From Macrostomum lignano (Eukaryota), in contig NIVC01004039.1 of assembly GCA_002269645.1 (NCBI GenBank), forward strand, positions 55,803-119,802: a stretch of DNA of 64,000 nucleotides. Reading direction: 5' to 3'. A program made the position numbers and the translations under genes. A model generated the notes under the pieces. The model saw nothing but the letters and a program-made list of their open reading frames with translations. It searched no databases and was not told the DNA's origin. Shown one piece after another: positions 1 through 64,000 of this stretch (within the stretch, counting starts at the first letter, position 1; each line of letters starts with the position of its first letter).

Positions 1-529
1 GTTTGTTTGGAAATGTTTTAAGAAATAATGAAGATGCTTCAATATTTTTGTATCGTTTTTACTAAAACTTTTTATCTTAACTTTCCAACTAACAGAACTT
101 GTATTTTTGGAATTCCCTTCTTCTTAAAAGAACGATCAACACTTCGAGCGCCGTTAGTAACTAGGCAAAATTGTGACGAGTTTTAATTTAGTAGAACATT
201 TGGTGCCTGTCTAGTCTAAAATCTGTATTCTATGCCTACATTCGTTTTGCTGGGAAAATGTACTAAAATTCTGTGAATAGCTTTCTTTGTATTTTATTAG
301 TGTAATAATAGGCACCATCCAAGTGCTATATATTCGTTCATAATGAATGTTTATCAAAAATTCAAAATTGACGCGTTAATTATTTGTTAAACAAGCCTTC
401 AAGATCTGGGATATATTGCTGAAATTATTATGTACAGTAGCATATATTGTATTGCTGCTTCGCTTGCAGACGCCAAAAAGCTGCAATGAAAAGCCTTCTC
501 AGTGTAATGCTCATAGATAAGCTCATTTT

Positions 530-965
530 GGCGCCTTCTCCTGATTCTTGAGCACCCTCTCCTGATTCTTGAGCACCCTCTCCTGATTCTTGAGCACCCT
601 CTCCTGATTCTTGAGCATCCTCTCCTGATTCTTGAGCACCCTCTCCTGATTCTTGAGCACCCTCTCCTGATTCTTGAGCACCCTCTCCTGATTCTTGAGC
701 ACCCTCTCCTGATTCTTGAGCACCCTCTCCTGATTCTTGAGCACCCTCTCCTGATTCTTGAGCACCTCTCCTGATTCTTGCGCACCCTCTCCTGATCCTC
801 GGGCACCCTCTCCTAATCCTTGAGCACCCTCTCCTGATTCTTGAGCACCCTCTCCTGATCCTCAAGCACCCTCTCCTAATCCTTGAGCACCCTCTCCTGA
901 TTCTTGAGCACCCTCTCCTGATCCTCGGGCACCCTCTCCTAATCCTTGAGCACCCTCTCTTGATT
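530..965. repeat. 21-bp minisatellite (CACCCTCTCCTGATTCTTGAG)n, about 20 copies
   Basis: Direct tandem periodicity; the source of the spurious RIRRGCS / LKNQERV / ESGEGAQ ORFs. Confidence 0.97.
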
Positions 966-1199
966 CTTGGGGTAGACCCCCTGCCACCCTCCCTGATGCT
1001 GGGCGTGGGCCGCCCGTCACCCTTTCCTGACCGAACTTTGACGCTGTGACTTCATCTTGAATTCTCTTGAACCCCTTGATTTTCACCTTTTGTATGTTGA
1101 CAAATTATTAATTATCAAGTAACTTGTAGCATTCAAAATTTTAAGTCTTCTTATCGTTAAATATTGTTCTTTAAATCATTGGCTGTCCTGTTCAACTCT

Positions 1200-3031
1200 T
1201 TAAGTGCCGGTCACCAAGTCAACGAAACAGCGGCGGAGTCGTCGGCTGAACAGCAGGTACCAGAGCGGCACCAGCACCGTGTTGCAGTAGAACATGATGG
1301 TGACTGTCTTGTGCACAGCCAGAAATTGTTGGGAACTCTTTTCGGCTGCCTCGGCCAGTAGGCCGGGCGCGCAGGTGACCAGGTAGGGCAGGGTCGGCAG
1401 CAGAAGCAGCAGGAAAGACACCAGGCTGCGCCGGACCGCCTGTCTCAGGCTCACTTGATCTCGGCGCCGTTTCAGCGCCTCTTGATGACTAAATCGGCGA
1501 CTGCGGCTGATGTCCGTGAACTGAGGCTGTTGTTGTTGTTGTTGCTGCTGCTGCTGAGGCCACTCGGCTGAGGTTGCCAAACTGAGCCTTCGCGAGTCTA
1601 GCGAAGCCAAGCTCGGCTCGGCTGGCAGCTGCAGGAAGCTGTTCAACTGCATCATCGACGCGTCGCCGCCGCCGCCGGAGATGCGCTGGGGCCGGCTTAA
1701 TCTGGCTCGAAAATTGGACTCGCGGTCGACCAAGATGGACACGGACTCCAGTCCGGTCTCGTAGCCAACCCGGACTGGTTGGCTCTCCGGGGACGGCGAT
1801 GTCCTTGCCAACGAGTGCAGAATCGCATAGTAGCCACAGCAAATGTAGGCCACCAGACCCACTACCAGGATGATGAGGAGTGCGTATGAGGCCACTGAGC
1901 CCGCGTTTGTCTCCTTGATCACCTGGTTTTCGTGCTCCAGCCTGTATGGAACGGTTGATTAGCGGTAAAGAGCCGGTAGCTTTGACCTCGAGTCGGCTTG
2001 AACTGCCAAGTCCTCTTTCTAAAGCCAGTTGTTAGCTAATCCATCTAGACCACTCACTGTCCTGTCTGTAGCCCCCCCATCTAGACCACTCACTGCCCTG
2101 TCTGTAAGCCCCCCCCCCCATCTAGACCACTCACTGCCCTGTCTGTGGTCCCATCTAGACCACTCACTGCCCTGTCTGTGGTCCCATCTAGACCACTCAC
2201 TGCCCTGTCTGTAAGCCCCCCATCTAGACCACTCACTGCCCTGTCTGTAAACCCCCTCATCTAGACCACTCACTGCCCTGTCTGTAAGCCCCCCATCTAG
2301 ACCACTCACTGCCCTGTCTGTAGCCCCCCCCCCATCTAGACCAGTCACTGTCCTGTCTGTGGTCCCGTCTAGACCACTCGCTGTCCTGTCTGTAGTCTCA
2401 TCTAGACCACTCACTGCCCTGTCTGTAGCCCCATTTAGAGTCACACTAGAGAGCACTGAACTACCGCAACTTGCAATGGTGAATGGTGCACCAACCCAGA
2501 GAAGGCAGGCACAGTAAGCGGCAGGAATCTATTCTGCCGGCACTCCGACAGCGGCCTGAACTGCAGCAGCACCAGGAGCGAGGACAGCAGCAGCGACAGC
2601 ACCCAGTCCAGCATGAGCAGCTTTCGCACTAACGCCTTCTTCCTGCTCAGCGTCACCTGGAATTGGCCCAGAACCTTGCCGCGGAAGTAGGCAATGCAGC
2701 CGAAGCATATCAGATAGTGAAGCAGGCAGCAGACTATGATAAAACAGCTGAAGGTTTTCAGCACGACCGGCATTAGATTATGACAGGCTCGACGCTCCAG
2801 GCTAACGCGCAGTATGGACAGGCCGATATCCACGCTAAGCAGCAGGTCGATTGCGCAGAAATTCAGCAGCAGACCGTTCGGCGGCGCGTGCAGACAAGGC
2901 GACTTGACAATGGTTAGAATCAGCGCCGAGTTGACTGTCGCTGATAGAACGAATAGCACGGCTAAAACGCTCGTCTCCCCTACTATCATGTCTATTATGT
3001 GGTGTATTCGATCTGCTTGTTCCGATGGCAA
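1200..3031 (-). CDS. Orphan rhodopsin-like (class A) GPCR, 2 coding exons (about 3031-2496 and 1941-1200), about 410-425 aa
   Basis: Exon 1 encodes four hydrophobic helices (TM1 ...ATVNSALIL, TM2 LLLNFCAIDLL). Exon 2 encodes TM5, a long Q-rich ICL3, TM6 (LPTLPYLV) and TM7 (NTVLVPLWY, an NPxxY variant) with helix 8 FSRRLRRCF. A phase-2 junction GG|GTTGGT ... GCTAAT...TACAG|G restores the frame. First in-frame ATG is at 2989; the track start at 3031 is TTG. The donor position is uncertain. Confidence 0.85.
2040..2435. repeat. About 33-38-bp intronic minisatellite (CATCTAGACCACTCACTGCCCTGTCTG core), 11 units
   Basis: Tandem units fill the GPCR intron; nine carry GTGAGT on the gene's strand. Confidence 0.95.
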
Positions 3032-5958
3032 CCTTTGCTGACAGCTGACTAGCTAAAGAGCTCAGTCTGCTAAGATCAGATGCTCAAGCAACGTGGATGG
3101 CAATCTTCGATCCTCTGCAGTTTAAATTGCGCTTCCTTTATGAGCAGTTGCTTCTCCCAATCCTTTTAACTAATCACAATCTGTTGCGCTGTGCGGGCGG
3201 AATTAGTGCCGAGTTCAGTCGCGCAATCAGATGCTGTTTAAACACAATATCAGGAAGCGATGCAAAGTGGCGGCTGTGGTCTCCTAACTCTTGTGCCCAC
3301 GGCCCCAACGCCACTTCGCCTCTTTCAAGACCGTGTTAACGCTCTCGTGAATAGCGATAAGAGAGTTTGACTGCGGCCAACTCTGCATGTGGGCAGCAGG
3401 TCATGCGCGTTTCATCTCCTTCGTACTCGTACGATAAGTGACTTAGCTGTTTTACTATGTTTAGTTAAACACTGTTGCAGAAACAGCATTACAAAACTAT
3501 TCAATATGATCCGATATAGTATACAGTAGCGTATATAGTATTGTACCTACATGATTTACACCGTGTACTATATGATTTGCTGGTAGAGACCCATGCAGAT
3601 ATGATTATTAAGGTCAGCAAATCTTTAAAGAGCATGGTGGTTCCTTAATTTCTTTTAATTCAACAGCATAATGTACGAGTACACAGTATATATGTACATT
3701 TCGACTGTAACCAAATTAGTTCGTCGAGCACTGACGACCACCCCTGACGCAGCGGCTGCTGTCTGAACTTTCTCAAATCATCACGAACCTGTTGAAAAAA
3801 ACATACACTGCTGTCTTGGAGGAAACCCTGTTGATGCACACACTCCATCGCATATTTAAAAAAATGTTTCCAACCCAAGAGAGGACCCGACGACCTTATG
3901 GCCCTGTGAACCAACGCGGCATCGCCCTTAATTATATGTACATGTACCTTGCATGGCCAAGCTGCTCAACACAATCCTTCGAAATGGGCTGCTCCCTGGG
4001 CTTAACCCGCTTCTCAGCCTTCAAATGGCTTCAGACCTGACAGATCATCGACTAACCGTCCTACAGTATACCCACGTACATATATACTGGTACGAGTAGT
4101 CCCCTTGCTCGATCAAGAGCTTGCGAGCCCTAGCTAGCTGCCTCTCAGTGCGATTCTTCGACGAATGCGCCTGTCACTCGTTGGCCACGTCCTCAGACGC
4201 CACAATAGAGGCAAAGCAAACCCTCTCGCTATAAATGGCTCTGCATGACTACCATGCACTGACATCCAGGCCATTGACCCATGTGACTGCCTCTTCTTGC
4301 TCCTCCCAACTCTTCAGAAAGTTGGGTGCGATAGACCGACCCTTCCGTGTCTGAGCAGTGAGCATCTGATCAGCTGATATTATTAATATTATATATTAAT
4401 CAATTGTTAGTTTATGTAGATTATTGACGCCGTATTCTTAAATAAATTTATAAAATTATTCCTAAAACTGTCGTAAAAATACACAGCCTTGACATCTGTT
4501 TAAGTAGTTTTTCTGAAAATTGTTTTACTAAAGATAAGGCTTTGGCTATTTTAAATGTTTATTATTTATTCGAAACGAGTTGCAGCGAGCCTGTCTTATC
4601 CTGCAGAATCGTTCGTTAAATTCACTGTACGCACATTTTTTAACTATTGACATGAAACTTTCCAAAATTATGCTAAAATTATGCCAACATTTTAAAAATG
4701 TTTTGGCTATTAAATTTCATTTGTGGGGGGTTGTAAGTTACAACCATATTAATACAAATATCGATGTAACTTTTATTCATTCATCATTTCAAAGTATCCA
4801 AAAATACCTTTTGAACAAGTATTTAATACATCGACTTATATTGGCCGAACAGGCTTTTTGCCAGAGCCAAACTTACTTACTCTACTACTACTAAAAAAGC
4901 TCACAACATAACATGGAACTTTGTGCAGAAGATTTTGACTTTTGAGTGATGTCTGACTTCAGGTAGCCTCTCAGACTGGAACACACTTGGTCTATATTGC
5001 TTTCTGGCGGAGCTGCTGTTCCTGTAGGCTTGTAAATTAGTTTAATAGCTCATTAAAATGCTCGCAATACCTTTGTTTGGCATTGGGAGAAAGATTCCAT
5101 GCTGTAGGCTAACTCGGCAATGTTGCAATTTGTTCAGATTCAGCAGCTCAGCAGCAGGTACAACCTCAGCAGCTGGGATTATAAATGGTTGTGCAGCTTG
5201 ACGTCCTGCCATGACTTGCAAAATATTTTATATCTTAAGCAATTCTAGGTTGAGAAACCCCTCACTAAAACTTGCCCAAAAGTGTCTATGGCCTTTTAGG
5301 ATGACGTGGCATGACAAGTCAGCATAAATTTAAACCCTCTGTGACACATTGGTGTGTATTCAAAAGTAAAAATAATTATGCGAAACAAACTGCAACATTG
5401 CTGCTAATGCCTATATCATATTGGTATTCACCATCTCACATACTACCTGCATTTAAAAGCAAAAAATGGGCCTACTATGGATTAAATATTTGGTTTTATT
5501 TGTTTTTTTTAAACATTTCATGTGTGCCACTATTAGCCTAGCTATCTAGACCTATGACTAGGCCTATTGCCTATTGCCTATAACACTACAAGTTATGCTA
5601 TTATTATACTATGTATTAAGCCAAGTCCAGTACTAAGTGCTAGGCACAATTCTAATATTCAGATACTATTATTAGCATGTAATACTTTTTTGTTTTAGGT
5701 ATTAGAATATCAAAGCCAATACTTTTTGACAATATAGGAGTTTGTTAGGAACTTTCAAAATAATTTTTAATTTTTTTAATAGTCTAATAGGGCCTAGTCT
5801 AATACTAATATTAATAAAATTTTGTACATTAAAACTATATTGAATAGAATTTTAAAAATTGAACTGGACAAATAATAAAAAGCTATATACTGGCTTTAAT
5901 AATATAATAATATGATAATATACAAAAGGTAAATATCATAATCAATATTATTTATATA

Positions 5959-6226
5959 CTCGGCAACATTGAAAAGTCGCCACTCTATGCGCCAGTGAGC
6001 AATTTCTCTTTGACTTTTCTGAACTAAAAGATACGAGAAAACTGATTGGGGTAGCTTTTATCAGTTCAACCCTAGCACACCGCACTTGCCCAACTTCATT
6101 CCTCAACCCAAGTAGCTAAGTTGCGTCACTTGCAAAGATTTAGAGAATTTACCTGCACTCTCAAAAGTGGCAACAGCTGACCACAGATGAAATCTTCTGT
6201 GATGGCGACTTTTTGATGTTGCTGAG
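5959..6226. mobile_element. MITE, TA-flanked (Tc1/mariner-like), about 270 bp, family copy 1
   Basis: About 25-bp imperfect TIRs: TA-CTCGGCAACATTGAAAAGTCGCCA ... TGGCGACTTTTTGATGTTGCTGAG-TA. A second copy lies at about 11210-11426. Confidence 0.8.
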
Positions 6227-7120
6227 TATATATAGCTTTTTATTATTAGTCTACTTCAATTTCTAAAATTATGTTTAATATAATTTTAGAAAGTAGGTAA
6301 GGCCTATTTGTTATCATTCTAAGAAAGACTAAAAAGCTAAGTCTTATTTAGCAAAGCCTAATATATTGCTATACTTGCTTATTTCTAAACAACAAAATAA
6401 CTTCTTTGAATCATTAATCAAATTTGTAAAAAGTCAAAAAAGTCAAACTAATAAAATATAACTTTTATTTCATTATAATGCTCTTTTTATAACAGGGCAC
6501 CTTAAGTTTTATTTTAGCTGAAATGGCATATTCCAAAGAGTATACTATATATAAACTCATTGTGTTGATACTTGATATTATTTAAGAAGCTTTCTATATG
6601 AATACGAATCTTGCTTAAACTTTTTAAATGATTACCATGTTAGAGTCATAGTATTGATAATTTGAAGTCCTAAATTAAGTTTGTCTTATATAGCTATTTA
6701 TATATTGCTTTATGGTAATATAAGCATGCTAATAATCTCATTAGATTTATTGCTTTATAATACAGTTGTTCATACACAGACCTTTTTACATATAATGGTT
6801 TAAATCTAAAGTAAGTTTAAACATAAGTCTAAAAGAACTTAAACTTGATGAAAGAAACTGAAACTATAGGGCCTAAGGGAAATTGGTATATGTCTTACAA
6901 AATGCAAACTGTCTGTAATTTTTTTATAAGATGCTATAAAATAATACTTACACTTGATCAATTGTGGTGCCATAATTTGCTTTTAACTTCACTGCCACAG
7001 AAGAATTATTTTTGTTTTTTTACTTTGCCATTTTTGAGCCTTCAATTTTTTTAAGCAACAATATCTGAACTTTCTACTTCAAGTAGCGCAAATCCTTGTT
7101 GCCCTCCTGACTAGCACTAG

Positions 7121-9097
7121 TTAGCCGCCGCGCATCGTACAGTTGCACAGTCAGCAGGCGGGTCGCCATGCAGCGCCCGTTCGGCGCGAGTGCCGCCGCC
7201 TCCCCAACCGCCGTCCAGGCGACTGCATCTTCGCCAGCTTCAACCGCGGTGGCTCCCGCCACCTCACCGTCAGCAGCAACATCAGGCGGTTGCGCGCATT
7301 CATCAGCACCCTGCCTCCGCCAACTTGACGACGACCACTCTGCCAGGCAGTCGGGCCGCCGTGTCTGCCGGCAGTCCGACCCGGGTTGCGCCGCAGGGCG
7401 AGGAGAGCCTCCAATCGGGCCTGGCCTCTCTCAGCCCGCCGGCAGAGCCGCGTCCCCAGCCGCCGCTGCTGTCTAAACTGCTGCCGAGGCTTTCCCTCCC
7501 CTGACCCGGCCGAGGACAAAGTGGTGGCCTCCGCTACTCACGTGTTCCTGTCCGAGTCCGTGCCAGTGCAGGGCCGGCGCGGCTCGCAGCAGTTGCCGCC
7601 AAAGAGTCCGAAAAGTCCCCGAAGTCCCCGGCCGCCAAAAGGGGCCGCAGCGGCAGCCGCAGCTCCCTACCAACCTGCCGTTGCTTCTCCTGTGGCTTCG
7701 CCGCAGCAGCAGCAACAGCAGCCGCAGCAGCATCAGCTCCTTGGACCGCCTGCTAGTCCCACTACTGGTCATCAAAGTCTTCAGCATCAGCAGCATCACG
7801 ACCAGCAGCAGCAGCAGCAGCAGCAGCATCACGACCACCAGCAGCAGCAGCAGCAGCATACTTACGCTGTACCCTACGCAGGCCAGTTTCTGCAGCAACA
7901 GCTTCAGCAGCAGCAACAGCAGCAGCTCGGCAGCCGTACCCGCTCCCATCCAAACCTGCTCAACGATTATGTAAACGTTGTGGACGCCTCGCCAGATAAA
8001 CCGCCGCTGCCTCATCAAGGCGGTCAGCCTCCGCTTCCGCCGCCTCTTCATCCGTCTCTCCAGCATCCGCACCATCATCAGCATCATCATCAGCACAATC
8101 AGCATCCGGACTCCTCAGGCGCGGCGCTGCACTCGCTCCGGCTTCAACTGGAGGCTGCGCAGTCGCGTGCCAGCCGAGTGGAGCTGTTGGAACGCGAGCT
8201 GTCCCGCTTGGCTGACGCGCACGAAGCTCTGGTTAAATCGGCCGAGCGGAGCGCCCGTCTCGAGACCGCGGTGCGGCGCCGGCTAGAACGAGAGTGCGCC
8301 CTGCTCAGACAGGAGAATGCTCAACTGAGAGACCGGCTGCTCAGCGCTGCCGAGTTTCATCATCAGCAGCAGCATCATCAGCATCAGCCGGCTACTCAGG
8401 AGACTCTGCAACGATTGGAGGCTGAAAATCTGGCTGTGAGTTTGTTGAGTTTAAATCAATTAGTGTTAAAGAGGCCAATTATCAGTTGGTTAAAGAGGCC
8501 AATTAGCAGTCAGTTAAAGAGGCCACTTATCAGTCAGTTAAAAAGGCCAATTAGCAGTCAGTTAAAGAGGCCAATTAATTATCAGTCAGTTAAAGAGGCC
8601 AATTATCAGTCAGTTAAAAAGGCCAATTAGCAGTCAGTTAAAGAGGCCAATTATCAGTCAGTTAAAGAGGCCAATTAGCAGTCAGTTAAAGAGGCCAATT
8701 ATCAGTCAGTTAAAGAGGCCAATTATCAGTCAGTTAAAGAGGCCAATTATCAGTCAGTTAAAGAGGCCAATTATCAGTCAGTTAAAGAGGCCAATTATCA
8801 GTCAGTTAAAAAGGCCAATTAGCAGTCAGTTAAAGAGGCCAATTATCAGTCAGTTAAAGAGGCCAATTATCAGTCAGTTAAAGAGGCCAATTATCAGTCT
8901 GTTAAACGGGCCAATTAGCAGCTACTTTATTCAGGTATTCAAAAATTTGTATTTATATTCTTAGCATAATAATTGCATTATCACAGGTCTCATTTTAATG
9001 TCTAAACTCCTTAAATCCTTTTTAGCTCAAAGAGCAGCTGCTGAGCTCTCCAGCGCATCAACAGCAGCACAATCCCAACTGCAGTAAACAGAGCTGA
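7121..9097 (+). CDS. Angiomotin-like protein: frame A about 7121-7504, frame B about 7500-8435, terminal exon 9026-9097; 5' end unresolved
   Basis: Coiled coil LRLQLEAAQSRASRVELLERELSRLADAHEALVKSAERSARLETAVRRRLERECALLRQENAQLRDRL aligns by eye with the angiomotin N-terminal coiled coil (AYENLVKSS..REALEKAMRNKLE). The upstream frame has PQGEE, resembling the angiomotin PQGQE motif. Donor GCT|GTGAGT at 8435 and acceptor TTTTTAG|CTC at 9026 give LEAENLALKEQLL...KQS*. Confidence 0.75.
8460..8920. repeat. 24-bp intronic minisatellite (CAGTCAGTTAAAGAGGCCAATTAT)n
   Basis: Starts about 25 bp after the 8435 donor; creates the false LKRPISSQ tail of ORF 7386..8630. Confidence 0.96.
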
Positions 9098-9466
9098 CAT
9101 TCTGACAAAAACGGTCAAGTTGTTCTTGTGAAACATGTAACTTTTAAACTTTTTTTCTGATTCGAAATGATTTTTTACAACGAGCTCGTCTCTTTTAAAA
9201 ATGCAATTTAATTAGCGCAACCTGATGCAAAATCACAAATCGAAATGTTTATATTCTTATTCTAGTTGGCATTAACTGTATAGCATATCTGTTATTCTGT
9301 TAATAATTTTCCAACGGGTTGTACTTGATCATGACGCTCTTCCCTACCTTTGTTTTGTACTGCTTTTGTCTTCCTGTTTTTTATTGCACCTTTGCTGTCG
9401 GCTTCGTGCTCAAGAAAAAATTACTTATTGTGCTTTTTCACTTTTAATAAATATTGCCCCAATAAG

Positions 9467-9822
9467 TCCTCGGATCGGTCCTATAATACTTTGATTGGTC
9501 CTCGGATCGGTCCTATAATACTTTGATAGGTCCTCGGATTGGTCCTATAATACTTTGATTGGTCCTCGGATTGGTCCTATAATACTTTGATTGGTCCTCG
9601 GATTGGTCCTATAATACTTTGATTGGTCCTCGGATTGGTCCTATAATACTTTGATTGGTCCTCGGATTGGTCCTATAATACTTTGATAGGTCCTCGGATC
9701 GGTCCTATAATACTTTGATAGGTCCTCGGATTGGTCCTATAATACTTTGATTGGTCCTCGGATTGGTCCTATAATACTTTGATTGGTCCTCGGATTGGTC
9801 CTATAATACTTTGATACGTCCT
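9467..9822. repeat. 32-bp minisatellite (GGTCCTATAATACTTTGATTGGTCCTCGGATT)n, about 11 copies
   Basis: Direct periodicity. Confidence 0.96.
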
Positions 9823-10589
9823 AGGCTACACAATTTGAAGCAAGTCTTCCTACTGTTTTTAGTGATATTTACACGTGTCACACACTTTAGAAGCGTCTGT
9901 ATTAATCATAGCAACTTTACTAACGATACCTCCTACGAGCGTATTGTGCTTTAATGGATCAGATTAACAGCTATATGTAGCATGTATGCTATGGTAGGTA
10001 AATTAGCTTTATTAATACTCTCCGCCAGGTCAGTATTACTTGTCCCTTGGCTAGACCTCTCCTGCCTTTGTATTTTTAGTGATTTTTCGCAATTTTTACA
10101 GTAAATACTTAGTTGCACTAGCCATTTGTACTATTAGCATGCACCGTACTTTGCTCTTTAACTGACCACTGCTGATGGCTTTTGTCCCCGAGGTCTTGTA
10201 CCTATCTAGTGTCTTTAATTGGCCTAACTTTTTTTCACTGACAGCCTTGACACCCTTTATCTCCACCGCCAGCGTACACTGCTCATCTTTTTATTTGTTT
10301 GTTTAAATTTATTACTTTAATAAAATGAAAATACAGACTTGTCAGAATCTGTAGTTACATTGCTGGTGTCCGATTGAAGCTTTTCCAGTGTAAAAGTTCT
10401 GCTGTGTTGCCAGAATTGCTTAATGTTTAGCGCGCTTATTAACGTGCAGCGTCACTGATGATTGGGGTTCGCATATCCGAGGAGGCAGGGCGTCGCCACC
10501 GGGGGGACATGCCATTGCTTTGTCCTATCCACTCCATCTTGTGACCCGTTATGGAAATCAATAATTTTGCTACAGAGCGACAAAATATA

Positions 10590-11175
10590 GCGCCTGCGGC
10601 ATCAAAATGAGTGTCTGCGGCGCCAAAATGAGTGCCTGCGATGCTAAACTGAGTGTCTGCGGCGCCAAAATGAGTGTCTGCGATGCTAAACTGAGTGTCT
10701 GCGATGCTAAACTGAGTGTCTGAGACGCTAAAATGAGTGTCTGAGACGCTAAAATGAGTGTCTGCGGCGCCAAAATGAGTGTCTGCGATGCTAAACTGAG
10801 TGTCTGCGACGCCAAAATGAGTGTCTGCGATGCTAAACTGAGTGTCTGCGGCGCCAAAATGAGTGTCTGCGATGCTAAACTGAGTGTCTGCGATGCTAAA
10901 CTGAGTGTCTGCGATGCTAAACTGAGTGTCTGAGACGCTAAAATGAGTGTCTGCGACGCCAAAATGAGTGTCTGCGATGCTAAACTGAGTGTCTGCGATG
11001 CTAAACTGAGTGTCTGAGACGCTAAAATGAGTGTCTGCGGCGCCAAAATGAGTCTGAGACGCTAAAATGAGTGTCTGTGGCGCTAAAATGAGTGTCTGCG
11101 ACGCTAAAATGAGTGTCTGCGGCGCCAAAATGAGTGCCTGCGGCGCCAAAATGAGTGCCTGCGGCGCCAAAATAA
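10590..11175. repeat. 21-bp minisatellite (GAGTGTCTGCGATGCTAAACT and variants)
   Basis: Direct periodicity; explains ORFs 10439..11188 and 10570..11046. Confidence 0.96.
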
Positions 11176-11209
11176 GCGCTGACAACACCGATTCTAGAAG
11201 TAATGTATG

Positions 11210-11426
11210 CTCAACAACATTAAAATGTCGCCACCTTTGAGAGTGGGCAGTGAATTCTAGCTCAGTATTGACTTTTGAGTGACGCGACGCAGAGTTGGGC
11301 TGGGTGAGAAGGGATTGTGAAGAGTGGAGGGCTTTTTATTATCAAAATGGTTGGCCAGGTGATAGACGCTGGTCGAAAGACACTGCTCACTGGGGCAAAG
11401 GGTGGCGACTATTCAATGTTGCTGAG
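11210..11426. mobile_element. MITE family copy 2, inverted relative to 5959-6226
   Basis: TIRs CTCAACAACATTAAAATGTCGCCACC ... GGTGGCGACTATTCAATGTTGCTGAG. Subterminal CCAGTGAGCA and CACTCTCAAA motifs are shared with copy 1 in the opposite orientation. Confidence 0.75.
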
Positions 11427-11434
11427 TGTACATG

Positions 11435-13428
11435 CCTTGACATCTCAGTAATTCCCCTTGAGCCTTGACATCTCAGTAATTCCCCAGGAGCCTTGACATC
11501 TCAGTAATTCCCCATGAGCCTTGACATCTCAGTAATTCCCCTTGAGCCTTGACATCTCAGTAATTCCCCAGGAGCCTTGACATCTCAGTAATTCCCCTTG
11601 AGCCTTGACATCTCAGTAATTCCCCAGGAGCCTTGACATCTCAGTAATTCCCCATGAGCCTTGACATCTCAGTAATTCCCCTTGAGCCTTGACATCTCAG
11701 TAATTCCCCAGGAGCCTTGACATCTCAGTAATTCCCCCGTGAGCCTTGACATCTCAGTAATTCCCCTGTGAGCCTTGACATCTCAGTAATTCCCCATGAG
11801 CCTTGACATCTCACTGATCTCAGTAATTCCCCTGTGAGCCTTGACATCTCAGTAATTCACCCGTAAGCCTTGACATCTCAGTAATTCCCCCGTGAGCCTT
11901 GACATCTCAGTAATTCCCCATGAGCCTTGACATCTCAGTAATCCCCCATGAGCCTTGACATCTCAGTAATTCCCCTTGAGCCTTGACATCTCAGTAATTC
12001 CCCATGAGCCTTGACATCTCAGTAATTCCCCGTGAGCCTTGACATCTCAGTAATTCCACATGAGCCTTGACATCTCAGTAATTCCCCTTGAGCCTTGACA
12101 TCTCAGTAATTCCCCCGTGAGCCTTGACATCTCAGTAATTCCCCATGAGCCTTGACATCTCACTGATCTCAGTACTTCCCCCGTGAGCCTTGACATCTCA
12201 GTAATTCACCCGTGAGCCTTGACATCTCAGTAAGTCCTCCGTGAGCCTTGACATCTCAGTAATTCCCCATGAGCCTTGACATCTCAGTAATTCACCCGTA
12301 AGCCTTGACATCTCAGTAATTCCTCCGTGAGCCTTGACATCTCAGTAATTCCCCATGAGCCTTGACATCTCAGTAATTCCCCCGTGAGCCTTCACATCTC
12401 AGTAATTCCCCAGGAGCCTTCACATCTCAGTAATTCCCCCGTGAGCCTTCACATCTCAGTAATTCCCCCGTAGGCCTTCACATCTCAGTAATTCCCCCGT
12501 GAGCCTTCACATCTCAGTAATTCCCCAGGAGCCTTCACATCTCAGTAATTCCCCCGTGAGCCTTCACATCTCAGTAATTCCCCCGTGAGCCTTCACATCT
12601 CAGTAATTCCCCAGGAGCCTTCACATCTCAGTAATTCCCCCGTGAGCCTTCACATCTCAGTAATTCCCCAGGAGCCTTCACATCTCAGTAATTCCCCCGT
12701 GAGCCTTCACATCTCAGTAATTCCCCAGGAGCCTTGACATCTCAGTAATTCCCCAGGAGCCTTGACATCTCCGTAATTCCCCCGTGAGCCTTGACATCTC
12801 AGTAATTCCCCATGAGCCTTGACATCTCACTGATCTCAGTACTTCCCCCGTGAGCCTTGACATCTCAGTAATTCACCCGTGAGCCTTGACATCTCAGTAA
12901 GTCCTCCGTGAGCCTTGACATCTCAGTAATTCCCCATGAGCCTTGACATCTCAGTAATTCACCCGTAAGCCTTGACATCTCAGTAATTCCTCCGTGAGCC
13001 TTGACATCTCAGTAATTCCCCATGAGCCTTGACATCTCAGTAATTCCCCCGTGAGCCTTCACATCTCAGTAATTCCCCAGGAGCCTTCACATCTCAGTAA
13101 TTCCCCCGTGAGCCTTCACATCTCAGTAATTCCCCCGTGAGCCTTCACATCTCAGTAATTCCCCAGGAGCCTTCACATCTCAGTAATTCCCCAGGAGCCT
13201 TCACATCTCAGTAATTCCCCGTGAGCCTTCACATCTCAGTAATTCCCCCGTGAGCCTTCACATCTCAGTAATTCCCCCGTAAGTCTTCACATCTCAGTAA
13301 TTCCCCAGGAGCCTTCACATCTCAGTAATTCCCCAGGAGCCTTCACATCTCAGTAATTCCCCAGGAGCCTTGACATCTCAGTAATTCCCCAGGAGCCTTG
13401 ACATCTCAGTAATTCCCCAGGAGCCTTG
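11435..13428. repeat. About 2-kb, 27-28-bp satellite (GAGCCTTGACATCTCAGTAATTCCCCNN)n with higher-order blocks
   Basis: About 70 units. TTGACA and TTCACA variants occur in blocks; a rare variant cassette recurs at about 12160 and 12828. Confidence 0.97.
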
Positions 13429-14111
13429 AACTGACAGTACATGTATATTTTTCAAGAGCTTGCATAATATTTATTCATTGGGAAAAAACTATATAAGTGT
13501 AGTGCAGCGCATTACGCGACCCTAGCCCAGCTGTCAAACATTATTAGGATTTATTTTCAAAGCAATTTCTCTGGCCAGAATAATGATTAGCATCGAATTG
13601 TAACAGAATATTTGCGTGTCCCTGTGCGTCCCGAAAGTGCACCGAGTACTAAACACTTGATCCCTTGGATTTCGGGGAGTTTAGTGATCTTTGCGTGGGA
13701 GAAAGTGAACCGCATTGAACAGCTCGTATTAAATTTCTAATCGATAGTTATGCGAGGTTTGCCTGCTAATTAGCCGCTGTTCTACCTGTAATTTTCACCA
13801 TCTAGAAAGAGCAGACAGTTCTCAAATATACAGTTACGGGAGCTTGAGTTCCATTGGCAATTAGTGGTTGTCGATGTGCCGAGAATATAAAGTACCAAAT
13901 TTCTAGCCCATTTTGACACCGCAAACCCAGCGAATCCCGGATGGAACTGGATTTGATATTTGTCTCGCTTATAGATAGAATCAATTTTCTCTTATCGGAT
14001 ATTTATCCTGTCGTGAGGGTATATATAGGCATTAAAACACGCTGGCAACCACTAGCAAGGAGTGCAGTACTTTGCCTTGTTGCCACAAATTAGTCATTCT
14101 ATACCATCCCA

Positions 14112-17100
14112 ATGAGATCGCCTTTGCTGCTGGTAATTGTATCGCTTCTTCTACTAGGAGAAGCCGCAGAAATTGCCCGGGCTCTGCGCCTCGCCGTGCT
14201 GGCTGAGCCGGGGCTGCTGCAGCCGGGTCTGGTGCAGCGAGTCGTCGACAGGCGGGTCAACCAGAACCCGCTGCTGTTCCCCGGCCTCGGCGAGTCCAAC
14301 CCGCTCACCTGCCAGCTCGTGTCCGCTGACGACTCCGTCTTGGCTGTGCAACAGAGTGAGACATCTATGCTGTTGTTTATCTATGGCCAGTGCATCAATG
14401 CACTCTGTTTATCAATGGCCAGTGCATTGGTGCACTCTGTTTATCTATGGCCAGTGCATCAATGCACTCTGTTTATCTATGGCCAGTGCATTAGTGCACT
14501 CTGTTTATCTATGGCCAGTGCATCAATGCACTCTGTTTATCTATGGCCAGTGCATCAATGCACTCTGTTTATCTATGGCCAGTGCATCAGTGCACTCTGT
14601 TTATCTATGGCCAGTGAATTAGTGCATTCTGATTATCTGTGGCCAGTGCATCAGTGCATTCTGTTTATCTATGGCCAGTGCATCAGTGCACTCTATCTAT
14701 CTATGGCCAGTGCATCAGTGCACTCTGTTTATCTATGGCCAGTGCATCAATGCACTCTGTTTATCTATGGCCAGTGCATTGGTGCACTCTGTTTATCTAT
14801 GGCCAGTGCATCAGTGCATTCTGTTTATCTATGGCCAGTGCATCAGTGCACTCTGTTTATCTATGGCCAGTGTATCAGTGCACTCTGTTTATCTATGGCC
14901 AGTGCATCAGTGCACTCTGTTTATCTATGGCCAGTGCATCAGTGCACTCTGTTTATCTATGGCCAGTGCATCAGTGCATTCTGTTTATCTATGGCCAGTG
15001 CATCAGTGCACTCTGTTTATCTATGGCCAGTGCATCAGTGCACTCTGTTTATCTATGGCCAGTGCATCAGTGCACTCTGTTTATCTATGGCCAGTGCATC
15101 AGTGCACTCTATTTATCTATGGCCAGTGCATCAGTGCACTCTAATACACTAGCTGTAAAACAATAACATTAAAATCCTATACTTAAATAATTACCTTGCA
15201 GTCTGTCGGTCCAGCGGATTCCACGGCCTCGTGGCAGTCGGCAGCTGCTCTCTGGGCAGCTCGGTGCACCGGCTGGCCAAGTCCTTGCGAGTGCCCGCCA
15301 TTTTTGTGCCAGCGGGGGAGCTGTGCCTACTGGACACTGCTGAGTCTGGTATGTGAGCTGTGCCTGCTGCATGGACACTGCTGAGTCTGGTATGTGAGCT
15401 GTGCCAGCTGGACACTGCAGAGTCTGGTATGTGAGCTGTGCCAGCTGGACACTGCTGAGTCTGGTATGTGAGCTGTGCCTGCTGCATGGACACTGCAGAG
15501 TCTGGTATGTGAGCTGTGCCTGCTGGACACTGCAGAGTCTGGTATGTGAGCTGTGCCAGCTGGACACTGCAGAGTCTGGTATGTGAGCTGTGCCAGCTGG
15601 ACACTGCAGAGTCTGGTATGTGAGCTGTGCCTGCTGCATGGACACTGCAGAGTCTGGTATGTGAGCTGTGCCTGCTGCATGGACACTGCAGAGTCTGGTA
15701 TGTGAGCTGTGCGTGAGCTGTGCGTGAGCTGTGCGTGAGCTGTGCGTGAGCTGTGCGTGAGCTGTGCGTGAGCTGTGCGTGAGCTGTGCGTGAGCTGTGC
15801 GTGAGCTGTGCGTGAGCTGTGCGTGAGCTGTGCGTGAGCTGTGCGTGAGCTGTGCGTGAGCTGTGCGTGAGCTGTGCGTGAGCTGTGCGTGAGCTGTGCG
15901 TGAGCTGTTGTCCAACTCATTCATCCTGCAGAGTTTGCTTTTGTTGGCGATGATCACCCTAGCAGACTTTTGTCTGCAGTCGTCGCCCTGCTGAAGTCGC
16001 ACTCAGCCAGCCTCGTGTCCGTGTTCTATGACAGTCACCAGGGTATGCGGCTGCTCTAAAATTGCTTTTTTGTTATAATAGACTTAAACCATTGCTAATT
16101 GATACGTCGTAAACGACAAACTTCAGATGAGAGCCAGATGCAGTCGCTCCAGTCGCAGCTGTCAGCCTCAGGCATTGCGGCTGTCAGCTTTCAAACTGAT
16201 GCTCCAACGTCAAACATATCGAGAATTCTGGCTGACTCCATTAAAAAGAAAATCCGATTCAATCTGATCTTTGCCAGGCCCGATGCTGTCTACAGTCTGA
16301 TAAGACAGGTGCTGTTTCACACTAGCTTTCAATTTCCAAATTTTTGGCCTTTATATTTTGCTTGCGAAGCAAATTTTGCAGGCGGTTCAAGCGGAGGCAG
16401 TGCAGGCCCACTACTACTGGCTGGCTCTGGACGAGGGGCTGCGGCCGAACCAGCTGCTGCGGCTGCTGCCACCCAACGTGTCGGCCAACGTCATGCTGGT
16501 CCGCGGCTCGAGTCACGGCCTGCTGGATCCGCAGCGGCTGCGGCTGAGCGGCGGCTGTCCCGACGCTCTGCGAGCCGTCATGGGCGACTCGTGCGACCCA
16601 GGAGCTGTCAGCGTGAGCATCTGAGCATTCTCATTGAGCCTTGGCATCTGAGCATTCTCATTGAGTCTTGGCATCTGAGCATTCTCATTGAGCCTTGGCA
16701 TCTGAGCATTCTCATTGAGTCTTGGCATCTGAGCATTCTCATTGAGCCTTGGCATCTGAGCATTCTCATTGAGTCTTGGCATCTGAGCATTCTCATTGAG
16801 CCTTGGCATTCCGGCCATTGTGACCCGTGGTGGGCAAGCCATTGTGACCCGTGGTGGGCAAGCCATTGTGACCCGTGGTGGGCAAGCCATTGTGACCCGT
16901 GGTGGGCAAGCCATTGTGACCCGTGGTGGGCAAGCCATTGTGACCCGTGGTGGGCAAGCCATTGTGACCGTGGTGGGCAAGCCATTGTGACCCGTGGTGG
17001 GCAAGCCATTGGGACCCGTGGTGGGCAAGCCATTGTGACCCACGTGGGCAAGCCATTGTGACCCGTGGTGGGCAAGCCATTGGGACCCGTGGTGGGCAAG

Positions 17101-20100
17101 CCATTGGGACCCGTGGTGGGCAAGCCATTGTGACCCGTGGTGGGCAAGCCATTGTGACCCGTGGTGGGCAAGCCATTGTGACCCGTGGTGGGCAAGCCAT
17201 TGTGACCCGTGGTGGGCAAGCCATTGTGACCCGTGGTGGGCAAGCCATTGGGACCCGTGGTGGGCAAGCCATTGGGACCCGTGGTGGGCAAGCCATTGGG
17301 ACCCGTGGTGGGCAAGCCATTGTGACCCGTGGTGGGCAAGCCATTGTGACCCGTGGTGGGCAAGTCATTGTGACCCCTCAGCCTCCGTAGCTGCAGATGC
17401 GCTCCCAATCGCACTCAGTGAACTCATTTTCTCATCGAACATTCCAGTCTGTTGAGCTGCGCACCATTGACGCAGTTCTGGCCATGACGAGGGCTGTCCA
17501 CAGCGTCACAGGCGGCTACACCAGCTCGAGCTCCACCAACGCCAGCTGCAACGGCGCCACTCGAGCATGGCCTGATGGAGCACTGGCAGCTCGCGCTCTC
17601 GCTAAGGTTGTGAGCGACTTGTCTGCATTCCAACACATTCACATCCGGCATCACTGCTGGGAAACTTTTCATTGGAATTCCAGACCACGGACTTCAACAC
17701 ACTCGGCTCTCTGATTTCCTACAATGGCACCACGAGGCACTTCACCAGCTACATCGAGGCGGTGTCCACCTTCCACGCCTTCTACACGAGTCCGCTGAGG
17801 TACATCGAGAGCGCCAGGTACCACCCCGACAACGCCTCGCTCAGCGTCTCGTTCGTCTACAAAGACAGGCGACTGGCTTTCCCGAACACCTTCGTGGACT
17901 TCAAGAACCGAACTCTGCGAGTCTGCGCTCCGGATGTAGGAGCTAAATTTCAACTGTCACACTGAAGTATTTGGATTTCATACTTGAAAACTATACCTAT
18001 TATTGTCTTGAATTTCAGGTTCGTCCCTACGTAATCTACGACGAGAACACTTACGGAAAGGTCACCGGCCACGCTGAGGATGTGCTCAATATTGTGCGAG
18101 AAAATCTGAACTTCTCGTTAGTGACTCGAAAGCGTGAAAATTCTTAGTCAATGCCACCAGTTTTAATGCAACTAACATATTGCACCGAGGGGGGGGGGCG
18201 TAGCCCAGCGGTAGCGCAGATGCTCTGGTGTCCAGCGACCCAGGCTCGATTCCAAGTGCAGTCGCATTAATTTGGGGCTGAATTGGAATTTCGGCTTGGC
18301 TCTGCTCGTGCAATTAACGGCTTTGAGAGCCAACCCCCCAAGGCGCAGTGAAGTGTACATGCCTAACGATAAATAAAGTTAGGGCCGCTGTACACTCCTG
18401 TGTGAGTGTGTGCCTGCGTACGTATCCGCGCGCTTGTGTGCCTGCTCAGGGGAGTCGGCGGAATGGGCAGTAATGCCTCTCGCCGGTTGTGTGCCTATGT
18501 CGCTTAAAAAACATATTGCACCAATATTGCAGAACCATCGTTCTGAAGCCGCCAGACGGGCAGTTCGGGGCGCCAATCAATGGCACGCAGCGCTTCTCCG
18601 GCTGCATTGGAGAGCTGCAGAATGGCGTGAGTTGCTTCTTGAAGATGGCTTAAGAGTCGCGACGGCTTCAAGTTGTTTGATAAATCTAGCTGTGAGTTTC
18701 AGTTTGTTCATCCGATTTCTCTTCCAGAAAGCAGACTTGGCAGTCGTTTTCGCTGTCACCAATCTGCGCTATGCCGTCGTGGACTACTTGGACGACTACC
18801 TGTACTCATCCAACAACATCCTAGTCCGCATACCACCCCCTGCCAGCAAAATCTGGAACGTGTTCACGCCGATGACGCTGCAAGTTTGGCTGCTGCTGGC
18901 TGCCTCCATCTTCATCGTGCCCTTCATCATCTACCTGCTGGCCTTGTTCAGCCCCTTCTCCGCTTGGAACCTGAAACTGAGCTTCGCTTTCGCCGACGAG
19001 GTCTGGTACAAGGAATACCTGTGGTCCACCATCGGCAGTTTCTTGCAACAGGGTCAGGACTTTTATCCATTCGCAATGTCGCCCAGAACCGTGATGGTGT
19101 TCTGGTGGCTGCTCACCGTTATTATATTTGGTGCATACACTGGAGACCTGACTGCTCACCTGGCTACATCAGTCAGCAGTTTGACTATTAGGACTCTGGA
19201 AGACCTGGTGTCCATGCCTTACTACACTGCTTTAGTACCAAGGGGAACCAACATTCACACGGCGATCGACATGGCTACGTCGGGACCGATGTTCCAGCTG
19301 AAGTCCATGACTGTGCTGGTGCAATCGCACGAGGACTGCGCTAGGAAGGTGAGGACTGTGCGCCCCGAATTTGGAATTCTTAGAACAGAAAGGTGCAACG
19401 AATCGGTGAAATTATGCGCCTTCAATTTTCAACTTTCAGCTGCTGGCCTCAACCAATCCGTACACTGTGTGCATCGCGGATCAGAAGTCCAATCTGTACT
19501 TTGCTAATCAATTCTGCGAAAAAATGTACGTGGCTGACGAGTATTTTAACTTCTACTATCTGGCGTGGCCTGTGCCCAAGGATGCGTTCTATGCTGACGC
19601 CATGAACTTAATGTAAGCCGCTAATCCTGACAGTCATGCTCACAGTGCTCTGATGTATTAGCTTTGGAATGGGCGTGTAACCTCGCGGCTAAGCTGCTGG
19701 TTTTGCTAAGGATTACGAGTGGACTATTATCTGCTGTACTGATTTGAGATTTGGTAGAATCGCTGCCACCAGGCTTCCTGCTTCCCTAATCCTATTATTT
19801 TGAGACAAAGGAAGAACTCAGGAAATCCAAATTATTTGACAAAAGTTTATACTTCAAAAAAATAGAACAGCATGCAATGGTTATTGTGCGAGAGTTTTAG
19901 GCATTGACTACCTGGTAGTGTACTGTTTTAGGCATCGACTACCACCAACAGTTTTACGTATCTCCCAATATTTCCCCGCCTCTTACCTATTCCTACTTGA
20001 GACTACGCAAGTCCGCGAGCGAACGAAAGATCTGCTTACCCAAGCCCCAAACTGCTCTATTCTTCTAAGGAATCCCGGAAACCTGCGATTTTCCCCGGCT

Positions 20101-20474
20101 CTAATTACTTTCCCAAACCTAAACTACTGACAGTAGGCAAAAAGCATATCTGCTTCGCTACTAATTCCCATTCCTAAAATACTGCCCTACTACAGCTTTA
20201 TTAATTGACGCGAAATTTACCTTCTAGAATTCGTCGGGCTAAAGAGAACGGCCTCGTTGACATGCTCCGGTTGAAGTACTTCCCAACTAGCAGCTCAGAG
20301 TGCTCAAGTGCACAGGGAGGGATATCGGATGCTGAGCCAATTAACCTGGAGGGCATCGGCGGATCCTGCTTGGTGCCAGGAGTCCTGTACTTAATTGGAC
20401 TGCTCATCCTGCTGCTTGAGCTCTTCTGGACCGCCTGTCTGAACAAGGACCCGCTGCAGTGCGTCTTGTTCTGA
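14112..20474 (+). CDS. Ionotropic glutamate receptor family subunit, paralog A; 12 exons (14112-14355, 15202-15348, 15932-16042, 16127-16308, 16382-16612, 17391-17606, 17684-17935, 18019-18116, 18533-18626, 18728-19348, 19440-19612, 20228-20474), about 871 aa
   Basis: Signal peptide, amino-terminal domain (DAVLAMTRAV..SC...AWPDG), S1 (PY..G..ED.L...LNFS, PPDGQFG..GCIGEL, ADLAV..TNLRYAVVDY), M1, pore FLQQG, M3 AYTGDLTAHL, S2, M4. All junctions are GT-AG and phase-consistent; exon lengths sum to 2616 nt with no internal stop seen. Confidence 0.93.
14375..15140. repeat. 32-bp minisatellite in iGluR-A intron 1 (TGCACTCTGTTTATCTATGGCCAGTGCATCAG)n
   Basis: About 24 units; the same array is in paralog B intron 1. 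Confidence 0.97.
15318..15910. repeat. 37/41-bp array duplicating the exon 2 end and donor (10 copies), then (GTGAGCTGTGC)n, about 18-19 copies
   Basis: Unit GAGCTGTGCC..GGACACTGCAGAGTCTG|GTATGT; the first unit is the real end of exon 2. Confidence 0.95.
16620..17375. repeat. Compound array in iGluR-A intron 5: 27-bp (CATCTGAGCATTCTCATTGAGCCTTGG) then 24-bp (GGGCAAGCCATTGTGACCCGTGGT)
   Basis: Direct periodicity; a shorter copy is in paralog B at 31345-31685. Confidence 0.96.
18187..18509 (+). mobile_element. tRNA-derived SINE, copy 1, with 13-bp TSD
   Basis: A box GTAGCCCAGCGG, B box GGCTCGATTCC, short A tail, TSD AACATATTGCACC at 18174-18186 and 18510-18522. A homologous copy lies on the minus strand at about 38845-39153. 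Confidence 0.9.
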
Positions 20475-21012
20475 TGGTTGTTTTGAGCGTTTGAAAATTT
20501 GTTAACTTGCGGTTTTAATCGCAACTTTAAGATGCTTAAGTTTTTTCTTGATTTAATTGTGAAGCACTAATTAGGCATAAAGTTAAGACATTGGAACTTT
20601 TGTGTCACCAGAGATCATGTAACTTGTTATACTGAAGTGATCAGCTGACAATTTACCATTAACTGATTTCTCACAGTATTGCACTGGCACCTATTCAACT
20701 TACTTCGTAGGGTCCCGATATTATCACGTACGCTCGTACACAAATAAAAACCAGTTGCAAGAAAAAATGCACAAACTGTAAGTCCTTATATTAAAATATT
20801 ATACCCAATTCACATTGGCGTACTAATCATGAAGTAAGGAATTATGTAAATTACTGTATATAGGGTTTGAAAGCCTACCAAAGTATAATATATTCATATA
20901 AAAAATAATTTCTTTATTTCCAGTCAAACCTAATCTGGATTTGCAAGTTAATCTATTTAGGTTTCAGGCTAAATTCATTTGGGCTCAGGTGGCAACATTT
21001 TTTTTCTAGGGC

Positions 21013-23080
<2,068 letters not shown>

Positions 23081-23290
23081 TGTTGTAGAAATTGAACAAG
23101 TCTGAGGGCCGTCAATTTAGCCAACAAGAAAAAATCAACAATTAAGCGCTCACTGAGAGGCCTGCGAATATATTATATATTTAGCTCCGTCTCTCGCAAC
23201 AACCACCCCACCATGCGCACAGAGGAGGGGGGACGCCAAGCGTACATACAAACCAGAGTATGCTAGGCAGGCACACAACTAACCCTAACA
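23081..23290 (-). repeat. 3' LTR of the BEL/Pao element (210 bp)
   Basis: TGTTAGGG...CTACAACA on the minus strand, preceded by the PPT; its first about 157 bp match 27735-27891. Confidence 0.88.
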
Positions 23291-23698
23291 CTCCCCCTAA
23301 TGATGCTTCAACATTACAGTACTTAACACTGATATTCGAAAAAGGAAACTCACTATGAACTTAAAAGAAATTAAACGAAACGAATAGCAAAAAAACAAAC
23401 GAACAACAAAAAACGCTCTAACATTACAACAGACTTGATAAATAAAAATGTGACGCACCATCACTACAGTTTTAAGTTAACGAAAAAGCAGAAACACAAA
23501 AGGCGCCAAGGAGCAAAAATGTAAGCACCGTCACCAGCGTACTGTAAATTAGAGAAACCCAAATGTCGCGTTGAAAAGTTTACTCAAAGCACGAGCACGA
23601 TGCTGGGATAAGAACTGGAGATTGAAACTAAGGAGAGCTAAAGACTGAGATGTCAGATGTCAATAGTCACTGTCAGCTTAAGAAAAGTCAATAGCAGT

Positions 23699-26600
23699 TC
23701 ATTCATTCACGGCTTCTAGCAAAATCAGGTTCTCAACCGGCCAGCGAATCAAGCATCTCCTGGGTCCGCGGCCTGGCTTTTGCGCGACTCGAACTGTTGC
23801 CAATTTTACTGCTCCGTCTCGTCCCGGATGCACCGCCTCGATAATCCCAATACACCAGGTGAGCCTCGGTTGGCCAGCTTCGCCTTTCACCAGGACGATG
23901 TCACCGATCGTTGCCTCTCGGATCTCGCCGTGCTTAGGATTGAGCCGATGTTCACGCAGGCTGGTCAGATACTGCCGCTCCCAGCAGTCCCAGAAGGTGT
24001 GAAGTCTGGTGCGCATTCGCTTCAGCATTTTTGGCAACGGTAGCAGAAGATCCGGCGCGCAACTAGAAGTAGGTTCCGCTGTCAGCCGCTGCAACACCAG
24101 GAAGTGTGTTGCGGTGTCAGAACTTCTCCTTCGGGCTCGGCATCCACGTAGAGCAGAGGGCGGCTGTTGAGCACCGCCTCCACCCCATGAGCAGTGTCAG
24201 CAGTTCGTCCAGTGTTAGACTTGCATTCAGAAGGGTTTTGCGCAGCGCCAGTTTGATGTCCTTAATCAGTCGCTCCTAGAAGCCGCCTTTCCAGGGTGCG
24301 CGTTCGGTGATGAACTGCCAGGTAATCTTCCGAGCGGCGCAGGACTCCTGAACCTTTTGACTCTCCGATGCTTGTAAATCCGCGCGGCTTTGACGAATGT
24401 CTTAGCGTTATCGCTGATGAGACTAGGGATACCTCTCCTTGCACAGAATCTCCTTAGGGCTCTTAAGAAGGTCTCAGTTGTTAGATCTTTCACCAGTTCT
24501 AGATGAAGCGCTCGCGTTGCTGCGCAGGTAAACACTAAAATTTAGCCCTTCTCGACAGCAGTGTCTTCTCTTAGTTTGACCGGACCACATTAGTCGAGCC
24601 CGCTCCACTCAAATGCTCTCATTGCTTTCACGCGAGATTCTGGCAACGCAGGAACTTGCTTCACAGCGAACGGGAGTCCCTAACGGGAGAACTGGAACGG
24701 GAGAACGGGAGAACTGCAGACGACGCATTTTCCAAGAATTGCCTTCACTCGCTGCCTGCCACGGATCAGCCAAAACTTCTCTCGCAGTTTGCAAAGGGTG
24801 CTTGGAACTCCCCGGTGCAGAACTTTGCTGTGCGCGTCTCGGATGAGGAGAACTTCTAGATGAGTCTAGTTCGGGATGAGGATGGGGCAATCAGCAGCTG
24901 CACCAACGTTTGATTCTCTCAATCGACCCCGACTTCGGAGCAGACCTTTGCTGTCGATGAAGAGATTCAGCTGCTTTGCGAGGTCCGTAGATGCTGTCGA
25001 CCTTTCAAAGTGAGCAATCTCAGCAGGGAAACTCCTTCGTTGTACATCTTTCAGCCAATCAGGACCATGCCACCAGCTGGATCAGTCTTCAGCTTGTCGA
25101 CCGAAGTGCCGCGAGATGCAACATCGGCAGGGTTCTCACTGCCTGGCACGTGTCGCCATGATTCCTCCGGAAGCAGCCGGCGGATCTCAGAGACTCGGTT
25201 GTGAACAAAGAGCTTCCATGGCTTGTGCTGTCGGATCCAGTACAGAGTATCGGCACTATCTGTCCAGCAGAAAACTTGGCGGACTTGAGGATGTTGACTC
25301 AGGGCTGAAATCACTAGTCTGGCCAGTATCAGGGCACCTAATAGTTCCAGCCGAGGAACCGACAGGGTCGATAGTGGAGCCACTCTGGCCTTCGCCGTCA
25401 CCAGGGTACAGCTGACAGAACCGTCGATGTACTGAACTCGTAGGTAGAGACAAGCCGCGTAGCGCTTTGCGGATGCGTCACAGAAGCCATGCAGCTGCAT
25501 CTCTTGGACCACCTGTGTCGCGAAAAGCACCAGCCGCGGTACCTGGAATCGTGCTTTCAGCATGTCCTGCAGCCACTTCTGCCACAGCTGTTCAGTCGGC
25601 TCATCCAGCGGGCAATCCCAAGCAACTTTGTGAGCACAGAGTGTCTGAAACATTGTTTTCGGCCAAGTCAGTATTGGAACTAGGAAGCCGAGAGGATCAT
25701 AGACACGTGCCAGAAGCTGTAGCATGACTCGCTTGGATTGCGTAGCTCTGAGTAACTCCTCTGCTGGTGAGAACCGAAGCACGAACACGTCCGATCCGGT
25801 TTCCCAGTGCAACCCAAGGACCTTCGACAACACGCCCTCCTCACTCAATGAGGCGGAGGAATAGCTCCCCTGGTCCTCCGTCATTCTGAGAGTCTCTACT
25901 GACAGGGCTGGAGCCAGAATGTCCTGGTCTGTAGCGCTAGCTCGAACTGCGGACTAAACCGCTTTACTGTTGGACTGCCAATGGCGTAGATTCATACCTG
26001 CCTGGCGGAAGACGTGACGGGATTTTTGGATGAGTTCCATGGCTTGCCGTTCGCTTGCACACCCAGAGATATGTCCACATAGATCTCTCCACGAACTGCG
26101 CATCCTGGTCCCGATGAGATGCTAAATGATGTTGAATGACCGTCTTCAGAATCCCAGGTGAGCAGGTGAGTCGGAATACCAAAGCGGCGTAACGAAGAAC
26201 AACGAGTGGCGATTCAGCTCGACTTGGATCCTGTGGCCAGAGAAACCGCAGTGAATCCCGATCTTCTTCAGCAATGCGAATCTGAAGAAACGCCTCAATA
26301 TCAGCTGTAAGAGCGATCGGATGAAACCGGAATGCTTGAAGAAGACGAGGAATCTCGACCAACGAACACGATCCAGTCTCCAGACACTCATTCAAGAACG
26401 AGCTCCACCGATCTCGCTTAGCACTGGCATCGAAAACTACTCTGACCTTCGTCGACTCTGCTTCAGGACGAATCACTGCTCGGTGAGGCAAGTAGTGGAC
26501 AAGATGGTGCGTGCCGTCGGGAACCTCATCCACTATTCCAGCTTCTTTCTGGCTCATCAGAATGTGGTGGTATTCCTGCAGCAGTGCGGGTTCACGGCGC

Positions 26601-27250
26601 AGTTTGCTCAGGTTGATCTGAAGCCTCTTGAATGCCACGTCGAAGTTGTCCGGTAAGGTCAATTCCTCCTCGGGAAGCCTCCACGGCAGCTTGACTGAGT
26701 AGCGCCCATCCTGGAATTGACTGCCTAATTCGAAAGGCCGATGCTCAGGTTCGGATGCGCTGGTAATGCCAATGCCTTCAAGCGTCCAAAACGTCTCCAT
26801 GGAACAGTGGTCAAGGCCTTTGAAGCACTTGCTCTTTTTTGTCTTCCAGTCCTCCTGCCGAAATGGCGTCGGACAAGGAGCCACACAGGAGCCACCAAAG
26901 CTGACTAGCTACCCCAACCAGCCCGGTGCTGATTTCAGAACGATCCACCTGTCCTGTGACAAGGTCATCGAACTGGTCAGCTCCTATGAGGATGCTGATC
27001 TCTGGATGCTGCTCGCTGCCGATGTCCCAGTCTGCAGCCATCTGGTGAAATCAGTACAGCTCCCGCAGTAGGAAGAACTACTGTCTGGGCCTTGGTGACC
27101 ATCGCCATAGTCTTTACTTCGTGACTCTTGACACCCTGCGCGGCCGACTGTTCGACTTTCTTCTTCTCTGAACCCGCCGTATCGAAGGTGCAATAGGCGT
27201 CTTGTCTGCCGGTCTCGGTGGCTGTTCCACTGGCGCAGCGCAGACTGGGA
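23699..27250 (-). pseudogene. pol: Disrupted BEL/Pao pol (PR remnant-RT-RH-IN)
   Basis: ORFs 26811..27041, 25964..26884, 25051..25884, 24266..24535 and 23699..24097 are consecutive pol pieces in different frames. Confidence 0.92.
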
Positions 27251-27734
27251 TGATGCTTTAACCACAGATCTTATAAACACTAGATAGGCCACTCCAGCTA
27301 ATTTATTCACAACACGACGTTTACTCTACTTTCTGCTTAGTAGTAGTAAATACATTTTAGCGTTATTTATATTTAAAAAGCAAAAAAAACAAAATGAATG
27401 CAGTGCAGCAATTGCATTGATTTTAATTGCAAAAAGAAACTTATAATTATACTTTCTACAATTCAAAGCAACATAGTGAGTGCTTTAGATTGAATTGAAG
27501 GCTATATTATTGTAGTCAACTATTGTACATTTAGCAAATACGACCTATATCATATACTCTATATTCGTGTAGCAAAATAGAAAGATTTCTCCTCTTAATC
27601 AGCTCATCTGTTTCTGAAACTTTCGCAGCGTGCTGTCGAAGCACAGGGTCGCCAGTCGCCTTTGTTCAGAGGCAGCATTCAGCACGGCTTAAGAGATGAA
27701 AAAAACTGGCAAATCCCCCTTCGAATCCCCCTTA

Positions 27735-27891
27735 ATCAACAATTAAGCGCTCACTGAGAGGCCTGCGAATATATTATATATTTAGCTCAGTCTCTCGCAA
27801 CAACCACCCCACCATGCGTACAGAGGAGAGGGGACGCTAAGCGTACATACAAACCAGAGGGTGCTAGGCAGGCACACAACTAACCCTAACA
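27735..27891 (-). repeat. Partial 5' LTR (U3-side about 157 bp only)
   Basis: Matches 23133-23290 with roughly 6-7 differences; homology stops at AATCAACAATTAAG. Confidence 0.85.
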
Positions 27892-28265
<374 letters not shown>

Positions 28266-29143
28266 GTAGCTAATCAGTTATTAGCTAGACTTTAGTTTTT
28301 CGGCTACAAACAAAAACCAAGAGCATAGAGCATACTCTCCCTGAAGAGACTGATAATTATATAATATAACCTGAAAATTAAATAAGTGTACAAGTAGTTA
28401 ATAAGTATACAAAAAATTCATGGTATGCTGAAAAGTACGCGTAGGTGAATCGATACAAATAAATGTAAATGAAGCCCTCTCCTAAGCAGTCAGTTGCACC
28501 CCCGCCAGTCGATTGTGCTCGGCAGGCAAACTGTGGCAGACAAATGACAGCATCCCTGTGCAGTGTCACTCAACTCTGCTTAAACGGGGTGTGGCTACGG
28601 TGTACTTTCTGCGTGCAGTTGCACCGGTGCACAGCGCCAGACATATTGGTGCAGACGTCAGCACGATAGGAAATTCCTAATTACTTTTGTCTTGCCATTT
28701 GGGTTCCCGATTATCAACTGCACGCAGTTCCCCCTGCCCTAACTGGCTATTGTGGATCGCTTTGGAGGCAAAAGGAGTCCTGATTAGTGCGACAAAAGTA
28801 ATGATACACGAAAATGAAAGCTGAAGCCGTTAATTCGCGAGCCAAATATCGATTCGAGCATCGCTGAGACTCTGATCCCGTTAAGAAACTGTCCTTAGTG
28901 CATCGATTCGACCCCAAAAACACCCAACCAGCTTAGTTATCTCAGTGTCGCCTCCGGGAAGTTCTTGTCTCTGTTAAATTAACGGTTTCTCTGGTCGATA
29001 TCGATTGATTATTCACTGAGACACGGCGAGATGACCAACTTCTGTCTATATAATAACTCACCTGATCCTCTGCCGTTGAATTTTCTTTGCTCCGCAATCT
29101 AAGAGTCAAGAGTCTGCCTCTAAAGCTACGGATTTTATTCACA

Positions 29144-32100
29144 ATGCTGGCGCTGCTAATGTTGTCGCTTCTTTTACTAGGAGAAGCCGCAGAAATTGCC
29201 CGGGCTCTGCGCCTCGCGGTGCTGGCTGAGCCGGGGCTGCTGCAGCCGGGTCTGGTGCAGCGAGTCGTCGACAGGCGGGTCAACCAGAACCCGCTGCTGT
29301 TCCCCGGCCTCGGCGAGTCCAATCCGCTCACCAGCCAGCTCGTGTCCGCTGACGACTCCGTCTTGGCTGTGCAACAGAGTGAGACATCTATGCTGTTGTT
29401 TATCTATGGCCAGTGCATCAATGCACTCTGTTTATCTATGGCCACTGCATCAGTGCATTCTGTTTATCTATGGCTACTGCATCAGTGCACTCTGTTTATC
29501 TATGGCCAGTGCATCAGTGCACTCTGTTTATCTATGGCCAGTGAATTAGTGCATTCTGTTTATCTATGGCCAGTGCATCAGTGCACTCTGTTTATCTATG
29601 GCCAGTGCATCAGTGCATTCTGTTTATCTATGGCCAGTGAATTAGTGCACTCTGTTTATCTATGGCCAGTGCATCAGTGCATTCTTTTTATCTATGGCCA
29701 CTGCATCAGTGCACTCTGTTTATCTATGGCCAGTGCATCAATGCACTCTATCTATCTATGGCCAGTGCATCAGTGCACTCTATCTATCTATGGCCAGTGC
29801 ATCAGTGCACTCTGTTTATCTATGGCCAGTGCATCAGTGCATTCTGTTTATCTATGGCCAGTGAATTAGTGCACTCTGTTTATCTATGGCCAGTGCATCA
29901 GTGCATTCTTTTTATCTATGGCCAGTGCATCAGTGCACTCTGTTTATCTATGGCCAGTGAATTAGTGCATTCTGTTTATCTATGGCCAGTGCATCAGTGC
30001 ACTCTGTTTATCAATGGCCAGTGAATTAGTGCACTCTGTTTATCTATGGCCAGTGAATTAGTGCACTCTAATACACTAGCTGTAAAACAATAACATTAAA
30101 ATCCTATACTTAATTAATTACCTTGCAGTCTGTCGGTCCAGCGGATTCCACGGCCTCGTGGCAGTCGGCAGCTGCTCTCTGGGCAGCTCGGTGCACCGGC
30201 TGGCCAAGTCCTTGCGAGTGCCCGCCATTTTTGTGCCAGCGGGGGAGCTGTGCCAGCTGGACACTGCTGAGTCTGGTATGTGAGCTGTGCCTGCTGCATG
30301 GACACTGCAGAGTCTGGTATGTGAGCTGTGCCTGCTGCATGGACACTGCTGAGTCTGGTATGTGAGCTGTGCCTGCTGCATGGACACTGCAGAGTCTGGT
30401 ATGTGAGCTGTGCCTGCTGCATGGACACTGCAGAGTCTGGTATGTGAGCTGTGCCTGCTGCATGGACACTGCAGAGTCTGGTATGTGAGCTGTGAGCTGT
30501 GTAGCCAGGTGCATCAAGACCCGTCCGCCAACCCAATTGCAGAGTTCTCATTCGTTGGCGAAGACCATCCCATCGGCCGCATTGGGTCTATCGAAGCCTT
30601 GCTTCGGTCAAAGTCAGCCAGTGTCGTGTCGATATTTTTTGACAATCATCAGAGTGAGCACAGGCGTTTTGAACTCAACTCTGCCGTTCATCACTTTTTT
30701 TAAATGCCTAGGTAATACAAAAAATTGAAAAAAAAACACTTCAGATGAGCAGCTCATTCGGTCCCTGCACAACCAGCTGGCAGATGCGAGCATTGCGACA
30801 GTCAGCTTTCAGCTTGACACCATTGGAGTGAACCTGTCAAGGATTTTGAAAGATTCCATCAAGAAGAAAGTGAAGTTCAATGTAGTACTGGCAGAGCCGG
30901 ATGCAGTTTACAGTTTAATTGAACAGGTAAATTCGACTTCTTTGACAGACTTGTGCCTGAAACTCTGTGCCTTAGGGGTCGGCCATCGTGGTTGTGAATT
31001 GCAAAGGTAGGCGACACGTGACAATTTTTTAACTTCATGATGTATCACCTGTACTGTTGTGGTTTTGCAGGCGGTTCAAGCGGAGGCAGTGCAGGCCCAC
31101 TACTACTGGCTGGCTCTGGACGAGGGGCTGCGGCCGAACCAGCTGCTGCGGCTGCTGCCACCCAACGTGTCGGCCAACGTCATGCTGGTCCGCGGCTCGA
31201 GTCACGGCCTGCTGGATCCGCAGCGGCTGCGGCTGAGCGGCGGCTGTCCCGACGCTCTGCGAGCCGTCATGGGCGACTCGTGCGACCCAGGAGCTGTCAG
31301 CGTGAGCACTCTGGCTGTTGGGACAGCAACTTCATGAGCCTTGGCGTCTGAGCATTCTCATTGAGCCTTGGCATCTGAGCATTCTCATTGAGCCTTGGCA
31401 TCTGAGCATTCTCATTGAGCCTTGGTATTCCGGCCATTGTGACCCGTGGTGGGCAAGCCATTGGGACCCGTGGTGGGCAAGCCATTGGGACCCGTGGTGG
31501 GCAAGCCATTGTTACCCGTGGTGGGCAAGCCATTGTGACCCGTGGTGGGCAAGCCATTGTGACCCGTGGTGGGCAAGCCATTGTGACCCGTGGTGGGCAA
31601 GCCATTGTGACCCGTGGTGGGCAAGCCATTGTGACCCGTGGTGGGCAAGCCATTGTGACCCGTGGTGGGCAAGCCATTGTGACCCCTCAGCCTCCGTAGC
31701 TGCAGATGCGCTCCCAATCGCACTCAGTGAACTCATTTTCTCATCGAACATTCCAGTCTGTTGAGCTGCGCACCATTGACGCAGTTCTGGCCATGACGAG
31801 GGCTTTCCACAGCGTCACAGGCGGCTACACCAGCTCGAGCTCCACCAACGCCAGCTGCAACGGCGCCACTCGAGCATGGCCTGATGGCGCACTGGCAGCT
31901 CGCGCTCTCGCTAAGGTTGTGAGCGACTTGTCTGCATTCCAACACATTCACATCCGGCATCACTGCTGGGAAACTTTTCATTGGAATTCCAGACCACGGA
32001 CTTCAACACACTCGGCTCCCTGATTTCCTACAATGGCACCACGAGGCACTTCACCAGCTACATCGAGGCGGTGTCCACCTTCCACGCCTTCTACACGAGT

Positions 32101-35100
32101 CCGCTGAGGTACATCGAGAGCGCCAGGTACCACCCCGACAACGCCTCGCTCAGCGTCTCGTTCGTCTACAAAGACAGGCGACTGGCTTTCCCGAACACCT
32201 TCGTGGACTTCAAGAACCGAACTCTCCGAGTCTGCGCTCCGGATGTAAGTCGAGAAGGCTTCCTATTAAGTTTGTAGGAGTATTGCTCACCTAATTTAAG
32301 ACTTTAACAGTAGAACAACCTAGAGGGGGAAGAATTCCCCCTGACAATTTTTTGTCAACGCAGGCACACGAAATTCAAGTCTACGGACTAACTTTCTGTT
32401 GCGCACCTTCTCAAACAAGAATCAAGTCGCCAGCCCTCCAGACCGTCGAGATATTCGACCATTCTGCCAGAAGGTCGGAATTTTTCCATAAGCGCTACTG
32501 TTCTCAGTACACCCCAGTGCGCCAAACAGCACTGCGCCAAGCCTCTAAATTTCATCATCACGTCGAAAACATGTGTCTGCATCAGCTCTGACTTCGTTGG
32601 TCACTGGCCTTCACCCTAGCGGAGCTTCTGGACCTTCACCCTGGCGGTGGGCAAGCCTCAACTGCTGGACATCCTCAGCTAGTCTCTCAAGAATTCCGTC
32701 ATCACCTCGATGTTGAATTTCGTGTGCCTGCGTTGCTCCCCCCGTCCGGCGGAAAATGGCTTGGTTTTCCTACTGTTGATCCGGCTTTCCAGTTCCGGCC
32801 GTACACCGTATTCGATAACAGGACGGACGGCAAGGTCACTGGCCACTCTGAAGATCTGCTTAACGTGCTGAGGATCGACCTTAATTTCTCGTGAGCGCCG
32901 AATAATACTTGAAAATCATGATGCTTTCGGATAAAAGAGAGTTAATGAACCGCTTTTGTTGATCTGAATCTGTAGCACCATCGTTTTAAAGCCGCCTGAT
33001 GGCGTCTTCGGCACTCCGATCAATGGAACTCAGCAATTTTCCGGCTGCATCGGAGAGCTGCAGAAGGGAGTGAGTCGTGCTGCGTGCTTCTATTAATGCT
33101 TTTTTTTCCAAAGTAAATTTAAACTGGGGATTTTTAATACAGTCTTTAATTAGTCTTTGTTGTCTTTGTTGTTCCTGTCTATGACCAATCCTCAGCTGCT
33201 CCTGTCTATGACCAGTCCTAACCTGCTCCTGTCTATGACCAGTCCTAACCTGCTCCTGTCTATGACCAGTCCTAACCTGCTCCTGTCTATGACCAGTCCT
33301 CACCTGCTCCTGTCTATGACCAGTCCTAACCTGCTCCTGTCTATGACCAGTCCTAACCTGCTCCTGTCTATGACCAGCCCTCACCTGCTCCTGTCTATGA
33401 CCAGTCCTCACCTGCTCCTGTCTATGACCAGTCCTCACCTGCTCCTGTCTATGATCAGTCCTCACCTGCTCCTGTCTATGACCAGTCCTAACCTTGCTGA
33501 ACTCGAACCGTTGCACTTCTCACAAGAATTCGGATCTGGCCATGCTGTTTGCCATCACGAACGTTCGCTATGCCGTGGTGGACTACTTGGACGACTACCT
33601 GTACTCATCCAACAACATCCTGGTCCGCATACCGCCTCCTGCCAGCAAAATCTGGAACGTGTTCACGCCGATGACTCCGCAAGTTTGGCTGCTGCTGGCT
33701 GCCTCCATCTTCATCGTGCCCTTCATCATCTACCTGTTGGCCTTGTTCAGCCCTTTCTCCGCTTATAACCTGAAACTGAGCTTTGGTTTTGCCGACGAAA
33801 TCTGGTACAAGGAGCACCTCTGGTCCACCATTGGCAGTTTCTTGCAACAGGGTCAGGACTTTTATCCATTCGCAATGTCTGCCCGAATCGTGATGGCTTT
33901 CTGGTGGCTGCTCACCGTTATTATATTTGGAGCCTACACCGGTGACCTTGCGGCTCACCTGGCTACATCAGTCAGCAGTCTGCCGATCCAGACTCTGCAG
34001 GACCTGGTGTCCATGCCTTACTACACTGCTTTAGTACCAAGGGGAACCAACATTCAGACAGCGATCGACATGGCTACGTCGGGACCGATGTTCCAGCTGA
34101 AGTCCATGACTGTGCTGGTGCAATCGCACGAGGACTGCGCTAGGAAGGTGAGGCTCGAAAAGGCAGACTTGTTTTGTTGGCAGCACGAGAGTTGCCCGCC
34201 AGGAGCTGAATAGAGATTTTCGGCAGGCGTAGCCATGTACTCACCGCCCAGCAGCTGGTTGCAGCCAGCTTCTAGCAGGAAGCAGTTACAGGCACCTTTG
34301 TAGTTTGCCCCTCTGTAGCTGGCGCCCCCTCTGTAGCTGGCGCCCCCTCTGTTGCTGGCGCCCCCTCTGTAGCTGACGCCCCTCTGTAGCTGGCGCCCCC
34401 TCTGTTGCTGGCGCCCCCTCTGTAGCTGGCGCCCCCTCTGTAGCTGACGCCCCTCTGTAGCTGGCGCCCCCTCTGTTGCTGGCGCCCCCTCTGTAGCTGG
34501 CGCCCCCTCTGTTGCTGGCGCCCCCTCTGTTGCTGGCGCCCCCTCTGTAGCTGGCGCCCCCTCTCTTGCTGGCGCCCCCTCTGTAGCTGACGCCCCTCTG
34601 TAGCTGGCGCCCCCTCTCTTGCTGGCGCCCCCTCTCTTGCTGGCGCCCCCTAACCCAATCTACACATCCTATCACCCCAGCTACACCCTAGAACCTCAGT
34701 TGCATTCCCAGTAACCCAGCTACACACCCCAGTAACCCAGCTACACACCCAGAACCCCAGCTACATGTACATAACCCAGTACCCCAGAGCTCTACATACC
34801 CTTAGTAGACACTCAGTGTCTCGCGTACAAAATTTACGCGGGAAAATCTCGGTGGACAATTCTTGTACATTTAAATCCCGTTTGGTTTCGTGTAGAGTCT
34901 CAGTCTTCAAAATATTTCCTGAATTTTCAGCTGTTAGCAACAAACAATCCGTACACTGTGTGCATCGCGGATCAGATGTCCAATCTGTACTTTGCTAACC
35001 AATTCTGCGAAAAAGTTTACGTGGCTAAGGAATATTTTAACTTTTACTATCTGGCTTGGACGGTGCCACAGGATGCATTTTACATCGATGCTATGAATTT

Positions 35101-36826
35101 TGTGTAAGTTTATTAATTGTTTATGAGATTCATGATAGACTGTAGATCTTTGAGTCGTTAAGCGTATGGCACACTAATTCGAAATGCTCCCAGATCCTCA
35201 GGCCTCTCCAGCTTTTCGCGCTAACTTAAGGGTTCTGCTGATACGCACTTCAATTCCTCAAGCAAGCCCACACTGTACATTCGTTTCTAAATTTAGGGCT
35301 TCTGCTGATACACGCTTCAACTCCAACCCCCTCAAGCAAGCCCACACTGTACATTCGTTTCTAAATTTAGGGCTTCTGCTGATACACGCTTCAACTCCAA
35401 CCCCCTCAAGCGAGCCCACACTGTACATTCGTTTCTAAATTCAGGGCTTCTGCTGATACACGCTTCAACTCCAACCCCCTCAAGCGAGCCCACACTGTAC
35501 ATTCGTTTCTAAATTCAGGGCTTCTGCTGATACACGCTTCAACTCCAACCCTTTCAAGCTAGCCCACACTGTACATTCGTTTCTAAATTTAGGGCTTCTG
35601 CTGATACACGCTTCAACTCCAACCCCCTCAAGCGAGCCCACACTGTATATTCGTTTCTAAATTTAGGGCTTCTGCTGATACACGCTTCAACTCCAACCCC
35701 CTCAAGCTAGCCCACACTGTACATTCGTTTCTAAATTTAGGGCTTCTGCTGACACACGCTTCAACTCCAACCCCCTCAAGCTAGCCCACACTGTACATTC
35801 GTTTCTAAATTTAGGGCTTCTGCTGATACACACGCTTCAACTCCAACCCTTTCAAGCTAGCCCACACTGTACATTCGTTTCTAAATTCAGGGCTTCTACT
35901 GATACACGCTTCAACTCCAGCCCCCTCAAGCGAGCCCACACTGTACATTCGTTTCTAAATTTAGGGCTTCTGCTGACACACGCTTCAACTCCAACCCCCT
36001 CAAGCTAGCCCACACTGTACATTCGTTTCTAAATTTAGGGCTTCTGCTGACACACGCTTCAACTCCAACCCCCTCAAGCGAGCCCACACTGTACATTCGT
36101 TTCTAAATTTAGGGCTTCTGCTGATACACACGCTTCAACTCCAACCCCCTCAAGCTAGCCCACACTGTACATTCGTTTCTAAATTTAGGGCTTCTGCTGA
36201 CACACGCTTCAACTCCAACCCCCTCAAGCGAGCCCACACTGTACATTCGTTTCTAAATTTAGGGCTTCTGCTGATACACGCTTCAACTCCAACCCCCTCA
36301 AGCGAGCCCACACTGTACATTCGTTTCTAAATTTAGGGCTTCTGCTGATACACACGCTTCAACTCCAACCCTTTCAAGCTAGCCCACACTGTACATTCGT
36401 TTCTAAATTTAGAGCAGTTTTTTTAGATTATATACTTTCTTTGTAGTTATACTCAAACAGTTCACTTAGTCTCATTTTACTGTGTATTCAATTTTTTTAT
36501 TCTCCTGTACTACCAGCCTTACTTAATCTAACTACACCGTTCTCATTCTTACTAAATTTCCTCTTGCTAAAACATCCACCAGCGTAAGTCGAGCCAGAGA
36601 GAACGGCCTCGTTGACATGCTCCGACTGAAGTACTTTCCAGCCAGCAGCTCAGAGTGCTCAAGCTCCCAGCTGATGGCGGAGGCTGACCCAATCAACCTG
36701 GATGGCATCGGCGGATCCTGTTTGGTGCCAGGAGTCCTGTATTTAATTGGAATGCTCATCCTGCTGCTTGAGCTCTTCTGGACCGCCTGTCTGAGCAAGG
36801 ACCCGCTGCAATGCATCATATTCTGA
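29144..36826 (+). CDS. Ionotropic glutamate receptor family subunit, paralog B; 12 exons (29144-29378, 30129-30275, 30543-30653, 30745-30926, 31071-31301, 31700-31915, 31993-32244, 32793-32890, 32976-33069, 33527-34147, 34931-35103, 36583-36826), about 867 aa
   Basis: Exons 2-11 have the same lengths and phases as in paralog A. Pore FLQQG, M3 AYTGDLAAHL, C-terminus KDPLQCIIF*. Exon 10 uses an AAG acceptor. Confidence 0.93.
29400..30065. repeat. 32-bp minisatellite in iGluR-B intron 1, same unit as 14375-15140
   Basis: Same unit; different copy number and variant order. Confidence 0.97.
30245..30500. repeat. 41-bp exon-end/donor array in iGluR-B intron 2, 6 donor copies
   Basis: GAGTCTG|GTATGT repeated six times. 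Confidence 0.95.
31345..31685. repeat. 27-bp + 24-bp compound array in iGluR-B intron 5
   Basis: Same units as 16620-17375, with fewer copies. Confidence 0.95.
32356..32735. mobile_element. 380-bp element bounded by perfect 23-bp inverted repeats (possible deleted DNA transposon)
   Basis: CAACGCAGGCACACGAAATTCAA at 32356-32378 and its reverse complement at 32713-32735; no TSD recognised; absent from the equivalent intron of paralog A. Confidence 0.55.
33165..33495. repeat. 27-bp minisatellite (TGTCTATGACCAGTCCTAACCTGCTCC)n in iGluR-B intron 9
   Basis: About 12 units. Confidence 0.96.
34310..34650. repeat. 18-bp minisatellite (CTGGCGCCCCCTCTGTAG)n in iGluR-B intron 10
   Basis: About 19 units with GTAG and GTTG variants. 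Confidence 0.96.
35210..36412. repeat. About 74-bp minisatellite in iGluR-B intron 11, about 16 copies
   Basis: Unit TTCGTTTCTAAATTTAGGGCTTCTGCTGATACACGCTTCAACTCCAACCCCCTCAAGCGAGCCCACACTGTACA. Confidence 0.96.
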
Positions 36827-37039
36827 CTTTCTATTGATAACAATGTCTATTCAATGCCACCCATAATTATTGAATGCACCGCATGTAAGAACAATGCCCC
36901 ATGTTCAAATCATGGCCACACTTTACTACTTGCTAAGCGAAGTAGTCGCATCGCAAACAACTCTATTGCAAACTCAATAAAGTTCTATCTACACTTTTAA
37001 CGGCCTCATTATCGCCAGCTGTCGTTTGGACCCTCTCTA

Positions 37040-37925
37040 GCTAGACTGCAATCCACCCTCTTCACCCTCTCTATCTAGACTGCAATCCATCCTTCGGACC
37101 CTCACTATCTAGACTGAAATCCGCCCTCCTGACCCTCACTATCTAGACTGAAATCCGCCCTCCTGACCCTCACTATCTAGACTGAAATCCGCCCTCCTGA
37201 CCCTCACTATCTAGACTGAAATCCGCCCTCCTGACCCTCACTATCTAGACTGCAATCCGCCCTCCTGACCCTCACTATCTAGACTGCAATCCGCCCTCCT
37301 GACCCTCACTATCTAGACTGCAATCCACCCTCCTGACCCTCACTATCTAGACTGCAATCCACCCTCCTGACCCTCACTATCTAGACTGCAATCCGCCCTT
37401 CTGACCCTCACTATCTAGACTGAAATCCGCCCTCCTGACCCTCACTATCTAGACTGAAATCCGCCCTCCTGACCCTCACTATCTAGACTGAAACCCGTCC
37501 TCCTGACCCTCACTATCTAGACTGAAACCCGTCCTCCTGACCCTCACTATCTAGACTGAAACCCGTCCTCCTGACCCTCACTATCTAGACTGAAACCCGT
37601 CCTCCTGACCCTCACTATCTAGACTGAAACCCGTCCTCCTGACCCTCACTATCTAGACTGAAACCCGTCCTCCTGACCCTCACTATCTAGACTGAAACCC
37701 GTCCTCCTGACCCTCACTATCTAGACTGAAACCCGTCCTCCTGACCCTCACTATCTAGACTGAAACCCGTCCTCCTGACCCTCACTATCTAGACTGAAAC
37801 CCGTCCTCCTGACCCTCACTATCTAGACTGAAACCCGTCCTCCTGACCCTCACTATCTAGACTGAAACCCGTCCTCCTGACCCTCACTATCTAGACTGAA
37901 ACCCGTCCTCCTGACCCTCACCAGA
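37040..37925. repeat. 34-bp minisatellite (TATCTAGACTGAAATCCGCCCTCCTGACCCTCAC)n
   Basis: About 26 units; the variants are arranged in blocks. Confidence 0.97.
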
Positions 37926-38577
37926 CTGTAATGCCCCTTCTCTGCCCAAGCTACTTGTATGCATAGTTTTTTACTTTTACCACTTCGTTCATAAATTATA
38001 CTATGAAAAATAGCTCACAAAAGTCATTGCACACTAAAAGCTAAGTTCTCACACAAAATGTTTGTCGCGGGTAACTTTGTCGGTCTTCTACTAGCCAATG
38101 AATAGTATTTGAGCTCCAATTTAAGAGAGCATTCACGACTTGAAAAGCGTGACAGGATGCGAGAGCCAGACGAAAGAGGCTCAGGCTTGAGGGTTGCCGC
38201 TTTTAGAGCGAATAGAAAGTATTTTTAAATCTTCGTTCACAAGCTTGGCTTCTACTGTATACTTTTGGAAGATTATTAGGTTGTAGCTGAACTTAATTCA
38301 TCAGCCTCGTTGCTGCGATCAACGGATTCAATCAGTGAATCAACTTGTCAATCAGTGAACTTTTAAATGTAATAAAAATTCCTAGACTTTCTCTACTAGA
38401 GAATCTGGAAATTCTGACTGACTAGGATTCTTTTGTCCATTTCTACCATACCTGGGAGCTCACTTCCTTGGGGTAATTCGCTTTGTAAAGTAATTTAGCT
38501 AGCTCTCATGTATTCGCATTCATCTGCATTTGATCACCGCACACTGTGAGTGCAGGATTAGAAATCCCGAAAGAGTG

Positions 38578-38790
38578 ATTGTGCAGGATTGATTATGTCT
38601 ATGGCCAAACCTCCTCCGGAGCGTGCAGGATTGATTATGTCTATGGCCAAACCTCCCCCGGAGCGTGCAGGATTGATTATGTCTATGGCCAAACCTCCCC
38701 CGGAGCGTGCAGGATTGATTATGTCTATGGCCAAACCTCGGGCCCGGAGCGTACAGGATTGATTATATCTATGGTTAAACCTCGGCCCCG
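38578..38790. repeat. 42-bp short array (GCGTGCAGGATTGATTATGTCTATGGCCAAACCTCCCCCGGA); degenerate units resume after the SINE at about 39155-39225
   Basis: Direct reading. Confidence 0.85.
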
Positions 38791-38844
38791 GAGCGTGTGG
38801 GATTTTTTTATTAGAGGCAGGGGGTTGTGTGCACCCTGGCGTAC

Positions 38845-39153
38845 TTTAAGCGACATTGTCGCACAACCGGCGAGAGGCATTGCTGCTCATTCCGCCGACT
38901 CCCCTGAGAAGGCACACAAGCGCGCGGATACGTACGAAGTCATACGCACAGGCACACACTCACACAGGAGTGTACAGCGGCCCTAACTTTATTCATCGTT
39001 TATCGGGGTTTGGCCCTCAAGGCCGTTAGTTGCACGAGCAGAGCCAAGCCGGGGTTCCAATTTAGCCCCAATTCAATGTGACTGCACTTGGAATCGAGCC
39101 TGGGGTCGCTGGCACATCAGAGCGCCGCGCCAGACCACTGGGCTACGACCCCC
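38845..39153 (-). mobile_element. tRNA-derived SINE, copy 2
   Basis: Reverse complement aligns end to end with 18187-18509 (A box GTAGCCCAGTGG, B box GGCTCGATTCC, same body), with scattered substitutions and indels. Confidence 0.9.
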
Positions 39154-39755
39154 TGCGTGCGGGTTTGATTTCGCCTATGGCCAAACCACCCGAGATAGTG
39201 CAGGATTGATTATGTCCATGGGTTAGCCTCATCAGACTCAGGCTCTCGCAAGGCTCTCTCTGTCTATATTATCAATGAAAAGCTTTCATTCCAGTAGTCA
39301 TTTGGCCATTGGTTGTCATGTAATTAATTTACCAGTGCTAAAGCTAAATTATTCTATGATATTGTCAGCCAATAAGAATGGATGAGAAGCCACCGGCACA
39401 TTTTGAGCAGCTGAGCATTCACTCTAGCTTTTCAATTTAAGTCCTCCCAGATGCGCACAATCCCGCCAATAAATAACTCAACGACATTCAATAGCAGAGA
39501 ATTTTTCGCTAAAGAAAAAAAGAGTAACAGGCCATAATAAAACTTTTGCCTGAAAGGCGATTTCAGATACCCGACAGATAGCATCTGCTATCCGCACCGC
39601 TGCCAACGGGAAGGCAAAGTCAAGCAAGTCACAATACATACGACTCAGGCTTCACCTACACAGTATCTGGGATAAATAGAGAGAAAGTCATCCGTTCCCC
39701 CTTCAACTCCGGCTGCGATGCCAAAAGATTAATTGGCCTTGCCGTGCGACCGTCG

Positions 39756-39757
<2 letters not shown>

Positions 39758-39816
<59 letters not shown>
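39758..39816. repeat. (GA)n about 90 bp upstream of the BAMBI-like ATG
   Basis: Direct reading; possible promoter or 5' UTR GAGA element. Confidence 0.95.
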
Positions 39817-39817
<1 letters not shown>

Positions 39818-39903
39818 CACAGCAGCAGCAATCTATTAAAAAGCGGAGCAGCAGAGAAGGATCAGATTCAATCATTCTTAGAATTCCCAGCTGCGGAGAC
39901 CCG

Positions 39904-42900
39904 ATGCCGAGACCAACCAGTTCCAGGCTGATGCACCTGCTGGCAGTGCTCATCGTCGGCTGCGGCGCCTCAGCCCTACTCTGTGAGTCCTGGAAGCTCA
40001 ACCCTCAAAAAATGCTTTAAATCTCAGCTTGGGAGAAGTTGCATAGAGGACGCTGTTTCCGCTAGGTGGACTTGCAAGATTTCCTGTCGCACAGCTCAAC
40101 CAAGGCGTGAGACATACCTTCACCTCTGGCTTTACTCTGTAGAATTAAGGAACAGGATTAGAATGGTGCAGATCGCTTGGTTCCTGAGGCTGGTATGCGA
40201 GGGCGGCCAGGCGTGAGAGAGTATAGGAATGTCTGCGCGGGAGGTGAGCCATCTTTGTTAAGAGTCGCTGACGCCCTGTAGAGTTTGTGTTTCTGCTGAA
40301 TTTTGTCACGGCGGCTGCTTCAGCACCTCTCTCAGCCCCGGCTCGCTCTCCGGCTCATGCTATTGAACAGGCTGCCGTGCAAAGTTAATGGAGAAGCTCT
40401 GGGAAAGCAGTTCAGAGAGGAGTTGAGAAGTAGGGACCGAGAGCAGTGCTCTCTTGGCTAGGGTGGGTCGGGCGGGTGGCATCCGCTTAGCGGAAGACGG
40501 CTTGGAAGGCTTGGGCTCCCTGCCTGATGCAAGCTGGCGCTCTGCGGCCGGTCTTCTTCTTTTTCTGTGTTTCTTTCTTTTGCTTCGTCTCTCTTTTTGG
40601 CTCATTTGTCTCGTTGTTCTTGCTTTGCAGCACCCTCCACACTGCAGCACCCTCCACACTGCAGCACCCTCCTATCCTACAGCACCCTCCTATCCTACAG
40701 CACCCTTCAATCCTACAGCACCCTTCAATCCTACAGCACTCTCCTATCCTCACAGCACCCTCCTATCCTACAGCACCCTCCTATCCCCACAGCACCCTCC
40801 TATCCCCACAGCACCCTCCTATCCCCACAGCACCCTCCTATCCCCACAGCACCCTCCTATCCCCACAGCACCCTCCTATCCCCACAGCACCCTCCTATCC
40901 CCACAGCACCCTCCTATCCTACAGCACCCTCCTATCCCCACAGCACCTTCCTATCCCCACAGCACCCTCCTATCCCCACAGCACCCTCCTATCCCCACAG
41001 CACCCTCCTATCCCCACAGCACCCTCCTATCCCCACAGCACCCTCCTATCCCCACAGCACCCTCCTATCCTACAGCACCCTCCTATCCCCACAGCACCCT
41101 CCTATCCTACAGCACCCTCCTATCCCCACAGCACCCTCCTATCCCCACAGCACCCTCCTATCCCCACAGCACCCTCCTATCCCCACAGCACCCTCCTATC
41201 CCCACAGCACCCTCCTATCCCCACAGCACCCTCCTATCCCCACAGCACCCTCCTATCCCCACAGCACCCTCCTATCCCCACAGCACCCTCCTATCCCCAC
41301 AGCACCCTCCTATCCCCACAGCACCCTCCTATCCCCACAGCACCCTCCTATCCCCACAGCACCCTCCTATTCTTTTCTCGCTACTCGCTAGTAGTCAGTC
41401 TATAATTCAGCATCCTTCGATGTATCTTCAGCAAACTCGGCAGGATTCGAACCCACGACCTGCGCCTGCACAACCTCGGACTGCATCGGGGCGGGCACGG
41501 ACATCTGCCGAGCTCCGCAGCTCTGCTACAGCCGGCTGAAGGCATTCAGCGGAGGCTCGCCAGAACCGCTTGACAAAGGCTGCGTGCTCAGCAGCAAGGA
41601 TCAGGAAGCCTGCAGTCTAGACGAGCCTGTGAAGGACTCGGAAGGGGCCTTCCTGGTCTGCTGCTCGGGCTCCTGGTGCAACAGCAAGCTGTCTGAGATG
41701 ATGCCCACCCTGCCGGGCCAAACCGGTGAGTGGCGCCTGACCAAATGCATAGCCCGACTGGTCCTTAGCTGACAGAATGCATAGCCCGACTGGTCCTTAG
41801 CTGACAGAATGCATATCCCGACTGGTCCTTAGCTGACAGAATGCATAGCCCGACTGGTCCTTAGCTGACAGAATGCATAGCCCGACTGGTCCTTAGCTGA
41901 CAGAATGCTCAGCCCGACTGGTCCTTAGCTGACAGAATGCTCAGCCCGACTTGTCCTTAGCTGACAGAATGCATATCCCGACTGGTCCTTAGCTGACAGA
42001 ATGCATATCCCGACTTGTCCTTAGCTGACAGAATGCATAGCCCGACTGGTCCTTAGCTGACAGAATGCTTAGCCCGACTGGTCCTTAGCTGACAGAATGC
42101 TTAGCCCGACTGGTCCTTAGCTGACAGAATGCTTAGCCCGACTGGTCCTTAGCTGACAGAATGCTTAGCCCGACTGGTCCTTAGCTGGCAGAATGCATAG
42201 CGTGACTGGTCCTTAGCTGGCAGAATGCATAGCGTGACTGGTCGTTAGTCGGCAGAATGCATAACCTGGCCTGTCCTTAGCTGACAGAATGCTTAGCCCG
42301 ACTTGTCCTTAGCTGACAGAATGCTTAGCTCGACTGGTCCTTAGCTGACAGAATGCTTAGCCCGACTGGTCCTTAGCTGACAGAATGCTTAGCCCGACTG
42401 GTCCTTAGCTGACAGAATGCTTAGCCCGACTGGTCCTTAGCTGACAGAATGCTCAGCCCGACTTGTCCTTAGCTGACAGAATGCTTAGCCCGACTGGTCC
42501 TTAGCTGACAGAATGCTCAGCCCGACTTGTCCGCCCTTCCGCCAGCCGTCTCAGGCCAAGGCCAGGCTCTGCACTCAACAGTCCCAAAGCAGATTCTGCA
42601 GCCATCTGCAACACCAGCGATGACGTCTCCCACTGCAGCAAGCAGCGGCACCTCGGCGTCAACCACGGAGACTCTGCAGCAGCTGCGGCATCGCCGACCG
42701 ATTCCGCAGTCGCCGAGAGTTGCCGACGGCAGTCTGGACGGCAGCGCGGCAATCTTGGCCACCGGAGTGACCGCGGTGCTGCTGGGCATAACTGTGGCAG
42801 TCGCCGCTGCTGCCCTGCTGGTCCTGCTGGTCAGGCGTCGCCAACAAAGCCGGCGGCATCAACGACACGACCGGAGTCGGGAGGCCGAGCTGGAGGCCGC

Positions 42901-43042
42901 TGCCCAGCAGCTGCCGATGCCGGAGTCGCCGACTCTGTCGCAGTTGGCTCAGTTTGACCTGCACTACAGGAACAGCCTGGCGGAGCAGCTCTGCTCACCG
43001 CTGCCAGCACGGACTCAAGCCAAGCTGGATGCGGTCTATTGA
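39904..43042 (+). CDS. BAMBI: BAMBI-like TGF-beta/activin type-I pseudoreceptor without kinase; exons 39904-39982, 41432-41725, 42546-43042; about 289 aa
   Basis: Signal peptide; 10-Cys ectodomain TCACTTSDCIGAGTDICRAPQLCYSRL...PLDKGC...CS...LVCCSGSWCN, matching the BAMBI pattern (CFSRL, PLTHGC, CC..MCN); S/T/P stalk; TM; short tail ending AKLDAVY*. All junctions are phase 1 GT-AG. Orthology is judged by eye. Confidence 0.8.
40625..41370. repeat. 18/19-bp minisatellite (CACCCTCCTATCCCCACAG)n in BAMBI-like intron 1, about 38 copies
   Basis: Direct periodicity. Confidence 0.97.
41745..42530. repeat. 32-bp minisatellite (CCCGACTGGTCCTTAGCTGACAGAATGCTTAG)n filling BAMBI-like intron 2
   Basis: About 24 units running from just after the donor to just before the acceptor. 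Confidence 0.97.
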
Positions 43043-43729
43043 ATCAGATTGGCCTGCCCCGTCTTAGTCTACTATTCTCCTTAGTGTAAATCAATCACAA
43101 AATAGCGTATAAAATTCAGCAATGTTTACAAAGCTACTATAAGTAGTTTAAAAGATGCGAATTTGAATTTTTTAGCAAAAATGAACTAATTTAATCGTAT
43201 GTAAATAATTTATATGCCAATAAATTGGAAATATAACGTCAATTATGTTTTCTAGTCATATCGAAATTATTGTGTTTGTTATAATAAAGATGTTGGAAAT
43301 TTACAGAAAATATCCCGTCTCGCTGATGAATTTTGAAGCTCCAGCGAAATTTGCACGAATTGAGAGTGTAGTTAAAATTTAATTGGAACGAAGAGGGTAG
43401 AGAACATCGAGAGACCTGCTTGACCATCTCTTGAACTCATTCTGAACAATTTCTGCAGGTGCTGCATGACGCACTGTGGTGATTAAATATGCAGACCACC
43501 CTTGCTCATGCAAATTTTATCGATTTAAATGTGTGGTGAATGCAAATTCATTTAGATAGCAATCTGCACCAGTGTTTTGTAGCAGCCGACCTGAGCCCAC
43601 TGTCTGGCACGATATTGTTGTGTCTTGTCAGAGCTGCGCGTGAATCATGTGGACACATCTCTTTAGCGTGGACAAAAGCACTAAATGAGGACACAAACAA
43701 TCACTTAATGATGTCAGACACAGCACTAA

Positions 43730-44795
43730 ATGAGGTCAGACACAAGCACTAAATGAGGACAAAAACAAGCACTAAACGAGGACACAAACAAGCACTAAAT
43801 GAGGGCGCAAACGCTAAGCGAAGACACAAGCAAGCCCTTAAACGAAGACAACAAACAAGTACTAAATGAGGACACACACAAGTACTAAATGAGGACACAA
43901 GCAGGCACTAAATGAGGTCACAGACAAGTACTAAATGAGGTCACACACAAGTACTAAATAAGGACACAAGCAGGCACTAAATGAGGTCACAGACAAGTAC
44001 TAAATGAGGTCACACACAAGTACTAAATGAGGACACACACAAGTACTAAATGAGGTCACACACAAGTACTAAATGAGGACACACACAAGTACTAAATGAG
44101 GTCACACACAAGTACTAAATGAGGACACAAGCAGGCACTAAATGAGGTCACAGACAAGTACTAAATGAGGTCACACACAAGTACTAAATAAGGACACAAG
44201 CAGGCACTAAATGAGGTCACAGACAAGTACTAAATGAGGTCACACACAAGTACTAAATGAGGACACACACAAGTACTAAATGAGGACACACACAAGTACT
44301 AAATGAGGTCACACACAAGTACTAAATGAGGACACACACAAGTACTAAATGAGGTCACACACAAGTACTAAATGAGGACACAGACAAGTACTAAATGAGG
44401 TCACACACAAGTACTAAATGAGGACACAAGCAGGCACTAAATGAAGACACACAAGTACTAAATGAGGACACACACAAGTACTAAATGAGGACACACACAA
44501 GTACTAAATGAGGTCAGACACAAGCACTAAATGAGGACACAAGCAGGCACTAAATGAGGACACACACAAGTACTAAATGAGGACACAGACAAGTACTAAA
44601 TGAGGTCACACACAAGTATTAAATGAGGACACAGACAAGTACTAAATGAGGTCACACACAAGTACTAAATGAGGTCACAGACAAGTACTAAATGAGGACA
44701 CAGACAAGTACTAAATGAGGTCACACACAAGTACTAAATGAGGACACAGACAAGTACTAAATGAGGACACACACAAGTACTAAATAAGGACACAA
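43730..44795. repeat. About 23-bp minisatellite (GTACTAAATGAGGACACACACAA)n
   Basis: Direct periodicity; degenerate 5' edge. Confidence 0.96.
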
Positions 44796-45214
44796 ACAAG
44801 CACAAATTATAATGATTTAAAGCCACCAGTGTATTGCCATGGGTTCCAACTAATATATTTACAGAACACTTGCTTATGTCATCATAATAATGTATGGAAT
44901 TCCGATAAAAATTGAAACTGTGTGTACAGCCACTCGTAGAAATCGCAGATAAGAATTTTAGCAAAGAAATAACGCCAACGGAAATTAGTTCACACGGTAC
45001 GCTGCTCAGGAAAATTTGTTAGGGCAACGAGAAGCTGACTGGGCGAGAGCAATGATGATGGGCTTAACTTCGAATACTCTTCTTCTGGGTGCCGAATAAA
45101 TAACTGATTTGCTAATTTATGATCAAGTGTACGATTGCACTGCGGCTGAATAAAAGGGAAGGCACTCTGGGCAGATCTCTCGCCCTTCTCAGGCTTGTTC
45201 AGATTCTCGAATTG

Positions 45215-45800
45215 ACTCAGAACCTGACTCAGAATCTCACTCAGAATCTCACTCGGAATCTCACTCAGAATCTCACTCAGAATCTCACTCGGAATCTCAC
45301 TCGGAATCTCACTCGGAATCTCACTCAGAATCTCGCTCGGAATCTCACTCGGAATCTCACTCGGAATCTCACTCGGAATCTCACTCGGAATCTCACTCGG
45401 AATCTCACTCGGAATCTCACTCGGAATCTCACTCAGAATCTCGCTCGGAATCTCACTCGGAATCTCACTCAGAATCTCACTCAGAATCTCACTCGGAATC
45501 TCACTCGGAATCTCACTCAGAATCTCACTCAGAATCTCACTCGGAATCTCACTCAGAATCTCACTCAGAATCTCACTCGGAATCTCACTCAGAATCTCAA
45601 TCAGAATTTCAATCAGAATCTCATTCAGAAGAATCTCACTCAGAATCTACTCACTCGGAATCTCACTCAAGCTCATAAGCAAGTCTCACACCAAATGTCA
45701 TGCTAAATCTCACTCCGAATCTCACTCTAAATCTCACTCTAAATCTCACCTCAAATCTTACTTTAAATCACACCTCGAATCTCACTCTAAATCTCACCCC
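45215..45800. repeat. 12-bp minisatellite (ACTC[A/G]GAATCTC)n next to the CUB gene stop codon
   Basis: Explains the false TQNL/TRNL ORF. Confidence 0.96.
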
Positions 45801-45833
45801 AGATTCTCCTCACAGTCCCAGTGAGAGTCACAG

Positions 45834-57502
<11,669 letters not shown>

Positions 57503-58859
57503 CTCGCTGTCCGAAAAGCTGACCCGGCCAGCACCCAGGCACCAGCAGCAGCAGCAGGAGACTGGAGCCTAAATACCTGACAATTAAGCGCTCCGTTGAT
57601 CCCTCAGAAAAATGTTCAGCAGCCTTTATCAGGACACCCCCAGCTGGCAGCCAGCCTCCTCCCCCAGCTGCATCAATTAGGGATTGGCCGTGATGAGTGG
57701 CCAGCCAATCCCTCCACTGGGTGACTTGAAAGTTTAAAAGAAATGAAAACTCCTTATTGGTTTCTGGAGACTTTAGAATCCCCTTCAAGTTGATTTATAA
57801 CAATGCGCCAGTTCTGTAGCGTCCCATATTTATTTATGGTTTACTGTTATATTAATAAATTATAAATTTGACAAAAAACCAGCAGCGCGTAGCAAATATA
57901 AAACAGCCAGACTGACTACTATTTAACAGTAATACAGTTAGAATCTTACTATTAAAAGTTGATTTAAAAAAAAATAAAATACAAACGCACAGAGTAAAAC
58001 AAATTGGAATTATTTTGTGCGACATGACTTCGATAAAGAAACATCGTGTTTGGAATGTATTAAATAAACACTACGAAATGACAGAACTATTCATTAGAAT
58101 AATTACTTTATTTACAGACTAATTTGTTGAATTAATAAATATTAATAATTTATATAGTGTGCCATGAAAAAATGATTAGAATATTTATTAAAGGTAAAAC
58201 TGTGCGCAAAATTGTACTTTTTTAGCAAATAAAATTAACTGTAAAAGTCCAAATATATATTATGTAAGGTGTATTGCACAGCAAAAATCAGATATGCAAA
58301 GCAAAATTGCACTTTTACTATTGCAATAAGTACACACGAACTTAATTTAAATTCCCCTCGACGACAACCCGATTATTAATTATCAATAGTACCCGTGTTA
58401 CACAATTATTGACAAAATAAAACCACATTTGCGTGTAAGCTACTTACAGTTCAGTAGCAGGCTAAATTAAGAAGCATTTTAAATGTATTTTTAGGGTAAA
58501 AGTCTCATTTATTGGCTCTCTGACCCCCATAGCTTGAATCTCTACTCCCGTCCCACTGAAAATTTTTATTGCGTTCCTCGCTGTGTTTTCTAACCTGCCA
58601 TGTACATTCTCAGTGGCACTGGCTGATGTACATTATGACGGCTTGCGCCGCCAATAGCAAGCTGTTTATTAAGGTCTGCAAGTCACTCCAACTGGCTTTC
58701 TCTTTTCATAAAATAGCTTACGCATTATAACTTACCATACTACTGAACTGAAAGCTAAAGTAGAGAGAAACACTTATAAAAAGCTAATATAATATGCCCA
58801 AGTGGCCCATTTAAGTATAAGATTTATTATCGTTTGACTATTTCATGTTGGCATATGAT

Positions 58860-59210
58860 TTACATACACATGTACATCCATACACATGCACATCTATGCA
58901 CATGTACATCCATACACATGCACATCTATGCACATGTACATCCATGCACATGCACATCTATGCACATGTACATGCATACAAGGCACATCTATGCACATGT
59001 ACATCTATACACATGCACATCTATGCACATGTACATCCATACACATGTACATCCATACACATGTACAGCTATGCACATGCACATCTATGCACATGTACAT
59101 CCATACACATGTACATCTATGCATATGTACATTCATACACATGTACATCTATGTACATGTACATCTATGCACATGTACATCCATACACATGTACAGCTAT
59201 GCACATGTAA
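58860..59210. repeat. ATGTAC/ACATGC-based minisatellite contiguous with the CORE-SINE 3' end
   Basis: Units such as CACATGTACATCTATG. Confidence 0.92.
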
Positions 59211-59448
59211 ATCCATGCGCGGCGCATCTGAAGGCTGCGTACGGCTGTTCAGTCCAAGGACTGGGGGGTCGCCACACACAGCCTCAATTACCCCAGCTAA
59301 TTCTGGCACCCATTTTACAGCTGGGAGAACTGAAGCAATTCAGAGTTAAGTGTCTTGCTCAAGGACACAAATTGTTCCAGTGGAATCGAGAATCGAACCC
59401 CCGACCTTCAAGTAGTGAGTCCGACGCTCTAACCACTAGGCTAACAAT
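59210..59448 (-). mobile_element. CORE-type tRNA-derived SINE
   Basis: Minus strand: A box TAGCCTAGTGG, B box GGTTCGATTC, then TGTGTCCTTGAGCAAGACACTTAACTCTGAATTGCTTCAGTTCTCCCAGCTGTAAAATGGG, which matches the MIR/CORE consensus (CCTTGGGCAAGTCACTTAAC...CTGTAAAATGGG). Confidence 0.88.
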
Positions 59449-59591
59449 TCTAAGAATCCCACTAATTATAGAGTTATTGATATTTCAAATAGTTAAGACA
59501 CGCGCTGTGGCAACACAAGAAGCCACAGTATATAATAAAACTTACTAATAGTAAATCAGCTACTCGAAAACGCACACCCTATGCCTGTGTC

Positions 59592-60404
59592 TTACACGGT
59601 GCTGTCGCCAAACGGGCCACCAGACCGAGCCGTGCTGGCCTTGTAGTCTCCGCTAGTCGGATCATAATAACTGCCCGGTCCCTTGGCCACAGTGGACGGG
59701 CCAGGCAGACCGGACAGTCCCTTGTCCTCCTGGTCGGCCAGCAGGTAGTCCAGCTCGTCCTGGTCCAGGTAGCGAATCACAATGAATGCCACGGTGAACA
59801 GGCTGGCAAAGTTGGCCACGCAGGCGAGGCCATAGGAGAAGCCCAGCCTATTGTGGTCCGGCTTGGGCATCCATTCTCTATCCAGGCTTTTCACTCCGAC
59901 CAAGATTAGCTGAAGCAGCACGCAGAAGGTGGCGAGCGACTGGCAGATGGCGCAGACGCGCAGCAGTTTCCAGTCGGCGGGCTCTCGCAGTACCTGCTTG
60001 TTGATGAATCGGCGACAGGCCAGCCGGCTGATGATCAGAGTGGCCAGCAGCATGCAGATAAGGGCCACAATGCCCATCATTTGCACAGCGTAGAACCATG
60101 GCGGATTCAACCAGGATCGAATGTAATAGTACTCAGGATAGTAGATATACCAGCAGCCAGAATAGGCCTTGGACACGTAGTCCTCTGGGTGAATATAGTT
60201 ATTGAAGCACGACACCCACAGGCCTAGCCTAGTGAATGTACTTTTCATAGCTGGATCGGACTCAATCCAATAGGGCGTGACAAAGGCGACAAGGTAGAGT
60301 ATGGAGCCAACCACTGAGCTGACTAGGCTGCAGCGGAATGGCAGATCGCGCGGCAGCTGGCCATACTGGACTGGCTGCTGGTCATATCCTTGATAGCTGT
60401 GCAT
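59592..60404 (-). CDS. Claudin/PMP22 superfamily tetraspan, invertebrate septate-junction type (Megatrachea/pickel-like); single coding exon, 270 aa
   Basis: TPYWIES..RLGLWVSCF..YSGCWYIYYPEY..IRSWLNPPWF (W-GLW-C-C signature), four hydrophobic segments, C-terminal STV PDZ ligand. Acceptor CTCCAG lies just upstream of the ATG. Confidence 0.9.
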   Translation of the reverse strand: MHSYQGYDQQPVQYGQLPRDLPFRCSLVSSVVGSILYLVAFVTPYWIESDPAMKSTFTRLGLWVSCFNNYIHPEDYVSKAYSGCWYIYYPEYYYIRSWLNPPWFYAVQMMGIVALICMLLATLIISRLACRRFINKQVLREPADWKLLRVCAICQSLATFCVLLQLILVGVKSLDREWMPKPDHNRLGFSYGLACVANFASLFTVAFIVIRYLDQDELDYLLADQEDKGLSGLPGPSTVAKGPGSYYDPTSGDYKASTARSGGPFGDSTV

Positions 60405-60716
60405 TAGCTGGAGCTCTGGAGTATGCAGTGTAAGGAGTCAACATTATACATTATAAACATTATAACTTATGCAAATACAAAAGGGCAGCCTGTCTAAAAG
60501 AAGCTTGAGTCGGATTGGATGTATTACTAAATAAAAGCCATATTTTAAGCAACATAAATTGTTTTAAATTTCAATGTAATTTCTTTTCTATGTTATTTCT
60601 ATGAAATAGAAAGGTCTAGTATACGTAGTCTAGTCTAGTTTAATTATAATATATTGTTTATAATTAAAACATATTATTCATTTTATAAATAATATTTGAC
60701 AGACACATGCTTGGTC

Positions 60717-60868
60717 GCAACCTAGGGAGTCACCCGGCCGTTTCTATTGGCAACACACACATCATTATCGCTATTGGACGAAATAGTAGTCATGTAACTG
60801 CTCTCAGCCAATAGCGACTTACATGTGTGTGTTGCCAATAGAAACGGCCGAGTAATTCCCAAGGTTGT
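60717..60868. mobile_element. About 150-bp foldback element (MITE-like)
   Basis: Arms CAACCTAGGGAGTCACCCGGCCGTTTCTATTGGCAACACACACAT...CGCTATTGG and the reverse complement; about 60-bp imperfect stem; no clean TSD. Confidence 0.7.
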
Positions 60869-60999
60869 GCATGTATGGACAGACATGTTTATAAAATCTA
60901 TTTGATTGTCAACTTGGTTAACTAAAAGAAGTCACAATATTATAAACAAGGGAATTAAAAGCGTTATACTAATCACCACACTCTGCCCTAAAGGATCAT

Positions 61000-62095
61000 G
61001 CACCTGAAGGATCAAAGACCTGAAGGATCATGCACCTGAGTGAATAGACCTAAAGGATTATAGACCTGAAGGATCAGAGACCTGAAGAATAAGAGACCTA
61101 AAGGATCAGGGACCTGAAGGATCAGGGACCTGAAGGATCAGGGACCTGAAGGATCAGGGACCTGAAGGATCAGGGACCTGAAGGATCAGGGACCTGAAGG
61201 ATCAGGGACCTGAAGGATCAGGGACCTGAAGGATCAGGGACCTGAAGGATCAGGGACCTGAAGGATCAGGGACCTGAAGGATCAGGGACCTGAAGGATCA
61301 GGGACCTGAAGGATCAGGGACCTGAAGGATCAGGGACCTGAAGGATCAGGGACCTGAAGGATCAGGGACCTGAAGGATCAGGGACCTGAAGGATCAGGGA
61401 CTGAAGGATCAGGGACCTGAAGGATCAGGGACCTGAAGGATCAGGGACCTGAAGGATCAGGGACCTGAAGGATCAGGGACCTGAAGGATCAGGGACCTGA
61501 AGGATCAGGGACCTGAAGGATCAGGGACCTGAAGGATCAGGGACCTGAAGGATCAGGGACCGAAGGATCAGGGACCTGAAGGATCAGGGACCTGAAGGAT
61601 CAGGGACCTGAAGGATCAGGGACCTGAAGGATCAGGGACCTGAAGGATCAGGGACCTGAAGGATCAGGGACCTGAAGGATCAGGGACCTGAAGTATAAAG
61701 GAGCTGAAAGATCAGAAACCTGAAGGATCAGGGACCTGAAAGAATAAACGTGAAGTATTGGACCTGAAGGATCAGACCTGAAAGATCAGAGGCCTGTAGG
61801 ATCAGGGACTGAGAGACCTAAAGGATTAGACCTAAAGGATCATGCACCTGAAAGATCAGAGGCCTGTAGGATCAGGGACTGAGAGACCTAAAGGATTAGA
61901 CCTAAAGGATCATGCACCTGAAGGATCATGCACCTGAGTTATTAGACCTTAAGGATCAGAGACCTGAAGGATTAGACCTGAAGAGTCAGAGACCTGAACA
62001 ATTAGAGACCTGAAGGATTAGACCTGAAGGATCATGCCCTTAAAGGATTAGACCTATAGGATCAAAGACCTTAATGATTAGAGACCTGATGACTC
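61000..62095. repeat. 16-bp minisatellite (GGACCTGAAGGATCAG)n, homogeneous core with degenerate flanks
   Basis: About 37 near-perfect units at 61100-61690. Confidence 0.97.
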
Positions 62096-62826
62096 CAGAT
62101 CATATAGTATATGCCAAAAATTTGGGTGTGCATTGGAATTGCATGCCAAAAGTTAGGCCTATATAGTTGGTGCATTACTCCTAAGAAAATAATATGCAAG
62201 CATACTAAGCATACACTTTGTAGTATCATGTGAAAGAGTTAGTATAAAGTGGAAAAAAGATTGAAAAGTTCATTTTTAATTGTAAATTTCATATTTTCCA
62301 ATTTTTAACCTTGTATTTGTAATAAAGCATTTAAACAAATTGTTGTGCATATATATTTCCCCTAAAGTAATAAAGGCAAGAATGATAAATAATCAACCAA
62401 ATTATCAATTAAAAAGGGTCTATTACGCAATGCAAAAAAATCATTTTTGGTCACAATGTAAATAGGTCATTTATGATTTATTGTTGCAACACTGGCCTAG
62501 ATTTGAGAGTGTAGACATGCACTTAGAATTTTTTGGCATTTATCCTTGATAGCTGTAATTAATAATTTAAATTGTAATTATTTAATTTTTGCTTAGGTGT
62601 GCAGCCAGCATGATCCAGACTATGGACTAACTAAAATCACAGGCTAAGTATGCCCTAAAAGTATTTACACCACAAATACAAACTTAGATATCTAGAAAGT
62701 TTTATCATTATTTGAGTACAAGACCTTACTAGCTGTTGGATTTAAATACCCCTTTATAATAGATTCTAGGAAATGAATGTATTATAAGTATAAGTATATT
62801 CTTATTATTTTTAAATTATTATCAAA

Positions 62827-63268
62827 GGCAGCTGTTATTGTTACGGTGACCATTTAAATAGAAAGACAGTTATTTTTACAGTCAACACTTAAAAACAAAT
62901 ACATATAAATGAAGTGACAAACTTGCTATCCAAATATTAAGATGGTTGAATTAAAAAAATAAAGAAATGTGTTATGAATAAATACAATGGTAACTTCTAG
63001 TGGTTCTTGTCATGGTAGCTAGCTTTAGCTAATTGTTAACTATTACATTGTTATTAAACTGAAATTTCTTCCACATGATTGATGACCATTAAAAATAGCC
63101 ATTTTGCTTTTCTTACCTATTATGGTGAGGGTAAAAATAACAGTTTTGCTATTTATACAGTCACATTAAGTAAAGACCATAGGCCCAGATAGTGTCTTTT
63201 GCAGTAACCATAAAAATAACCATTTTATTATTTATATGGTCATGGTCACCGTAACAATAACAACTGCC
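62827..63268. mobile_element. Mutator/MULE-like MITE, 442 bp, with 9-bp TSD
   Basis: TIRs GGCAGCTGTTATTGTTACGGTGACCA / TGGTCACCGTAACAATAACAACTGCC (one mismatch in 26 bp); TSD ATTATCAAA at 62818-62826 and 63269-63277. Confidence 0.88.
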
Positions 63269-64000
63269 ATTATCAAAATATGGCTAGTATAGATATAGAA
63301 AACAATCTAATTAGAAACAATTTGTTTAACAGACGATTTGATATTAGTAGCTCAAAAGGAAAAGTGTTTTATCACTTCTATATAGTTTATTGAATCAAAA
63401 AGCTCTGATAAACCTCTTACAGTTTATTAAGACCTTAAGTGAACAATTTATACTGACCATTAATTTTTTTTATAAGCAGACGGAAATTAAAAGGAAATAT
63501 ATCAAAGCGAGAGTGAATCAGTGATAAATTATAATGTTAGTAAATTTCAGCAAAATAATTATTTTTGAATTTTAGAAGACAATGCCATCGGAAAATAAAG
63601 TCAGGCTAAAACAATTTTGAAAAAAATTAAGAATTTACTTCCTCATTTTAAATCTACTCAGCACAGTTTTCGGAACAAAAATTAAATAATAACGATGAAA
63701 GTAATAAAGAATTACTTTTTGTATTTTAAAAAGCTAATTGGGCAAGATTTTGGTTTGTTTTTAAAACTTATATTAAAATATCGTTTTACCTGATGTCCAG
63801 TTCTACGAAAAGAAAGAATAATAATAGGGGCCTAATTTAAATTGGGGTCTCCCTGAAACTTCTCACTAAGTGAATATAGCTAAACTATATGAAGTCATCA
63901 ATAGCTATAACAGTTATGCAAACTAAAACAGATACATCAGCAGTTTAATAAATAGCCGGTTTTCAGTTTTATATTCGTTTACTGTCTTTTTTAATTCCCT

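Follow-up and report, generated by a model that had tools for sequence, protein, structure and literature searches.

The window, a stretch of 64,000 nucleotides of the Macrostomum lignano genome, encodes on its forward strand two tandem copies of a delta-like ionotropic glutamate receptor (iGluR) gene, referred to here as paralogs A and B. The features used below are as follows, with the evidence for each in brackets.

14112..20474, forward strand: whole coding span of paralog A, about 12-13 exons (protein matches, reading frames)
14112-~14355, ~15198-15320, ~15919-16042, 16127-16308 and 16382-16612, forward strand: approximate upstream exons of paralog A, first group
17448-17606, 17684-17935, 18019-18116 and 18533-18626, forward strand: approximate upstream exons of paralog A, second group
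18728..19348, forward strand: paralog A exon with the end of S1, M1, the M2 pore loop, M3 and the start of S2 (splice sites, protein match)
19440..19612, forward strand: penultimate coding exon of paralog A, S2 lobe (splice sites)
20228..20474, forward strand: last coding exon of paralog A with the end of S2, M4 and the tail, acceptor ...ccttctag/A (splice sites, A/B comparison)
20358..20429, forward strand: M4 transmembrane helix GGSCLVPGVLYLIGLLILLLELFW, whose end aligns with the GluD1 M4 end ...LELWWNS (structure-database alignment)
20430..20471, forward strand: predicted cytosolic tail of 14 residues, TACLNKDPLQCVLF, with the family motif P-L-Q-C-V-L-F (translation, paralog alignment)
20436-20438, forward strand: juxtamembrane Cys codon TGT in the paralog A tail, among paralogs only in A and B
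20460..20471, forward strand: CaaX-like last four codons of paralog A, TGC GTC TTG TTC, C-V-L-F (sequence, translation; identical in P0001, P0008, P0010 and P0011)
20472..20474, forward strand: TGA stop of paralog A (translation; A/B DNA similarity ends here)
20743..20748, forward strand: AATAAA poly(A) signal, 269 nt past the paralog A stop (sequence)
29144..36826, forward strand: coding span of paralog B, start approximate (protein matches)
36583..36826, forward strand: last coding exon of paralog B, ending ...WTACLSKDPLQCIIF and a stop (translation, A/B comparison)
36812-36826, forward strand: terminal codons of paralog B, TGC ATC ATA TTC TGA (sequence)
36976..36981, forward strand: AATAAA, 150 nt past the paralog B stop (sequence)

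The translation of positions 20199-20480 (forward strand) closes with ...GGSCLVPGVLYLIGLLILLLELFWTACLNKDPLQCVLF and a stop, so that paralog A ends in Cys-Val-Leu-Phe followed by TGA (codons TGC GTC TTG TTC TGA at 20460-20474). Joining the exons 18728-19348, 19440-19612 and 20228-20474, whose AG/GT sites are canonical throughout, gives a product of 346 residues with 100% identity to an annotated M. lignano protein (UniRef A0A1I8JJ64, P0001) that also terminates in QCVLF. This ending is found in all four near-identical database entries (P0001, P0008, P0010 and P0011), and five gene models from two annotations, not counting P0019, terminate at the same stop. DNA similarity between paralogs A and B sets in at the acceptor of the last exon and is lost exactly at the TGA, directly past which the 3' UTRs can no longer be aligned. 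Because A/B similarity ends there, AATAAA lies downstream of both stops and four entries end in QCVLF, we take the stop at 20472 as the real gene end, and QCVLF appears to be the genuine end of an intact, delta-like iGluR subunit; a preliminary description of this DNA had already seen this ending on paralog A. The span 20440-20474 singled out there reads (L)NKDPLQCVLF-stop; its estimate of about 13 residues past M4 was right as to the shortness of the tail, which numbers 14.

A later gene end, with the GT at 20463 (TGC/GTCTTG) or another donor leading to a downstream exon and a longer tail, would make the stop at 20472 something other than the functional end. We consider this highly improbable. 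It is prompted by P0019 (UniRef A0A1I8HNV3), in which ...KDPLQC is fused straight to another exon, but this model is chimeric: M4 is followed by an amino-terminal-domain exon that lies upstream (17448-17651) and then by a second M1-M2 block, an impossible domain order. Paralog B has ATC at the corresponding position, without a GT, and the other five models, the collapse of A/B similarity at the stop and the downstream poly(A) signals likewise speak against it. A mis-called gene end suggested by the splice at ...PLQC was therefore rejected as the main reading.

Pfam domains PF10613, PF00060 and PF00497 were identified in P0001, and PF01094, PF10613 and PF00060 in the paralog P0012. The iGluR architecture of an ANF_receptor domain, an S1/S2 ligand-binding domain (Lig_chan-Glu_bd) and Lig_chan (M1-M4) was recovered, and for paralog A the amino-terminal-domain exons are found upstream in the window. 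The best matches among solved structures are GluD1, GluA1, GluA2 and GluA4 (E about 1e-32 to 1e-28), and the iGluR identity given in the preliminary description thus holds, both in the Pfam families (PF00060/PF10613) and in the nearest solved structures (GluD1 and AMPA receptors). Like delta- and AMPA-type receptors, the flatworm receptor has a QQG pore loop, a conserved Glu in M4 and the same domain architecture. It differs from them in the M3 gate, where SYTANLAAF is replaced in paralog A by AYTGDLTAHL, in the very short tail, and in belonging to a clade seen in M. lignano only. The gate reads (A/T/S)(Y/F)TGDLTAHL in A, B and most paralogs, none of which has the canonical SYTANLAAF, and P0027 retains SAYTANLTAFL. 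By domain content the paralog A protein remains an iGluR with an atypical gate sequence. From the homology-based topology of iGluRs and the alignment of M4 with that of GluD1, we infer that the tail lies on the cytosolic side.

Paralog B terminates in QCIIF, and its changes relative to A at the two positions after the Cys (a1 and a2) are conservative, V to I and L to I, the latter by two base changes. Other M. lignano paralogs, approximately 40% identical to A (36-41% in the C-terminal alignment), end in DCVVY, DCIVY, DCIIY, DCFFY, DCLIY and DCVIY. This gives eight distinct endings among the paralogs of this one species, to which all our motif comparisons refer: CVLF, CIIF, CVVY, CIVY, CIIY, CFFY, CLIY and CVIY. 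The shared ending is P-L-[D/Q]-C-Phi-Phi-[Y/F]-COOH, within a longer consensus W-T-x-x-x-(K/R-rich)-P-L-[D/Q]-C-Phi-Phi-[Y/F]-COOH on a tail whose length, 14 residues, is common to A, B and the paralogs ending in Tyr. P, L and C are three invariant columns in the last seven, while invariant columns make up 21% overall (five lineages). Cys stands at position -4 in 8/8 distinct tails, followed by V, I, L or F at a1 and L, I, V or F at a2, with no charged a2; the terminal residue is Tyr in six of the eight and Phe in A and B, and L, M or I in none. The stop of the CVVY tail (P0002) was confirmed in an independent genome contig (NIVC01000845.1).

Two paralogs depart from this pattern. P0027, a single fragmentary gene model that was read as protein, ends in DCVF on a tail of 13 residues, which places its Cys at -3 and retains the two terminal hydrophobic residues. 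P0007, which appears untruncated, has no Cys: TQESAD replaces PLDC-Phi-Phi, and the tail length and terminal Tyr are kept. The preliminary description had also drawn attention to a second Cys in the tail; it is present in A and B (within WTAC) and missing from the other paralogs, and a loop held by a second, palmitoylated Cys was accordingly rejected as a family feature.

Among 142 iGluR relatives outside the family, Cys at -4 occurs in two, one of which (CLME) also has hydrophobic residues at a1 and a2. Two hydrophobic terminal residues are more common in these related iGluRs (29/142, six of them ending in Phi-Tyr), and Cys at -4 is found in 0/29 of these. Because the motif is kept in paralogs that are about 40% identical, against a background of 2/142, we rejected a chance CaaX box as an explanation of the tail. 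Loss of the Cys at -4 in relatives had been named beforehand as an outcome that would refute the prenylation proposal; the survey found it kept in eight distinct tails of paralogs about 40% identical, all from M. lignano. The C-terminal motif of this iGluR family is, judging from these alignments, most likely selectively maintained and family-specific.

An exhaustive profile search of 1.84 billion representative proteins detected no motif-bearing tail outside M. lignano, and no family member outside this species was found either in these representatives or in a set of 5.8 billion sequences. A word-indexed search with the C-terminal half of A returned seven matches, all of them from M. lignano. 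The profile of a short tail region of 110 residues gave one match and was uninformative, and the final profile search contributed one extra tail, CVIY. Beyond this species, the closest relatives are 'GluD1-like' proteins of molluscs, whose tails are long and unrelated. This distribution is also what would be expected if the ending had no specific function and had simply been inherited within a young, species-specific gene expansion, its likeness to a CaaX box being due to chance. The M. lignano genome holds many recent duplicates: a single paralog is represented in the database by several near-identical entries, and A and B lie in tandem. P0007, moreover, carries TQESAD in place of the motif. 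We nevertheless regard absence of function as very unlikely, since P, L and C do not vary, and the final three positions remain hydrophobic, in paralogs that are just 36-41% identical to A over the C-terminal region, and since A and B differ conservatively at a1 and a2 next to 3' UTRs that cannot be aligned.

The best reading of the motif, which we hold tentatively, sees in it a sorting or docking signal formed by the free hydrophobic C-terminus, with a Cys that is possibly S-acylated. The element under selection would be the free hydrophobic and aromatic C-terminus, acting as a peptide signal for a cytosolic reader protein that would govern how the tetrameric channel is exported and where it is placed, at the surface or at synapses. 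This reader could be the COPII coat, through the B-site of Sec24, if the signal is of the PhiC ER-export type, and/or a class II-type PDZ scaffold. Under the sorting or docking reading, the Phe of A and B would be a conservative swap for the family's usual Tyr, and the match to the CaaX box of geranylgeranyltransferase I (GGTase-I) a by-product of the replacement of Tyr by Phe. A lipid is probably attached to the invariant Cys upstream of the hydrophobic end, and S-acylation is more likely than prenylation, given that AMPA-type iGluRs are known to be S-acylated on tail cysteines.

PDZ docking has its precedent in GluA2, whose -SVKI is a class II PDZ-binding C-terminus. Vertebrate iGluR tails have at least 50 residues and aliphatic endings, whereas the flatworm tail has 14 residues and an aromatic one. 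As in the vertebrate PDZ ends, hydrophobic residues occupy p0 and p-2, and the extreme C-terminus of the flatworm subunit is a putative docking peptide. The class II pattern had been suggested for the same residues in the preliminary description and is found in 8/8 tails (p0 = F/Y, p-2 = V/I/L/F), which makes it a viable alternative on the basis of these endings; Tyr and Phe are not the most frequent p0 residues of PDZ ligands. A PhiC signal, by definition, consists of a hydrophobic pair at the C-terminus, or of Val as the last residue, and sits on a cytoplasmic tail 10-15 residues long (PMC5464768). COPII-dependent ER export through such a signal is an option that the preliminary description did not contain. 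The Sec24 B site holds the terminal carboxylate together with the side chains and accommodates a Phe-Phe ending, and the preferred terminal residue is Val (PMC5464768). The endings LF, IF, VY, IY and FY, as well as VF of P0027, agree with the PhiC definition, and so does the tail length (14 residues, 13 in P0027). The known PhiC carriers, such as the p24 proteins and ERGIC-53 (-FF, -LV, -VV), likewise place a hydrophobic pair at the end of a cytosolic tail of 10-15 residues (PMC5464768), a likeness common to the motif-bearing tails including DCVF. They are, in contrast, single-pass cargo receptors that prefer Val and have neither the conserved Cys nor P-L-D, and Sec24 binding in the flatworm is a candidate only. 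Overall, a PhiC COPII signal appears to fit the anatomy of the tail at least as well as a class II PDZ ligand, although recognition of either kind leaves the invariance of the Cys and of the P-L-D block unexplained.

Prenylation offers a different account of the same residues. Cytosolic GGTase-I (or farnesyltransferase, FTase) would modify the Cys at -4, after which the end may be trimmed and methylated by Rce1 and ICMT, and the tail would loop to the inner leaflet. An invariant Cys that holds position -4 precisely in all eight distinct tails of paralogs about 40% identical, always with hydrophobic residues at a1 and a2, is the exact look of a CaaX box, and such a Cys is rare in related iGluRs (2/142). 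TC21/R-Ras2, which ends in CVIF and was named in the preliminary description, shares the C-aliphatic-aliphatic-Phe format with paralog A, and so does brain Cdc42 (CCIF), which carries prenyl and palmitoyl groups at adjacent cysteines (PMC9190017). Both are soluble and depend on their lipid to get to the membrane, unlike the flatworm iGluR, which is already membrane-embedded and whose family mostly ends in Tyr. The GGTase-I fit proposed in the preliminary description is correct for CVLF and CIIF, which lie inside the consensus Caa[L/F/I/M/V] (PMC11304957; PMC9141697); the Tyr of the six other tails lies outside it. Tyr has been described as an X residue compatible with GGTase-I to a 'lesser extent' (PMC12609287). 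Yeast FTase tolerates most CXXX sequences, those ending in Tyr included, with a restriction on D, E, K or R at a2, and in the same screen CFFY, the one tail of the eight whose score was consulted, is modifiable, its HM score of 4.70 lying above the cutoff of 3 (PMC10320760). A precedent among polytopic plasma-membrane proteins is the human prostacyclin receptor (IP), whose -CSLC is farnesylated, with palmitoylation upstream, and whose same four residues are a PDZ ligand of PDZK1 (PMC3145543). Like the flatworm protein it has a CaaX-like cytosolic C-terminus, and it shows the dual use that the preliminary description had imagined. The IP is, however, a G protein-coupled receptor with a C-tail of roughly 90 residues (constructs 299-386, PMC3145543), a Cys as X (FTase-type) and experimentally shown prenylation, while the flatworm protein is an iGluR with a tail of 14 residues, Phe or Tyr as X and a putative CaaX box.

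Several features nevertheless make prenylation rather unlikely. Prenyltransferases are soluble and roughly 90 kDa in size. In paralog A the Cys at -4 follows M4 after just 10 residues (TACLNKDPLQ), and access of a soluble enzyme to the tail of a membrane-held tetramer would be doubtful. Leu is the optimal X residue for GGTase-I (PMC11304957), and F to L is a single-base change, yet neither Leu nor Met ends any of the eight tails and six end in Tyr. The conserved P-L-D before the Cys corresponds to no requirement of a prenyltransferase. P0027 has its Cys at -3, and P0007 lacks the Cys yet has the same tail length and terminal Tyr. Integral membrane proteins are rarely prenylated, and our literature search, in agreement with the preliminary description, found no prenylated iGluR. 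We doubt CaaX prenylation as the selected feature because of the Tyr majority, the P-L-D/Q block upstream, the Cys at -3 in P0027 and the restriction of the second Cys to A and B. A prenyl anchor is thus possible, yet a conventional signal for trafficking or docking at the C-terminus appears the likelier reading. That the whole delta-like clade is constitutively isoprenylated at C-Phi-Phi-[F/Y], possibly with juxtamembrane S-acylation in A and B, so that the tail is pinned to the inner leaflet in competition with COPII or PDZ recognition, strikes us as unlikely. An S-acylated Cys combined with an interfacial hydrophobic anchor, in which Phi-Phi-[Y/F] would sit in the inner-leaflet interface and membrane-bound DHHC enzymes would palmitoylate the Cys with neither a prenyl group nor a dedicated reader, is likewise unlikely. 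Such an anchor would pin the tail reversibly and could regulate trafficking or gating. It would explain at once why the Cys is invariant, why a1, a2 and X are all hydrophobic, why aromatic residues suited to the interface (Y/F) are preferred and how P0027 tolerates a shift by one residue, and it is independent of the X residue. S-acylation of tail cysteines is known in AMPA receptors (GluA1 C811, GluA2 C836, GluA3 C841 and GluA4 C817), where the cytosolic Cys near M4 (GluA1 C811 and equivalents) regulates trafficking (PMC7802216). In the flatworm family the conserved Cys lies 10 residues further out, at -4, and a juxtamembrane Cys is found only in A and B. S-acylation has no sequence rule, however, and it leaves unexplained both the conserved P-L-D and the strict C-terminal placement in all members. 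It is also compatible with the sorting or docking reading, and the two are not mutually exclusive. The Cys within WTAC of A and B, three residues past the Trp that ends M4, we take to be comparable to the juxtamembrane S-acylation site of AMPA receptors.

Assembly, export, synaptic anchoring and plasticity are governed in iGluRs by the C-tails, which in vertebrate subunits are long. The flatworm clade packs the whole cytosolic C-terminus into 14 residues with a conserved Cys-hydrophobic-hydrophobic-aromatic end. What this tail does is a sequence-level hypothesis from one species, with several ordinary explanations; M. lignano itself is an established laboratory model in ion-channel research (PMC3447372). 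If a PhiC- or PDZ-type signal is true, the tail would be a compact and easily tested case of a minimal tail directing channel trafficking. If instead the Cys is prenylated, this would be the first isoprenylated iGluR or ligand-gated channel of the superfamily and a rare prenylated polytopic membrane protein, and the in vivo specificity of CaaX modification would be widened to boxes that end in Tyr.

The C-terminal exons of paralog A (18728-19348, 19440-19612, and 20228-20474), one of two tandem ionotropic glutamate receptor (iGluR) genes in the window, which comes from the free-living flatworm Macrostomum lignano, have canonical splice sites, and their spliced product of 346 residues is 100% identical to UniRef A0A1I8JJ64 (P0001). 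This entry matches the Pfam domains Lig_chan, Lig_chan-Glu_bd, and SBP_bac_3, and ANF_receptor is matched in a longer paralog; amino-terminal-domain exons lie 5' of the C-terminal exons and reach a signal-peptide exon at 14112. The closest solved structures are GluD1, GluA1, GluA2, and GluA4 (E about 1e-32 to 1e-28), with ...LELWWNS at the M4 end of GluD1 aligned to ...LELFWTA. By homology, the product of paralog A is an iGluR, and its post-M4 tail would be cytosolic given the established iGluR topology. The preliminary description had reported that A ends in QCVLF*, which the translation and final codons confirm. The features at the ends of the two genes are as follows:

20228-20474, last exon of A, from the end of the S2 lobe through M4 to the tail
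20358-20429, M4 of A, GGSCLVPGVLYLIGLLILLLELFW
20430-20471, tail of A, 14 residues, TACLNKDPLQCVLF
20460-20474, final codons of A, TGC GTC TTG TTC TGA
20743-20748, AATAAA, 269 nt 3' of the A stop
about 29144-36826, plus strand, paralog B, a tandem copy of A with the same exon structure
36976-36981, AATAAA, 150 nt 3' of the B stop

At 19131-19160, M3 of A reads AYTGDLTAHL (at the same position in B and P0002-P0005) instead of the near-universal iGluR gate SYTANLAAF. Most paralogs carry TGDLTAHL, and P0027 retains SAYTANLTAFL. The altered sequence suggests changed gating, or a non-channel role, in the M. lignano clade.

Three lines of sequence evidence mark the TGA as the likely real end of A: the alignment of A with B starts exactly at the AG acceptor of the final exon, ends exactly at the stop codon, and cannot be extended beyond it, AATAAA sites follow both stops, and QCVLF is the ending of four near-identical database entries (P0001, P0008, P0010, and P0011). 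Splicing past this stop, or a mis-called end, is very improbable. The database model P0019 does leave the A exon after ...PLQC, with the GT at 20463, which belongs to the Val codon, as its donor, but it then runs into an amino-terminal-domain exon that lies 5' in the window (17448-17651) and into a second M1-M2 block, and is a scrambled chimera of tandem copies; paralog B lacks the GT because its corresponding codon is ATC. Chimeric or fused iGluR models in M. lignano include P0019, with scrambled domains, P0017, which joins two receptors, and the fused P0020 and P0021, which run on beyond M4 into low-complexity sequence and have no readable tail in the models; a DNA look-up for P0020 found no record.

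Other features of the window comprise repeats, retrotransposon remnants, and a further open reading frame:

14374-15142 and 29397-30069, minisatellite with a 32-bp unit, first intron, common to A and B
16814-17376 and 31433-31685, minisatellite with a 24-bp unit, later intron, common to A and B
21017-23080, (TAGT)n array of 2 kb, 3' of A
23699-26884, minus strand, Pao/BEL-type LTR retrotransposon remnants between A and B, several ORFs
59592-60404, minus strand, uninterrupted ORF of 270 residues with a PMP-22/EMP/MP20/Claudin_2 domain (E 4e-20)

The Pao/BEL remnants carry Peptidase_A17 (E 5.5e-47) and DUF5641 together with a weak integrase core, and the ORF at 59592-60404 is probably a gene for a claudin-like membrane protein with four passes. 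Translated minisatellite or (TAGT)n repeats account for many of the long ORFs that were listed mechanically.

Paralog B shows 80-90% identity to A in the C-terminal half and ends in WTACLSKDPLQCIIF, i.e., QCIIF. Relative to A, the codons of the two residues after the Cys (a1 and a2) carry three base changes (GTC to ATC and TTG to ATA), and both residues are still aliphatic. Other M. lignano paralogs, whose C-terminal 110 residues are only 36-41% identical to those of A, bring the distinct tails to eight:

P0002, P0012, P0016, and P0044, ending ...HPLDCVVY
P0022, ending ...PPLDCIVY
P0003, ending ...RPLDCIIY
P0004 and P0018, ending ...QPLDCFFY
P0005, ending ...QPLDCLIY
P0175, ending ...QPLDCVIY

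The CVVY stop was also read in the independent contig NIVC01000845.1 (CCG CTC GAC TGC GTC GTC TAT TGA). In a C-terminal alignment of five lineages, invariant columns make up 21% overall and include three of the last seven (P, L, and C), and the last three positions are hydrophobic throughout. Among 142 non-family iGluR relatives from an exhaustive search, Cys occurs at -4 in two, only one of which (CLME) also has hydrophobic a1 and a2. By these comparisons the ending is conserved beyond chance and clearly non-random. From the paralog endings, the invariant P, L, and C, and the hydrophobic last three residues, the family motif is read as W-T-x-x-x-(basic)-P-L-[D/Q]-C-Phi-Phi-[Y/F]-COOH, where Phi is hydrophobic. 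Two paralogs are exceptions: P0027 (...QPKDCVF) is one residue shorter with Cys at -3, and P0007 (...RQTQESADY) keeps the tail length and, of the motif, the terminal Tyr.

The preliminary description had interpreted the end of A as a CaaX box, possibly prenylated and palmitoylated, and this stood in part. Genuine prenylation of the tail Cys is a live rival and the most interesting reading, if a rather unlikely one. The Cys register and hydrophobic a1 and a2 fit CaaX, and the Phe at X in A and B falls inside the geranylgeranyl consensus Caa[L/F/I/M/V] (PMC11304957; PMC9141697). PMC12609287, citing Hartman et al. 2005, reports Tyr as an X residue that is compatible with GGTase-I to a lesser degree. 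A comprehensive yeast FTase screen accepted most CXXX sequences other than those with D, E, K, or R at a2 or with K, P, or R at X; its score for CFFY was 4.70, where the cutoff is 3 (PMC10320760). The precedent in a polytopic receptor is the human prostacyclin receptor, farnesylated at -CSLC and palmitoylated upstream, in which the same four residues are a PDZ ligand (PMC3145543). Against prenylation, Tyr is terminal in six of the eight tails and Leu, Met, and Ile in none, although Leu, the optimal GGTase-I residue, is one base change from Phe; an end made up only of aromatics appears to reflect a pocket that selects for an aromatic carboxy-terminus rather than a prenyltransferase. The upstream P-L-D/Q is invariant although prenyltransferases do not require it, P0027 departs from the CaaX spacing and yet stays hydrophobic at its end, and with ten residues between M4 and the Cys a large soluble enzyme would have difficulty reaching it. 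The second Cys invoked for palmitoylation (WTAC, 20436-20438, three residues past M4) occurs within the family only in A and B; we take its position to be comparable with that of the palmitoylation site in AMPA-receptor tails. A literature search found no prenylated iGluR.

Our preferred reading, held tentatively, is that the conserved free hydrophobic/aromatic C-terminus would act as a sorting or docking signal of PhiC or PDZ type, and that the Cys beside it would most likely be S-acylated. iGluR C-termini are classical PDZ ligands, and the class II pattern (Phi at p0 and p-2), already raised in the preliminary description, fits all eight tails. The PhiC signal for COPII ER export consists of two hydrophobic residues, or a Val, that close a cytosolic tail of 10-15 residues; the Sec24 B site recognizes it by its free carboxylate and with a hydrophobic pocket, and Phe-Phe endings can be accommodated (PMC5464768); both properties are found in 9/9 motif-bearing tails, DCVF included. 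Neither PhiC nor PDZ binding accounts for the invariant Cys or P-L-D, which makes it probable that the motif joins an element recognized at the terminus to a Cys open to modification. S-acylation of this Cys, together with a hydrophobic/aromatic end at the membrane interface, would by itself explain the invariant Cys independently of X, and S-acylation is established for the GluA1-4 tail cysteines (PMC7802216); as the whole explanation it is unlikely. A Cys-independent role of the hydrophobic end is supported by the related iGluRs, since 29 of 142 (about 20%) have hydrophobic residues at both final positions, six of them as Phi-Tyr, and Cys at -4 is absent from all 29, which hints at a wider use of such C-termini in related invertebrate iGluRs. 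The 29 include P0039, P0055, P0066, P0089, P0100, and P0128; examples of the Phi-Tyr endings are ...HSLY, ...ANLY, and ...ADLY, and some of the 29 may be truncated models. An ending without function is improbable.

When 1.84 billion representative proteins were searched exhaustively with a profile, no motif-bearing sequences were found outside M. lignano; the best source-checked matches from other species were mollusc 'GluD1-like' proteins (Haliotis, Pecten) with long, unrelated tails. Because every motif carrier is from M. lignano, the orthologue survey proposed in the preliminary description became one of paralogs, in which the eight distinct tails keep Cys at -4 and P0027 and P0007 depart. 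We place the tail in a known kind, the C-terminal motifs by which receptors are trafficked or lipidated. As far as these searches show, the P-L-D-C-Phi-Phi-Y/F tail is a new description, confined to a species-specific expansion of delta-like iGluRs with an unusual M3 gate.
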